DNA of 64,000 bases. It comes from Hyphomicrobium sp. (GTDB lineage Bacteria; Pseudomonadota; Alphaproteobacteria; Rhizobiales; Hyphomicrobiaceae). Each line of letters opens with the position of its first letter. The first letter of the stretch is position 1. Shown here in pieces: positions 1 through 64,000 of the stretch. The position numbers were made by a program, and so were the translations under genes. Location of the stretch: the NCBI GenBank assembly GCA_035517115.1, contig DATIZL010000010.1, positions 9,070 through 73,069 on the forward strand. The letters are read 5' to 3'. The notes under the pieces are model-generated. The model did not search any database. It was not told the origin of the DNA and saw nothing but the letters and a program-made list of their open reading frames with translations.

Positions 1-2
1 TC

Positions 3-356
3 TTCAACCTGGAGAAATGGAATAGCCTGCCGAAGAGCTATCAGGCGTCTGCGAAGGCGGCGGCCGCGCTTGCCAACACCGCGATGATGGCGCGCTACGA
101 TATCGAGAACCCGCAGGCGCTGCAGCGCCTTGCCATCGGCGGTGCGGAGCTGCGGCCGTTCTCGGAGGCCGTGCTCGATGCCTGCTTTGCCGCCTCGAAC
201 CAGGTATTCGACGAGATCGCCGCCAAGAACGCCGACTTCAAGAAAGTCTACGAGGCCATGAAGGCGGTGCGCGGGCCCGACTATCTATGGTTCCAGGTCG
301 CGGAGGCGACCTACGACACGTACATGATGATCCAGCAGAGGAAGGGGCTGGTTTGA
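3..356 (+). CDS. TRAP transporter substrate-binding protein (DctP/TakP-like), C-terminal part, truncated by window start
   Basis: Frame is open from base 3 (FNLEKWNSLPKSYQA...); C-terminus LRPFSEAVLDACF...YLWFQVAEATYD is typical of TakP-type DctP; dctQM genes are nearby. Confidence 0.85.
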   Translation, partial: FNLEKWNSLPKSYQASAKAAAALANTAMMARYDIENPQALQRLAIGGAELRPFSEAVLDACFAASNQVFDEIAAKNADFKKVYEAMKAVRGPDYLWFQVAEATYDTYMMIQQRKGLV

Positions 357-425
357 GATCCTACGCCCGGCTCTGTGGTGGCGGGCGCCATTGGCACCGC
401 AAGCTCAGAAGAAAACTTACACCTT

Positions 426-866
426 TCACGGCACTCGCTTCCAGGTCTGGCTCTGACCGAAAAGCGGGATGCCGACGTAGCCGCGCACCGTGAGCGTGTT
501 GCCGTCGGGGCTGAGCTGCATGCTCGCGTTGTAGAATGTCCCGCTATCGGGGTCCAAGATCGTGCCGCCGCCGTAGTCCAGTCCGGTGCGTTTCATGCCC
601 TCAATGAAGAGGAGGCCCAGGATAGGTTTGTTCTGGCGGTCCCCGGGGCACTTGCGGCAGAGCGGATTTGTCTCGTCGCCGGGCTCGGGAAACAGCTTCG
701 AGATCCGGCCTTCGAAAATGCCGCGGCGCTCGGCGAAGGTGACGAGGGCGCCGACCTTGCCGGTATCGGGATCGATCTGCTGCCAGATCCCGCTGACGGT
801 CGGAGCGTCGGCCCATGCGGGTTGAGCCGCAAGGAGCACCGCGACAACGCCGGCGAAAAGCTTCAT
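426..866 (-). CDS. DUF2147 domain-containing exported protein
   Basis: Signal peptide, then GIWQQID...CRKCPGD...PILGL...GGTILDPDSG...LTVRGYVGIPLFGQSQTWKR, matching the DUF2147 pattern; start placed at MKLFAG. Confidence 0.8.
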   Translation of the reverse strand: MKLFAGVVAVLLAAQPAWADAPTVSGIWQQIDPDTGKVGALVTFAERRGIFEGRISKLFPEPGDETNPLCRKCPGDRQNKPILGLLFIEGMKRTGLDYGGGTILDPDSGTFYNASMQLSPDGNTLTVRGYVGIPLFGQSQTWKRVP

Positions 867-937
867 GCCCGAGGTCCCAAGTCCCTGACGCAAGTCAGCT
901 GCGAGGCTGCCTCGACACCGCGGCAGATTTTTGCCGA

Positions 938-2731
938 TTAGCGCTCCCGCAAGATGACGGGCGGCACGGAGAGGTCGAGGGTGGGCGCGCCGGGGCCCGC
1001 GCTCACCGGCGGCGGCGCGCCGGGGATCGCCGGGGGATAGGGCGGAAGCGACAGGCCCCGGCCTTGTGCGTTCGGGGGTGCGCTCGGCGCAAAGTGCGCA
1101 GGCATCTGCGGGCGTGGCGCGCGCGCCGTCTCATGGCGCACGAGCCCCGGCACCGCAATCAACAGCGCCACCATCGCGCACTGGATCAGCACATAGGGGA
1201 CCGCGCCCCAGTAGATCTGACCGGTGGTGACGAACGGCATGGTGCGTCCCGTGACCTTGTCGATGTAGCTCGTGCGCGGCGCCACCGAGCGAAGATAGAA
1301 CAGCGCGAAGCCAAAGGGCGGGTGCATGAAGCTCGTCTGCATGTTGACGGCGAGGATGACGCCGAACCAGACGAGGTCGATGCCGAGCTTCTGCGCCGCC
1401 GGCGCAAGCAGTGGAATGATGATGAAGGCGAGCTCGAAGAAATCGAGGAAGAAGGCGAGGATGAACACCAGCACGTTGACGAAGACGAGGAAACCCACGG
1501 CGCCGCCGGGCAGCGACACCAAAAGGTGCTCGACCCACTTGTGTCCGTTCACGCCATAGAAGGTGAGCGAGAAGATGCGCGCGCCTACAAGGATAAACAT
1601 GACGAAGGCCGACAGCTTCGCCGTCGCTTGCGCGGCCCCGCGCATGATGTCGAGGGAGAAGCGCGCAGGGTTGCGGTCGGCGATGCGCTTGCCCGCGGCG
1701 AGCAGCATGGCACCGACGGCGCCCATGGCTCCGCCTTCGGTCGGCGTGGCCACGCCGACGAAGATCGTGCCGAGGACCAAGAAGATCAGCAACAGCGGCG
1801 GCACCATCACGAAGATGACCTGCTCGGAGAGCGGCGACAGGAACGGCGTGCGCCCCAGGCGCTTGACGAGCTCGTTGACGGCCGCGGCGAGGAACGCGGC
1901 GCCGACGCCGACGGCGAGCATCAGGATGATGTAGTCGGCGCCTTGGTAGGGCGAGTTGCGCATGGTGAAGTAGGCGAAGGTCCCGCACACCGCGGCGAGC
2001 ACCGGCAGCGGCAGATGGCGCCCTGAGCTTTGTGCCGCGCGCTTTGCCAGCGCCTCTGGCGGCAGCCCGGGAGCTGCTGCCGGGAAGAACGTCGAGACCA
2101 GGAACACGAACACCGCGTAGGAAGCCGACAGCATGAGACCCGGCACCAGCGCGCCCGTGTACATGTCGCCGACGGAGCGTCCGAGCTGGTCGGCCATGAC
2201 GATGAGCACGAGCGAGGGCGGGATGATCTGCGCAAGCGTGCCCGAGGCCGCGATGGTTCCCGCCGCAAAGCGCGGATCGTAGCCGTAGCGCAGCATGATC
2301 GGCAGCGAGATGAGACCCATGGAGATCACCGACGCCGCCACCACGCCCGTCGTCGCGGCAAGCAGCGTGCCGACGAAGACGACGGCGTAGGCGAGGCCGC
2401 CGCGCACGGGTCCGAACAGCTGGCCCACGGTCTCGAGCAGGTCCTCCGCCATGCCCGAGCGCTCGAGGATCAATCCCATGAACGCGAAGAAGGGTATGGC
2501 GAGCAGCGTCTCGTTCGTCATCACGCCGTAGATGCGCTCCGGCAGCGTGCGCATCAGCGGCCACGATAGGTTGACGGCACCGCCGGAGTAGGGCGCAAGC
2601 AGCACGCCCAGCACGAAGAACATCATGCCCACAGCCGCCAGCGAGAAGGCGACGGGATAGCCGAGCAGCAGGAAAACGACGAGCGCCGCGAACATGATCG
2701 GCGCCAGGTTCTGTGCAATGAGCTCGATCAT
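938..2731 (-). CDS. dctM: TRAP transporter large permease (DctM)
   Basis: Polytopic membrane protein with LLAIPFFAFMG, GTIAASGTLAQIIPPS and PPFGFALFYLR motifs; start at MIELIAQNLAP. Confidence 0.92.
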   Translation of the reverse strand: MIELIAQNLAPIMFAALVVFLLLGYPVAFSLAAVGMMFFVLGVLLAPYSGGAVNLSWPLMRTLPERIYGVMTNETLLAIPFFAFMGLILERSGMAEDLLETVGQLFGPVRGGLAYAVVFVGTLLAATTGVVAASVISMGLISLPIMLRYGYDPRFAAGTIAASGTLAQIIPPSLVLIVMADQLGRSVGDMYTGALVPGLMLSASYAVFVFLVSTFFPAAAPGLPPEALAKRAAQSSGRHLPLPVLAAVCGTFAYFTMRNSPYQGADYIILMLAVGVGAAFLAAAVNELVKRLGRTPFLSPLSEQVIFVMVPPLLLIFLVLGTIFVGVATPTEGGAMGAVGAMLLAAGKRIADRNPARFSLDIMRGAAQATAKLSAFVMFILVGARIFSLTFYGVNGHKWVEHLLVSLPGGAVGFLVFVNVLVFILAFFLDFFELAFIIIPLLAPAAQKLGIDLVWFGVILAVNMQTSFMHPPFGFALFYLRSVAPRTSYIDKVTGRTMPFVTTGQIYWGAVPYVLIQCAMVALLIAVPGLVRHETARAPRPQMPAHFAPSAPPNAQGRGLSLPPYPPAIPGAPPPVSAGPGAPTLDLSVPPVILRER

Positions 2732-2803
2732 GTCCCCCGTAACGCCCCGCTCATGATCCCAAGCTTCTGCCCGCAAAGCGGGGAGAAGGAGAATGGTGCT
2801 GGC

Positions 2804-3436
2804 TCATTGTTGACGACTGCTCACATCACCAACGTTCGCACTTGTCTTGCCGCCGGCGTCGACCGACGCCACGTCGAGGTGGCCGGAGCGCGCCGGTTGG
2901 GCGGCAGGATGGCCGCTGCCGTCGGTCTCGGCGAGCTCGCCCCGCATGATGGCGATACGCTTGATGAGCTCGGACACGCCTTGGATGAAGAGGATGGAGA
3001 ATGCGAGCGGGATGAGGAACTTCGCCGGCCATTGCGGCAGCCCGCCGTAGTTGGAGGACTGCTCGTTCTGCTCATAGGAGACGAGGAAGAACGGCCAGGA
3101 GGTCCACACGATGACGGCGGCCATGGGCAGCAGAAAGAAGGCGTGGCCGATGATCTCGATGGCGTTGCGCACGCGCTGCGAGAAGCGCTGGTTCAGGATG
3201 TCGATGCGGATGTGCTCGTTGAGCGCCAGCGTCCAGGGGGCGGCCAGCAGAAAGACCGCGCTGAACAGCCACCACTGCAACTCGAGCCAGGTATTCGAGC
3301 TCACGTCGAACAGCTTGCGGATGATTGCGTTGCCGGCGCTGATGAGCGCGGCGGCCACGACGAGCCAGGCGACCCATTGGCCAAGCAGGCGCGTTGCGCC
3401 GTCGATGAGGCGGCTCACCGCCAACAAGGCTCTCAC
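2804..3436 (-). CDS. dctQ: TRAP transporter small permease (DctQ)
   Basis: GTG start preceded by GGAGG; four TM segments; ELQWWLFSAVFLL and EHIRIDIL motifs. Only the last ~210 aa of the 728-aa track ORF are real. Confidence 0.88.
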   Translation of the reverse strand: MRALLAVSRLIDGATRLLGQWVAWLVVAAALISAGNAIIRKLFDVSSNTWLELQWWLFSAVFLLAAPWTLALNEHIRIDILNQRFSQRVRNAIEIIGHAFFLLPMAAVIVWTSWPFFLVSYEQNEQSSNYGGLPQWPAKFLIPLAFSILFIQGVSELIKRIAIMRGELAETDGSGHPAAQPARSGHLDVASVDAGGKTSANVGDVSSRQQ

Positions 3437-3592
3437 GGTCCAGCCTCCCCAACGCCGGCCCAGCTCGGGCGGGTGCCGCCCGCCTCCCGTCATCCTATAT
3501 CCATAGCCATGCGCGCCCGTGACTTCCAGCACCGCCTCTGATATCGCCACGTTTCGGGTTTCGCGCCGCCCCGCATCCCCGGAGCACCAGAC

Positions 3593-5101
3593 ATGTCCAT
3601 TTCGAAGCCACAGGTCCTCGACGAGCTGCGCCGGGTCAAAGGACCCGACCTTGCCGGCAACATCGTCGATCTCGGGCTCGTGTCGGAGATCCTCGTCAAG
3701 GATGACCGCGTCTACTTTTCGATCACAGTCCCGGCGGCGCGTGCCGAGGAGCTGGAGCCGCTGCGCAAGGCGGCCGAGACCGTCGTCGCCAAGCTGCCGG
3801 GGGTCAGCGGCGTAACCGCGGTGCTCACGGCAGAGGCCGCGCGCGGGTCGGGTGCCGGTACTCCCGCGCCCGCCGCGAGGCCGCCGGAGAGCACACGCGT
3901 CACGGAAGCCCGCGCGGCGGCGGGAAACGGCACGCACGCGACCCAGCCGCAAGGGGCGAGACCGCTTGCGGGTGTGCCCGGCGTCAGAAGCGTCATCGCG
4001 GTCGCCTCGGGCAAGGGCGGCGTCGGCAAATCGACGGCGGCGGTCAATCTGGCGCTCGGGCTCAAGGCGCTGGGGCATAAGGTCGGCATCCTCGACGCCG
4101 ACATTTACGGTCCCTCGCAGCCGCGCCTTTTGGGGCTCAAAGGCCAGCCGAAAATCGTTTCCGGCAAGACCCTGCGGCCCATGGAAGGCTACGGACTGAA
4201 GGTCATGTCGATGGGCTTCCTCGTCGACGAGGAGACACCCGTGATCTGGCGCGGGCCCATGGTCGTCGGCGCGTTGAACCAGATGCTGCGCGATGTCGCC
4301 TGGGGCGAGGACGGCGAGCTCGATGTGCTCGTCATCGATATGCCGCCGGGCACCGGCGACGTGCAGCTCACAATGGCGCAGCAAGTTCCCTTGTCGGGCG
4401 CCGTCATCGTATCGACGCCGCAGGACCTCGCCCTGATCGATGCGAGGAAGGGCCTCGCCATGTTCCGCAAGGTCGGCGTGCCCGTGCTCGGCATCATCGA
4501 GAACATGAGCTACTTCACCTGTCCGACGTGCGGCGAGCCCTCGCACATCTTCGGCCACGGCGGCGCGGAGGCGGAGGCGCAGCGGCTCGGTGTACCGTTC
4601 CTCGGGGCAATCCCGCTCGACATGGAAATCCGGGCGCGCTCCGATGAGGGAAAGCCGGTGACGGCGACCGAGCCCAACTCGGAGCTCGCGCAAACCTTCC
4701 GCAAGATCGCCGAGCGCACCTGGGCCGAATTGAAGTCGGCGCAGGACGTGGCCACCAAGCCGCCGAAACTCGGCCTGAGCCCCAATGGCGACACGCTCAC
4801 GGTCGAGTTCGCGTGCGGACCCAAGTACGAGCTTGCGGCCGAGCTTCTGCGCGTCATGAGCCCGTCGGCCGAGGTGCAGGGGCACTCGCCCGAGCAGCGC
4901 GTCACGGTCGGCCGCAAGCGCCACGTGAAAATCAAGGATCTGCGCCCGGTCGGCACCTACGCCGTTCGCATCGCCTTCGACGACGGGCACGACACGGGGC
5001 TCTTCACCTGGACCTACCTCCAGCAGCTCGGCCGCGAGAAAGAGAAACGCTGGCGCGAGTACCTGACCGAGCTCGAAGCCAAGGGGCTGTCGCGCGATTG
5101 A
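3593..5101 (+). CDS. mrp: Mrp/ApbC (NBP35) Fe-S cluster carrier ATPase with N-terminal DUF59 and fused C-terminal DUF971 domain
   Basis: ASGKGGVGKST Walker A, DADIYGPS, DMPPGTGD, CPTC; C-terminal LRVMSPSAEVQGH...FDDGHDTGLFTW is DUF971-like. Confidence 0.92.
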   Translation: MSISKPQVLDELRRVKGPDLAGNIVDLGLVSEILVKDDRVYFSITVPAARAEELEPLRKAAETVVAKLPGVSGVTAVLTAEAARGSGAGTPAPAARPPESTRVTEARAAAGNGTHATQPQGARPLAGVPGVRSVIAVASGKGGVGKSTAAVNLALGLKALGHKVGILDADIYGPSQPRLLGLKGQPKIVSGKTLRPMEGYGLKVMSMGFLVDEETPVIWRGPMVVGALNQMLRDVAWGEDGELDVLVIDMPPGTGDVQLTMAQQVPLSGAVIVSTPQDLALIDARKGLAMFRKVGVPVLGIIENMSYFTCPTCGEPSHIFGHGGAEAEAQRLGVPFLGAIPLDMEIRARSDEGKPVTATEPNSELAQTFRKIAERTWAELKSAQDVATKPPKLGLSPNGDTLTVEFACGPKYELAAELLRVMSPSAEVQGHSPEQRVTVGRKRHVKIKDLRPVGTYAVRIAFDDGHDTGLFTWTYLQQLGREKEKRWREYLTELEAKGLSRD

Positions 5102-5207
5102 GACAGTGGGCGCCCCGGGCTCAATCGATTGAATTTACGGCGTGTTTGCCTCATCCGCGGGTGCTGCCCTGCGCCGCGCCGGCCTGGGTGCGATGGGGCC
5201 CGATCCC

Positions 5208-5236
5208 TTGACTTCGCCGCCATTCTTTTCGATTCT
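5208..5236 (+). promoter_or_regulatory. Putative sigma70 promoter of infC
   Basis: TTGACT-N17-GATTCT about 95 nt upstream of the infC start. Confidence 0.5.
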
Positions 5237-5330
5237 TGCGTGTGTTAGGTGTGCCGTCTCGCGTCGCCCAAGGAGAGATGCGAGCGCGCATACTTGCGAT
5301 TGCAGTTGAAGCCACCGAAGGAGACGCAAC

Positions 5331-5870
5331 ATCCGCCGACCAATGCGAGCCGCGCCTGAGCGCGAGCAAACCGGGCCCAAGATCAATGAGGCGATCAGGG
5401 CCAAAGAGGTGAGGTTGATCGACGAGAACGGGGAAAACGCAGGCGTCGTGAGCCATGCAGACGCGCTTGAGCGCGCCGTCAGGGCCGGCCTCGACCTCGT
5501 TGAGATTTCGCCCGACGCGCAACCGCCCGTCTGCAAGATCCTCGACTACGGCAAATACAAGTATCAGGCGCAGAAGAAGGCCGCCGAGGCGCGCAAGCAT
5601 CAAAAGGTCGTCGAGATCAAAGAGATCAAGATGCGCCCCGCGATCGACGATCACGACTACGACGTGAAGATGCGCTCCATCAAACGCTTCTTCGAGGAGG
5701 GCGACAAGGTGAAGGTCACCTTGCGCTTCCGCGGCCGCGAGATGGCGCACCAGCAGCTCGGCATGGAAGTGCTGCAGCGTGTGAAGGGCGACCTTGAGAC
5801 GATCGCCAAGGTGGAGGCCGAGCCGCGACTCGAGGGACGTCAGATGGTGATGGTTCTGGCGCCAAGGTAG
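5331..5870 (+). CDS. infC: Translation initiation factor IF-3, probable non-canonical ATC start
   Basis: [14 protein letters not shown]...KEIKMRP...[10 protein letters not shown]; SD AAGGAG lies 7 nt before an in-frame ATC at 5331, whereas the ATG at 5343 has no spaced SD. Confidence 0.97.
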
Positions 5871-5909
5871 CGGCACCCGCTCCTGCGCCGGCTTTGATGG
5901 AGGTCGTGC

Positions 5910-6377
5910 TTGCAGCGGAGCGAATTGTCCTGTGCGGGATCGAGCGGCCGCCGGCTTCTGTCGGCGGCCGTGGCCGTTGTCCTCCTCGCCGGGAGCACAG
6001 CCGCGCAAACCGTGATCGTCGAGCCGCCGAAACTTCCCCCACCGCCAGGTGCGGCCGGAGTGGGCGGCGGCGCCGGACTGGCTGCGCCGCTACCGCAGCT
6101 TCCGACTGCACCAAGCCTCACCCCGACGCTGCCCGCGCCGTTGCCGGCACCCGTTCCTGTGGCGCCCGAGGCCGCGCCTCCGGTGGCAGCGCCGGCTCCG
6201 GCGCGGGTGGTGCGCTTCCGCTGCGACGTGGCGCCGGAAGCCGAGAGTTGCCGGGAGCCGGGCGCACCGGACGGCGGCGGGGACGACAGCGAATGCAGCT
6301 GCGCCAAGGACCTTTGCTACGACCAGCTCGATCCGGCCACGGGGAAATCGCACCAGGTGTGCGAGAAGGCGCAGTAG
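5910..6377 (+). CDS. Hypothetical exported Pro-rich protein with a C-terminal Cys-rich domain
   Basis: Signal-like segment (RRLLSAAVAVVLLAGSTAA), Pro/Ala linker, six C-terminal Cys; start uncertain. Confidence 0.65.
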   Translation: MQRSELSCAGSSGRRLLSAAVAVVLLAGSTAAQTVIVEPPKLPPPPGAAGVGGGAGLAAPLPQLPTAPSLTPTLPAPLPAPVPVAPEAAPPVAAPAPARVVRFRCDVAPEAESCREPGAPDGGGDDSECSCAKDLCYDQLDPATGKSHQVCEKAQ

Positions 6378-6395
6378 CGGCGGCGCCTGCGCCTC

Positions 6396-6424
6396 TTGCC
6401 GCCGACCATGGCTGCCCGTATAAG
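6396..6424 (+). promoter_or_regulatory. Putative sigma70 promoter of rpmI-rplT
   Basis: TTGCCG-N17-TATAAG about 140 nt upstream of rpmI. Confidence 0.55.
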
Positions 6425-6566
6425 GGCGCGGAGCCGCCCGGCGGGGCATGCCGTGGCGGCTCTTATGCTTTGTACATCACACGGCACACCGGCCTTTAGC
6501 GCCGGGGCGTAAACGCCAAAGCCGCATGTCGAGGACATGCCGCGCCGTGAGCGAAAGGAGAGCGAA

Positions 6567-6767
6567 ATGCCCAAGCTGAAGACCAAAAGCGGCGCCAAAA
6601 AGCGCTTCAAGATGACGGGAACGGGCAAGGTCAAGGCCGCAGCCCAGGGCAAGCGCCACGGCATGATCAAGCGCCACGCGAAGTTCATTCGCCAAGCGCG
6701 CGGCACCATGGTGCTCAACGAGAGCGACGCCAAGATCGTCAAGAAGTACATGCCCTACGCTCGCTGA
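6567..6767 (+). CDS. rpmI: 50S ribosomal protein L35
   Basis: [21 protein letters not shown]; AGGAG SD upstream. Confidence 0.97.
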
Positions 6768-6812
6768 TCCCAGCCCAAGCACACGCAAACCGACATCTGA
6801 CGGAGTAGAGCC

Positions 6813-7181
6813 ATGGCACGCGTCAAGCGCGGCGTCGCCGCCCATGCCAAGCACAAGAAAGTCATCAAGGCCGCCAAGGGCTATTACGGGCGGCGCAAGA
6901 ACACGATCCGCATCGCCAAGCAGGCGGTCGAGAAGGCGCTGCAGTATCAGTACCGTGATCGCAAGCGCAAGAAGCGCACGTTCCGCTCGCTTTGGATCCA
7001 GCGCATCAATGCGGCCGCGCGCGAGCACGGGCTCACCTACGGACGATTTATCGACGGCCTCAACAAGGCCGGCATCGAGATCGACCGCAAGGTGCTGGCC
7101 GATCTCGCGGTGAAGGACGCCGCGGGCTTCAAGGCGCTCGCCGAGCGGGCGGCTGCCGCCGTCAAGAAGGCCGCGGCCTAA
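6813..7181 (+). CDS. rplT: 50S ribosomal protein L20
   Basis: MARVKRGV...[12 protein letters not shown]...[13 protein letters not shown]. Confidence 0.98.
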
Positions 7182-7197
7182 GCCGCTTCGCTCCACG

Positions 7198-7289
7198 TGT
7201 CATCCTCGGCTTTACGCCAAGGACCCATCTATCGGCTTGCTCCGGAGCATGGGGCAAGTTGGGTCCTCGGGACAAGCCCGAGGACGACA
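7198..7289. repeat. REP-like palindromic element, family A (TGTCATCCTCGG...CCGAGGATGACA)
   Basis: Ends TGTCATCCTCGGC...GGACCC and GGGTCCTCGGGACAAGCCCGAGGACGACA match the copies at 15537, 20544 and 26892. Confidence 0.85.
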
Positions 7290-7308
7290 GGCTAGAGATG
7301 CTCTCGCC

Positions 7309-8385
7309 ATGAGCGCCAACGCACCCGAGATGAAGAAGCTCGAAGCGGAGCTTCTGAATGAAATCACCGGCACGGCCGACCTTGCGACCCTTGAGCAGGT
7401 GCGCGTCGCCGCGCTCGGCAAGAAGGGGCGCGTCTCCGAGCTCATGGCACGCTTGGGCTCCATGGCGCCGGAGGAGCGCAAGGCCTTCGGGCAGGCGGTC
7501 AACGAGTTGAAGGGCTGCGTTACGGACGCGCTCGAGGTGCGCAAGGGCGCGCTCGAGGTCGAAGCGCTGTCGGCTCGGCTTGCCAATGAGCGCGCCGACG
7601 TCACGCTGCCCGTGCGCCCGGGCCCCGTCGCCGAGGGCCGCATCCACCCGGTCGCGCAGGTGCTCGAGGAGTGCATCGAGATTTTCGCCGACATGGGCTT
7701 CGCCGTCGCCGAAGGTCCCGACATCGAGACCGACGACTTGAACTTCACCAAGCTCAACGTGCCGCCGGAGCATCCGGCGCGCCAAGAGCACGACACTTTC
7801 TATTTCCACCCCCAGCCCGACGGCTCGCGCCTGCTCTTGAGGACGCACACGAGCCCCGTGCAGATCCGCACCATGATGCGCGAGAAGCCGCCCATCCGCG
7901 TCATCGCGCCGGGCCGCGTCTACCGCTGCGACAGCGATCAGACGCACACGCCCATGTTCCACCAGATCGAGGGCCTCGTCATCGACGAAGAGACCCACAT
8001 GGGCCACCTGAAATGGGTGCTGGAGGAGTTCTGCAAGGCGTTCTTCGAGGTGGAGGAGGTGAAGATGCGCTTCCGCGCCTCGCACTTCCCGTTCACGGAG
8101 CCGTCGGCCGAGGTCGACATCGGCGCGGAGGCGATCGGCAAGCCGGGCAAGTGGCTCGAGATCCTCGGCTGCGGGATGGTGCACCCGAACGTGCTCGCAA
8201 ACTGCGGCCTCGATCCGCAGCGCTACCAGGGCTTCGCCTTCGGCATGGGGCTCGACCGCATCGCCATGCTGAAGTACGGCATCCCCGATTTGCGCGCCTT
8301 CTTCTCCGGCGACCTGCGCTGGCTGCGCCACTACGGCTTCTCCGTGCTCGACGTGCCGACGCTAGCGGGCGGGTTGCCGTCATGA
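7309..8385 (+). CDS. pheS: Phenylalanine-tRNA ligase alpha subunit
   Basis: [39 protein letters not shown]; start placed at MSANAP after the REP element. Confidence 0.97.
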
Positions 8386-10814
8386 GGTTCACGCTGGCAT
8401 GGCTGAAGGATCACCTCGACACCAAGGCGTCGCTCGAGGAGATCACGGCCAAGCTCTCCGCCATCGGGCTCGAGGTCGAGGGCGTCGAGGACCCCGCGGC
8501 GAAGCTTTCCGCCTTCACCATCGCGCGCGTGCTCGACGCCAAGCAGCACCCCAACGCGGACCGCCTGCGCGTCGTGCAGGTGGAAATCGCCAAGGGCAAG
8601 CCGGCGGTCGAGGTCGTGTGCGGGGCGCCGAACGCGCGCGCCGGCATGGTCGCCGTGTTCGCGCCGCTCGGCACCTTCATCCCCGGTACCGGCATCACGC
8701 TCGAGAAGAAGCCCGTGCGCGGCATCGTCTCCAATGGCATGCTGGTGTCGGAGCGCGAGCTCGAGCTGTCGGACGCGCACGAGGGCATCATCGATCTGCC
8801 GGCCGAGATGGCAGGCAAGGTCGGCGAGCGCTACGTCGATGCGCTCGGCCTCGCCGATCCCGTCATCGAGGTGAAGCTGACGCCCAACCGCCCCGACTGC
8901 ACGGGCGTGCGCGGGATCGCGCGCGACCTCGCCGCCGCCGGTCTCGGCAAGCTCAAGCCCGAGCCCAAGCTCGGCAAGGTCGAAGGCACGTTCGACAGCC
9001 CCGTCGCCATCAAGCTCGAGTTCACCAAGGACACGGCCGATGCCTGTCCCGTGTTCGCCGGGCGCTACGTCAAGGGCGTGAAGAACGGCCCGTCGCCCGC
9101 GTGGCTGCAGAACCGGCTTAAGGCAGTCGGCCTGCGCCCCATCAACGCGCTTGTCGACGTGACGAACTACATCAGCCAGGACCGCGGTCGGCCCCTGCAC
9201 GTCTACGACGCCGACAAGCTGAAAGGCGCGGTGCGCGCGCGCCTCGGCAAGAGCGGCGAGAAATTCCTCGGTCTCGACGGCAAGGAGCACGTGGTCGACG
9301 ATACCATGTGCGTCATCGCCGACGACAATGGCCCGCTCGGGCTTGGCGGCATCATCGGCGGCGAAGCCTCGGGCTCGACCGAGGCCACCAAGAACGTCCT
9401 CATCGAATGCGCCTACTTCGATCCGCAGCGCACCGCCGCAACGGGACGCAAGACCGGGCCGATGACGGACGCGCGCTACCGCTTCGAGCGCGGCGTCGAT
9501 CCCGCCTCCGAGCTGCCGGGCCTCGACCTCGCCACCGATATGATCCTCAAGCTCACGGGCGGCGATCCGTCGAAGGCAAAGGTTGCCGGCAAACAGCCGG
9601 TTGCGAAGCGCACCATCCCTTTCGAGCTGTCGCGCGTCGAGAAGCTCACCGGCTTGAGGCTCAAGGACAGCGAGATCAAGGGCATCCTCGAGAAGCTCGG
9701 CTGTGAGCTGGAGGAGAAGGCCAGAGGCTTCAAGGTCACGGTGCCCACGTGGCGCCCCGATCTGCACGGCCCCTCCGATCTCGTCGAGGAGGTCGTGCGC
9801 ATCGCCGGCCTCGATCGTATACCAGCGACTCCGCTCCCGCGCGCGGACGGCGTCGCCCGCCCTGTTTTGACCGAGCGCCAGAAGCGCTCGCGCCGGGCGC
9901 GTCGCACGCTCGCTGCCCGCGGGCTCGTCGAGGCGGTGACCTGGTCGTTCATCGCGCGCGCCCACGCGAAGGTGTTCGGCGGGGGTGCGGACGCGCTCGA
10001 GCTCGCCAATCCCATCTCGTCCGAGATGTCGTCTATGCGGCCAAGCTTGCTTCCGGGCCTTCTCGACGCGGTCAAGCGCAACCGCAACCGCGGCTTTGCC
10101 GATGCGGCGCTGTTCGAGCTGGGGCAAGCCTACCGCGGCGAGGCGCCGGAGGATCAATTCTTGGCGGCGGCGGGCGTTCGCGCCGGAACCGCGAAGCTCA
10201 TCGGCAGCGGCCGCCATTGGGAGGGCGCCGCCGCCGAGGTCGACGCGTTCGATGCCAAGGCCGATGTTTTCGCCGCGCTCGGCGCGCTCGGCTTCGACCC
10301 CAACAAGGCGCAGATCACGCGCGACGTTCCGGCCTGGTACCACCCCGGGCGTTCCGGTGTGCTGCGGCTGGGACCCAAGGTCGTGCTCGCGCACTTCGGC
10401 GAGCTGCACCCGGCCACGCTGAAAGCGCTCGACGTGAGCGGTCCCGCCGTCGGCTTCGAGATCTTCCTCGACGCCCTGCCGGCGCAAAAGGCAAAGAGCC
10501 GGGCCAAGCCGCCGCTCGAGGCGGCGGACCTTTTGCCCGTGCACCGTGACTTCGCCTTCGTCCTCGACGCCTCCGTCGCGGCGGCCGATGTGGTGCGCGC
10601 CGCCCAAGGCGCCGACAAGGCACTGATCGAGGCCGTGTCGGTGTTCGACGTGTTCGAGGGCGGGGCGCTCGCCGGCGAGGGCAAGAAGTCGCTCGCCATC
10701 GAGGTGATCCTGCAACCCAAGACCGAGACGCTCACGGACAAGGACATCGAGGCGGTTGCGCAGAAGATCATCGCCGCGGTGAAGGCTGCGACCGGCGGCG
10801 AGATTCGCGGCTAG
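8382..10814 (+). CDS. pheT: Phenylalanine-tRNA ligase beta subunit
   Basis: [38 protein letters not shown]; ATGA overlap with the pheS stop. Confidence 0.97.
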
Positions 10815-10884
10815 CCGCGGCGTTAGAGAAATGTCAGGATTTGCACGTTTCCGTAGCGCCCGAGCGCCAATGGAGCCAACGCAA

Positions 10885-11040
10885 ATGGAAACGCACCACA
10901 AGCTCATCGTAGCCGGTTTCATCGCCTGCATGATCGCCGCGCTCGCCTACGTGTTCGTGTTCGCGGACATCTCCTTCGTCAAGCAGCCGGTCCAGGTCGA
11001 CGGGGCCGTCACTCCGCCGCCGGCGCCGCCTGCGCAGTAA
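10885..11040 (+). CDS. Small single-TM membrane protein
   Basis: METHHKLIVAGFIACMIAALAYVFVFADISF...; host-like codon usage; GGAG upstream; start could be 10870. Confidence 0.55.
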   Translation: METHHKLIVAGFIACMIAALAYVFVFADISFVKQPVQVDGAVTPPPAPPAQ

Positions 11041-11215
11041 CCGCCGCAGATTGCGCGCATTTCGCGCACTACCGCGGGCGTAATGCAAACCATAGCCATC
11101 TCGTATTCCTCTTTGCGCTAGCTATGTCGTGCGCAAGCCGCCGACGCCGCATCGCACTCAGATGTGCCCCGGTGCTATAAGCGGCCGCATTGCATTTAAG
11201 GAAAGGTGTCGCGCG

Positions 11216-12577
11216 ATGAACGAGATGAACCCAGCCACCGCAAAGGTGATGCCGATGGGCGCCGACAGCGGCCTCCCTCACATCATCGTCGTGGGCGGCG
11301 GTGCCGGGGGCCTCGAGCTCGCGACGCGGCTTGGCGACAAGCTCGGCAAGAGAGGCAATGCCAAGATCTCGCTGGTCGAGAAGTTCCGCACCCACATCTG
11401 GAAGCCGCTCCTGCACGAGATCGCCGCCGGCAGCATGGATGTCTCCCGCTACGAGCTGCCCTATCAGGCGCAGGGCTACTGGCACGGGTTCCAGTTCCGC
11501 TACGGCGAGATGACCGGCATCGACCGCAAGAAGCAGCTCGTGTTCCTCGCCGCCACCTACGACGAGGAAGGCCGCGAGATCACGCCCGTGCGCTCCTTCA
11601 AGTACGACACCCTGGTCATCGCCATCGGCTGCGTCGGCAACGCCTTCAACACGCCGGGCGTCAAGGAGCACGCCATCATGCTCGACACCCCGGAGGAGGC
11701 CGAGCGCTTCAACCGGCGGCTGATCAACGCCTGCGTGCGCGCGTTCGCTCAGGAAGGCCCCGTGCGTCCGGGCCAGCTCGACGTGGCCATCATCGGCGCG
11801 GGCGCCACCGGCACCGAGCTTGCCGCCGAGCTGCACCGCACCGCGCGCGGCCTCGTCGCCTACGGCCTCGACAAGATCAACCCCGAGCAGGACATCAAGA
11901 TCACGCTCATCGAGGGGGCGCCCCGCATCGTGCCGGCGCTGCCCGAGCGCATCTCCAAGGGCGTGGCCGAGGTCCTGCGCGGGCTCCACGTCGACATCAA
12001 GACCGGCTCGCGCGTGGTCGAGGTCACCGACAAGGGCGTCAAGCTGCAGAACGGCGAGTTCATCCCGTCCGAGCTCGTCGTGTGGGCGGCCGGCGTCAAG
12101 GGGCCGGACGTGCTCTCGCACCTCGACGGGCTCGAGGTGTCGAAGGACGGCCGGCTCGTCGTCACCGACACGCTGCAGACGACGCGCGACCCGAATATTT
12201 TCGCCTTCGGCGACTGCGCCTATCTGGTGCCGAAGGGCGAGACCGCGCCGATCCCACCGCGCGCGCAGGCCGCGCACCAGGAGGCCTCCCACCTCTACGT
12301 CGAGCTGCAGCAGCGCCTGAAGGGCGAGCCGCTGCAGCCCTTCCACTACCGCGACTTCGGCTCGCTCGTCTCGTTGGGCGAATATTCGACGGTCGGAAGC
12401 CTGATGGGCTTCATCGTCGGCAAGAGCTTCTTCATCGAGGGGCTGTTTGCGCGCCTCATGTATCGCTCGCTCTACAAGATGCACGAGATGGCGCTGCACG
12501 GACCGTTCAAAGTCATCCTCGACACGCTCTCGCGCGTGATCACGCGGCGCACCGAGCCGGTCGTGAAGCTACACTGA
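11216..12577 (+). CDS. ndh: Type II NADH:quinone oxidoreductase
   Basis: IIVVGGGAGG, WKPLLHEIAAG, IIGAGATGTELAAE, VWAAGVK, FAFGDCA, PPRAQAAHQ. Confidence 0.92.
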   Translation: MNEMNPATAKVMPMGADSGLPHIIVVGGGAGGLELATRLGDKLGKRGNAKISLVEKFRTHIWKPLLHEIAAGSMDVSRYELPYQAQGYWHGFQFRYGEMTGIDRKKQLVFLAATYDEEGREITPVRSFKYDTLVIAIGCVGNAFNTPGVKEHAIMLDTPEEAERFNRRLINACVRAFAQEGPVRPGQLDVAIIGAGATGTELAAELHRTARGLVAYGLDKINPEQDIKITLIEGAPRIVPALPERISKGVAEVLRGLHVDIKTGSRVVEVTDKGVKLQNGEFIPSELVVWAAGVKGPDVLSHLDGLEVSKDGRLVVTDTLQTTRDPNIFAFGDCAYLVPKGETAPIPPRAQAAHQEASHLYVELQQRLKGEPLQPFHYRDFGSLVSLGEYSTVGSLMGFIVGKSFFIEGLFARLMYRSLYKMHEMALHGPFKVILDTLSRVITRRTEPVVKLH

Positions 12578-12654
12578 GGCTTCCCTTAGGGGATAACTTT
12601 CGACCGTCGGCTCGACCGCCGGCACGCAGCGCGGCGAGCAGCTCCGGTGCCCAT

Positions 12655-12770
12655 CCCCTCGCCCCATCGCGTTTGCGATGGGGAGAGAGCTAGGGTGAGG
12701 GGCAGCCGCGGTTTGCGACACCAGTTCTGCCCCTCACCCCAACCCTCTCCCCGCACGCGGGGAGAGGGGG
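12655..12770. repeat. REP-like palindromic element, family C (CCCTCTCCCC...GGGAGAGGG / CCCTCACCCC)
   Basis: Paired hairpins CCCCTCGCCCC...GGGGAGAG, AGGGTGAGGGG...CCCCTCACCCC and CCCTCTCCCC...GGGGAGAGGGG between convergent genes. Confidence 0.8.
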
Positions 12771-12775
12771 GTTGA

Positions 12776-14194
12776 TCAACCCCCGCCGCGCACCGCCGCG
12801 AGCAGCTCCGGCGTCGGATAGGAATCCGCCGGCATCTTGAGCTTCATCTGCATGTCCTTCACCGCCGTGCGCGTCTTCTGCCCGGCGAGACCGTCGATCT
12901 TGCCGACGTCGTAGCCGCGCTTGGCGAGCAGCCCCTGCAGCTCCTGCGTCTGCAGGCGATCGAGACCCACGATGGGGCCGCGGCCGCGGCCCATCACCGG
13001 AGCGCCGTCGATGCGCGTGGCGAGATAGGCGGCCGTCGTCGCGTAGTTGAGCGACTGGTTCCACTGCGTGTAGACGTCGAAGTTCGGGTAGGCGAGGAAA
13101 GCCGGCCCGTTGCGCCCCATCGGCAGCAGCAGCGAGGCCGTGAGGTTCGACTTCGGCAGCGGGCTGCCGTCGACGCGGCGCACGCCCCAGGCCGACCACT
13201 TGTCGAGCGGGTGCTTGATGAGCAGGTCCGCCTCCTGCCAGGGAAGGTCGGCCGTCAGCCGCACCTCCTCGAGCCACGGCTCCCCGGCGCGCCAGCCGAG
13301 ATTGTGCATGTAGTTCGCGGTCGAGCCGATGACGTCGGCGTCGCTGCGGAACAGGTCGGGGTGGCCGCTGCCGTCGTAGTCGATGGCGTAGTCCAAATAG
13401 CGCGTGGGCAAAAATTGCGTCTGGCCTATCTCGCCGGCCCACGATCCGATCATCTCCGATGGGCTCATGTCGCCGCGGTCGATGATCTGCAGCGCCGCCA
13501 TGAGCTCGTCGTTGAACATCTCGGTGCGCCGGCAGTCGTAGGCGAGCGTGACCAGCGCGGGCATGATGGGGAACTTGCCCATGCCGGCGCCGAAGTCGCT
13601 CTCGAGCGCCCAGAAACCGGTGATCACCGAGGCGGGCACGCCGAAGTCCTTCTGCACGCGGTCGAAGGTCGCCTTGTTCTCGGCGACCTTGCGCCGGCTG
13701 CTCTGCACGCGGTTGGGGGTGGCGAGCTTGGCCTGGAAGTCGAGGAAGGTCTGCGCAAAGAAGCTCTGCTGGCGATCGCGTGCGATGACGCTCGAATTGA
13801 GCGTCTGGCCGCCGAGCGCGGCCGCAATCGTCCGCTGGCTGATGCCCTGCGCGGCGGCCTTGCGCCTGAAGGCATCGAGCCAAGTCGCGAAGTTGCCGGT
13901 GTTCTTGCAGTTCTCGTGCGGCGGCGGTGGGAGCGGGCGCTTGGGCGGATGCGTGCCGACGTCCCCCGCCGTGGTTTGCGCGGACGGCGCCGCCGGAGCG
14001 GGAGTCGCGGCGGGAGGCGCTGTTGCATCGGGTGACGGCGCGACGGGCGCCACCGGTGCCTTAGGGGCAGCTTTGGCCTTCTTGGTCTTCTTCACCGGGG
14101 GCGGCGTGTCGGTGACCTGGGCTCCCGCCGGACCGACCGCCGCAGTTGCGATCAGCAGTGCGGCCATCGCCGCGCAAAGCTTCAAAGCGTGCAT
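12776..14194 (-). CDS. Lytic murein transglycosylase (MltB-like SLT_2 plus peptidoglycan-binding domain)
   Basis: WALESDFG catalytic Glu, GSWAGEIGQTQFLP, STANY, WNQSLNY, C-terminal GYDVGKIDG..G.KTR.AV. Confidence 0.9.
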   Translation of the reverse strand: MHALKLCAAMAALLIATAAVGPAGAQVTDTPPPVKKTKKAKAAPKAPVAPVAPSPDATAPPAATPAPAAPSAQTTAGDVGTHPPKRPLPPPPHENCKNTGNFATWLDAFRRKAAAQGISQRTIAAALGGQTLNSSVIARDRQQSFFAQTFLDFQAKLATPNRVQSSRRKVAENKATFDRVQKDFGVPASVITGFWALESDFGAGMGKFPIMPALVTLAYDCRRTEMFNDELMAALQIIDRGDMSPSEMIGSWAGEIGQTQFLPTRYLDYAIDYDGSGHPDLFRSDADVIGSTANYMHNLGWRAGEPWLEEVRLTADLPWQEADLLIKHPLDKWSAWGVRRVDGSPLPKSNLTASLLLPMGRNGPAFLAYPNFDVYTQWNQSLNYATTAAYLATRIDGAPVMGRGRGPIVGLDRLQTQELQGLLAKRGYDVGKIDGLAGQKTRTAVKDMQMKLKMPADSYPTPELLAAVRGGG

Positions 14195-14376
14195 CGCCGT
14201 TCCTTCGGCTCATTGGCCTCAAATTGCCGGGAAACTCATGCCTGTCGATGTGGCCGCGTCAAGACAAAGGCTTAAGGGTGCGCTGCTTCGCGCAACAAAG
14301 GCCCAAGTATTATGGCGATTCCGCGCGCTCCGGGAATAAGTGCGCGAAGCCGGTTGGAAGCGCTCGAGAAGATTCT

Positions 14377-15333
14377 CTAGGCACTGCCGATCAGGATGCC
14401 GGCGGCGAACACGATGAGGCCGCCCACCACCACCTCGAAGGCCGCGCGCAGGAAGCGGGTGTCCATGTAGCGCGAGCGGATCCACGCGATCGCCCACAGC
14501 TCGATCAGCACCACGGAAACGGCGATGCCGGTCGCCACGCGGAAGTTGGAGATGAGGTAGGGCAGCGTGTGCCCAATGCCGCCGACCGAGGTCATGAGTC
14601 CGGTGACGCCGCCGCGCAGCCACGGGTGACCGCGCCCGGTGAGCGTGCCGTCATCGGAGAGCGCCTCGGCGAACCCCATCGAGATGCCGGCGCCGACCGA
14701 GGCAGCGAGCCCGACGAGGAACGTCTGCCACGTGTTCATCGTCGCGAACGCCGCGGCAAACAGCGGCGCCAACGTCGACACCGAGCCGTCCATCAGGCCC
14801 GCGAGCCCCGGCTGCACGATCTGCAGCACGAACATGCGCCGCTGCACCTCCGCTTCGGAGGCGCGCGATTCGCGGGTTAAGTGCTTCTCGCCGAGCTTCT
14901 GCGCCAAGCTCTCGTGGCCTGCTTCGGCGGCGGCGAGATCGCCCAAGAGCTTGCGCACGCCGGCGTCGGTGGCGCGCTCGGCCGCGCGCTCGTAGAACTG
15001 CCGCGTCTCGAACTCGCGCTCCTCCGCCTGGTGGCGCACCTTGTCGAGCCCCAACGGCCGCACCATCCAGATCGGCTTGTGCTGCACGAAGCCGCGCACG
15101 TCCTGGCGGCGGATCAGGGGAATGTGCTCGCCGAAGCGGGCCCGATAGAGCTCGATCAGCCGGCGGCGGTGCTCGTTCTCCTCGGCCGCCATGTCGGTGA
15201 AGACCTTGGCGGAGGCGGGATAGTGCTCGGCGAGGCCGTGCGCGTACTCGAGGTAGACGCGGGCGTCCTCCTCCTCGAGCGAGACGGCGAGCGCGAGAAT
15301 CTCTTGCTCGCTCAAATCCGCGAAGTTGCGCAC
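14377..15333 (-). CDS. mbfA: Iron exporter MbfA (ferritin-like domain plus VIT1/CCC1 membrane domain)
   Basis: EQEILALAVSLEEED, EENEHRRRL, VQPGLAGLMDGSVSTLAP, GAGISMGFAEALSDDG; GTG start after AGGGGG. Confidence 0.92.
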   Translation of the reverse strand: MRNFADLSEQEILALAVSLEEEDARVYLEYAHGLAEHYPASAKVFTDMAAEENEHRRRLIELYRARFGEHIPLIRRQDVRGFVQHKPIWMVRPLGLDKVRHQAEEREFETRQFYERAAERATDAGVRKLLGDLAAAEAGHESLAQKLGEKHLTRESRASEAEVQRRMFVLQIVQPGLAGLMDGSVSTLAPLFAAAFATMNTWQTFLVGLAASVGAGISMGFAEALSDDGTLTGRGHPWLRGGVTGLMTSVGGIGHTLPYLISNFRVATGIAVSVVLIELWAIAWIRSRYMDTRFLRAAFEVVVGGLIVFAAGILIGSA

Positions 15334-15362
15334 GCGTGCCCCCTTTCTGTTGGCTCTCCTTC

Positions 15363-15379
15363 TTTAGAATAATTCTAAA
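15363..15379. promoter_or_regulatory. Irr-binding iron control element (ICE)
   Basis: TTTAGAA-TAA-TTCTAAA matches the ICE consensus TTTAGAA-N3-TTCTAAA exactly, 30 nt upstream of mbfA, a known Irr target in rhizobia. Confidence 0.85.
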
Positions 15380-15536
15380 TGCTGACTTGGCAAGCCGCGC
15401 CGCTCTACCCGTTGTCATCCCGGATGCCGTCATGGCGGAGCGTCATGGCGAAGCCATGCTCCGCCTGGACCTCCCCTGGACCTTCGCATGCACGCGCCAG
15501 CGGAGGCTATCCGGAGCCAGCACCCGCGCTCTGCCT

Positions 15537-15674
15537 TGTCATCCTCGGATTTAGTCCGAGGATCCAGCTCTCCGTTGGCGCCCTGCGGGTGACGGCGTGG
15601 CGAGCGTCGCAACCTTCACTCCCTGTAGGCAGACCGTTGAGCCGTGGGCCCTCGGGACAAGCCCGAGGGTGACA
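15537..15674. repeat. REP-like element, family A
   Basis: TGTCATCCTCGGATTTAGTCCGAGGATCC...GGGCCCTCGGGACAAGCCCGAGGGTGACA. Confidence 0.85.
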
Positions 15675-15701
15675 TCTGAGCAAGCGTCCGCCGCCGACCG
15701 T

Positions 15702-15821
15702 CCCCTCTCCCCGGTGGGGAGAGGGTTAGGGTGTGGGGGGACCACCCCTGAAAGCGAAGCGCCCCACACCCGGCTGTCGCGCTCAACGCGCGTCCAGCCG
15801 ACCTCTCCCTTTGGGAGAGGT
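15702..15821. repeat. REP-like element, family C
   Basis: CCCCTCTCCCCGGTGGGGAGAGGGTTAGGGTGTGGGG...ACCTCTCCCTTTGGGAGAGGT. Confidence 0.8.
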
Positions 15822-16347
15822 GAGTCACGGCTCCGCCGCCTCGCGGGCATAACCCCGAGGTTTCAAAGAGCGAGGGAGCGCGGGCGCCGAGCGGCCGCCA
15901 TCCGATTTTTAATCCGGCAGCCTTTCGGCGCCCGCGGCGGTGTTCTATGCAGGCCGAGGGCGCGATACACATACGCGAAGCGAGCCTCTGGTCCCACCCG
16001 GCTGCTCAGAGTCCGGGCTCTCGTCGTTCGCGGGACCATCGGGCGGCTGCGCTTGCCAACCCGGAATTCGAGTTGGGGCGCCGCTCGCGACGGGCTGCCG
16101 TGCGTTCCGTGGAGGTGCACAGCCTCGAGTCACCTGCCCCGGCCCTCTGAGGGAGCGAACCTCGCGACGGCGCTGCGAACGGGCAACGCCGCCTCGAGCC
16201 GGGCACCGGCCCTGCCCCGCGTCGGCCGCTCAGCTGATGCGTCCCATGACGGGCAGGGTTGCGATCATGATACGCGCGTCGCGGAGCGCGGGGATTAGTT
16301 TCGTGCGAGTAAGCTCGCTCGCCCGGCATGACACCAAAGGGAGACGC

Positions 16348-16620
16348 TCATTGGCAGGTCTGCTCGAGCCGCCATCCGGTGACGCGGCAGCGCTCGCGGC
16401 CCTGCGCGTCGGTAGCGCACGTGCGGTTGGGGTAGCGCTTGTAGGAGCAGTAGTAGTCGGGGAACAGGAACCCTTCGTAGCCGCGCACGGGCCCCTTGGT
16501 CTCGTAGGTTTCCGAGTAGTAGGGCTTGACGTAGCGGGCTTGCGCTCCGCCGGCTGCGAGGAGGGGAACGGCAAGGGCAAGCGCGGCGAGAACCGCTGCG
16601 CCGTGGGTCGATGCGATCAT
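16348..16620 (-). CDS. Small secreted hypothetical protein with four Cys
   Basis: GGAGG SD; signal peptide ending AQA; mature region Tyr-rich with four Cys. Confidence 0.7.
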   Translation of the reverse strand: MIASTHGAAVLAALALAVPLLAAGGAQARYVKPYYSETYETKGPVRGYEGFLFPDYYCSYKRYPNRTCATDAQGRERCRVTGWRLEQTCQ

Positions 16621-16898
16621 AGGGGGCCTCCTTCCACGCGATGGCTGCCAGCGGCTGCTGGGTGAGCCGCAGCGGCGCTGCTCATTAAATAGGCGGCGAA
16701 ACCGGCATTTAAACTGGCGCACCGCTGCGCACCCCAGCCGCGCACCCCATTTGTAGGCGCGCCGTGGAACGTCAAAACTCGCTCGGACATTTCAACGCCA
16801 GCACCCCTCTTGAAAGAGACGATTAACGCGGGGCCGCCAAAGCTCCCATTCGCCGATCGGTGATCGTCTCCCTTCCGCTGTCGAGAACGAGGAAAGCC

Positions 16899-18659
16899 AT
16901 GCCTAAGCGCGTTGCGATTGCCCACGGTGGCCTGTTCGCGGTGGCGGCGCTGTTTGCTGCGGGAGGCGCCGATGCCGGACCCGCCGCGGCGGCAGAGGCG
17001 ACGACGTGCCAGCAGGCCGACACCGGCATTACCCTTCCCGAGGGGTTCTGCGCCACGATCTTCGCCGACGGCATCGGGCATGCGCGCCAGCTCGTCGTCG
17101 CACCCGACGGCACGGTCTACGTCAACACGTGGAGCGGCGTGTACTACAACAACGACAAGCCGCCAGCGGGCGGCTTCCTCGTCGCGCTCAAGGACAGCAA
17201 AGGCACCGGCAAGGCGGACCAAGTCGTGCGCTTCGGCGAGACGGCCGCCGAGGGCGGGCACGGCGGCACCGGCATCGCCCTCTACAAGGATGGCCTCTAC
17301 GCCGAGATCAACGATCGCATCGTGCGCTACGCGCTAAAGGACGGCGAGCTGGCGCCCTCCGCGAAGCCGGAGACGATCTTGCGCGGCATGCCCGTCACCG
17401 GCGACCACCCCATGCATCCCTTCGCCATCGACGCCGACGGCAACCTGCTCGTGTCCATGGGCTCGGCGACCAACACGTGCGAGGTCAAGAACCGCATGCC
17501 GCATTCGCCGGGCAACGACCCGTGCACGGAGCTCGAGACGCGCGCGGGCATCTGGCGCTACGACGCGAACAAGCGCGACCAGGTGTTCTCGCCGAAGGAG
17601 CGCTACGCCTCCGGCATCCGCAACGGCGAGGGCTTCGATTTCGATGCCGCGGGCCGGCTCTTCGTCACCCAGCACGGCCGCGACCAGTTGCACGAGAACT
17701 GGCCCGAGCTCTATAGCGCCGAGCAGGGCTTCGAGCTTCCCGCCGAGCAGGTGATGATCTTGAAGCAGGGCGCGTGGTACGGCTGGCCCAAGTGCTATTT
17801 CGACCCGAAACAGATGAAGCTCGTGCAGGGCCCCGAGTACGGCGGCGATGGCGGCAAGAAGACCGACGCATGCAAAGAGGCAGAGCCGCCCGTCGCGGCA
17901 TTTCCGGCGCACTGGGCTCCCAACGACCTCAAGATCTACAAGGGCACGCAATTTCCGGCGGCTTACCGCGGCGGCGCCTTCATCGCCTTCCACGGCTCCT
18001 GGAACCGCGCGCCCGGTCCGCAAGGCGGCTACAACGTCGTCTTTCAACCGTTCGCCGACGGCAAGCCGTCGGGCGGCTACGTCGTGTTCGCGGACGGATT
18101 TGCGGGCGCCCACAAAGATCCCGGACGCGCGGCGCACCGGCCGTCGGGCCTGGCGGTCGGCCCCGACGGCGCGCTTTACGTGAGCGACGACATGGCGGGC
18201 CGCATCTGGCGCATCACCTACATGGGCGATGGCGCCGAGAAGGGGATCGAGGCGGCGCCGAAATCGAGCCCGCACGCCGAGGCCTCGCCCGAGGTTCCTC
18301 CCCCGGAGGGCATTCATCCCGATGCCGGCGCCAAGCTAGCGCCGCCGCCCGGCGCGACGCAGGCGCAAGTCGAGCTTGGCGAGAAAATCTTCAGCGGCGA
18401 GGCCGCCGGCGCGACGTGCGCTGGGTGTCACGGTGCGGGCGGCATCGGCACCCCGGTCGGCCCCGATCTGACCGCGGGCAAATGGCTGTGGGGGGACGGC
18501 AGCCTCAAGACCCTGGCCGCCACCATCAAGAGCGGCGTGCCCGAGCCGAAGCAGCATCCCGGCGCCATGCCTCCCATGGGCGGCGTGACACTGACGGAGG
18601 CGGAGCTCAACGCGGTCGCGGCCTACGTCTGGGCCCTCGGGCATCGCAAGGGGGAGTGA
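16899..18659 (+). CDS. PQQ-dependent sugar/sorbosone dehydrogenase family beta-propeller fused to a C-terminal c-type cytochrome
   Basis: GIRNGEGF, YGWP.CY, AHWAP, AFHGSWNR, RPSGLAVGPDGALYVSDD; C-terminal CAGCH heme motif and GAMPPMGG axial Met; signal peptide. Confidence 0.85.
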   Translation: MPKRVAIAHGGLFAVAALFAAGGADAGPAAAAEATTCQQADTGITLPEGFCATIFADGIGHARQLVVAPDGTVYVNTWSGVYYNNDKPPAGGFLVALKDSKGTGKADQVVRFGETAAEGGHGGTGIALYKDGLYAEINDRIVRYALKDGELAPSAKPETILRGMPVTGDHPMHPFAIDADGNLLVSMGSATNTCEVKNRMPHSPGNDPCTELETRAGIWRYDANKRDQVFSPKERYASGIRNGEGFDFDAAGRLFVTQHGRDQLHENWPELYSAEQGFELPAEQVMILKQGAWYGWPKCYFDPKQMKLVQGPEYGGDGGKKTDACKEAEPPVAAFPAHWAPNDLKIYKGTQFPAAYRGGAFIAFHGSWNRAPGPQGGYNVVFQPFADGKPSGGYVVFADGFAGAHKDPGRAAHRPSGLAVGPDGALYVSDDMAGRIWRITYMGDGAEKGIEAAPKSSPHAEASPEVPPPEGIHPDAGAKLAPPPGATQAQVELGEKIFSGEAAGATCAGCHGAGGIGTPVGPDLTAGKWLWGDGSLKTLAATIKSGVPEPKQHPGAMPPMGGVTLTEAELNAVAAYVWALGHRKGE

Positions 18660-18722
18660 GGGCGCGGCCCTGCTTCCCTGCGCCCCTTTCTCCCCCCGGT
18701 GGCGCCTGCTATCTAGCGCGCC

Positions 18723-20525
18723 ATGATCGACACCTCGCTCATCCGCAACTTCTCCATCATCGCCCACATCGACCACGGAAAATCGACCCTGTCGGACCGG
18801 CTCATCCAGCTGTGCGGCAGCGTGCCGGAGCGCGAGATGAAGGAGCAGATCCTCGATTCCATGGACATCGAGCGCGAGCGCGGCATCACCATCAAGGCGC
18901 AGACCGTGCGCCTCGACTACAAGGCCAAGGACGGCCACACCTATCGCCTCAACCTGATGGACACGCCGGGGCACGTGGACTTCGCCTACGAGGTTTCGCG
19001 CTGCCTCGCTGCCTGCGAGGGCGCGATCCTGGTCGTCGATGCAAGCCAGGGGGTGGAAGCGCAGACGCTCGCCAACGTCTACCAGGCGCTCGACAACAAC
19101 CTCGAGATCCTGCCCGTGCTGAACAAGGTCGATCTCCCCGCGGCCGACGTCGACCGCGTCAAGGAGCAGATCGAGGACGTGATCGGGCTCGATGCCTCGC
19201 ACGCAATCCCCATCTCGGCCAAGACGGGCAAGAACGTGGAGGCGGTGCTGGAGGCGATCGTCGAGCGCCTCCCCGCCCCCAAGGGCGACGTGAGCCAGCC
19301 GCTGAAGGCGCTGCTGATCGACAGCTGGTATGACGCCTACCTCGGCGTCGTCGTGCTCGTGCGCATCATCGACGGCTCGCTGAAGAAGGGCCAGAAGATC
19401 CGCCTCATGTCGACCGCCGCCGACTACCAGGTGGAGCGCGTCGGCATCTTCCGCCCCAAGCAGGAGATGGTCGATGCGCTGGGCCCCGGCGAGGTCGGCT
19501 TCTTCACCGCCGCCATCAAGGAGGTTGCCGACACGCGCGTCGGCGACACGGTGACGGACGCGCGCCGCCCCACGCCCGAGCCGCTCCCCGGCTTCAAGCC
19601 GGCGCAGCCCGTGGTGTTCTGCGGCCTCTTTCCCGTGGATGCCGCCGATTTCGCCAACCTCCGCGACGCCATGGCGAAGCTGCGCTTAAACGACGCGAGC
19701 TTCTCCTTCGAGACGGAGACCTCCGCCGCGCTGGGCTTGGGCTTCCGCTGCGGCTTCCTCGGGCTCTTGCACCTCGAGATCATCACCGAGCGCTTGGAGC
19801 GCGAGTTCGGCCTCGACCTCATCACCACGGCGCCGAGCGTCGTCTATCACGTCTACCTGACGGACGGCACGAAGCTCGAGATGCACAACCCCGCCGACAT
19901 GCCCGACCCCACGCGCATCGACCGCATCGAGGAGCCGTGGATCAAGGCGACGATCCTCGTGCCCGACGAGCACCTGGGCGGCGTGTTGAAGCTGTGCCAG
20001 GACCGGCGCGGGCGGCAGAAGGACCTGACGTATGCGGGCAGCCGAGCCATGCTCGTCTACGAGCTGCCGCTCAACGAGGTGGTGTTCGACTTCTACGACC
20101 GCCTGAAGTCGATCTCCAAAGGCTATGCCTCCTTCGACTACCAGATGATTGGCTACGAGCCGGGCGATCTCGTCAAGATGCAGATCCTCGTCAACGCCGA
20201 GCCGGTCGATGCGCTGTCGATCATCGTGCACCGCAGCCGTGCCGACGCGCGCGGCCGCGTCATGTGCGAGAAGCTCAAGGAGCTGATCCCGCCGCACCTG
20301 TTCCAGATCCCGGTGCAGGCCGCGATCGGGGGGCGCATCATCGCGCGCGAGACGATCCGCGCGTTGAGGAAGGACGTGATCGCCAAGTGCTACGGCGGCG
20401 ACATCACGCGCAAGCGCAAGCTCTTAGAGAAGCAGAAGAAGGGCAAGAAGAAGATGCGCCAGTTCGGGCAGGTGGAGATCCCGCAGGAGGCCTTCATCGC
20501 CGCGCTGAAGATGGAAGAGAATTAG
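18723..20525 (+). CDS. lepA: Elongation factor 4
   Basis: [53 protein letters not shown]. Confidence 0.98.
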
Positions 20526-20543
20526 GCCGCGCTTCTCTCTAGG

Positions 20544-20701
20544 TGTCATCCTCGGGCTTGTCCCGGGGATCCAAGCTTCACTTCGCTCCCAATCTCTCGA
20601 GCCTGATGCGCTCTCGACGCTCGCGCCTAGAATGTCGCGGGCTGCGGCGCCGTAGGGCGATCGGCGAAAGGTGGATCCTCGGGGCGAGCCCGAGGATGCC
20701 A
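20544..20701. repeat. REP-like element, family A
   Basis: TGTCATCCTCGGGCTTGTCCCGGGGATCC...GGATCCTCGGGGCGAGCCCGAGGATGCCA, just after lepA. Confidence 0.85.
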
Positions 20702-20879
20702 AAGAGGCACGTGCTGCGCCGCATTCGCGCGACGGATCGCGCGCGCTGCCAACGTTGTCCGGCACGGGTCGCTGGGGACCAACGCCTGCTTGCCGCCGTC
20801 CAGGAGCTCCGCTCGCCGCAGCTCTTGCTGGCCGCAGATCCGGATCGCGCGGCATGAGATCAATGGGAGCATTACACCG

Positions 20880-21209
20880 ATGAGAAAGCTCATTGTCCCG
20901 CTCTTGTGCTTAAGCCTGCTCGCGCCCTCGCTGCCAGCGGCGCCCGCCAGCGCCGCCCCGTTCGCGGCGCCCGCGGCCGCCGCGCACGACGGCGTCACGC
21001 TCGCCCGGTGGTGGGGCCGCGGCCCTGGGCCGCTCGGCATCTTCGGCGCCATCGTCGCCGGCACGCTCGTCGCCGCCGCCATCAGCGAGCACCGCGCGCA
21101 CCACGAGGACATGGAGCACTGCGCCGCCGACTTCCGCTCCTTCGACTGGCGCACCGGCACCTACATCGACCGCTACGGGCGCGAGCGCGTGTGCCCCTAT
21201 CTCTACTGA
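20880..21209 (+). CDS. BA14K-like secreted protein
   Basis: Signal peptide, G-rich hydrophobic core, C-terminal C..DFRSFDWRTGTY...GR.R.C signature. Confidence 0.75.
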   Translation: MRKLIVPLLCLSLLAPSLPAAPASAAPFAAPAAAAHDGVTLARWWGRGPGPLGIFGAIVAGTLVAAAISEHRAHHEDMEHCAADFRSFDWRTGTYIDRYGRERVCPYLY

Positions 21210-21235
21210 CCGCGCGTTCGACCGCTGCTGACGAC

Positions 21236-21266
21236 AAGGCGCCGGTTTCATAGCCGGCGCCTTTCG
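21236..21266 (+). terminator. Intrinsic terminator
   Basis: AAGGCGCCGG-TTTCATAG-CCGGCGCCTT hairpin followed by T-rich bases. Confidence 0.6.
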
Positions 21267-21549
21267 CATTTCAAGAGGCCCACGGCGCATCGTCGCAGCG
21301 GGCACTTGCGCCGCATTCCTTTCACGCACGCTTGCTACACACTCCGCAACTCGGCGCGGGGTGTCGCACGATACCCGCTGCAGACGCCGGTCCGGGGGAC
21401 ATACCGACGGCGGCCGAGGACTGCACGAGTGCGCAAAGCGCGGCGGCTGGCGAGAATGCGGCCGTCGATGCCGACCGCGCCGTGATCCGAAACGGGGGAA
21501 GCGCTGCACTGCAGCCGCCCCGGCAATCGCTACAAATCCAGGAGTGACC

Positions 21550-22299
21550 ATGATCAAGCGGCTCTCAACCGCAGCGATCGGCTGTGCGTTCGCGTTCTCG
21601 TTCGGCTCGGCTCAGGCGAGCCCCTACTTCGGCTTCGACGGGCGCCATTACGGCGAGATCGAGAACGCTCCCAACTTCGGGCGTCAGAAGGTGGAGCACG
21701 GCAAGCTCGATCACGCGGATGCACCGCGCAAGTGCCTCAAGCCGGAAATCCGCGCCTTGCTGGAGAAGGTGGAGGACCTGTTCGGCCCCGTCGAGGTCAT
21801 TTCGACGTGCCGTCCCGGCGCGACCATCGCCGGAACGGGGCGCCCCTCGCGGCACGCCAGCGGAAACGCCGTCGACTTCGAGGCCGGCGGCAGGAAGGTC
21901 CAGATCCTGAGGTGGCTCGTCGCCAACAACCACACGGGCGGCACCATGACCTACTCGGACATGAGCCACATCCACATCGACTACGGCCCGCACTTCGTGT
22001 CGCTGGCAAGGCCATTGCCCGGCCTGCAGGTGGCGAGCAACAACAGCAGCAGCACCGGCACGAGCAGCGGCAGCAATAGCAGCAACAGCAGTAGCATCAG
22101 CAGCAAGAGCAGCAGCGGTGTTGCTCGCTATGCGAGCGGCTACTCGCGCTCATCCGAGGGAGACTCGCGCCGTTCCGCGGCGAGCTACTCGCGCCGCTAT
22201 GCGGAGAGCGAATTGTCCTACGCCTCGAGCCGCTCGTACGGCGGCTCTTACGGCAACGCGGACTACAGCAACGGCTACGCCACGATCTATCGTCAGTAG
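21550..22299 (+). CDS. Peptidase M15A-like (Zn D-Ala-D-Ala peptidase fold) exported protein with a Ser-rich tail
   Basis: GGAG SD, signal peptide, S.CR, SRHASGNAVDF (H-x6-D) and HIHID zinc motifs. Confidence 0.8.
   Translation: MIKRLSTAAIGCAFAFSFGSAQASPYFGFDGRHYGEIENAPNFGRQKVEHGKLDHADAPRKCLKPEIRALLEKVEDLFGPVEVISTCRPGATIAGTGRPSRHASGNAVDFEAGGRKVQILRWLVANNHTGGTMTYSDMSHIHIDYGPHFVSLARPLPGLQVASNNSSSTGTSSGSNSSNSSSISSKSSSGVARYASGYSRSSEGDSRRSAASYSRRYAESELSYASSRSYGGSYGNADYSNGYATIYRQ
22036..22116 (+). repeat. Imperfect (AGC)n poly-Ser coding tract
   Basis: AGCAACAACAGCAGCAGCACC...AGCAGCAGC encodes SNNSSSTGTSSGSNSSNSSSISSKSSS. Confidence 0.85.
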
Positions 22300-22320
22300 C
22301 AGCGCGCTGAACTGCAGCTG

Positions 22321-22347
22321 GAGGCGCCGGGCCTAGCTCGGCGCCTC
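22321..22347 (+). terminator. Probable terminator hairpin
   Basis: GAGGCGCCG-N9-CGGCGCCTC just after the M15A gene; no clear U tract. Confidence 0.45.
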
Positions 22348-22710
22348 TGGCGTATATGTGGTTGTAAGCTTGAAGCCTTGTCGCTCCAACCTCGCCACAA
22401 TCGCGCGTATTGCGGATTGTTGCTGATCCTCGATCATATGCTCTGGGGCCGCCTTACGCGCGCACAAGGCCCGAGATTCCGGGCCTTCGGCGGTCACGTT
22501 GTAACCCTCGTAAGCGCCGCGAGACGTGATCGAGCAGGACCTGCGGCGCCTTGCCTTTCGCCCTTCCCCGGTCCATATAGGGCCGATCGAACACGCCTTG
22601 GTTCACGATACGGCGGCGCGTACGCGTCGAAACTGGACGTCTCCATCGCGCGATTTGATGTCCTCCGTCATCCGTCGGAGGGGATTGCCTTATTGCTTTG
22701 GAGGCATTGG

Positions 22711-22917
22711 ATGGCAAACGGCACTGTGAAGTGGTTCAACGGCCAGAAGGGCTACGGCTTCATCCAGCCGGATGAGGGTGGCAACGACGTTTTCGTGCAC
22801 ATCTCCGCTGTCGAGCGCGCCGGTCTATCGACGCTGCGCGAGGGACAGAAGATCGGGTACGAGACCGAGACCGGCCGCAACGGCAAGGTCGCGGCGGTCA
22901 ACCTGCGCCCTCTCTAA
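22711..22917 (+). CDS. cspA: Cold-shock protein (CspA family)
   Basis: GTVKWFNGQKGYGFI (RNP1), DVFVHISAV (RNP2); GGAGG SD. Confidence 0.95.
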   Translation: MANGTVKWFNGQKGYGFIQPDEGGNDVFVHISAVERAGLSTLREGQKIGYETETGRNGKVAAVNLRPL

Positions 22918-23032
22918 GAACCGCGGAGCATTTCCGCCTTAAGGGGAGCAGCCTCGTCTGCTCCCCTACCATTATGAGGGCAACGATGTCGGCGCCGCAG
23001 AAGCGGCAGCGTGCGGTCGCACAGGAGACTTG

Positions 23033-23317
23033 ATGGCGAAGGAAGAGATGCTGGAGTTCGAGGGCGTGGTCGCGGAAGTGCTTCCCGACGCGCGCTGCCG
23101 CGTGAAGCTCGACAACGGGCACGAGGTCGTCGCCTACACGTCGGGCCGCATGAAGAAGAACCGCATCCGCATCCTCGCCGGCGATCGCGTGACCATCGAG
23201 ATGACGCCCTACGATCTCACCAAGGGCCGCATCAACTTCCGCCACAAGGACGTGCGCTCGGGACCCGGGCCGGCATCGCCGCCGCGCGCCGGCGCCGGCG
23301 GCATGCGCCGCCGCTGA
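23033..23317 (+). CDS. infA: Translation initiation factor IF-1
   Basis: [17 protein letters not shown]...[31 protein letters not shown]. Confidence 0.96.
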
Positions 23318-23444
23318 GCGCGCGCGCAATCCGCGCGATCTCAATCACTTCTCAAGACGATCTCGACGCCGCGCACCGATCGCAATCTCGCTCGCGTCGC
23401 CATCGGCATCCGCGGATTGCCCGTGCGCGGTCTTGAGCCGGCGC

Positions 23445-23472
23445 TAGATACAATTTCGCTCTTTTGTATCTA
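23445..23472. promoter_or_regulatory. Perfect AT-rich 9-bp inverted repeat, candidate operator
   Basis: TAGATACAA-N10-TTGTATCTA upstream of the thermonuclease gene. Confidence 0.4.
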
Positions 23473-23584
23473 ACGGATCTGACGGCTCGGCCCACGGCGG
23501 AATGCTGCGGACTCCTTTAAAGTTGCAACCACCCGACACAGTTCAGCCTAGGTTGCGCCACGCGAATCAGTCGGATTCGCGGGC

Positions 23585-24313
23585 ATGTGTGCATATCCCC
23601 GTTGGTACTCGCGTCGTTCAGTGGCGTCCGCGCTGGTCGGCGTTCTCGCTCTCATCCCGCTCATGCTGCTCTCCGCGCGCCACTCGGCCGCTGACCGCAG
23701 CCCTCCTCCAGACTCGCTGACGGGCCCCGCCCGCGTGATCGACGGCGACACCATCGAGGTCGCCGGGCGCCACGTGCGGCTCGAAGGCATCGACGCGCCG
23801 GAGCTCGCGCAGACGTGCGGGCGCGCGCTCATCGGCACGTGGCCCTGCGGCACGGCGGCGGCCGCGGCGCTCGAGACGCTGATCGGCGGTGCGCCCGTCA
23901 CCTGCGAGAGCCGCGGCCTCGACAAGTACGGGCGCACGCTCGGCATCTGCTTCGTCGCGGGGCGCGACATCAACGCGGAGATGGTGCGCCAAGGCTACGC
24001 CTGGGCGTTCGTCAAATACTCGTCGAGCTACGTGCAGCAGGAAGCGGAGGCGCGCGCGCTCCGCGTCGGCATCTGGCAAGGCAAGGCGGAGCCGGCGTGG
24101 GAGTTTCGCGCGCACCGCTGGGCCGGCGCCGAGCAGACGGCGCCCAACGGCTGCGCCATCAAGGGCAACGTGACCGCGCACGGGCGCATCTACCACATGC
24201 CGTGGAGCCCCTGGTACGGCCGGATCAAAATGGACGAGGCCAAGGGCAAGCGCTGGTTCTGCACGGAAGCCGAGGCGTTGGCCGCCGGCTGGCGTCCCGC
24301 CGCCGTTCACTAA
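23585..24313 (+). CDS. Thermonuclease (SNase-like) family protein with a C-terminal Cys-containing module
   Basis: RVIDGDTIEV, RLEGIDAPE, DKYGRTL, INAEMVRQGYA, GIWQG; then CAIKGN...IYH.P...WFCTEAEA..AGWR. Confidence 0.88.
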   Translation: MCAYPRWYSRRSVASALVGVLALIPLMLLSARHSAADRSPPPDSLTGPARVIDGDTIEVAGRHVRLEGIDAPELAQTCGRALIGTWPCGTAAAAALETLIGGAPVTCESRGLDKYGRTLGICFVAGRDINAEMVRQGYAWAFVKYSSSYVQQEAEARALRVGIWQGKAEPAWEFRAHRWAGAEQTAPNGCAIKGNVTAHGRIYHMPWSPWYGRIKMDEAKGKRWFCTEAEALAAGWRPAAVH

Positions 24314-24417
24314 CGAAAGATGTACAGTACAAAGACAAAGCGCGGCGATCCTTCGGATTTACCGTTCCTGAAGGGCGCCCCGCTAGCCTCCTCACTCCCT
24401 GGGAGGGGGTGAGGACC

Positions 24418-25260
24418 GTGAACTTTACCATGGCGAAGACGCTGGGCCGGACGATCGTCAGGCATCCCTGGTCGAGCCTGCGCGACGCCGCGCTGCTTTC
24501 GAGCTTCATGGCCTTCGCCGTGCTCGTGGCGTGGCGCTACGATCTCTTCGCGTTCCTGACGTCGCTGGCCGATCCGCGGCGCGAGATCTCGCCGCCGGAG
24601 ACGGTGCTCCTCGTCGTCCTCTTCATCGTCTGCCTCTATACGTTCGTCGCCCGCAGGCTGGCCGAGCATCGCCTGGACCAGCTCGGCGCCTCCGAGCTTG
24701 CCGGCGAATTGCGCAAGCTGCGCGAGCTCGCCATGCAGGACCCGCTGACGCGGCTCCCCAATCGGCGCGCGCTGCTGGAGGCGCTCGAGACCGCCGTGGC
24801 CTCATGCAATTCCGGCGGCGATCGCCGCCACGCGCTCTTCATCCTCGATCTCAACGGCTTCAAGCGCGTCAACGATGTCTGCGGCCACAGCGTGGGCGAT
24901 CACGTTCTGCAGGTGGTCGCCGAGCGGTTTCGCCACGTTGCGCGCCCGACGGACCTCTTGACCCGCCTCGGCGGCGACGAGTTCGCCGTGCTCTCCTATG
25001 ACGTCGACAGGAAGGCGGCGGTCGCCATCGGCTATCGCTTCATGGATACCCTCGTCAACGGCATCTCCGCGGAAGGGCACCTGCACGATCTCGGCGTCGC
25101 CATCGGGGCCACCATTCTTCCCGACGACGGCACGACCCCGGAGGCGATCCTGCACAACGCCGACCTGGCCATGTATCGCGCGAAGGCGCAGCAGGGCTCG
25201 GCACTCGCGTTCTTCGCCGCCGCTCCGGAAGATTTGCACCGCGTCCGCGAGGCCGGCTGA
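24418..25260 (+). CDS. Membrane-anchored diguanylate cyclase (GGDEF)
   Basis: Two TM helices, DPLTRLPNRR, LDLNGFKRVND..GH..GD, RLGGDEF, NADLAMYRAK; start GTG 24418 or ATG 24430. Confidence 0.9.
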   Translation: MNFTMAKTLGRTIVRHPWSSLRDAALLSSFMAFAVLVAWRYDLFAFLTSLADPRREISPPETVLLVVLFIVCLYTFVARRLAEHRLDQLGASELAGELRKLRELAMQDPLTRLPNRRALLEALETAVASCNSGGDRRHALFILDLNGFKRVNDVCGHSVGDHVLQVVAERFRHVARPTDLLTRLGGDEFAVLSYDVDRKAAVAIGYRFMDTLVNGISAEGHLHDLGVAIGATILPDDGTTPEAILHNADLAMYRAKAQQGSALAFFAAAPEDLHRVREAG

Positions 25261-25397
25261 GCCCCCTCAGAAGCCGGTTCTCAGCGCGCAGGACCCCTGC
25301 ATGAAATCCAGGTACGGCGCCCGAGTTCGCTATGATTCGTTATCGGGCGGGATGCCGGACGGCGCGTGGCACCTAGTAGAAGCTCCTAAGGATCACC

Positions 25398-26060
25398 ATG
25401 TGCCCGTGCATGGAAGCGCCGACAAGGAAAAGAGCCGTAAGCGAATCGGACCTGCAAACCCATTGGGACAAGGCCTACCGGGCCAAGGGCGAGGGCGGTG
25501 TAAGCTGGTTTGAAGAAAGCCCGGCCATCTCCCTCGATCTCATTCATGCCACGGGGGTCACGGCCGATGCATCGATCATCGATATCGGCGGCGGGGCGTC
25601 GCGGCTGGTCGATGCACTCTTGGAGGAAGGATTTGGGGCCGTCACCGTCCTCGATCTCTCCGGCGAGGCGCTCGAAAGATCCAAGGCCAGGTTGGGTGCG
25701 CGAAGCGCGAAGGCGAAATGGGCGGTCGCGGACGTCACCACGTGGGAGCCGTCCCAAACGTACGATGTGTGGCACGATCGTGCGACTTTTCATTTCTTGA
25801 CCGATGAGAAGGATCGCGCCGCCCATAGCGAGCGTGTCTTGAGAGCCGTGCGCCCCGGCGGGCACGTCATCATCGGGACGTTCGCCTTGGACGGTCCTGA
25901 GCGTTGCAGCGGACTGCCCGTCATGCGCCACGACGCTGCCTCGCTCGGTCGAATGTTGGGTCCATCGTTCGAGCCGGTCGAGAGCCGCGATCATGTCCAT
26001 CGGACGCCGATGGGAACGATCCAACGATTCCAATTCAGCCGCTTTCGGCGTTTGAAGTAG
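25398..26060 (+). CDS. Class I SAM-dependent methyltransferase
   Basis: HWDKAY...VSWFE, IIDIGGGASRLVD, VLDLS, YDVWHDRATFHFL, GPERCSGLPV; start uncertain. Confidence 0.88.
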   Translation: MCPCMEAPTRKRAVSESDLQTHWDKAYRAKGEGGVSWFEESPAISLDLIHATGVTADASIIDIGGGASRLVDALLEEGFGAVTVLDLSGEALERSKARLGARSAKAKWAVADVTTWEPSQTYDVWHDRATFHFLTDEKDRAAHSERVLRAVRPGGHVIIGTFALDGPERCSGLPVMRHDAASLGRMLGPSFEPVESRDHVHRTPMGTIQRFQFSRFRRLK

Positions 26061-26202
26061 ACCTCACCCCCGCACGGATACGCGCGCTGCTTGGCAGCAC
26101 TTCGGGGCTTCGCCGGCTGAAACCGCCGGCGTGGAGGCGCGTATAACCCCTGAGCCGCCGCCTTGCCCATGTTGGCGGCCGACGAGAGGGAGCCGACAGA
26201 CC

Positions 26203-26680
26203 ATGGCGAGCAACGTCTTCCGCTTCGACGAGAGCTGGAGCCTTCCCGGCGCCTCGCCGCACGAGGTGTGGGACGTGCTCGCGCGCGGAGAGCTGCTGCC
26301 GCAGTGGTGGCGCGGCGTCTATCTCGAGGCGGAGAAGCTCGACCCCGGCGAGGAGCCGCGCGTCGGCGCGCGCGTTCGCGCGAAGGCACGCGGGTTTCTG
26401 CCCTACCGGCTCAATTTCATCATCGAGGCGGTGGAGCTGGTGCCGGACCGGCTCGTCGCCGTGATGACGTTTCGACGGGCGCTGGCGCGCGGAGCTGTCG
26501 CCCATGCGGGGCGGCACGCGCGCCAATCTCACCTGGGAGGTGACGGTCGAGCGGCCGATCCTGCGCCTGCTTGCGCCCCTGCTGCGACCTGCTTTCGCCT
26601 GGAACCATCGCTGGACGACGCCGCGCGGCGAGGCTGGTTTGCGGGCGTTTCTCGCCGAGCGCCGCGCGGTCGGCGCTTGA
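26203..26680 (+). pseudogene. SRPBCC/polyketide cyclase family gene with a frameshift near 26470
   Basis: N-terminal half (MASNVFRFDESW...LPYRLNF) is in one frame; the natural C-terminus (FDGRWRAELSP...LRPAFAWNHRWTT..GE.GL) continues in the +1 frame to TGA at 26680. Confidence 0.75.
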
Positions 26681-26685
26681 GCAGC

Positions 26686-26786
26686 GTCATCCCCGCGAAG
26701 GCGGGGACCCAGGACACCTCCCAATCTATGCGTCGACCGTGGGGCTTGCCGACACTTGTCTGGGTTCCCGCCTTCGCGGGAATGAC
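26686..26786. repeat. REP-like element, family B (GTCATCCCCGCGAAGGCGGGGACCCA...TGGGTTCCCGCCTTCGCGGGAATGAC)
   Basis: 26-bp imperfect terminal inverted repeats with internal hairpins; second copy at 38190. Confidence 0.88.
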
Positions 26787-26891
26787 GGAGGGCTCGTGCG
26801 CGTTGCGCCCACTTCTCGGGGGAGGAGCTGGTCTAGAACGGGCTGCCAGTTATGTCGGCAAGAGATAGGAACACACTCCAGCCTGCCCACC

Positions 26892-27013
26892 TGTCATCCT
26901 CGGGCTTGTCCCGAGGATCCAGGGTTTGGCGCGCGCCTCGCTTGCGTCGCGAACGACTCGAGCTGAAGGAACTCGCGGATCGTTGGATCCTCGGCATAAA
27001 GCCGAGGATGACA
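26892..27013. repeat. REP-like element, family A
   Basis: TGTCATCCTCGGGCTTGTCCCGAGGATCCA...TGGATCCTCGGCATAAAGCCGAGGATGACA. Confidence 0.88.
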
Positions 27014-27039
27014 TGGCGATGTGCACTTCGTCGGCGAAA

Positions 27040-27948
27040 CTAGAACGGGCTGCCCGTGATGTCGGCGGCCTGCGTGCAGATCCTCGGTATGGGCTTGCCG
27101 TTGTACCAGAGCTCGTAGCTGTTGGGCGCGTTGGTGCGCGCCCACTCGGTGCCCGAGATGTCCTTGATGGCGAGCTCGATTCCGAGCGAACCGAAGAGCC
27201 CCACGATCTGCGTCGCGCGGTCCTTGTCCTCGGCGTGGAAGAAGCGCAGCTCCTGGTTGGAGCCGGCGTAGCCCGGGAACTTGCGCACGCCCGGAAAGAT
27301 GATCTGCGCCTTGTCGGCGTCCTTGAACGCCTCGCGCACGCGCACGAGGCAATTGTAGGACTCATCGTCCGGCACGTGGATGAAGATGCGCGCCGGGCGC
27401 CGCTCCAGCGCCACCCGGTATGCTTCCGCCACCTCGGGGTTCTCCTTGGACGCGTTCTGGATCGCGACCTCGAGCATGGGCAGCAGCTCTTTGTTCTGCG
27501 CCGTCGTCGCGTAGTCGATCTGCGCGGCGAGGAACTCCACCGGCACCTTGCCGTTCTTGGCGAGGTACTCGAACATGGCGATACCGTACTTCTGCTTCTC
27601 GGGCGAAGCATCGGTGACGAGATCGATCATGCCTTTGAGGTCGTTCACGTTCTGCTGCCAGCGGGTCCAGTACCAGCCCATGCCGGCGACCGTGAGCGGC
27701 ACGAGCACGATGGACAGCATCTTGAAGAACGCGTCCCACCACTCGCTGCCGAGGTTGAGTTTCACCTGTCGCAACCCCCCTGCATGTGCGGCCGAGGCGC
27801 GCGCGCGATCGCGCAAGTCCCCGGCGAATCTCTTGGCCTTGCGGCGCATTCCCCTCTGCAAAAGCGGCATCGCCGTGACGAGGCGGTGCAGCGCTTGCCG
27901 CACCCCGCCGTCTCGATGGTTAACCGTCGCGTCCTCAGGCGTCGTCAT
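27040..27948 (-). CDS. Hypothetical single-TM membrane protein
   Basis: Long ORF with host-like codon usage from about codon 60, one TM (LSIVLVPLTVAGMGWYW), globular C-terminus; start uncertain. Confidence 0.7.
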   Translation of the reverse strand: MTTPEDATVNHRDGGVRQALHRLVTAMPLLQRGMRRKAKRFAGDLRDRARASAAHAGGLRQVKLNLGSEWWDAFFKMLSIVLVPLTVAGMGWYWTRWQQNVNDLKGMIDLVTDASPEKQKYGIAMFEYLAKNGKVPVEFLAAQIDYATTAQNKELLPMLEVAIQNASKENPEVAEAYRVALERRPARIFIHVPDDESYNCLVRVREAFKDADKAQIIFPGVRKFPGYAGSNQELRFFHAEDKDRATQIVGLFGSLGIELAIKDISGTEWARTNAPNSYELWYNGKPIPRICTQAADITGSPF

Positions 27949-28087
27949 GGCCAGGGCTAGCTAGCCGAGCTTCGCGGCAAAGGCAGGGCCGCGCGGGCCG
28001 CGGCGGCAGAAGACCCGCAAACGGTGGCGGATTCTCGCGGACGTGGCTAATGTCCCGCCGCTATTCAGCTTGCCTTGCAGTCCTCAG

Positions 28088-29653
28088 ATGCCGCCTGCGC
28101 TCACCCGCCGACAGCTTTTGTCCACCGGCGCCTTGCTGGCCCTCGGCCCGCTGCCGCCCTTGGCGCGTGCCTCGCAAACGGTGCCGGTCCCCTCGCGCTA
28201 CGGCAATCCGCGGCCCTTCGACTTCGACCGGCTGCGCCAGAAGGCAAAGGAGCTCGCGGCGGCGCCGTTCGTGCCGGAGACGCCGCCGGCGCCTGAGGTC
28301 GTCAAGACGATCGACTTCGATGCGGTGCAGAAGATCAAGTTTCGCCCTGAGCGTGGCCTCTGGGCGGGCGATGCCCACGCCCTGCCGATCCGCATGTTCC
28401 ACCTCGACAAGTTCAACGGCCTTCCGGTCAGGATCAACGTCGTGTCCGGCGGCATGGCGCGCGAGGTGCTCTATTCCCGCGAGGACTTCGACTACGGTGA
28501 TGCCGCGCTGAAGGCCTCGCTGCCCGCCGATCTCGGCTTCTGCGGATTTCGCGTGATGAACGGGCCTCGCGCGGATACCGACTGGCTCGCCTTCCAGGGG
28601 GCGAGCTACTTCCGCAGCTCAGGCGAGGAGGACCAGTACGGCGCCTCCGCCCGCGGCATCGCCGTCAACACGGCAATCGACGAGGAGTTTCCGCGCTTCG
28701 TCGAGTTCTGGCTCGAGCAGAAGGGCAATGAGCCGGCGGTGACCATCTACGCGCTCCTCGACGGCCCGAGCCTCGCGGGCGCCTACAAGTTCGAGGCGGC
28801 GAAGGACCGCGGCGCCGCCATCAGCGTCACCGCCGAGCTGTTCGCGCGCAAGGACATCGACCGGCTCGGCGTCGCACCGCTCACCAGCATGTATTGGTAC
28901 GCGAAGGGCGACCGCCGCTACAGCGCCGATTGGCGCCCGGAGATCCACGACAGCGACGGGCTCGCGCTCTATACCGGGAACGGTGAGCGCATCTGGCGCC
29001 CGCTCATCAATCCGCCGTCGGTGCACACGAACTCCTTCCTCGACGTGAACCCGAAGGGCTTCGGGCTCATGCAGCGCGACCGCACGTTCGCGGACTACGA
29101 GGACGACGGCGCCTTCTACAACCGGCGCCCGAGCCTCTGGGTGGAGCCCGTCGGCAACTGGGGCGAAGGCGCGGTGCAGCTCGTCGAGATCCCGACCGGC
29201 GATGAGGTGCACGACAATATCGTCGCCTATTGGACGCCGAAGGCGCCGGTCAAAGCGGGCGACAGCCTCGCCTTCGCCTACCGGCAGTTCTTCCGCAACG
29301 ACGAGCCGCAGCCGGGGGCCTTAGCGCGCGCCGTCGCCACGCGTACGGGCATCGACGGCATCCCGGGCGCCGAGGCCCACTACGACCCGCACAGGCGCAA
29401 GTTCGTGATCGACTGGGAAGGCGGACCGCTGACCGGCATGGCGCCGCGCTTCGACGTGACGCCCGTGGTGAGCGCTTCGCACGGCACCGTCAGCAATGCC
29501 TACGTCGTCAAGGTCGTCGGCACCGAGAAGTGGCGCTCCTTGTTCGATTTGTCGGTCGGGGGAGGCAAGACCAGCGATCTGCGCTGCTACTTGAAGCTCG
29601 GCGATCAGACGCTGACGGAAACCTGGCTCTACCAGTATGCCGTCGACGCTTAG
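28088..29653 (+). CDS. opgD: Periplasmic glucan biosynthesis protein (OpgD/MdoG family)
   Basis: Tat motif TRRQLL, FQGASYFR, QYGASARG, EEFPRF.EFW, RPEIHDSDGL, DNIVAYW, LTETWLYQ. Confidence 0.9.
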   Translation: MPPALTRRQLLSTGALLALGPLPPLARASQTVPVPSRYGNPRPFDFDRLRQKAKELAAAPFVPETPPAPEVVKTIDFDAVQKIKFRPERGLWAGDAHALPIRMFHLDKFNGLPVRINVVSGGMAREVLYSREDFDYGDAALKASLPADLGFCGFRVMNGPRADTDWLAFQGASYFRSSGEEDQYGASARGIAVNTAIDEEFPRFVEFWLEQKGNEPAVTIYALLDGPSLAGAYKFEAAKDRGAAISVTAELFARKDIDRLGVAPLTSMYWYAKGDRRYSADWRPEIHDSDGLALYTGNGERIWRPLINPPSVHTNSFLDVNPKGFGLMQRDRTFADYEDDGAFYNRRPSLWVEPVGNWGEGAVQLVEIPTGDEVHDNIVAYWTPKAPVKAGDSLAFAYRQFFRNDEPQPGALARAVATRTGIDGIPGAEAHYDPHRRKFVIDWEGGPLTGMAPRFDVTPVVSASHGTVSNAYVVKVVGTEKWRSLFDLSVGGGKTSDLRCYLKLGDQTLTETWLYQYAVDA

Positions 29654-29729
29654 TTGCAATTTATCCGTCGCGCGGGAACCAGGACCCCGGCGAGACTGTT
29701 TAGACCTCCGGTTTGGATGGAGGAACGCA

Positions 29730-30014
29730 ATGTCCCACATGGACCGCTACCTGCTCGGCTTGTTCTTCCTGGCCGCCGCGATGGCTGCCACTGCGACGAA
29801 TGCCCACGCCGTCATCACGCAGCGCCTGAAGGACGCCTGTCGCGCGGAATACTTCGCTTACTGCAGCGCCCACGAGCTCGGCAGCGAGGGCCTGCGCACG
29901 TGCATGCGCACCATGCAAGATAAGCTCTCGCAGGGTTGCCTCAAGGAGTTGGTCGCGTCGGGAGAGGTCACGCAGCCCGAAATCAAGGCCTATAACGGCA
30001 GGAAGCACAACTGA
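29730..30014 (+). CDS. Small secreted four-Cys helical protein
   Basis: GGAGG SD, signal peptide, ACRAEY..YC...G....CM.....LS..C pattern. Confidence 0.75.
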   Translation: MSHMDRYLLGLFFLAAAMAATATNAHAVITQRLKDACRAEYFAYCSAHELGSEGLRTCMRTMQDKLSQGCLKELVASGEVTQPEIKAYNGRKHN

Positions 30015-30037
30015 GGCGGCGTGAGGATCCCACGCGC

Positions 30038-31144
30038 CTAGCGGTGCCAATATTCAGCGGGCGCGAGCTTCACGTCGAGAAAGACCACCTCCGCTCCCTC
30101 GCAGCGCACGTCGATGTCGGCCTCCGCACAGCGCTTGACGAACGCCTCGGAGAACTTCTTAGGCGGCAACGGGACGAGCTGCTGCGCGTCGCACCATTCG
30201 AGGAAGCGCGAGTAGAGCGCGCGCAGCTCCACGCTCTCGCCTCCGGCGCGCCGCATGCAATCCTGCACGAATATGGCGAGGTCGCCGCTGGCGGCTGGCT
30301 CGCGTTTGCTCGGGCGATCCGCGACGCGGCCGCCTTTCGGCAGTCCGCGAATGGCCTCGTGGATGGCCTCGGTGGTGCTCGGCCGCACGCGCCGCCATAC
30401 CCAGCCGAGCAGCAGAAGGGCGATCAGGAGCTCGCCGCCCGCGACCGCGGCGATGCGGTTCTGTGTGACAGCGCCGGCGTCGGGCCATTTGACGAAGGCC
30501 TCGAGCGGTGAGGCCTTGGGCTTCTCCGGCGGCGGCGGAGGCGGGGCGTTGAGGCGCGCGCGGACGCTCGCCGCTTCCGCGTCGAGCTTGTCGGCGCGCC
30601 CGGTGGCGGCCTTGTCCTTGAGCAGGGCCGCGAAGGCGTCGCGCTTGGTCGCGAGATCGGCGGCGGCCTCCTCGCAGTGCTTTCCGCGCCCATCGCACTC
30701 GGTGCGCCGCGTGGCGTCGGCGGCGAGCATGGCTTCGCGCGCCGCGGCTACGGCGGCATCGGTTGCCGGCGTGAAGTGCAGCGCGGCACGCTCCGCGAGG
30801 ATCCGCGCGAGCACCGCCTCATCTCCATTGCGCACCTCGGCCACCTTGACGCGCTCGGCGTGCTTGGCGATGGCCCCTAGCGAATTGCCGATGGTTGCGA
30901 GCAAGGCGGCGCAAGCGAGCACGGCGAGGAGCGCGCCAAAGAGCTTGCCGAGGCGGGACGTCGACCAGAAGAGATGCAGCGCCGCGGCGGGACCGAGCAG
31001 GCCCGCGAGCGCGACCGCGGCAAAGGACAGCGCCGCGAGCGCCGCATCCTTGGGCGCATCGGCGCTCACGTAGCCATAACGGGCAACGAGCGCCACCACG
31101 ACGACCGCGGCGGCAAGCGCCATGGCTCCGATCGCGTTCCGCAT
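30038..31144 (-). CDS. Hypothetical membrane protein with a coiled coil and a C-terminal winged-helix-like domain
   Basis: Three N-terminal TMs, Ala-rich coiled coil with C-x6-C, one more TM, then F.QDC.....G.SVE...LYSRFLEWC......L....F. Confidence 0.7.
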   Translation of the reverse strand: MRNAIGAMALAAAVVVVALVARYGYVSADAPKDAALAALSFAAVALAGLLGPAAALHLFWSTSRLGKLFGALLAVLACAALLATIGNSLGAIAKHAERVKVAEVRNGDEAVLARILAERAALHFTPATDAAVAAAREAMLAADATRRTECDGRGKHCEEAAADLATKRDAFAALLKDKAATGRADKLDAEAASVRARLNAPPPPPPEKPKASPLEAFVKWPDAGAVTQNRIAAVAGGELLIALLLLGWVWRRVRPSTTEAIHEAIRGLPKGGRVADRPSKREPAASGDLAIFVQDCMRRAGGESVELRALYSRFLEWCDAQQLVPLPPKKFSEAFVKRCAEADIDVRCEGAEVVFLDVKLAPAEYWHR

Positions 31145-31507
31145 CTCGCCGCTTTCCTCCTTGCGGATCCGTTCAGCGTATTCGCGTTAGCCTACAAAAC
31201 GCTTGTGAAGCAAGGTTTGGCCCCGGACTATTTCTTCCGATTCCTCGAGAAAGGAAACCCTGGCGAGCGGCCAGCGCGGCGCGGGGCTAGTGCACCCGTT
31301 CAACGTGTGGCTTGGAAGGGCTGGCTGCCGAGGGTTCTTTGACCGTTCAGACTCGGCCGGCGGCGCTCAAGTTGCCTGCGGTCCCATTGCGGCAGCGAGG
31401 ACGCCCGGCCCTGCACCAGGCGCCCTCTCGCCCACTGCTCGAGCGGGGGTCGTCGAGCAGGGGCTCGCTCGGCCAAACGGGGGCGCCGGGGCTCGGTTCC
31501 GGTTCCG

Positions 31508-31783
31508 CTACTGGGTTGGCGCGGGCCTTGTCGCCGGCATGGGCGCAGGCGGTGTTATGGGCTGCGTTTCTTCCGAAGGCATCGCGTCCAAAGCCGTAGG
31601 CACTCGCGACGGAACCAGCATGGATGAGACCAGCCAGATCAGAAGCACCGCAGCAAGGGCCGCAGCCACCACCATCCAGAATGCCGAAGCAGTGTCGAGC
31701 ATGTTTCGCGATGGTGGTAGGTACGCGTCGCGGGGGGCCTCCCGGTAAGGAGGCCGCGGGTCATGGGTGACGACCATTGGCAC
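31508..31783 (-). CDS. Small single-TM protein with a Pro-rich tail
   Basis: GGAGG SD before ATG; TM segment FWMVVAAALAAVLLIWLVSSMLV. Confidence 0.6.
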   Translation of the reverse strand: MPMVVTHDPRPPYREAPRDAYLPPSRNMLDTASAFWMVVAAALAAVLLIWLVSSMLVPSRVPTALDAMPSEETQPITPPAPMPATRPAPTQ

Positions 31784-31973
31784 CTCCCTTTTTTGGGTTT
31801 CTGACCGCCAAAACAGTGACGTCGAAAGAAGGTTCCCGGCCCGCTGTACCCCGCTGCACTAGGCCAGACAGTGGGCTGACCGGGCCGCAATTGTCCCGGC
31901 CGCACACTTGCCAGCGTCCACCTGTGCTATAATTCGTTCGGAGGGGCACTCCGAGATTGGAGGAGGCCTCAAA

Positions 31974-32102
31974 ATGTCTCAGACACTTCGCGCTCCCGTC
32001 GGCCACAGCACCGCTATGGCGCTCATCCTTGTCGCGACCCCCATAGCGATCGTCCTTATCGCGGTTGGGATGATTATCTTCGGCAGTCTCATCCTGCCAT
32101 GA
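31974..32102 (+). CDS. 42-aa hydrophobic small protein
   Basis: GGAGGAGG SD; extended -10 TGCTATAAT at 31925-31933; one TM. Confidence 0.5.
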   Translation: MSQTLRAPVGHSTAMALILVATPIAIVLIAVGMIIFGSLILP

Positions 32103-32264
32103 GAGCCCGCGCATCGGCATGGCAACGCCGGCTCGTAGGCCCACATTGGCCATCTCATATGCTCAACGCGGTCGATGAGTTGCTATTGCGTGGCGCGCGA
32201 GCCGAGGAGCTCGGGTATAATCTTTGGAGAGCGGGTGAGTGAACGCCGATTGTAGGAGGTGGCT

Positions 32265-32483
32265 ATGAAAAGCTGCATGGTGATTGGGGTCGCGCTTGCA
32301 CTTGCTTTCCTCGTTGCGCCGATTGCGTCGAGCACGGATGCGCTGGCAAAGGGCTCCCGGTGCGCTGTGAAGAACATGGAGGGCAAGAGGATCACGTGGA
32401 GATGCAAGGCCGGCCAGAAGTGTTGCTTTGACTGGTTGGCCAATAAGGGCGCGTGCGTTGCGGCTTCCGAGATTTGTCTCTGA
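32265..32483 (+). CDS. Secreted six-Cys miniprotein (72 aa)
   Basis: AGGAGG SD, TATAAT at 32216-32221, signal peptide ending ALA, mature peptide with six Cys including a CC pair. Confidence 0.7.
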   Translation: MKSCMVIGVALALAFLVAPIASSTDALAKGSRCAVKNMEGKRITWRCKAGQKCCFDWLANKGACVAASEICL

Positions 32484-32591
32484 GGCCCCAGCCAACCAAG
32501 ACGCAAGCGCCGACGCGCCGCCGTCAAGAAACGAGGCTTCCGCCTCGATCGACTTGCACGAAGACCCAAGTAGAAACCAAGGAGGATAGCC

Positions 32592-32750
32592 ATGTATGGC
32601 AGGATACTAAGCGTCGCGATCATCTCGGGCATTCTGCTCGCCACAGCAGCTCCCGTATTTGCCGCCGACGAGCCGAAGACGAAGGCCGACTGCGAGAAAG
32701 CCAAAGGCACGTGGGACGATAAGACCAGCAAGTGCACCATCAAGAAGTGA
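32592..32750 (+). CDS. Secreted 52-aa peptide with two Cys (below the ORF-track cutoff)
   Basis: GGAGG SD; MYGRILSVAIISGILLATAAPVFA-ADEPKTKADCEKAKGTWDDKTSKCTIKK; followed by a terminator. Confidence 0.7.
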   Translation: MYGRILSVAIISGILLATAAPVFAADEPKTKADCEKAKGTWDDKTSKCTIKK

Positions 32751-32776
32751 TGCAAGCTGCAAACGCATGACAGCTC

Positions 32777-32815
32777 GGAACCCTGCCGGAGTGACTCGCG
32801 GCGGGGTTCCCTTTT
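32777..32815 (+). terminator. Intrinsic terminator
   Basis: GGAACCCTGCCG-loop-CGGCGGGGTTCC followed by CTTTT. Confidence 0.7.
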
Positions 32816-32920
32816 GCCGCATGCCGGGTAGTAGCTCCATACACGTCTGACTTGGGCTATTTGCTGACGGGACGCGTCCACGCAGACCAAATCATGTCCC
32901 AGTCGAACCAATTTCGGCCA

Positions 32921-33397
32921 TCACAATAGCATCTCGAATTGGACTTGATCGCGGACTGTTTGCGTGTAGCCCCTTTGTGACGTGAAGTAGTCCCGCGCTA
33001 CATTGAAGATGCGAAAGCCTCGTCTCAGGTAAAAGATGATGTTGTCTGTTTCCCATGATCCGGTGCAAACCACGAGCCGCACAGCGTTGTTCAAGCGACA
33101 GTAGGTCACCGCTTCTTCGACCAGTTGTCTACCGATGCCTTCTCCCCGACGCTCCAAAATAACTGCAAGGCTGACTATTTCGAATACGTCAGCGTCTTCC
33201 ACAATGTGAGCCATGCCGACAACAAAATCTCGGTCACGCGCCACCAGAACGCTTCCCATCTCATAGTAGCTAAGGATTTGACTTTCCGACTCGTCTGCTA
33301 AGCGAAACAATGACAGCAAGTTACGCCTGCTACCCTCGTAGATCTGAATTTGAATACCGGCCAATAGTCCCCTCCACTGTGCGAGTGAGCGCGCCAT
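32921..33397 (-). CDS. GNAT family N-acetyltransferase
   Basis: LAV...RRGEGIGRQLVEEA acetyl-CoA motif, FYLRRGF; visibly AT-richer than host genes. Confidence 0.85.
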   Translation of the reverse strand: MARSLAQWRGLLAGIQIQIYEGSRRNLLSLFRLADESESQILSYYEMGSVLVARDRDFVVGMAHIVEDADVFEIVSLAVILERRGEGIGRQLVEEAVTYCRLNNAVRLVVCTGSWETDNIIFYLRRGFRIFNVARDYFTSQRGYTQTVRDQVQFEMLL

Positions 33398-33534
33398 CCA
33401 CTAACCAATCTGTACGCTTCAGACTGGCTCGTCGTTTCTACTGGTGACGCTTGCTCGGGCGAGATCAACATGATCGCGTGGAGCCGGCAATTTAAGTTGC
33501 CGGAACGATGGAGTTCGAATCCCTTATGGTGAAG

Positions 33535-33611
33535 TGGCGCACCCAAGAGGATTCGAACCTCTGACCTTTGCCTTCGGAGGGCAACGCTCTATCCAGCTGA
33601 GCTATGGGTGC
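33535..33611 (-). tRNA. tRNA-Arg (CCG)
   Basis: Reverse complement GCACCCATAGCTCAGCTGGATAGAGCGTTGCCCTCCGAAGGCAAAGGTCAGAGGTTCGAATCCTCTTGGGTGCGCCA; cloverleaf, anticodon CCG, encoded CCA. Confidence 0.97.
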
Positions 33612-33761
33612 TGATTTGCGGCGCCCTTGATACCTCATCCCCGTTAACCCCGCAAACGGCCAGCAGCTCGCCGCGTCGCCGCGGCCGGCGGCGTTGTGCA
33701 CACGCAATTGGTCCTGCTCTTGCGGGGCTCGCGGCAGCATCAGCAAAAAAGTGCCGCGCCA

Positions 33762-34929
33762 ATGCCCGCTAAGACGCCCCCCGTGTCCCAAACTGCGACG
33801 GCCACCGCCGCCGTGTCCCAGCCTGAGGCGTGGCTTGCGCTGCGCGGGCGCCTGCGCGCCCCTCCGGCGCGGCCGGCCGAGGACCGCGTCATCTGGTTCG
33901 ACTATGCCAAGGGCATCTGCATCACGCTCGTCGTCATGATGCATTCGACCTTGGGCACCGGCGAGGCCATGGGCGGGGAAGGCTTCATGCACTCAATCGT
34001 CGCCTTCGCGCGCCCGTTCCGCATGCCCGATTTCTTCCTCTTGTCGGGGCTCTTCCTGTTCCGCCTCATCGACCGCGACTGGCGCACCTATCTCGACCGC
34101 AAGCTCGTGCACTTCGGCTATTTCTATCTCTTGTGGCTCGTGATCCTGACGGTGGTGAAGCACGGCGCCGAGCTCGGCACCGATCCTTACGCGTGGGCGG
34201 CATCGTTCGCCGACGCGCTCGTCTCGCCCAACCCCAACCTGTGGTTCATCTACGTCTTGCCGCTGTTCTTCCTGGCGACGAAGCTCGCCCGCTCGCTCGG
34301 CATCCCGGGCTGGGCGCTGTGGCTCGCCGCCGCGGCCATGCAGACGTTCCCGCCGCACACCGGCTGGGAGGCCGTCGACGACTACGGCGCGCGCTACTAC
34401 GTGTTCTTCCTCACCGGCTACCTCTTGGCGCCGCACGCGTTCAAGCTCGCCGCCTGGGCGCGCGAGCACATGGCCGAGGCCGCCATCGGCCTCAGCGGCT
34501 GGTTCTCCTTCAACGCCACCATCGCCTTCGCGGAATCCCCCGTTGCCGGCTACGCCAAGGTCGCCGACGTGCCGGGCGTGCGCATCGCGGTGGGCTCATC
34601 GGCGCCATGGCGGTCGTCACCGCGGCGTCGCTCTTATCGCGCATGAACTGGGCGGGCTACCTGCGTTATGCGGGCCGCAATTCCATCGTGCTCTACGTCT
34701 CCTTCGTGCTGCCGATGGCGGCAACGCGCATTCTCCTGTTGAAAAGCGGGCTCATCTCCAACATCGGCGCCGTGTCGCTGCTCGTGACCCTGGTGGCGCG
34801 GTGCCGCTCGCGTTCCACGCGGGTCTGCGCAACACCTGGGCTCGCTTCCTCTACGAGCGGCCGGAGGGGCTGAAATTCGAGCGCCAGCGCGCGAAGGCCG
34901 TTGCGGCGCCGCAGCCGCTCGCCGCCTAG
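33762..34929 (+). pseudogene. Acyltransferase-3 family membrane protein interrupted by two single-base frameshifts (possibly sequencing errors)
   Basis: WFDYAKGICI.LVVMMH, FRMPDFFLLSG, LWFIYVLP; the reading continues in shifted frames after ~34593 (GLIGAMAVV) and ~34797 (AVPLAFH...RFLYERP). Confidence 0.75.
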
Positions 34930-34986
34930 GCGAAGGAGCGCCGAGAGGGCTGACCCGGGCGGCGGGAATCCCTATATTCCCGGCGC

Positions 34987-37980
34987 ATGAGCCACGCCAA
35001 AGTCTCCCCCAAGCCCAAGAAAGCCTCGACCTCCACCGTCCCCGCCGGCGAGGCGACGCCCATCGTCAAGGGCAGCCACGTCTATCTCGTCGACGGCTCG
35101 GGCTACATCTTCCGCGCCTTCCACGCGCTCCCGCCGCTGACGCGGCCGTCGGACGGCACGCCGGTCGGCGCCGTGCACGGGTTCTGCGCGATGCTGTGGA
35201 AGCTCTTGCGCGAATCGAAGGCGTCGGAGGCGCCCACGCACATCGCGGTGGTGTTCGATGCCGGCCGCGAGAACTTCCGCAACGAGATCTACAAGGAGTA
35301 CAAGGCGCACCGTCCGCCGCCGCCGGAGGAGCTCGTCCCCCAGTTCCCCTTGATCCGCGACGCGGTCAAGGCCTTCAACGTCGCCTGCGTCGAGCAGGAG
35401 GGCTATGAGGCCGACGACCTCATCGCCACCTATGTGCGCCACGTGGTCGATTTGGGCGGCGACGTCACCATCGTCTCCTCCGACAAGGACCTGATGCAGC
35501 TCGTGCGCCCCGGCGTCGTCATGCTCGATGCCGTGAAGTCCAAGAAGCTCGGGCGCGAGGAGGTGATGGAGAAGTTCGGCGTGCCCCCCGACAAGGTCGT
35601 GGACGTGCAGGCGCTCGCGGGCGATTCCACCGACAACGTGCCGGGCGTCCCTGGCATCGGCGTCAAGACGGCGGCCGAGCTGATCAAGGAATACGACAAC
35701 CTCGATACGCTCTTGGAGCACGCCTCGGAGATCAAGCAGCCCAAGCGCCGCGAGAAGCTCATCGAGTTCGCCGACCAGGCGCGGCTGTCGCGCGAGCTCG
35801 TGCGCTTGAAGAGCGACGTCGACATCGACGTGCCGGTCGAGGCGCTCGGCGTGCACGATCCCGAGCCCGAGGCGCTGCTGGGCTTCCTGCGCCTCATGGA
35901 GTTCAACACGCTCACCCGGCGCATCTCGGAAGCGCTGGGCGCCGAGCCTCCCCCGCCCGCATCGGCCGCGACCGCTGCGAGCCCGGCCGCGAAGGAACAC
36001 AAGCCGGAGCCCGGAGCGAAGGCCGCGAAGCCTCAGGCCGCCGCGGCCGAGACCCCCGGCGCTGCCGCGCTCATCGCGCTTGCCGCGGCGAAAGCTCCCT
36101 TCGACCGCTCGAAGTACGAGACCGTCACCACGGCCGAGCGGCTCGCCGCCTGGATCGCGGATGCGCGTGCCGCGGGCCGCGTCGCCTTCGACACCGAGAC
36201 GACCGACATCGATCCGATGAAGGCCGAGCTCGTCGGCTTCTCGCTCGCCACCGCGCCGGGCAAGGCCGCCTACGTGCCGCTTTCCCACCGCCGTGCCGCC
36301 ACCGAGCTCGATTTCGGCGGCCATTCGCTGCCGCAGGTGCCGCTGCGCGCAGCGCTCGATCTCTTGAAGCCGATGCTCGAGGACCCCTCGATTTTGAAGA
36401 TCGGGCAGAACCTCAAGTTCGATTTCAACGTGCTCGCCCAGCACGGCATCCGCATCGCCTCCTTCGACGACACCATGCTGATGTCCTACGCGCTCGACGT
36501 CGGCAAGGGCAGCCACGGCATGGACGACCTCGCCATGCGCCACCTGGGCCATGCCTGCATCTCCTTCGAGCAGGTGATGGCGCACGCGCCGGGCAAGAAG
36601 AAGTCGGAGCGCACCTTCGCGCAGCTTCCGCTCGACAAGGCCACCGAGTACGCGGCGGAAGACGCCGACGTGACGCTGAGGCTATGGATGGTGTTGAAGG
36701 CGCGCCTCGTGGCGGAGCGGGTGGCGACCGTCTACGAGACGCTCGAGCGGCCGCTGCTCCCCGTCATCGCCGACATGGAGCGCACCGGCATCAACGTCGA
36801 CGCCGCCATCCTGTCGAAGCTGTCGAGCACGTTCGCACAAGGAGTGGCGCGGCTCGAGGAGGAGGTGAACCGCCTCGTCGGCCACAAGTTCAACTTGGGC
36901 AGCCCGCGCCAGCTCGGCGAATTGCTGTTCGACCGCCTGCAGTTGCCGGGCGGCAAGCGCACCAAGACGGGGCAGTGGGAGACGCGGGCAGGCCTGCTCG
37001 ACGATCTCGCCGCCAACGAGGAGCTGCCCGAGGACGCGCGCAAGCTCATCAACACCATGCTCGAATGGCGCCAGTTGACCAAGCTGCGCTCGACCTACAC
37101 GGACGCGCTCCCCGGCTACGTCGACGCCAACACCGGGCGCATCCACACCTGCTACGCGCTCGGCGCCACCACCACGGGCCGGCTCGCCTCCTCCGAGCCC
37201 AATCTGCAGAACATCCCCATCCGCACCAAGGAGGGCCGCGCCATCCGCACCTCCTTCATCGCGGACAAAGGCAAGAAGCTCGTCTCCGCCGACTACAGCC
37301 AGATCGAGCTCAGGGTGCTCGCCCACATCGCCGACATCCCGCAGCTGAGGCAGGCCTTCGCCGACGGCCTCGACATCCACGCCATGACGGCATCCGAAAT
37401 GTTCGACGTGCCGATCGCGGGCATGCCGGCCGAGGTGCGCCGCCGCGCCAAGGCCATCAACTTCGGCATCATCTACGGCATCTCGGCGTTCGGCCTCGCC
37501 AACCAGCTCGGCATCGGGAAGGACGAGGCGGGCGCTTACATCAAGACCTACTTCGAGCGCTTCCCGGGCATCCGCGACTACATGGAGGGCACGAAGAAGC
37601 GCGCGCACGAGCGCGGCTACGTGGAGACCATCTTCGGGCGGCGCATCCACTACCCCGAGATCAACACCAAGAACCCGAGCGTGCGCGGCAACCTCGAGCG
37701 CGCGGCGATCAACGCGCCGATCCAGGGCTCGGCGGCCGACATCATCCGCCGCGCCATGATCCGCATGCCGCACGCGCTCACCGCCGCCGGCTTGAAGTCG
37801 GCACGCATGCTGCTGCAGGTGCACGACGAGCTCGTGTTCGAGGTCGCAGAGGCCGAGGTCGAGAAGACCCTGAAGACGGTGACGAAAGTGATGGAGGGGG
37901 CCGCACTGCCGGCGGTGGCGCTGAAGGTGCCGATCCACGTCGACGCCAAGGCGGCGGACAACTGGGAAGCCGCGCACTGA
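34987..37980 (+). CDS. polA: DNA polymerase I
   Basis: LVDGSGYIFRAFHA 5'-3' exonuclease; FDTET, YAAEDAD 3'-5' exonuclease; SADYSQIELR, KAINFGIIYG, LQVHDEL polymerase motifs. Confidence 0.98.
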   Translation: MSHAKVSPKPKKASTSTVPAGEATPIVKGSHVYLVDGSGYIFRAFHALPPLTRPSDGTPVGAVHGFCAMLWKLLRESKASEAPTHIAVVFDAGRENFRNEIYKEYKAHRPPPPEELVPQFPLIRDAVKAFNVACVEQEGYEADDLIATYVRHVVDLGGDVTIVSSDKDLMQLVRPGVVMLDAVKSKKLGREEVMEKFGVPPDKVVDVQALAGDSTDNVPGVPGIGVKTAAELIKEYDNLDTLLEHASEIKQPKRREKLIEFADQARLSRELVRLKSDVDIDVPVEALGVHDPEPEALLGFLRLMEFNTLTRRISEALGAEPPPPASAATAASPAAKEHKPEPGAKAAKPQAAAAETPGAAALIALAAAKAPFDRSKYETVTTAERLAAWIADARAAGRVAFDTETTDIDPMKAELVGFSLATAPGKAAYVPLSHRRAATELDFGGHSLPQVPLRAALDLLKPMLEDPSILKIGQNLKFDFNVLAQHGIRIASFDDTMLMSYALDVGKGSHGMDDLAMRHLGHACISFEQVMAHAPGKKKSERTFAQLPLDKATEYAAEDADVTLRLWMVLKARLVAERVATVYETLERPLLPVIADMERTGINVDAAILSKLSSTFAQGVARLEEEVNRLVGHKFNLGSPRQLGELLFDRLQLPGGKRTKTGQWETRAGLLDDLAANEELPEDARKLINTMLEWRQLTKLRSTYTDALPGYVDANTGRIHTCYALGATTTGRLASSEPNLQNIPIRTKEGRAIRTSFIADKGKKLVSADYSQIELRVLAHIADIPQLRQAFADGLDIHAMTASEMFDVPIAGMPAEVRRRAKAINFGIIYGISAFGLANQLGIGKDEAGAYIKTYFERFPGIRDYMEGTKKRAHERGYVETIFGRRIHYPEINTKNPSVRGNLERAAINAPIQGSAADIIRRAMIRMPHALTAAGLKSARMLLQVHDELVFEVAEAEVEKTLKTVTKVMEGAALPAVALKVPIHVDAKAADNWEAAH

Positions 37981-37986
37981 ACGGGC

Positions 37987-38178
37987 ATGACAATGAAGAA
38001 GCAGGAGGATCGCAAGCGCGTCTGCGGGGCCCACACAGGCGAGTTCGTCCTGCCGGAGAGCTTGTTCGACGAGCTGCCCGAGGAGCTGGCCGCATTTGAG
38101 GGCGGCTACTCGACAGACCCGGTTTCAGTCGCGGAGCGCAACAAGAACCCGCTGAAGCGGAGCAGGACGCGCAGGTGA
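37987..38178 (+). CDS. Small hypothetical protein, weakly antitoxin-like
   Basis: 63 aa directly after polA; G..TGEFVLPESLFDELPEELAAFEG resembles the acidic C-terminus of Phd/DUF2281-type antitoxins. Confidence 0.45.
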   Translation: MTMKKQEDRKRVCGAHTGEFVLPESLFDELPEELAAFEGGYSTDPVSVAERNKNPLKRSRTRR

Positions 38179-38189
38179 TCCTCTTTGGT

Positions 38190-38326
38190 GTCATTCCCGC
38201 GAAGGCGGGAACCCAAAACACCTCGCACGAGGGGTTGGTCTCTGCCACTTTCGACAAGGTAGCTAACGTGCCGCGGGCGAGTGCACTGCGGAATGCTGGC
38301 TGGGTCCCCGCCTACGCGGGGATGAC
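38190..38326. repeat. REP-like element, family B
   Basis: GTCATTCCCGCGAAGGCGGGAACCCA...TGGGTCCCCGCCTACGCGGGGATGAC. Confidence 0.88.
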
Positions 38327-38463
38327 GGAGGAGTGGTGCGCCCGCCATCAGACACGCTTATGTGAACGGCAAGAAAATGCGATTGGCGCTTATTGACGCG
38401 GACCCCATATAACACGCGCCAGGCCGAGCGATGTCCGCTCGAGCCCAATCGGAGGAAAGCACC

Positions 38464-38553
38464 ATGAAGGTTTGGACCAAGCCCGCCGTGCGCGAGCAGG
38501 AAGTTGGCCTCGAGGTCACGTCCTACCTGCCGGCCGAGATCGACATCATCTGA
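38464..38553 (+). CDS. pqqA: PQQ precursor peptide PqqA (29 aa; absent from the ORF track)
   Basis: GGAGG SD; MKVWTKPAVREQEVGLEVTSYLPAEIDII contains the W..P leader and the E-x-x-x-Y core (EVTSY). Confidence 0.88.
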   Translation: MKVWTKPAVREQEVGLEVTSYLPAEIDII

Positions 38554-38574
38554 CGTCGTCTCGCAAGCGAATCT

Positions 38575-38613
38575 CAGACGGCGGCCGGAGCCTCCGGCCG
38601 CCGTCTGCATTTT
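38575..38613 (+). terminator. Intrinsic terminator after pqqA (probably bidirectional)
   Basis: 15-bp perfect stem CAGACGGCGGCCGGA/TCCGGCCGCCGTCTG followed by CATTTT. Confidence 0.8.
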
Positions 38614-38632
38614 GGAGCCGCCGCCTCGCCCT

Positions 38633-39100
38633 TCAAATCCAGCGGCGCACTCTCGCCTTGTAGGCGCGGAACGCATCGCCGAACTGCCGCTCCATCTTTG
38701 CCTCCTCGAACGGGATGATGATGAAATTGTCGAGAAGAAAGAGCAGCACGGGCGCGGCAAAGAGGAGCGGCGCGCCGACGAGAAGCGCAACCCCGAGCGT
38801 GATCGTGACCATGCCCACGTACATGGGGTTGCGCGTCAAGGCGTAAGGCCCGTGTGTGACGAGCGCCTTATTGGTCGGCGAGGACGGCTGCACCTCGGTG
38901 CCCGCGCCGCGAAACGTCAGCACGCCCCACGCCGAGAAGGCAAGCCCAAGGGCGATGACCGCTACTCCGGCACCGCGGAATTGCGGCCCGCTTTGCCAGT
39001 CGAGCAACGCGCCGGCGAAATAGAGTGCAGCAAGGATGAGCGCCGCCCAAATGGGTGTTGGAATGACGACGACGAGGGACGGCTTGGACGAATTGGCCAT
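38633..39100 (-). CDS. Isoprenylcysteine carboxyl methyltransferase / PEMT family membrane protein
   Basis: LVTHGPYALTRNPMYVG, EEAKME..FG..F..Y...VRRWI. Confidence 0.88.
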   Translation of the reverse strand: MANSSKPSLVVVIPTPIWAALILAALYFAGALLDWQSGPQFRGAGVAVIALGLAFSAWGVLTFRGAGTEVQPSSPTNKALVTHGPYALTRNPMYVGMVTITLGVALLVGAPLLFAAPVLLFLLDNFIIIPFEEAKMERQFGDAFRAYKARVRRWI

Positions 39101-39201
39101 GGCTTATGTTCTCCGCAGTCTGCCGGCAGCGGCTTTCAGATGGGGAAGTCTTGCGCCTTCGCCAAGCCTGCTGATCGGATTTGCGTGCAGATATGAGCGG
39201 G

Positions 39202-39627
39202 CTATGGCAGGGCTGCACGTTGAGGCCGCCAGTGCGCGGTGCCCGCATCCGGCGGCGAGATCGATTTCAAATATGCGATGATCTTCTTGCGCGTCTCCGC
39301 GTCCGTGATGCCGCCGTAGGGCGGGCTCATCTGGTTGCCGGAGATCACGGCGTCGGGATCGGCAATCCACTTGTCGAGCGTGGGCTCGTCCCAGGTCACG
39401 CCGGAATCCTTTAGCGACTGCGAGAAGGCATAGCCGGGGAGCACGCCGGCCTTGCGGCCAACAACGCCGTAGAGCGACGGCCCCAGCCGGTTGTCGTCCT
39501 TCAGGAAGGAGTGGCACTCGCGGCAGTGGTCGTTGTACGTGATCTCGAGGCCGTCGTCGGCGGCTCTGGCTTGGATGGGGCTCAAAAGCGCGGCCAGCGC
39601 GGCGCAAACGGCGAGACGGCGGATCAT
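39202..39627 (-). CDS. Class I c-type cytochrome (c2-like)
   Basis: GGAGG SD, signal peptide, CRECH, GPSLYGVVGRKAG, GVTWDE..LDKWIADP, GNQM. Confidence 0.9.
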   Translation of the reverse strand: MIRRLAVCAALAALLSPIQARAADDGLEITYNDHCRECHSFLKDDNRLGPSLYGVVGRKAGVLPGYAFSQSLKDSGVTWDEPTLDKWIADPDAVISGNQMSPPYGGITDAETRKKIIAYLKSISPPDAGTAHWRPQRAALP

Positions 39628-39693
39628 CGAGGCCTCCTGCGGCGAGTGCGCAGAAGGGTGCCACAACAACGCTAAGGGCGGGCTAACGCGGCC

Positions 39694-41001
39694 TCAAACC
39701 GGTGAGACGGCGAGCTCGACGTGCTGGGAGCGGCGCGCCGTGCGCCGGTCGAGCGGGATGGCGCCGCGCGAGTATTCGACGGCGCGGATGAACTCGCGGA
39801 TGCGCGGCTGCACCTCCGTACGCCAGCGGGTGCCGTTGAACACGCCGTAGTGACCGACGCCCTCCTGCGTGTACTCGACCTTCATGTGGTCGGAGATGCT
39901 GGAGCACAGCTCCTGGGCCGCATGCGTCTGACCCGCCCCGCACACGTCGTCGCGCTCGCCCTCGATGGTCATCAGCGCGGTGTCGAAGATCTCCGAGCAG
40001 TCGACGCGCACGCCGCGGTGCATCATCATGCCCCTGGGCAGCGCGTGCTCCTGGAACACCGTCTCGATCGTTTGCAGGTAGAACTCGGCGGTCAAATCCA
40101 TGACCGCCAGGTACTCCTCGTAGAAGTCCTGGTGCTGCTTGACCGAGTCGCAGTCGCCCTTGATGAGGTTGTTGAACAGCTCCACGTGCGCGCTCATGTG
40201 GCGCTCGAGGTTCATGGTCATGAAGCCCGTGAGCTGCATGAAGCCCGGGTAGACCTGGCGCATGAAGCCGGCGTGCGGCAGCGGCACGGTCGAGATCACG
40301 TTGTGCTCGAACCAGTTGAGCGAGCGCGCCTCGGCGAGCTTGTTGACCGCGGTGGGGTTGCGGCGGGCGTCGATCGGCCCCGCCATCAGCGTCATCGAGG
40401 CCGGCTGGCAGGGGTCGTCCGTGCTTGCCATGTGCGCGACGGCCGCGAGCACCGGCACCGCCGGCTGGCAGACGCCCATCACGTGCGTGTCGGGCCCGAT
40501 GGCGCGGATGAAGTCGATGACGTGGTCGATGAAGTCGTCGAGGTCGAAGCGGCCCATGGCGAGCGGGATCTCGCGCGCATCGACCCAATCGGTGATGTAG
40601 ACGTCGTGCTCGGGCAGCATCGCCTTGACGGTGCCGCGCAACAGCGTCGGGTAGTGGCCCGACAGCGGCGCGACGATCAGCACCTTGGGATCGTAGCGGC
40701 GCCCCAAAGCGCGCACGTCGCGCTCGAAATGCACAAGCTGGCAGAACGGCGTCGCCGTGACGATGCGCTCGCGCACCGGCACCTCGACATTGCCGACGCG
40801 CGCCGTCTTGATGCCGAACTCCGGCTTGCCGTAGCGGCGCGTCACGTTCTCGAACACCTCGCAGGCCGCCGCGAGATGGCGGCCGAGCGGCGTGTTGGTA
40901 AACGGGTTCATGGGCCAGTCGAGCGCGGTGCGGATGGCATGCGCGCCGATGCGCAGCGGCGAGATCACCGTGTGCGCTAATTCGTAAGCATAGTAGTGCA
41001 T
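39694..41001 (-). CDS. phaZ: Intracellular polyhydroxyalkanoate depolymerase
   Basis: VAPLSGHYPTLLRGTV, GVCQPAVP, GPIDAR.NPT, VYPGFMQL, EGERDDV, GHYGVFNG.RW. Confidence 0.93.
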   Translation of the reverse strand: MHYYAYELAHTVISPLRIGAHAIRTALDWPMNPFTNTPLGRHLAAACEVFENVTRRYGKPEFGIKTARVGNVEVPVRERIVTATPFCQLVHFERDVRALGRRYDPKVLIVAPLSGHYPTLLRGTVKAMLPEHDVYITDWVDAREIPLAMGRFDLDDFIDHVIDFIRAIGPDTHVMGVCQPAVPVLAAVAHMASTDDPCQPASMTLMAGPIDARRNPTAVNKLAEARSLNWFEHNVISTVPLPHAGFMRQVYPGFMQLTGFMTMNLERHMSAHVELFNNLIKGDCDSVKQHQDFYEEYLAVMDLTAEFYLQTIETVFQEHALPRGMMMHRGVRVDCSEIFDTALMTIEGERDDVCGAGQTHAAQELCSSISDHMKVEYTQEGVGHYGVFNGTRWRTEVQPRIREFIRAVEYSRGAIPLDRRTARRSQHVELAVSPV

Positions 41002-41038
41002 CGCGGCGCCTCCCCGCTGTAGTGCGACCGATGCGGTG

Positions 41039-41047
41039 TGCGATGCA
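41039..41047. promoter_or_regulatory. Possible PhaR (AniA) binding core upstream of phaZ
   Basis: TGCGATGCA fits TGC-R-N-Y-GCA; 38 nt upstream of the phaZ start. Confidence 0.4.
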
Positions 41048-41298
41048 AGATTATGGTGCTGAACGCTTTTCTGACTAGAAAAAAAGTGTCATCAAGCTGC
41101 GGCAATTCTCCCCTCATCAACAGCTAATTGCCTCCCCACCCAGAAATAGCGGGGCAGCCATGAAATCCCGCCGTGGCAGGTAAATGCGGCCTCCTGCCGG
41201 CGCGGTTTTGGCCTTGGGCCCCAGGGTGACATAATGCGCCCGTATGCCATGCGGCGTCCGCCGTATGGCCCCTCGGCAACAGGAGCACCGGTTCAGCG

Positions 41299-43551
41299 AT
41301 GGAGAAGCAAACGCCGCGCGGCAGGCCACCGGTCCGCCTCGAGGGCAACCGCTACCCGGACGGGCGCCCGGCGGGGCCCACGCGGCCGCAGCAGCGCCCC
41401 ACGCCCGAGCCCCAGCCGAACCTGCTTCTCACTGGGCTGATCTACGGCGGCATCGGCCTGTTGGCGCTCGGCGTCGCCACTTTCACCTTCCTGATGATCT
41501 CGCCGCCGACCGATTTCATCCGCAATCAGGTCGTCGCCGAGGTGCGGGCCGAGACGGGCCGCGACTTCAAGATCGCCGGCCCTGCCTCGTTCACGTTCTT
41601 CCCATCCGTCGGCATGCGCGTGCAGGATGTGTCGCTGTCGGCGCCCCCCGAGATGGGCGGCGAGCCGCTGCTCACCGCGCAGAGCCTCGATGTCGGCGTT
41701 CACTTCTGGCCGCTCGTGCGCCGCGAGGTCGTCGTCGATCGGCTGGTGCTGCATAAGCCGGTGTTCAACCTGCGCGTCGACGCGCAGGGGCGCCGGAGCT
41801 GGGACATGGCCGGGAGCCCGGCGCCGGTCCGCTACGCAGAGGCCGCAACCACGCTCACCGACGCGCCGATCCGCGTGGCCGCCAATGAGGGTGACGCCGG
41901 CGCCCGCCGCCTCGATGTGGGCGAGCTCTCGCTCGGCGACGTGCGCATCGAGGACGGAATCCTGCGCTATAGCGACGAGCGCTCCGGCATCCAGCGCGAG
42001 GTCACCGCCATCGACGCCGACGTCGCGGCGCCTTCGCTCGCGAGCCCTGTCGACGCCAAGGGCAGCTTGCTGTCGCAGAGCGAGAAGATTGCCTTCGACG
42101 CCAAGATCACCTCGCTCGGCGATCTTGTGCAGGCGCGCCCGGCGAAGCTTGCCCTCAACGTCTCGGGGCGGCCGCTCAACGTGCACTACGACGGCACCAT
42201 CGCGCTGCAGAAGGACATCGCCGCGGAAGGCAGCCTCAACGGCGACACGGCCTCGGTGCGCACGCTTGCCGAATGGCTCGGCACGCGGCTGCCGCGCTCC
42301 TCCGGCTTCGGCGCCGCCACGCTCGCCGCCAACCTGACCGGAAGCGGGGACTCCTGGCGCTTCTCCGACACCAAGCTCACGCTGGATGGCGCCACCGCGA
42401 CCGGCACCGTTGGCCTCATCACCTCGGGCAAGCGCCCGCACGTGGTGGCCGACCTCAAGGTCACGGGCCTCAACCTCGACAGCTATTCCGCCCGCGGCGC
42501 GCAAGGCGAGCGGGCCGCTCCGGCGCCTCCGGCAGAGGCCGCGCCGCCTACGCAGGCGCCGTCCGGGCCGCGCTCCATCGACGACCTGCTCGAGCAGCCG
42601 GGGCCCAAAGTGAAGGGCTTTACGCAGCGCGAGGGGTGGAGCGGCGAGCCCTTCGATCTCTCCGGCCTCGACCTCGCCGATGCCGACGCCAAGCTCTCGA
42701 TCTCCGGGCTCACCTACGCCGGCATGCAGGTCGATTCCTCGGAGGTCTCGCTCACGCTCAAGGATCGCGTGCTCAAGACGGTGCTTCCCGACTTCCGCCT
42801 CTACAAGGGCCGCGGCAGCGGCGCCGTCACCCTCGACGGCACCGGCAAGGAGGCGCTCGTTGCCGCCGACTTCGCGCTCGCCAACATCGCCGCCCAGCCG
42901 CTGCTCAAAGACTCCGCCGGCATCGATTGGCTGTCGGGCAACTACAACGGCAACCTTTCCATCAAGGGCCACGGCGCCAGCGAGGAGGCGCTGGTGCAGT
43001 CCCTGAACGGCAAGGGCGACTTTGCCGTCAGCAACGGCGCGGTTTCAGGCTTCAACCTGGGCGGCGCCCTGCGCGAGCTGCGCGACGGCAACATCCCCGA
43101 TTTCGAGACCTCGCCATCGCAAAAGACCGACTTCACAGCGCTCACCGGAAGCTTCCTCATCACCGACGGCGTCGCCCGCAACGAGGACCTGAAGCTCTCC
43201 GGCCCGGCTGTACGCGCCACCGGCTCCGGCTCCATCGATCTGCCCGCGCGCAGCCTCGACTACACGGTGAAGCCGACGCTCGTCGCCAGCGCCGAAGGCG
43301 AGGGTGGCGCGGAGGATCTCGCCGGCATCGAGGTGCCTGTGCACATCACTGGCGCCTGGAGCGCGCCGAAGATCGAGCCCGACTTCGAAGGCGCGCTCAA
43401 CAGCGAGAAGAACCGCAACACCGTGAAGGAGATCGGCAAGAAGCTCGGTGGCAAGGACGTCGGCGAGGCGATCGACAACCTGCTCAAGAAGGGCGAGAAC
43501 GGCGAGCCGTCGAAAGCGGAAAAGTTCCTCGACAAGATATTCGGGAAGTAG
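41299..43551 (+). CDS. AsmA family protein
   Basis: N-terminal TM, ETGRDFKIAG, beta-rich body, C-terminal TDFTALTGSF.I.DGVARNEDL.L, IEVPVHITG.WSAP. Confidence 0.88.
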   Translation: MEKQTPRGRPPVRLEGNRYPDGRPAGPTRPQQRPTPEPQPNLLLTGLIYGGIGLLALGVATFTFLMISPPTDFIRNQVVAEVRAETGRDFKIAGPASFTFFPSVGMRVQDVSLSAPPEMGGEPLLTAQSLDVGVHFWPLVRREVVVDRLVLHKPVFNLRVDAQGRRSWDMAGSPAPVRYAEAATTLTDAPIRVAANEGDAGARRLDVGELSLGDVRIEDGILRYSDERSGIQREVTAIDADVAAPSLASPVDAKGSLLSQSEKIAFDAKITSLGDLVQARPAKLALNVSGRPLNVHYDGTIALQKDIAAEGSLNGDTASVRTLAEWLGTRLPRSSGFGAATLAANLTGSGDSWRFSDTKLTLDGATATGTVGLITSGKRPHVVADLKVTGLNLDSYSARGAQGERAAPAPPAEAAPPTQAPSGPRSIDDLLEQPGPKVKGFTQREGWSGEPFDLSGLDLADADAKLSISGLTYAGMQVDSSEVSLTLKDRVLKTVLPDFRLYKGRGSGAVTLDGTGKEALVAADFALANIAAQPLLKDSAGIDWLSGNYNGNLSIKGHGASEEALVQSLNGKGDFAVSNGAVSGFNLGGALRELRDGNIPDFETSPSQKTDFTALTGSFLITDGVARNEDLKLSGPAVRATGSGSIDLPARSLDYTVKPTLVASAEGEGGAEDLAGIEVPVHITGAWSAPKIEPDFEGALNSEKNRNTVKEIGKKLGGKDVGEAIDNLLKKGENGEPSKAEKFLDKIFGK

Positions 43552-43685
43552 TGGGGCACCTCGCCGCGTGACGCTCTCCACGTGCCCGCGGGCATCGGAA
43601 TTTCGGCTCTTGCGGCCGCGCTCGATTTTTGCTGCGCGCCTCGCGCTGAAAAAAAATTGCCCCGCGCGCAAATTTTTTCTTGCGT

Positions 43686-43840
43686 AGGGGGGGTAGGTGC
43701 CTCATATGACCCCTCTCCGTTCGTCCACCTGCCCTTAAGGTCGAGGTTTTCCAAAAACCCCAAAGGTAAGGAGCGGACGGGTCACCTCTATCTGCTGGTT
43801 GGGGAGGGTCATATGGCCTTTAATGACACCCTCTTCCAAT
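43686..43840 (+). promoter_or_regulatory. Structured speD leader with a 10-codon uORF (43706-43738, MTPLRSSTCP) and alternative anti-SD helices
   Basis: CATATGACCCCTCTCC (43703-43718) is complementary to GGGGAGGGTCATATG (43801-43815), which contains the SD and start codon; an inner helix and a second GGGTCA at 43779-43784 give an alternative pairing. Confidence 0.55.
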
Positions 43841-44373
43841 TGGGGATGGACTTGACTCGTTCAAGCACCGCCCAAGAGGAAGATCATCGTGTAGCTGCGC
43901 ACGTGGCGCACGAAGACAGGAAGGACTTCTTCATCGAGCGCGATGGCGTTCGGTTCGCCGGAACCCACCTGATCGTGGACCTGTTCGGCGCCCGACGGCT
44001 CGATGACCTAGAGCACATCAAGCGCACCTTGAAGCGATGCGTGGAGGTGGCAGGCGCAACGCTGCTGCACATCCATCTGCATCACTTCACGCCCAACGGG
44101 GGCGTGTCCGGTGTGGCCGTGCTCTCGGAAAGTCACATCTCCATCCATAGCTGGCCGGAAGCCGACTACGCTGCGCTCGATGTGTTCATGTGCGGCAACG
44201 CTCAGCCGCACAAGTGCATCGAGGTCTTGCGCGAGGCGTTCAGCGCGCGCGACGTGCTGGTGAAGACCCACCACCGCGGCTCCGAGCTCGACGAGCTCAA
44301 GTGGCAGGCGGCCCGCTCACGGCAGGCTCCGGTGCGCTTGAAAAGCGTTAAGAAGGCGAAGCGGGCGGCTTAG
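43813..44373 (+). CDS. speD: S-adenosylmethionine decarboxylase proenzyme
   Basis: GTHLIVDL, HHFTPNGGVSGVAVLSESHISIHSWPE (ES cleavage site), LDVFMCG; GGGAGG SD. Confidence 0.95.
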   Translation: MAFNDTLFQLGMDLTRSSTAQEEDHRVAAHVAHEDRKDFFIERDGVRFAGTHLIVDLFGARRLDDLEHIKRTLKRCVEVAGATLLHIHLHHFTPNGGVSGVAVLSESHISIHSWPEADYAALDVFMCGNAQPHKCIEVLREAFSARDVLVKTHHRGSELDELKWQAARSRQAPVRLKSVKKAKRAA

Positions 44374-44516
44374 CGCGGCCGCCCCCTTCCCCAGCCGGGT
44401 CTGGTCATGTTTCCGCCTTGTGCATGGGCGACGCAGAGGTAAATACTCATGCGTCGCCCATGGATTCGGGCGTCCGCCGGCATGCGCGCCGAGCAGCGAG
44501 CAAACGTCGAGCCAAC

Positions 44517-45845
44517 ATGATGCGCGCCGCTCTCACTGCCTTCCTTCTCGCCGTCCTCTTGTTCGCGCGGACGGCGCCTGTTGGCGCGCAGGACGCGGGT
44601 CTCGGCGGCAGCTTCCTCAACCCCTTCCCCGAGAACGACACCTACCAGGTGCAGGTGGTCGGCGACTGGCTCGCCGACGGGCTCATGGGCGGCTTGGCCG
44701 AGACCTTCGCCACCGGGCCCGGGGTCGTGATCTCCAAAAAGCGCTACGACCTGCCCGCCCTCATGCTCAACCGCACCGACGGCGACCTCAATGCGCTCGA
44801 GCAAGCCTTCGCCAACGACCCGAGCCACATAGCGATCGTCATGCTCGGCGCCCAGGACCGCTACAACGTGGGCCCGCGCGTGGCCTCCGGACAGGCCGGC
44901 AACTGGCGCAACGACTACGCCGCCCGCGTCGACCGCGCGATGAAGATCCTGCGCAAGGGCGGCCGCGCCGTCTATTGGGTCGGCCTGCCCAACATGCGCC
45001 GCTGGCAGGACAACGAGCGCGCGCAAGCCATGAACGACGTGTTCCGCGAGCGCGCCTACTTGAACGGCGTGCGCTACATCGACGCCTACGCGAGCTTCGT
45101 CGACGAGGGCGGCGGCTACAGCGACTACGGTCCCGACGTGACCGGCAAGGTGGCGCGGCTGCGCGACACCGACGGCGTCCACTTCACCGACATCGGCTAC
45201 CGCAAGCTCGCGCATTTCGTCGAGCGTGAGCTCAGGCGCGATATGGCGCAGGCGAAGGAGGAGCGCTCGGTCCCGCTCGCGGGCGATGAGGCGGAGCAGG
45301 CGCGCGTCAATCCCGACCGGGCGCGCCTCAAGGCCGAGGCCGCACCCGCCGCGCCGGGCACGCCGGGGGCGCAGAAGCAGAAGCCCAAGGAGGCGAGCCC
45401 CGCGCCGGCGCCCGACGAGGCCGGCCGCGAGCAGAAGGCCGAGACCGGCAAGGTCGACGTCAAGGTGGGGGCCCCGGGCGGCACCGAGCAGATCGTCTCG
45501 GTCGACATCGTGCGCCCGGCCATTCCCGCCTCCGTGGTCGCCCTGGTCACGCGCAAGCAGAGCCCCGACAAGGCCGCGCAGATGGGCGACATTCTGGTCG
45601 ACCAGATCCCCGGCGGACTGACGGTCATGAGCTCGATCGTGCCGCCGCGCGGGGCAGGCGCGCACCGGGGAGTATCGCCCACGCAAACGCCCTACTTCCG
45701 CGTGTTCGAGCGCGGCGATAGGCTGCCCCCCAAGCCCGGACGGGCCGATGATTTCACTTGGCCCCGCCCGCAGGCGACCGCGGAGGTGCAGCAACCGGAG
45801 CCGCCTCCGCAGCCGGTTGCGAACGACAAGACCAAGCGCCGCTAG
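44517..45845 (+). CDS. SGNH/GDSL hydrolase family exported protein (DUF459-like)
   Basis: VVGDWLADGL, IVMLGAQD, VYWVGLP, LRDTDGVHFT..GYRKLAHFVE. Confidence 0.82.
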   Translation: MMRAALTAFLLAVLLFARTAPVGAQDAGLGGSFLNPFPENDTYQVQVVGDWLADGLMGGLAETFATGPGVVISKKRYDLPALMLNRTDGDLNALEQAFANDPSHIAIVMLGAQDRYNVGPRVASGQAGNWRNDYAARVDRAMKILRKGGRAVYWVGLPNMRRWQDNERAQAMNDVFRERAYLNGVRYIDAYASFVDEGGGYSDYGPDVTGKVARLRDTDGVHFTDIGYRKLAHFVERELRRDMAQAKEERSVPLAGDEAEQARVNPDRARLKAEAAPAAPGTPGAQKQKPKEASPAPAPDEAGREQKAETGKVDVKVGAPGGTEQIVSVDIVRPAIPASVVALVTRKQSPDKAAQMGDILVDQIPGGLTVMSSIVPPRGAGAHRGVSPTQTPYFRVFERGDRLPPKPGRADDFTWPRPQATAEVQQPEPPPQPVANDKTKRR

Positions 45846-45963
45846 GCGGCGTTTTCCGCGGCGGCTTCGTCTTGGCTTCCTCGATGGATATCGTGCTGCG
45901 TCCCGGCTCGCGTTCGAGCCTCGCTCTCGCCTGGCCGGGATGACACTCGGAGCCCGTCTTGCG

Positions 45964-47409
<1,446 letters not shown>

Positions 47410-47496
47410 TCGCGCTTCCTGTCAGGGGCCGGACCGGAGCCTGGCGCGCTCGCTGGCCGCAACCTTCGTCATCATTTCACAGAGACGGGAAAGACC

Positions 47497-52206
<4,710 letters not shown>

Positions 52207-52538
52207 CTTACTGCGACCTCTGCGACGCTGGTCGGGCGCTATGCATCTATCCGCCTTCGGCGGCGCCTTTCGACCGAAATGCGTCGGTCCTCCACTTGGT
52301 TCGTCAGAATTGCAGCAAACAAAGGAGCGCCGCCTGGCGGCCCCCCTCCGCGTCTCCGGTCCCGCCGCAATAAAGGACAGGGCTGCTGACCTTTCCGCTG
52401 AGCTTCGCAGATTTCAAGGGGCTGCACAAGCGTGATCCTGGCCGCCGATGCGCGCCGGGAAGCCCGCAGCAAGAGGCGGCCGCCGCTTCGCGCGGCGACC
52501 GCCTTCGGTCTTCGGCTCAAATTGCGCTCAAGGCGCCG

Positions 52539-52985
52539 TTAGACGGCAGCCTCGAGCTGCTTGGCCTCGCCGGTCCCGACCGGGATCGTGCGCGGCTTCA
52601 TGCGCTCGGGCAGATTGCGCACGAGATCGATGTGCAAAAGGCCGTCCTCGAAGTCGGCGCTCTTCACCTCGACGTGGTCGGCGAGCTGGAAGCGGCGCTC
52701 GAAGGAGCGCGCGGCGATACCGCGGTGCAGGAAGGTACGCTCCTTGCCCTCGGGCTTCTTCTGGCCGCTGACGACGAGCGTCGACTCCTTCACGTCGATC
52801 TTGAACTCGTCCTTGTGAAAGCCCGCGACCGCCATCGAAATCCGGTACTCGGTGTCGCCGAGCCGCTCGATGTTGTAAGGCGGGTAGCCGTCGACGTCAT
52901 AGCCGCCGACGCTGTCCAGAAGCTGGGCAAGGCGGTCGAAGCCGACGGTCGAACGATAGAGGGGGGCAAAATCGAACTGTCGCAT
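52539..52985 (-). CDS. ibpA: Small heat-shock protein (Hsp20, IbpA-like)
   Basis: LYRSTVGFDRL, YPPYNIE, FLHRGIAARSFERRF.LAD, GLLHIDL; AGGAGG SD. Confidence 0.93.
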   Translation of the reverse strand: MRQFDFAPLYRSTVGFDRLAQLLDSVGGYDVDGYPPYNIERLGDTEYRISMAVAGFHKDEFKIDVKESTLVVSGQKKPEGKERTFLHRGIAARSFERRFQLADHVEVKSADFEDGLLHIDLVRNLPERMKPRTIPVGTGEAKQLEAAV

Positions 52986-53073
52986 GACATATCCTCCTGA
53001 GAAGCGACATGTGTGGGACCCGCCAAAGGCCAGGCCCATTCGGGATCGCGCACCCTCGTGTGAGGCGTGCGCA
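52983..53073 (-). ncRNA. ROSE-type RNA thermometer in the ibpA 5' UTR
   Basis: Minus strand CAUG-UCGCU-UCUC-AGGAGGAUAUG forms an SD-occluding stem with the U(U/C)GCU motif and a bulged G; further hairpins lie upstream. Confidence 0.7.
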
Positions 53074-53079
53074 GCCATG

Positions 53080-53107
53080 ATTTAAGTGCGGCCTTGGCCG
53101 GTTCAAG
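53080..53107 (-). promoter_or_regulatory. Putative RpoH (sigma32) promoter
   Basis: Minus strand CTTGAA-N15-CTTAAAT upstream of ibpA. Confidence 0.55.
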
Positions 53108-53243
53108 GGGCCGTCCGCAGGCATCCAAGTTGCCTCAAAGCAACGGAAATTCCGATCTCCTTCAGGTCCGGTTCATGTTGGAGCCACCACTCTCTCAGGC
53201 GCTCTTGGGGCGTAGCGCAAAATCACATTTGGGAGTGGTCACC

Positions 53244-53687
53244 ATGTCAGCATCAGCTCGTTTTGCTGCGGCATCTGCTGTTGCCGCTTCGCTTTTCGCA
53301 CTCGCTGCGCCCGCCTTGGGCGCCGACCTGGACTATGGCGAGGGCCCTCCCCGCTACGAGCGCTACGCCGCTCCCCCCGCCGACTTCGAGCCGCCCTACC
53401 CGCCGCGCTACGCCGACCGTTGCGTGCCGCGCGAGGTGGTGCGCGACCGGCTCCTGGCGGAAGGCTGGGGTGACTTCCGCGACTTCGAGCCCAGGGGCCG
53501 CGTGGTGCTGGTGCAGGCACGGCGTCCCTCCGGGCGGCTGTTCGATCTCACCATCGACCGCTGCTCGGGCGAGGTCGTGGACGCCCGGCCCGTATTCGGC
53601 CCCCGCGCAGAGCCTGGCGCCTACGCGTACGGCGGCTACGGGGCCTACGGATGGGGTCAGCGCCGTTTCTGGCCGCGGCCTTATTAG
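53244..53687 (+). CDS. Exported PepSY-like domain protein
   Basis: Signal peptide; C.P...VRDRL..EGW...V.V.ARRPSGRLFDLTID.CSGEVV resembles a PepSY fold. Confidence 0.65.
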   Translation: MSASARFAAASAVAASLFALAAPALGADLDYGEGPPRYERYAAPPADFEPPYPPRYADRCVPREVVRDRLLAEGWGDFRDFEPRGRVVLVQARRPSGRLFDLTIDRCSGEVVDARPVFGPRAEPGAYAYGGYGAYGWGQRRFWPRPY

Positions 53688-53776
53688 GCGCTCCACCGCA
53701 TAACCCGGCCCGCACCTGTCGCAGCCCACGCCTCTCTGTATGATGCAGAGGAGTCGGGCTGCCGCCGGGGGAGGCT

Positions 53777-54736
53777 ATGGAACTCGTCACGCTCGCAAAA
53801 AATCCGGTCCCCAGCGGGGCCACGGTGGGGATGTTCCGGGGCTATGACGGCGCGCAGCTGCGGTATGCCCGCTGGGACGCAACGCGCATGCCGCGGCGGG
53901 GCACGGTCTGCCTATTCGGGGGACGCACCGAGTTCATCGAGAAGTATTTCGAGGTGATTGCCGACCTGCGCCGCCGCGGCTTCGCCGTGGCCACCATGGA
54001 CTGGCGCGGGCAGGGCGGCTCGCAGCGCATGCTGTCGAACCCGCGCAAGGGGCACGTGCGCGGCTTCTGGGAGTACGACCGCGACCTCATTCGCTTCATG
54101 AAGGATATCGTGCTGCCCGACTGCCCGCCGCCGTTCATCGGGCTTGCCCATTCCATGGGCGGCAACATTCTTCTTCGCAATGCCACCATGCCCGGCCTCT
54201 GGTTCGAGCGCATCGTCCTTGCTGCGCCGATGATCGAGATTCACGAGAGCATCATCGGCCCCCACCCTTTTCATGTGCGCGCCTACACCGAGCTCAGCTC
54301 TCTCCTCGGCATGTCGACCGCCTACGTCATGGGGGGCTCGGACCGGCTGGAATCGGGCTATCCGTTCGAGGGTAACCCGCTCACCGGCGACTATGAGCGC
54401 TGGGCGCGCACCAAGGCGGTGCTCGACCTCGCGCCGGAGCTAGGGCTGGGCTCGCCCACCATCGGGTGGCTGAAATCGGCGCTGCGCTCTTGCGCGCGTA
54501 TCTCGCATCCCCATTACCCCTCGCAAATCCACGTGCCGCTGCTCGTCTTCGCGGCGAGCGACGACACGGTGGTCTCCACGCCGGCGATCGAGGCCTTCAC
54601 GGTGCAGGTGAAGGTCGCCTCCTGCATCCTGATGCCGAACTCGCGCCACGAGATCCTGCAGGAGACGGACGCTGTGCGCACGCGCTTCTGGGCGGCGTTC
54701 GACGCCTACCTCGGGGTCGATGCCAAAGTCGCCTGA
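53777..54736 (+). CDS. Alpha/beta hydrolase (lysophospholipase PldB-like)
   Basis: GRTEFIEKY.E, DWRGQGGS, AHSMGG nucleophile elbow, RHEILQE. Confidence 0.9.
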   Translation: MELVTLAKNPVPSGATVGMFRGYDGAQLRYARWDATRMPRRGTVCLFGGRTEFIEKYFEVIADLRRRGFAVATMDWRGQGGSQRMLSNPRKGHVRGFWEYDRDLIRFMKDIVLPDCPPPFIGLAHSMGGNILLRNATMPGLWFERIVLAAPMIEIHESIIGPHPFHVRAYTELSSLLGMSTAYVMGGSDRLESGYPFEGNPLTGDYERWARTKAVLDLAPELGLGSPTIGWLKSALRSCARISHPHYPSQIHVPLLVFAASDDTVVSTPAIEAFTVQVKVASCILMPNSRHEILQETDAVRTRFWAAFDAYLGVDAKVA

Positions 54737-54758
54737 GGCGCGGAGGAGTGTGAGCCGG

Positions 54759-55580
54759 CTACTTCGCGAGTACCGCCAGCGCTTGCTCATGCAGGCGCGC
54801 ATCTCCGGCAGCGATGATGCGGCCTCCGGCGGTTGCGGGTTTGCCCTCCCAGGTCGATATGCGGCCGCCGGCCCGCTCGATGATGGGGATCAGCGCCACC
54901 ACGTCGTGCGCTTTGAGGGCCGCCTCGACCACGAGATCGACGAAGCCGGCGGCGAGCAGGCAATAGCCGTAGCAGTCGCCGCCGAAGCGGGTCATGCGCA
55001 CGCGCCCTGCGAGGCGGGCAAAGGCGTCGGCTTCCCGGCCCGCGGCAAAGAGATCGGGATGCGTCGTCGTCAGCGTCGCCTCGCCGAGGCTCGTGCAGGT
55101 GCGCGTGCGCAAGCGGCGCGCCTTGCCCGAGGCGTTGCGCACGTGCGCCGTCGTTGCGCCCGACCAGAACCGCTCGCCGGTGAACGGCTGGTCCATGAGG
55201 CCGAGCACCGGCTCCTCGCCGTCGAGGAGCCCGATGAGCGTGCCCCACAAGGGCGAGCCCATGATGAAGGCGCGGGTGCCATCGATGGGGTCGACGACCC
55301 AGCGGAAGCGGGAGCCCTCACCCAAGGAGCCGAGCTCCTCGCCGATGAGCCCGTGCTCCGGCCAGCGCGCTTTAAGCGCGCGCCGTATGGCGCGCTCGGC
55401 CGCGCGGTCGGCCGCGGTCACCGGATCGAAGGCGCCCTTCTGCGCCTTGTTCGACACGGGGAGCGGCTTGCGGAAATAAGGGCGGATGATGGCGCCGGAG
55501 ATGTCCGCGAGCGTGTGCGCGAAGTCGAGCAGGGTCTTGAAGGCCGGGGCGCCGCGGTTCGTCACAGTATCGCTATCCAA
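54759..55580 (-). CDS. hisN: Histidinol-phosphatase (inositol monophosphatase/SuhB family)
   Basis: DPVTAADRAAE, GEE, WVVDPIDGTRAFI.G.PLWGTLI, FGGDCYGY, HDVVALIPIIE.AGG. Confidence 0.88.
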   Translation of the reverse strand: MDSDTVTNRGAPAFKTLLDFAHTLADISGAIIRPYFRKPLPVSNKAQKGAFDPVTAADRAAERAIRRALKARWPEHGLIGEELGSLGEGSRFRWVVDPIDGTRAFIMGSPLWGTLIGLLDGEEPVLGLMDQPFTGERFWSGATTAHVRNASGKARRLRTRTCTSLGEATLTTTHPDLFAAGREADAFARLAGRVRMTRFGGDCYGYCLLAAGFVDLVVEAALKAHDVVALIPIIERAGGRISTWEGKPATAGGRIIAAGDARLHEQALAVLAK

Positions 55581-55804
55581 CTGCGTTCATTCGGCCAGTA
55601 AAGGCCGCCATCCACCGAGATGAATCCGACATATCGGCTGATCACGATTGATATATTTCATTGCAGAGGCGTGATAAATGCGACGCTATCTGTTGCGTCT
55701 ACGCTACACATCCCCTGGCTTTGCACGCCAACGCGGCCCGTTAACTTGCTGTTGTGAGCAAACAGGATCATATGTCGAATTGCGCGGTGGGCTGACGACC
55801 TTAC

Positions 55805-55875
55805 CACTCACCGCTGCCCACTTTGGGCGTTTCCTCCCTAGACTTGGGCCGTTCGGCGAACGAACGGCCTTTTTT
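55805..55875 (+). ncRNA. suhB / alpha-r8 (MmgR-like) small RNA, copy 1 (ends approximate)
   Basis: GCCCA-CTT-TGGGC hairpin, GTTTCCTCCCTAGACTT core, GGCCGTTCG/CGAACGGCC terminator and U run; located between hisN and an N-formylglutamate amidohydrolase gene. Confidence 0.7.
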
Positions 55876-56024
55876 CGTGCGCGGCAAGCGGCTTTGGAGC
55901 CTTGCCCAAGGGAACCTTCCCGCCGAGGTCTTCGTTTCCGTACGTGCAGCTCTGCAAAATTTGCATTTGAAAATGTTGCAATGCACCCGTAGCTTTTGCG
56001 ATGCGACATCGCGAGCTCGGCTCG

Positions 56025-56095
56025 GGTTGTCGTAGCCCTCCTTGGGCGTTTCCTCCCTAGACTTGGGCCGTTCGTGACCCGAACGGCCCTTTTTC
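56025..56095 (+). ncRNA. suhB / alpha-r8 (MmgR-like) small RNA, copy 2 (ends approximate)
   Basis: Shares an identical 33-nt core (56042-56074 = 55823-55855); has its own terminator hairpin and U run. Confidence 0.75.
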
Positions 56096-56274
56096 TTCGC
56101 ACGCGCGGGTCTGCGGTTTTCATCTCGTCTGTCCGCAAGCGGACCTGCCGCCGACCTGACTCATCTGCAACTCGAGGCAAACGGTGCGCGCGGAGCCAGT
56201 TCCTGTCGCGGCGCAATATGATTTATTCGCATAGCTCGGCAGCGGCTTGAGGGCACAGCCGATTCGCACACCCC

Positions 56275-57174
56275 TCATTCGGCCGCGGCGCGCCGTTGCA
56301 GCAGCGCCGGCAACTCGTTGAACATCGGCCCGGCGAGGCTCTGCAGGTCACGCTGCAGCTCGGTGAAACCCGCGGTCGGCCGCAGCGTCTGCTCGTTGAG
56401 ATAAAGCCCGCGGTTGATCTCGATCTGCACCGCGTGCACGTCGCGCGCGGGTCTCCCGTAATGCTCGGTGATGTAGCCGCCGGCGTAGGGGCGGTTCATC
56501 TGCACCTCGTATCCGCGCGCGGAGAGCGCGTCCTTCAGGAAGCGCGTGATCTTGCAGTCGGCGGAGGCGCCGAAGCGATCGCCGAGCACGATGTCGGGCC
56601 GCGGGCCGCCGGCTGGCGCCATCGAGGCCGACGGCATCGAGTGGCAGTCGATGAGGATCGCAAAGCCGAAGCGTGCGCGCGTCACTTCGCACAGCTCGGT
56701 CAGCGCGGCGTGAAAGGGGATGTAGAGCTGCTCCACGCGGTCGATGCCCGCCGCCAAAGGCAGCTTCGACCGGTAGATCTCCTCGCCGTCGGCGACGATG
56801 CGCGCGATGGTGCCGAGCCCGCCGGCGACGCGCACCGACTGCGTGTTGGCATAGTCCGGCAAGGTCTCGACGAAGAGCTCTGGGTCGAATTCATAGGGCT
56901 CGCGGTTAACGTCGAGGTAGGCGCGCGGGAAGCGGGCGGCGATCAGCGGCGCGCCCTCCTTTGCCACCGGAAGAAAGAGGTCGTCGACGAAGCAATCCTC
57001 AGACTTGCGCAACGACAACGGGCTCAAGCGGGACTGCTCGAGAAAGGCCTGCGGGTAGACGCGGCCCGAATGCGGTGAGCACAGCACGAAGGGCGCAATT
57101 TGCGGGCTCGGCAGGGCAACGTCGAAGCCCGGGATCAGCTCGGGCGGGATCGAAGGGCGGTCGCGTAGAGGCAT
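56275..57174 (-). CDS. N-formylglutamate amidohydrolase family protein
   Basis: SPHSGRVYP, RKSEDCFVD, FPRAYLDVNREP, LIDCHSMPS, VLGDRFGAS, PYAGGYITEHYG, QIEINRGLY; start placed at MPLRDRP. Confidence 0.9.
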   Translation of the reverse strand: MPLRDRPSIPPELIPGFDVALPSPQIAPFVLCSPHSGRVYPQAFLEQSRLSPLSLRKSEDCFVDDLFLPVAKEGAPLIAARFPRAYLDVNREPYEFDPELFVETLPDYANTQSVRVAGGLGTIARIVADGEEIYRSKLPLAAGIDRVEQLYIPFHAALTELCEVTRARFGFAILIDCHSMPSASMAPAGGPRPDIVLGDRFGASADCKITRFLKDALSARGYEVQMNRPYAGGYITEHYGRPARDVHAVQIEINRGLYLNEQTLRPTAGFTELQRDLQSLAGPMFNELPALLQRRAAAE

Positions 57175-57503
57175 GCTTTTTGCAGGCTCTCGGTAAAGGC
57201 CTTCGGCTGTGATTCGCCGATCGGCCGGCGGGTGAAAATCCAGATCGTTACGGACCACGCTGTGGGGGAGACCCAGGGACAATGCGCCTCAACATCAGCA
57301 ACACAAGGCCTCTTGCTCACTGTGCCAACGTGGCCCCAATATGTCCACGGGAACAGCGGCATGTTGCAGGCCTCACTCGTGGACAATCCTCGATTGTCCG
57401 CGGCCGCGGAGGGGGCGGCTTCACCCTCCGTTTACCATGCCGATACCACAGTTGGGGCGAAGGGAATCCCGAGCAAAGTAACGCGTGTGCAGAGTATAGG
57501 TGC

Positions 57504-57890
57504 ATGACCGCTAAGCCGTCCCGCGTGACCGTCACCCGCATTCTGCTGGCCGAGGACGACGAGTCCATGCGCGGCTTCCTGGTGCGGGCGCTCGAGAAAG
57601 CGGGCCATGACGTCATCGCCTTCGCCAACGGCGAGGAGGCCTACGAGCGCCTCAAGACCGAGCCCTTCACCCTGCTCCTGACCGACATCGTCATGCCGAA
57701 GATGGACGGCATCGAGCTGGCACGCCGCGCAAGCGAGCTCGATCCGGACCTGAAAATCATGTTCATCACCGGCTTTGCCGCCGTGATCCTGAATAATGAC
57801 ATCGCCGCGCCCAAGGACGCGCGAGTCCTATCCAAGCCCTTCCACCTCAAGGATTTGGTGCGCGAGGTCGACCGCCTGCTCGCGGCCTGA
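57504..57890 (+). CDS. cpdR: Single-domain response regulator CpdR
   Basis: RILLAEDD.SMR.FL.RALE.AG, LTDIVMP.MDGIELAR, MFITGFAAV, VLSKPFHLKDLV.EV; next to tRNA-Val. Confidence 0.9.
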   Translation: MTAKPSRVTVTRILLAEDDESMRGFLVRALEKAGHDVIAFANGEEAYERLKTEPFTLLLTDIVMPKMDGIELARRASELDPDLKIMFITGFAAVILNNDIAAPKDARVLSKPFHLKDLVREVDRLLAA

Positions 57891-57943
57891 AACAAGATGG
57901 TTGACCGGGGCGCGCATCTGCCCCTAGAACCTCGCCCTTCAGG

Positions 57944-58018
<75 letters not shown>

Positions 58019-58042
58019 TACTAGCAGGCCATCGGTGCTGAG

Positions 58043-58168
58043 ATGAAAGTCAGAAATTCCCTGAAGTCGCTGCGCTCGCGTCATCGCGCCAACCGGCTCG
58101 TGCGCCGCAAGGGCCGCGTGTACGTGATCAACAAGGTGCAGAAGCGCTTCAAGGCGCGGCAGGGCTAA
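58043..58168 (+). CDS. rpmJ: 50S ribosomal protein L36, zinc-free (type B) form; absent from the ORF track
   Basis: [41 protein letters not shown]; no Cys. Confidence 0.95.
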
Positions 58169-58232
58169 AGCTTGAAGCGGCCACGATTTGGCCCGCTTTG
58201 ACGCTCCGCGCCAGCCGCCCTATGTTTTGAGG

Positions 58233-59069
58233 ATGCGCAACGAGCACGCTCCTCACGCTTTCGCCGCAGCCGCCGCAACGCTCCTTCTCGCCGGGCTTCT
58301 GATCTCCGCCGCCTTCGCCCAGGAGGCGCCGGCTCTCCCGCGCGCGGGCAACGCGCCCGATGCGGGCATCACCACCGGTCCGGTGCCGGACGATCCCAAG
58401 GCCGACCCGGGCTTCACCGATCCGCAGGGTGAGGACGACGAAGCCAAACCGGACGATCCGTCCGCCGACCAGTACGCCCCCGGCGAGCGCCTGCCGAAGG
58501 AAGCGGCCCCGGCGCCGCAAGCGCCCGACCCCAACGCGCCTGGTTCCGCGCAGGAAAAGCAGAAAGCCGCCGAGGCGCCCAAGGACAAGGAGGCGCTGCT
58601 GGCCGAGCTTTACGCGCACCTCGCGAAAGCGTCCGACGCCGAGCAGGCGGCCGAGATCTCCAAGACCATCGAGGGGCTCTGGTTGCACTCGGGAAGCGAT
58701 ACCATCGGCGTGCTCATGCGCCGCGGCATCAAGGCGGTCAACGAGCAGCACAACGACCTTGCGCTCAAGATGTTCGACGCCGTCGTCGAGCTCGCTCCCG
58801 ACTACGCGGAAGGCTGGAGCCGCCGCGCCTTCGTCTACTACCTGCAGAACGACACCGAGCACGCGGCGGGCGATTTGCGCCGCGCGCTTGCGCTCGATCC
58901 CAACCACTACAAGGCACTGGACGGACTCGCCCGCATCCTGCGCGACAGCGGCCAGAAGAAGAGTGCGTTGCGCGCCTACCAGGAGCTTTTGCGCATCAAT
59001 CCCTATGCGGATGGGGCCAAGCAGGCCGAGCGCGAGCTCTCGGTTGAGGTCGAGGGGCAGGGCATCTGA
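58233..59069 (+). CDS. Exported tetratricopeptide repeat protein
   Basis: Signal peptide, acidic Pro-rich linker, TPRs (VELAPDYAEGWSRRA, LALDPNHYKALDGL, LRINPY). Confidence 0.85.
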   Translation: MRNEHAPHAFAAAAATLLLAGLLISAAFAQEAPALPRAGNAPDAGITTGPVPDDPKADPGFTDPQGEDDEAKPDDPSADQYAPGERLPKEAAPAPQAPDPNAPGSAQEKQKAAEAPKDKEALLAELYAHLAKASDAEQAAEISKTIEGLWLHSGSDTIGVLMRRGIKAVNEQHNDLALKMFDAVVELAPDYAEGWSRRAFVYYLQNDTEHAAGDLRRALALDPNHYKALDGLARILRDSGQKKSALRAYQELLRINPYADGAKQAERELSVEVEGQGI

Positions 59070-59081
59070 AGCGCCTTTGGC

Positions 59082-60527
59082 TCAGTGAAACTCGGCCGCC
59101 GGCGCGCCATTCTCGTCCACGAAGGCGATGCGGATCATGTTGGTCGCCCCGGGCGAGCCGAGCGGCACGCCCGCGGTGATGAGGATGCCGTCGCGCGGCT
59201 TCACGAAGCCCTCGTCGAACGCTATGCGGCAGGCCTTGCTCACCATGTCGGTGAGGTTGGCCGGATCGGCCGTCATCACCGACTGGATGCCCCAGGCGAG
59301 CGAGAGCCGCCGCGCGGTGGCCTCGACCGGTGTCAGGCCGATGATGGGCAGGCCCGGGCGCTCGCGCGTCACGCGCAGCGCGGTCGACCCCGTCGCCGTG
59401 TAGCACACGATGGCCGATAGCTTGACGGTGTCGGCGATGGCATGGGCGGCCGCCGCGATGGCGTCGGCGCCCGTCGGCTGCGGCGTCGTTTGCGTCGCGT
59501 GCACGATGGCGTCGTAGCTCGGATCGGCCTCCACCTCGATGGCGATGCGGTCGACCATCTGCACGGCCTCGAGCGGGAACTGGCCGATGGCCGATTCCGC
59601 CGACAGCATCACCGCGTCGGCGCCGTCGAACACCGCGGTTGCGACATCGGACACCTCCGCGCGCGTGGGCACCGGCGAGGAGATCATGCTTTCGAGCATC
59701 TGCGTGGCGACCACCACCGGCTTGCCCGCGGCGCGCGCCTTGCGCGTGATCTTCTTCTGCAAGCCCGGCACCCGCTCGACCGGGATTTCCACGCCGAGAT
59801 CGCCGCGCGCGACCATGAGGCCGTCGGCGGCGCCGATGATGGCGTCGAGATCGGCGATGGCGGACGGCTTCTCGATCTTGGCGAGGATCGCCGCGCGGTC
59901 GCCGACGAGCTTGCGCACGCCGTGGATGTCGGCCCCGCGCTGCAGGAACGACAGCGCGATCCAGTCGATGCCGATCTTCAACAGATGCGCGAGGTCCGTG
60001 CGGTCCTTGGTCGTGAGCGGGCCGACGGGCAGCAGCGTGTCGGGCAGGCTTATGCCCTTGCGGCTCGACAGTGCGCCCCCGACCAGCACCTCGGCGGCGA
60101 TGCTGTTCGCGGTCGCCTCGATCACGCGCATGCGGATCTTGCCGTCATCGAGCAGCAGCGCGTGGCCCGGCGCCACTGCCGCGAAGATCTGCGGATGCGG
60201 AAGGAACACGCTGTCGTTGCTGCCGGGCTTCTCCTCGCGCTCGAAGCGGAAGACGGAGCCGTCGTTGACGAACACGCGGCCGCCGTGGAAATCGCCGATG
60301 CGGAACTTGGGGCCCTGCAGGTCGGCCAGGAGGCCGATGGGATGGCGGTGACGCTTCGCCACCCAACGCACGGAGTTCTGCAGCGCGCGCGCCGTCTCGT
60401 GCGAGGAGTGGCTCATGTTGATGCGGAATACGTCGACGCCGGCTAGGAACAGGCGCTCGATCGTCTCCGTTGCGGAGGAGGCCGGGCCCAAGGTCGCAAC
60501 CACCTTGACCCGTCTGTTGCGTCTCAT
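59082..60527 (-). CDS. pyk: Pyruvate kinase
   Basis: KVVATLGPAS, FRINMSH, LADLQGPKFR, AKIEK, MVARGDLGVE, ATQMLESM, PTRAEVSDVA. Confidence 0.97.
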   Translation of the reverse strand: MRRNRRVKVVATLGPASSATETIERLFLAGVDVFRINMSHSSHETARALQNSVRWVAKRHRHPIGLLADLQGPKFRIGDFHGGRVFVNDGSVFRFEREEKPGSNDSVFLPHPQIFAAVAPGHALLLDDGKIRMRVIEATANSIAAEVLVGGALSSRKGISLPDTLLPVGPLTTKDRTDLAHLLKIGIDWIALSFLQRGADIHGVRKLVGDRAAILAKIEKPSAIADLDAIIGAADGLMVARGDLGVEIPVERVPGLQKKITRKARAAGKPVVVATQMLESMISSPVPTRAEVSDVATAVFDGADAVMLSAESAIGQFPLEAVQMVDRIAIEVEADPSYDAIVHATQTTPQPTGADAIAAAAHAIADTVKLSAIVCYTATGSTALRVTRERPGLPIIGLTPVEATARRLSLAWGIQSVMTADPANLTDMVSKACRIAFDEGFVKPRDGILITAGVPLGSPGATNMIRIAFVDENGAPAAEFH

Positions 60528-60997
60528 TTCTCAGGCGCCCCGTGATCCTGCTCGGGATCGGTGAGGCGGATGGTCCACTCCTGCGACTCGCCGGTGTCCA
60601 CCTCGAAGAATCCGGTGCGCTTATAGCCGCGTTGGGAGCAGTCTTGAACACCGCGGATCGCGAAGGAGCGGTCGGCTGTGCACATGTAGTTCTTCCCCGC
60701 CCACTCGCCGCCGCGGTCGTAGTCGAGCGCGTGCACGTAGATGAAGCGGCTCGGGACGGCACCCTTCAATAGGGTCTCGCAGGTCTGCGAGGCAATGTTC
60801 CACCAGCCCTCCGTGGCCCAGCCGGTCTGGTCGCGATAGCCGACGGCGACGCCGATGCGGCTCGAGGTGGAGTTGCAGAGCTTGAGGTCGGCGCGAGCGG
60901 AGGCGCCTGCCGCGACGAGCGAGACCATCACGAGCGCCGCCGCAAAGGCGAGCCGCCGCACGCCAAGCCACAGCCGCTCTCGTCGCGCAAGCTCCAC
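60524..60997 (-). CDS. DUF1036 domain exported protein
   Basis: LKLCNST...VAVGY.....W.TEGWWN, CS.RGYKRTGFFEVDTG....WTI.L. Confidence 0.85.
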   Translation of the reverse strand: MELARRERLWLGVRRLAFAAALVMVSLVAAGASARADLKLCNSTSSRIGVAVGYRDQTGWATEGWWNIASQTCETLLKGAVPSRFIYVHALDYDRGGEWAGKNYMCTADRSFAIRGVQDCSQRGYKRTGFFEVDTGESQEWTIRLTDPEQDHGAPEK

Positions 60998-61378
60998 GGC
61001 ATCAGCCCCGCGGCCTGGTCGCGCAGCGCGACGCCATCTGCCACGACCGTTGAGGCGTTATCGACATGGGTTGGGGCCGGCCGAGTGGGAGTGAACCGCC
61101 GGCGGCCCAGAGGCAGCCGGTAGCGCGGTTGTTTTCCAGGAAATTGGCGGCATTGAGATTGGCTGGGCAGCACAGTAGGGGACAAGACGGTCAGGGGTTC
61201 TCTCCGTATGTACACGGCGCCTGGGTGCTCGCGACGGCATCCGCCACGGCGGCGTTCGATGCGGCATCGGAAATCCCCCGAATTCTTGCGGCGTGGTTTG
61301 CGCAATTGTCTCTGTCCCGTCAAGGCGCCGCACCGACGCGGGTGGTTTTCGCCGACCGGCGCAGCTATATTGCCGCGC

Positions 61379-62257
61379 ATGCCAGACGCCGCCCGGCGCG
61401 AAACTTTCCCCCTCATCGCGCCCGACCTCACCGAAAGCTACGAGATCATTCCCGGGCGCAGCGACGCCGGGCTGATCTTGATCTGCGATCACGCCGTCAA
61501 CGACATTCCTGCAGCCTACGGAACGTTGGGGCTCGAGCCCAAGGAGCTCGAGCGGCATATCGCCTACGACATCGGCGCGCTCGCGGTGACGAGGGGCGTC
61601 GCGCAGGCGCTCGGCGTTCCCGCCATCTTCACGAAATTTTCCCGGCTGCTGATCGACGTCAACCGCGGCCTCGACGACCCCACGCTCATCATGCGCATCT
61701 CGGACGGCGCCGTCGTGCCCGGCAACCGCCACCTTAACGAGGCGGAGCACGCAAAGCGCGTCAGCGTCTACTACGAGCCCTATCACCTCGCCATCGACAG
61801 GATGATCGAGACGTGCACGGCGGCGGGCGTGCCGCCCGTGCTCTTGTCGATCCACAGCTTCACCGACAGTTGGAAGGGCGTGCCGCGTCCTTGGCAGGCC
61901 GCGATCCTGTGGGACCGCGACCATCGCTTCGCCGTGCCCATGCTGGAGGCACTACGCGCCGAGCACGGCCTCCTCGTCGGCGAGAACGAGCCCTACGACG
62001 GCAAGCTCGCGGGCGACTGCTTGTGGCAGCACGGCACGCGCCGCGGGCTCGCGCACACCATTATCGAGGTGCGCCAGGATCTCGTGCGTACGCCGGAGGG
62101 GCAAAGGGCCTGGGCGCAGCGCATCGCCGCCGCCGCCAAGGCGATTCTCGGCCGCAGCGATCTGCGCGACGGGCTCCACAGCGTGCACTATTTCGGCTCG
62201 CATACGGACGCGGAGGCCGCCCCGCCGTTCACCGCACTTGCGGCCAAAAGCGCCTGA
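61379..62257 (+). CDS. Predicted N-formylglutamate amidohydrolase (second family member)
   Basis: LICDHAVN.IP, HIAYDIGA, SRLLIDVNRG.DDP, YEPYH, LSIHSFT, GENEPYDG, IEVRQDL. Confidence 0.88.
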   Translation: MPDAARRETFPLIAPDLTESYEIIPGRSDAGLILICDHAVNDIPAAYGTLGLEPKELERHIAYDIGALAVTRGVAQALGVPAIFTKFSRLLIDVNRGLDDPTLIMRISDGAVVPGNRHLNEAEHAKRVSVYYEPYHLAIDRMIETCTAAGVPPVLLSIHSFTDSWKGVPRPWQAAILWDRDHRFAVPMLEALRAEHGLLVGENEPYDGKLAGDCLWQHGTRRGLAHTIIEVRQDLVRTPEGQRAWAQRIAAAAKAILGRSDLRDGLHSVHYFGSHTDAEAAPPFTALAAKSA

Positions 62258-62403
62258 ACGCGGCGCTCTTTTTGCGCAATTGGCCATAACGGCAGCGCTC
62301 TCGCCTTGCGCGAAGAAACCTCTGGATCGCGCAGGCGTTCGCCTTGAAGCCACCCCCAGCCGTCGCTAGCGTCGCCACAAGTTTCACAGCGGGGAGACGC
62401 GAG

Positions 62404-62685
62404 ATGACGACGCTACAGGCTTCGGCGCAAAAGCAGCTGCGCCAGCTCGTCGAGCAGATCGAACGCTTGGAAGAGGAGAAGAAGGCGCTCGCCGGCGACT
62501 TGCGCGACAAGTTCCTCGAGGCGAAGGCCTTGGGCTTCGACGTGAAGGCCCTGCGCCAGATCGTGCGGCTGCGCAAGAAGAGTGCGACCGAGCGGACCGA
62601 GGAGGAGGCCGTCCTCGAGGTCTACATGCACGCGCTCGGGATGTTGAGCGGGGAGCCGGCAGGGTCGATGGTCGCAGCCGAGTGA
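62404..62685 (+). CDS. gapR: GapR / DUF2312 nucleoid-associated protein
   Basis: QLRQLVEQIERLEEEKKA...EAKALGFDVKALRQIVRLRK...EE.VLEVYMHALGM. Confidence 0.85.
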   Translation: MTTLQASAQKQLRQLVEQIERLEEEKKALAGDLRDKFLEAKALGFDVKALRQIVRLRKKSATERTEEEAVLEVYMHALGMLSGEPAGSMVAAE

Positions 62686-62934
62686 TCGGCGCGCGAGACG
62701 GCAAGCGAAGCGGGAGGTTAAGAGGGCGCCCCGCCCGATTCGGCGCTCGGCCGAGGCGCCCACGGCTAGAGAAGGGTGAGTTAGCCCAACCTCGCCGGTT
62801 CTGGATCGGCGCGGGCCGCAAAAGCTCAAAGCTTGCGCACAGCCACGCCGCGATAACCTTGCGTGCCTGTTATCTAGACAGGAAGCAGCATAAGTTCTAA
62901 TCGTTTATTGTTACTCGTGGGATCAGAGTTTCTT

Positions 62935-63897
62935 ATGCCTCCGCACGTAACGCTGAAGCAGCTCCGCTATTTCGACGCGCTGGCCCGCGAGCAGCATTTC
63001 GGCCGCGCCGCGGAGACCTGCGCGGTGACGCAGCCGGCCCTTTCCATGCAGATCCACGAGCTCGAGGAGCAGCTCGGCCTCGTGCTCGTCGAGCGCACGC
63101 GAGCGGGTGTGCTTCTGTCAGACAAGGGGCGCGAGATCGCGGAGCGGGCCGCCCGCATCCTCGGCGACGTGCGCGAGATGGTCGAGTTTGCCCAGCACGC
63201 CAAGGAGCTGCTGTCGGGCTCGCTGCGCCTGGGCGTGATCCCCTCGATTGCCCCCTACATGCTGCCGCCCTTGCTGCCGCTGTTGCGCGAGGGCTATCCG
63301 CATTTGGAGCTGCACGTGCGCGAGACGCAGACGCTGCCGCTGACGCACGAGCTGATCGAGGGCAAGCTCGACGTGCTCCTGCTCGCGCTGCCGATCGTGC
63401 ACGCCGAGATCGATACGCTGCCGCTGTTCGACGACCGGTTCCTGCTTGCGCTGCCGAGCGCGCGGCGCCTCAGCGCGCGCGTGCGCGCGACCAAGGACCT
63501 CGTCGAGCACGAGCGCCTCCTGCTCCTGGAGGAGGGCCACTGCCTGCGCGACCAGGCGCTCACCTACTGCAACCTGCAGCAGTCCTCGACCGTCAACACG
63601 TTCGGCGTCTCCAGCTTGTCGACCATCGTGGAGATGGTGGCAGCAGGCTACGGCATCACGCTTCTGCCCGAGATGTGCCTCAACGTGGAGGCGCGCGGGC
63701 GCGAGATCGGGTTGACGCGCTTCGTCGACCCGGAGCCCTACCGCACGGTCGGACTCGCGTGGCGGGCGACCTCGCCGCGCGTGGATGATTTTCGTGAGCT
63801 TGGGCGGCTGATCAAGGTCGCGTGGTCGAAAGGCTGCGTGCCGCCGGGCCGCAAGAACCCCCGGCACAAGCGTCCGCTCACCGAGCCGGCGTCTTGA
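62935..63897 (+). CDS. oxyR: LysR-family peroxide sensor OxyR
   Basis: TLKQLRYF.AL.RE.HFGRAAE.C.VTQPALSMQI helix-turn-helix; LLEEGHCLRDQALTYC carries both redox Cys. Confidence 0.88.
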   Translation: MPPHVTLKQLRYFDALAREQHFGRAAETCAVTQPALSMQIHELEEQLGLVLVERTRAGVLLSDKGREIAERAARILGDVREMVEFAQHAKELLSGSLRLGVIPSIAPYMLPPLLPLLREGYPHLELHVRETQTLPLTHELIEGKLDVLLLALPIVHAEIDTLPLFDDRFLLALPSARRLSARVRATKDLVEHERLLLLEEGHCLRDQALTYCNLQQSSTVNTFGVSSLSTIVEMVAAGYGITLLPEMCLNVEARGREIGLTRFVDPEPYRTVGLAWRATSPRVDDFRELGRLIKVAWSKGCVPPGRKNPRHKRPLTEPAS

Positions 63898-64000
63898 CGG
63901 GTTGCGAGGCCGCGGCATCTGCGGCTGGGGATGCGGCGCGCGCTGGTCCGAGCGCGGAGGCATCGACCGCGTCGCCGCGGAACTGCTGGGCCCTCGCCAC

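Follow-up and report, generated by a model that had tools for sequence, protein, structure and literature searches.

A candidate two-state RNA switch spanning the leader and first 24 codons of speD in Hyphomicrobium and related Alphaproteobacteria

The window, i.e., the whole 64,000-nucleotide stretch of Hyphomicrobium DNA analysed here, carries speD, which encodes a pyruvoyl-dependent S-adenosylmethionine decarboxylase. An earlier sequence-only reading of positions 43686-43840 had proposed that a short upstream open reading frame (uORF) and a switchable RNA structure control its translation. The features on which the present analysis rests are as follows.

43646-43678, + strand: A-tract, G+C palindrome and T-tract, between an AsmA-family gene and the speD promoter
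43679-43684, + strand: -35 element CTTGCG; CTTGC is conserved among loci
43702-43707, + strand: -10 element TCATAT; CATAT is invariant, and the element contains the ATG (43706-08) of the proposed uORF
43714-43717, + strand: predicted transcription start zone, 7-10 nt past the -10 box
43717-43780, + strand: 5' domain closed by helix P1 (CCGUUCG 43717-23 with CGGACGG 43774-80)
43745-43759, + strand: apical hairpin (GGUUUU/AAAACC) of the 5' domain, varying in length and sequence among relatives
43776-43784, + strand: switch strand GACGGGUCA, sharing 43776-80 with the 3' strand of P1; its predicted OFF partner is UGACUCGUU at 43853-61
43787-43809, + strand: 5' strand of the predicted OFF helix, UCUAUCU followed by CUGGUUGGGGAGGGU, including the Shine-Dalgarno sequence (SD) GGAGG at 43803-07
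43813-43815, + strand: start codon of speD, located in the loop at the tip of the predicted OFF helix
43813-44373, + strand: speD, pyruvoyl-dependent S-adenosylmethionine decarboxylase, 186 aa, with an ESH processing motif
43828-43861, + strand: 3' strand of the predicted OFF helix, codons 6-17; anti-SD ACCCUCUUCCAAUUGG, then GGAUGGA and UGACUCGUU
43832-43883, + strand: predicted ON hairpin inside the ORF, codons 7-24; anti-anti-SD GGAAGA at 43878-83

The product of speD matches Pfam family PF02675 (AdoMet_dc) over residues 52-156 (E = 8.1e-35), and the Glu-Ser self-cleavage motif, ESHISIHSWPE, is kept among its homologues, which are 185-198 aa long. In 52 of 80 related loci speE lies downstream of speD, and it is the only gene consistently linked to speD in their neighbourhoods. 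A search of the window for a second copy of the motif or a speD paralogue found neither. The start codon is placed 4-6 codons ahead of CUCUUCC in all clades, with codons 2-5 free to vary; the ATG at 43813 and the 24-residue N-terminal extension that it adds are genuine. A 263-aa ORF beginning at 43582 was rejected as not being a real gene.

Alphaproteobacterial sigma-70-type promoters follow CTTGAC-N17-CTATAT with a fixed 17-nt spacing, and transcription from sigma-70-type promoters begins 6-9 nt past the -10 box. The speD loci conform to this type, showing two hexamers, a fixed gap and a variable spacer: CTTGCN-N17-NCATA[TC] is found in 70 of 72 loci, the other two having N18, and the same layout is seen in Rhodobacterales loci. 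The 8-12 nt 3' of CATAT are variable, up to CUCC. A scan of the window with the E. coli consensus did not call this promoter, which therefore rests on the comparative evidence. The earlier reading had suspected a promoter from nearby A/T tracts, and CTTGCG-N17-TCATAT indeed adjoins them. The tracts at 43646-43678 look like a terminator and/or an UP element; relatives carry a matching pattern, with the consensus AAATTTTTGGCCCC-GGGGGCCAATTTTTT, immediately 5' of CTTGC, and a simple terminator scan of the window did not call them.

RNA 5' ends were taken from metatranscriptome Logan contigs, which are unstranded. Ten of the 11 contigs start at 43717-43731. The furthest-upstream RNA-only contig starts at 43717 (+10 from the -10 box), most others, of the window type, start at 43728-31 (+21 to +24), and those of the clade that includes locus L074 start 15-20 nt past the -10 box; one contig, X25, spans 43603-43949. 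Either processing or a start near 43714 with the outermost 5' nucleotides lost would account for these ends, and in combination with the promoter motif they point to an mRNA start at ~43714-17. Were 43728, where most contigs start, the mature end, the 5' strand of P1 would be removed. An ECF or sigma-54 promoter for the 43728 end was considered and rejected: CGTT at 43718-21 fits an ECF -10 element, without a conserved GGAAC-like -35.

An inner helix formed by CCGTTCG-TCC (43717-26) and GGA-G-CGGACGG (43770-80) had been noticed earlier; both strands are present, and the CCGTTCG/CGGACGG portion is P1, which is paired in 98.2% of cells, the changes being wobble-compatible. The domain that P1 closes is predicted to fold in isolation at -23.7 kcal/mol and has conserved internal loops (CCACCUGCCC, AAGGU and AAAGGUAAGGAG). 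Two small hairpins described within it, CCTTAAGG at 43733-40 and GGTTTT/AAAACC at 43745-59, are present in the window, and a small hairpin is predicted at the latter position in most relatives. In one clade (L074, L076 and L077) plain hairpins, which covary, replace the interior of the domain above the same basal P1.

The OFF helix is predicted by RNAalifold and is also the minimum free energy (MFE) fold of the window's transcript, at -62.0 kcal/mol. Pairing of the switch strand, found by both methods, is maintained in 99.5% of cells, with A or G at 43777 opposite U in both the OFF and the ON fold. The 5' strand at 43787-43809 is invariant in 67 sequences, and its pairing holds for 99.4% of cells in the family and for 91.9% across clades, the latter value being equalled by one of 500 shuffles, with slid controls reaching 45-59%; for the whole helix, pairing within the family is 98.8%. 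The hairpin containing the SD has a predicted energy of -25.3 kcal/mol for 65 nt. The OFF helix includes eight G.U pairs, three of them consecutive (43796-98 with 43840-42), and because these would be A.C mismatches on the opposite strand they constitute strand evidence. A comparison of cognate with permuted SD:anti-SD duplexes was not significant (638/2000), which is uninformative since any SD pairs with CCUCUUCC.

The ON hairpin, with stems UCUUCC/GGAAGA, UUGGG/CCCAA, UGG/CCG and CUUGA/UCAAG and a GA bulge, is the single-hairpin MFE structure of almost every locus in a diverse set of 47, and its z-score in the window is -3.5. Its length ranges from 47 to 110 nt, and the insertions checked stay in frame. 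The earlier reading had named covariation in relatives as a check, which we carried out with distant relatives drawn from metagenomes. Hyphomicrobiaceae showed zero compensatory changes, as the region is invariant there, whereas the coding hairpin of Rhodobacterales covaries at seven pairs, with 23 cells changed on both sides, a result reached by 0 of 500 shuffles. Codon entropy is 0.03 bits for codons 7-24 versus 1.28 bits for codons 37-160. Conservation runs from 43828 to 43883, matching the helix ends, and synonymous invariance stops exactly at 43883. The few variable bases within codons 7-24, some of them amino-acid-changing, sit in predicted loops. These comparisons indicate that codons 7-24 are under RNA-level selection. 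The internal loops of the hairpin vary across loci, so no ligand pocket is evident there.

Rhodobacterales share the core layout with a different 5' domain and other sequences in the basal extension of the OFF helix. Two 5' domain architectures can be distinguished, a Hyphomicrobiaceae type and a Rhodobacterales type (ACCGAUCCCAAC...GGGGGGGCGCUAAGGGACC). The upstream domains are conserved, yet Hyphomicrobiaceae and Rhodobacterales have different ones, and in one clade only a plain hairpin is left. The Hyphomicrobiaceae domain, a variant represented by locus L090 and the Rhodobacterales domain all carry the motif YUAAGG(G)A(G/C)C immediately upstream of the switch strand. Both group C and the L074/L076/L077 clade keep the core without a complex 5' domain. 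The carriers are numerous soil, freshwater and marine bacteria belonging to the Hyphomicrobiaceae and to Roseobacter-group Rhodobacterales; cultured ones include Hyphomicrobium sulfonivorans, Hyphomicrobium sp. NDB2Meth4, Filomicrobium insigne and Roseovarius.

Altogether, the observation on which the earlier reading was built is partly confirmed and its interpretation partly supported. A switchable RNA structure burying the SD and start region of speD agrees with the OFF and ON folds, and the anti-SD that had been placed in the early coding region (TGACACCCTCTTCCAA, 43824-39) is present and real, the conserved structure running on to 43883. The second GGGTCA is likewise present at 43779-84; it had been thought to compete for a TGACCC arm, but GGGUCA pairs instead with coding-region UGACUC at 43853-58. 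Two aspects had been missed, namely that the element reaches 70 nt into the ORF and that the true partners of the anti-SD are the upstream SD and the downstream GGAAGA (43878-83). The interval 43686-43840 folds no better than chance (z = -0.83); as it comprises promoter DNA and only half of the element, the value is uninformative.

Comparison among the loci establishes the promoter, both folds, their mutual exclusivity and their near-equal energies, as well as selection acting on the RNA within the ORF. Like translational riboswitches, the region has conserved structures that exclude each other, with the SD sequestered in one of them, and we consider it probable that the speD leader and first 24 codons (~43714-43883) form a conserved two-state RNA that acts in cis as a translational switch. 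The computed energy of the ON fold minus that of the OFF fold ranges from -3.0 to +5.6 kcal/mol, with a median of 1.0 (28 representatives; totals -26 to -57); for the window's own transcript, the OFF fold is to be compared with -58.7 kcal/mol for the forced ON fold. Equilibrium predictions leave the SD unpaired only rarely and give P1 an occupancy of ~5%, which suggests that an activating input is needed.

In the proposed mechanism, transcription from CTTGCG-N17-TCATAT would begin at ~43714-17, and the first ~170 nt of the mRNA would constitute the switch. In the OFF state, leader positions 43776-43809, including the SD, would pair with codons 6-17 (43828-61) in a G.U-rich helix of ~31 bp; with the SD paired and the AUG in a loop, ribosomes would be unable to bind. 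In the ON state, the coding strand would pair instead with codons 19-24 (CCCAA..GGAAGA) to form the hairpin within the ORF, P1 would take up the basal leader strand and the SD would be freed. As long as the OFF helix holds 43776-80, the apical stem of the ON hairpin would have its 5' half covered, so that the ON fold could not nucleate. P1 would compete with the OFF helix for the same five positions, which makes the 5' domain the likely input, and whatever stabilises this domain would shift the balance to ON. We infer that the 5' domain is the sensor and that the switch controls how fast translation is initiated; for the signal, the best guess is a metabolite of the polyamine pathway. The loci that keep the core without a complex 5' domain suggest, on the other hand, that the sensor may not be this domain. 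It is tempting to go further, and we do so tentatively: the elements could represent an undescribed alphaproteobacterial riboswitch-like family in which at least two aptamer architectures on a shared in-ORF platform sense spermidine, decarboxylated S-adenosylmethionine (dcSAM), S-adenosylmethionine (SAM) or putrescine, or in which polyamines are sensed directly by the G.U-rich core.

The presence of a common core in both orders beneath 5' domains that differ or shrink to a plain hairpin would also be expected if no ligand aptamer were involved and the core served as a self-timed or cation-sensitive throttle, a reading that we regard as unlikely. Loading of a ribosome would then be limited to the short time until the anti-SD has been transcribed, or to moments when codons 6-24 are being unwound by another ribosome, and the OFF/ON balance would be set by refolding kinetics or by direct stabilisation of the OFF helix by polyamines or Mg2+. 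The SD:anti-SD hairpin is predicted to form once 43845 has been transcribed and to coexist with P1, which would suit such a device, as would the eight G.U pairs with their tandem triplet and the variable ON hairpin loops with no evident pocket. However, a throttle leaves unexplained both the strong within-order conservation of the internal loops of the 5' domain and the overlap of P1 with the basal OFF strand, which resembles the switching sequence of a riboswitch, and selective stabilisation of the OFF helix by polyamines is a conjecture.

It appears improbable that the fold is set by a protein bound to the leader or hairpin in the manner of ribosomal-protein leaders, with SpeD, SpeE or a general RNA-binding protein as candidates. 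SD-like AAGG recurs in the 5' domain (AAGGU at 43737 and 43763, UAAGGAG at 43767-73), the YUAAGG(G)A(G/C)C motif is common to three kinds of domain, and near-total invariance is typical for sites of protein or ribosome contact. This invariance is, however, already covered by the triple constraint of coding and two pairings; a candidate protein was not found, speE being the only consistent neighbour.

Polyamine genes elsewhere use arrest peptides (PMC2811004), and the N-terminal peptide of SpeD, MAFNDTLFQLGMDLTRSSTAQ(E/K)ED, is kept even in homologues with only 42-55% overall identity. That the peptide itself is functional, as an arrest peptide or a regulatory tail at the protein level, and not the RNA structure, is nevertheless very unlikely, as synonymous sites are frozen yet residues encoded by loops change (T19P, E22K/T). 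Other clades keep only the residues from paired RNA (LFQLG ... Q/H-x-E-D), the middle can be swapped for unrelated insertions with the stem still formed, and F8 is replaced by P, D, V or A together with changes in the partner strand, clearly compensatory in locus L115, with mismatches kept in L119 and L121.

The uORF model itself held that a ribosome translating or stalled on 43706-43738, or a ligand, opens a 15-bp helix between 43703-18 and the SD/AUG. Both arms, CATATGACCCCTCTCC at 43703-18 and GGGGAGGGTCATATG at 43801-15, are where they had been placed, and the ORF (MTPLRSSTCP*) exists in the window; complementarity and ORF also occur in close relatives, and contig X25 leaves room for some read-through RNA containing the arm. 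The uORF is nevertheless judged not to be real. Of 72 loci, 46 have its ATG and 26 lack it, the encoded peptides differ in frame and stop codon and have lengths from 10 to over 30 aa, and no more than 24 of the 72 Hyphomicrobiaceae loci have a strong outer helix (at or below -20 kcal/mol). Moreover, the CATATGACCC arm proposed as partner of the SD is the -10 box of the promoter at its fixed 17-nt spacing and, like the uORF start that overlaps it, lies upstream of the RNA 5' ends in 10 of 11 contigs (43717 or later), which is strong, if indirect, evidence; the bases from there to CUCC are variable. The model is thus hardly credible.

An RNA thermometer of the ROSE, fourU or rpoH/cspA mRNA type would share an SD sequestered by a helix rich in G.U pairs and bulges and, as in rpoH and cspA mRNAs, partners in the coding region, but there is no match to ROSE or any other Rfam family, the predicted stabilities (about -25 kcal/mol for the OFF hairpin, -62 for the full OFF fold) are far above those of known thermometers and the occurrence of the element with speD alone indicates control by metabolism, leaving this explanation scarcely plausible.

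The two-state switch that we favour appears to be previously uncatalogued, with no Rfam family and no describing paper found. An Rfam cmscan with 4227 families, run on 43000-44500 of the window at E <= 10 and on 20 related loci at E <= 1, returned an unrelated downstream P17 hit (E = 9.6) as its sole match in the window and nothing at the leaders of the related loci. None of the models for SAM-I and its variant, SAM-II, SAM-V, SAM/SAH, speF (RF00518) and ROSE matched the speD leader, in keeping with the earlier impression that it is neither a SAM-II nor a speF motif. We know of no described mechanism for the regulation of spermidine synthesis in Alphaproteobacteria, nor did a literature search find one. 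The speD element is a concrete candidate for such regulation and is testable by mutation. If a polyamine-sensing family or core were confirmed, Proteobacteria would gain their first example of polyamine feedback through an RNA device, and the N-terminal 24 residues of the enzyme would exist on account of RNA pairing. The speD element offers an unusually clear case of a coding stretch set by RNA structure, with frozen synonymous sites, insertions that keep both frame and stem and conservation between orders confined to paired codons. The two orphan 5' domains are candidate aptamers. A regulatory RNA situated mainly within an ORF escapes searches confined to intergenic sequence.

Literature on speD/speH leaders, on polyamine riboswitches in Proteobacteria and on the Hyphomicrobium AdoMetDC leader yielded only the spermidine riboswitch of Bacillota, a SAM-I variant with an S-box fold that acts through transcription termination and has 13 Bacillota representatives (Salvail et al. 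2023, PMC10853860). As in that system, the speD element lies ahead of a polyamine-biosynthesis gene, speD itself being among those so controlled, and feedback on spermidine synthesis is the expected logic; unlike it (PMC10853860), the element lacks S-box similarity, occurs in Alphaproteobacteria and is predicted to act on translation. With SAM-II (RF00521), SAM-V (RF01826) and SAM/SAH (RF01727) it shares a cis-acting leader of an alphaproteobacterial gene of SAM metabolism, a ribosome-binding site hidden or exposed via alternative pairing and a conserved 5' domain whose closing helix overlaps the switching sequence with its 3' strand. It differs from all three in having no covariance-model match even at E <= 10 and in its platform: most of it falls within the ORF, in codons 6-24, and its conservation exceeds that of the presumed, order-specific aptamers.

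In the rpoH and cspA thermosensor mRNAs and in the internal complementary sequence of gnd, segments of the ORF pair with the SD/AUG region and determine translation efficiency. The speD element resembles these mRNAs in its in-ORF pairing and in the alternative folds that the entire 5' part of the message can adopt, but is set apart by a dedicated anti-anti-SD hairpin, a modular 5' domain, extreme synonymous constraint, its presence in two orders and its tie to a single metabolic gene. Finally, SpeFL-speF, the MAGDIS uORF of AdoMetDC and ermC-type attenuation likewise work with three segments, the SD being freed once the middle one is covered, and the first two share the polyamine pathway context. 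Unlike in these systems, there is no separate uORF at speD; the 'leader peptide' would be the N-terminus of the enzyme itself, dictated by RNA pairing.

The ORF at 43813-44373 of the window is soundly assigned as S-adenosylmethionine decarboxylase, since Pfam AdoMet_dc matches its product at residues 52-156 (E = 8e-35), the nearest relatives are Hyphomicrobiaceae proteins of 185-198 amino acids that align from residue 1, and, of 80 related loci from genomes, 52 have a spermidine-synthase-like gene directly 3' of speD. That arrangement is not found in the window's own clade, where speD is followed by a DUF459/GDSL-like protein (44418-45845) instead of speE, and a motif scan detected no speE in the whole 64-kb window. 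No stop codon interrupts the speD frame over the 77 codons 5' of the ATG, giving a 263-amino-acid ORF from GTG 43582 (43582-44373); because indels in relatives break that frame, this extension is spurious and could misguide gene callers. The linker after codon 24 is polymorphic in length, with frame-preserving changes, and in RNA contigs from runs X26 and X27 a 'goes back 35' joint at 43880-43914 marks a tandem duplication of about 36 nt of this His/Ala-rich linker, in agreement with the 198-amino-acid relatives (homologue P0003 has EDRRVAAHVAH twice). Several SpeD homologues (P0131, P0134, P0142, P0148, P0184, P0190, P0196 and P0265) share the N-terminal MAFNDTLFQLGMDLTRSS... leader and lack the catalytic serine (xGH for ESH); over the remaining sequence their identity to the window protein is only 42-56%. 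These proteins could be paralogues that have lost catalysis but kept this leader, recalling the trypanosome AdoMetDC 'prozyme'.

Features of the speD locus (window positions)
41299-43551, AsmA-family gene, separated from the speD ORF by a 261-bp gap
43679-43684, -35 element, conserved CTTGC with fixed spacing
43702-43707, -10 element, conserved CATAT with fixed spacing
43813-44373, speD ORF, 186 amino acids, pyruvoyl-type S-adenosylmethionine decarboxylase

Upstream regions were compared across 80 species-level Hyphomicrobiaceae genome loci. Of 72 loci, 70 fit CTTGCN-N17-NCATA[TC] exactly. CTTGC, CATAT and the 17-nt distance are kept while the spacer itself and the 8-12 nt that follow vary, which is the signature of a sigma-70-type promoter. 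Immediately 5' of the -35 box, an A-tract, G+C palindrome and T-tract at 43646-43678 (TTTGCCC-GCG-GGGCAAATTTTTT at the equivalent position in related loci L001-L079) looks like a (bidirectional) intrinsic terminator that shields the speD promoter against the AsmA-family gene, with a possible second role as an UP element; a simple terminator scan of the window did not call it. We then placed contigs from 12 metatranscriptome runs on the window. Ten of the 11 leader-covering RNA contigs start at or after 43717, including 5' ends at 43717 (one), 43728 (five) and 43729, 43730 and 43731 (one each); the only contig reading through from 43603 (X25) may reflect DNA carry-over, and contigs of the L074 clade start 15-20 nt after the -10 box. 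These contigs carry no strand information and may have lost bases at their outermost ends, which are not mapped starts, and we infer a predicted speD transcription start at 43714-43717. Contigs of eight independent runs from several studies start at 43728-43731, within the 5' domain and 21-24 nt after the -10 box, and in contig X34 Illumina adapter sequence immediately precedes 43728. These ends could mark a processing site, e.g., if the RNA is trimmed back as far as the foot of the small hairpin 43727-43741, or systematic 5'-end loss during library preparation.

The sequence-only reading had placed control of speD in a uORF starting at 43706 and in a 15-bp outer helix between 43703-43718 and 43801-43815. 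All the strings it quoted are present where it put them. The proposed start codon is the ATG within CATATG of the -10 box; it is missing in 26 of 72 loci (CATATC, CATATA, CATAC), the downstream peptide and stop codon vary, and the outer helix is strong in only 24 of 72 loci, the window's close relatives. Folded as a whole, the interval it marked scored no better than shuffled sequence (z = -0.83), and an Rfam scan of it returned no family. The 5' arm and uORF are situated upstream of the observed RNA and are promoter DNA, and we consider the uORF model among the less likely explanations.

The leader is strongly conserved from CUCCGUUCG (43715) onward, and codons 7-24 are nucleotide-invariant (CUC UUC CAA UUG GGG AUG GAC UUG ACU CGU UCA AGC ACC GCC CAA RAG GAA GA) across 76 species, although protein identity among them is just 68-91%. 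At conserved degenerate residues, codon entropy is 0.03 bits in codons 7-24 (n = 14) versus 1.28 bits in codons 37-160 (n = 80), and GC3 is 0.61 in this block versus 0.84 in the remaining gene; variation is free in codons 2-5 and in the linker after codon 24. This comparative evidence shows that the leader and N-terminal coding region are under RNA-level selection. In four long-read nanopore (MFD) MAGs (L011, L020, L021 and L056), an extra A at GACTC (GACTTGAACTCG), around 43853-43857, frameshifts speD; because it falls on a GANTC site, the CcrM methylation motif, we regard it as a probable sequencing artefact, a recurrent nanopore miscall where the base is methylated, and not as biology.

Two mutually exclusive folds were predicted. 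In the OFF fold, obtained as a single long helix both by RNAalifold (67 leaders) and as the MFE of the window transcript (predicted -62.0 kcal/mol), the SD GGAGG (43803-43807) is buried by pairing of the leader with codons 6-17, and the AUG sits in an apical loop of about 18 nt. The ON fold, predicted at -58.7 kcal/mol when forced on the window transcript, combines P1, the helix closing the 5' domain, with a hairpin of codons 7-24.

Predicted pairings of the two folds (window positions)
43776-43784 with 43853-43861, OFF
43787-43793 with 43844-43850, OFF
43795-43803 with 43835-43843, OFF
43804-43809 with 43828-43833, OFF
43717-43723 with 43774-43780, ON, P1
43832-43837 with 43878-43883, ON, outer stem UCUUCC/GGAAGA
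Further ORF-hairpin stems, ON, UUGGG/CCCAA, UGG/CCG and CUUGA/UCAAG, with a GA bulge

The frozen stretch starts at the OFF-helix end (43828) and stops at the ON-hairpin end (43883), and the sole variable bases within the coding block (ACU/ACC, ACC/CCC, GAG/AAG/ACG) sit in ON-hairpin loops. Common polymorphisms of the Hyphomicrobiaceae family (A/G at 43777, 43790 and 43828) face U, or sit in a bulge (43794), and double compensations were not found within the family because nothing varies there. For 28 representatives with predicted total fold energies of -26 to -57, the ON minus OFF difference ranges from -3.0 to +5.6 kcal/mol (median 1.0). The comparisons show two alternative, nearly isoenergetic folds, one of them hiding the SD.

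SpeD homologues only 42-55% identical overall still start MA[FY]xDxLFQLGMDLTRSS[TP]AQKE[DE] (50% clustering), and remoter ones retain only LFQLG ... Q/H-x-E-[DE]. In 80 metagenome loci retrieved around one such distant protein, leaders retain AUCU[GA]CUGG and an SD, and ORFs retain CUCUUCCAAYUGGGGA ... CCCA..GGAAGA, with everything between these coding blocks varying. On folding, the CUCUUCC-to-GGAAGA segment forms a single hairpin in almost every one of 47 loci, with frame-preserving lengths of 47, 50, 53, 56, 89 and 110 nt (the segments of loci L115, L124 and L134 were cut one codon position short by the anchor search), and its apical stems, unrelated in sequence, all pair (CUUGA/UCAAG, CCUG-GNRA-CAGG, UUCAGU/ACUGAA, CUUGG-GGCUC...GAGCC-CCAAG). 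In a 26-sequence alignment of the ON hairpin, 7 pairs (23 cells) show changes on both sides, a level reached in 0/500 shuffles (2.7 +/- 1.1 pairs), and the covariation score is 0.183 versus 0.133 (0/500), with slid controls lower, where shuffle counts are not probabilities, since the sequences are related, and cross-clade alignments were our own assemblies of anchored segments. Examples are UU/AA to CC/GG in stem 1 of L115 and U41-A74 to C-G in L137. In most lineages, minimum-energy folding of the leader-to-anti-SD segment yields the OFF helix; over 21 sequences, 91.9% of cells are paired (1/500 shuffles as high; slid controls 45-59%), double changes occur in 9 cells (8/500) and the score is 0.152 versus 0.127 (5/500), examples being G43801-C43837 to U.G in L083-87 and G-C to A-U in L146. 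Support for OFF is weaker than for ON, as a test of cognate versus permuted SD:anti-SD duplexes was not significant, because any SD pairs with CCUCUUCC.

The largest foreign group with the speD core is the Rhodobacterales (Roseovarius, Actibacterium, Mameliella, Rhodosalinus and others), where a CTTGNN-N17-NTANNT promoter is followed by a different domain, compact and highly conserved, that lies about 110 to 40 nt 5' of the speD ATG and reads ACCGAUCCCAAC-variable hairpin-GGGGGGGCGCUAAGGGACC (L125, L126, L136, L140, L149, L151 and other loci). RNAalifold proposes CC/GG and CCC/GGG stems and a covarying hairpin for this domain, which has no Rfam match and is by itself an orphan candidate aptamer. 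The strand after it (e.g., CUCUGGAUU or GACUGG) prolongs the OFF helix so that it covers the 5' half of these loci's own apical stem, GGUCUGGAG. In the window, GACGGGUCA with UGACUCGUU follows this design in other sequences. In clade L074/76/77, P1 has only a plain hairpin, which covaries, on its base, and group C has a short leader; these two groups, like the Rhodobacterales, gave no Rfam match. The switch strand is immediately preceded by an SD-like YUAAGG(G)A(G/C)C motif in 5' domains that otherwise differ (window, where it reads UAAGGAG at 43767-43773, L090 and Rhodobacterales); no start codon follows it, and it could be a decoy or standby ribosome site, or a further anti-SD partner.

The inferred role of the element is to control how fast speD translation is initiated. 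In the modeled folding series, P1 and the 5' domain would form first, the SD:anti-SD hairpin would appear once 43845 is transcribed, and the basal OFF extension would displace P1 once 43862 is transcribed. As this extension competes with P1 and would also cover the ON-hairpin nucleation site, a stabilizer of the 5' domain should favor ON. We prefer to read the element as a riboswitch-like device in which clade-specific sensor domains on a shared ORF-embedded platform would respond to a polyamine-pathway metabolite. Its chief competitor is a ligand-free device, in which the kinetics of ribosomes or of refolding, or cations acting directly on the G.U-rich helix, would drive the switch; this would fit the clades without a complex 5' domain. 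Protein binding to the leader, an RNA thermometer and a peptide-level function of the N-terminus are less likely.

In its predicted mechanism the speD element acts like an SD-masking translational riboswitch or attenuator, but it belongs to no catalogued family. The spermidine riboswitch already described, from Bacillota, is a variant of SAM-I and works by transcription termination (PMC10853860), and in the literature searched we found no description of a speD leader in Alphaproteobacteria. The mechanism class is already familiar, unlike an ORF that houses both the anti-SD and the anti-anti-SD (GGAAGA, 43878-43883), synonymous sites under such extreme constraint, and 5' domains that can be exchanged.
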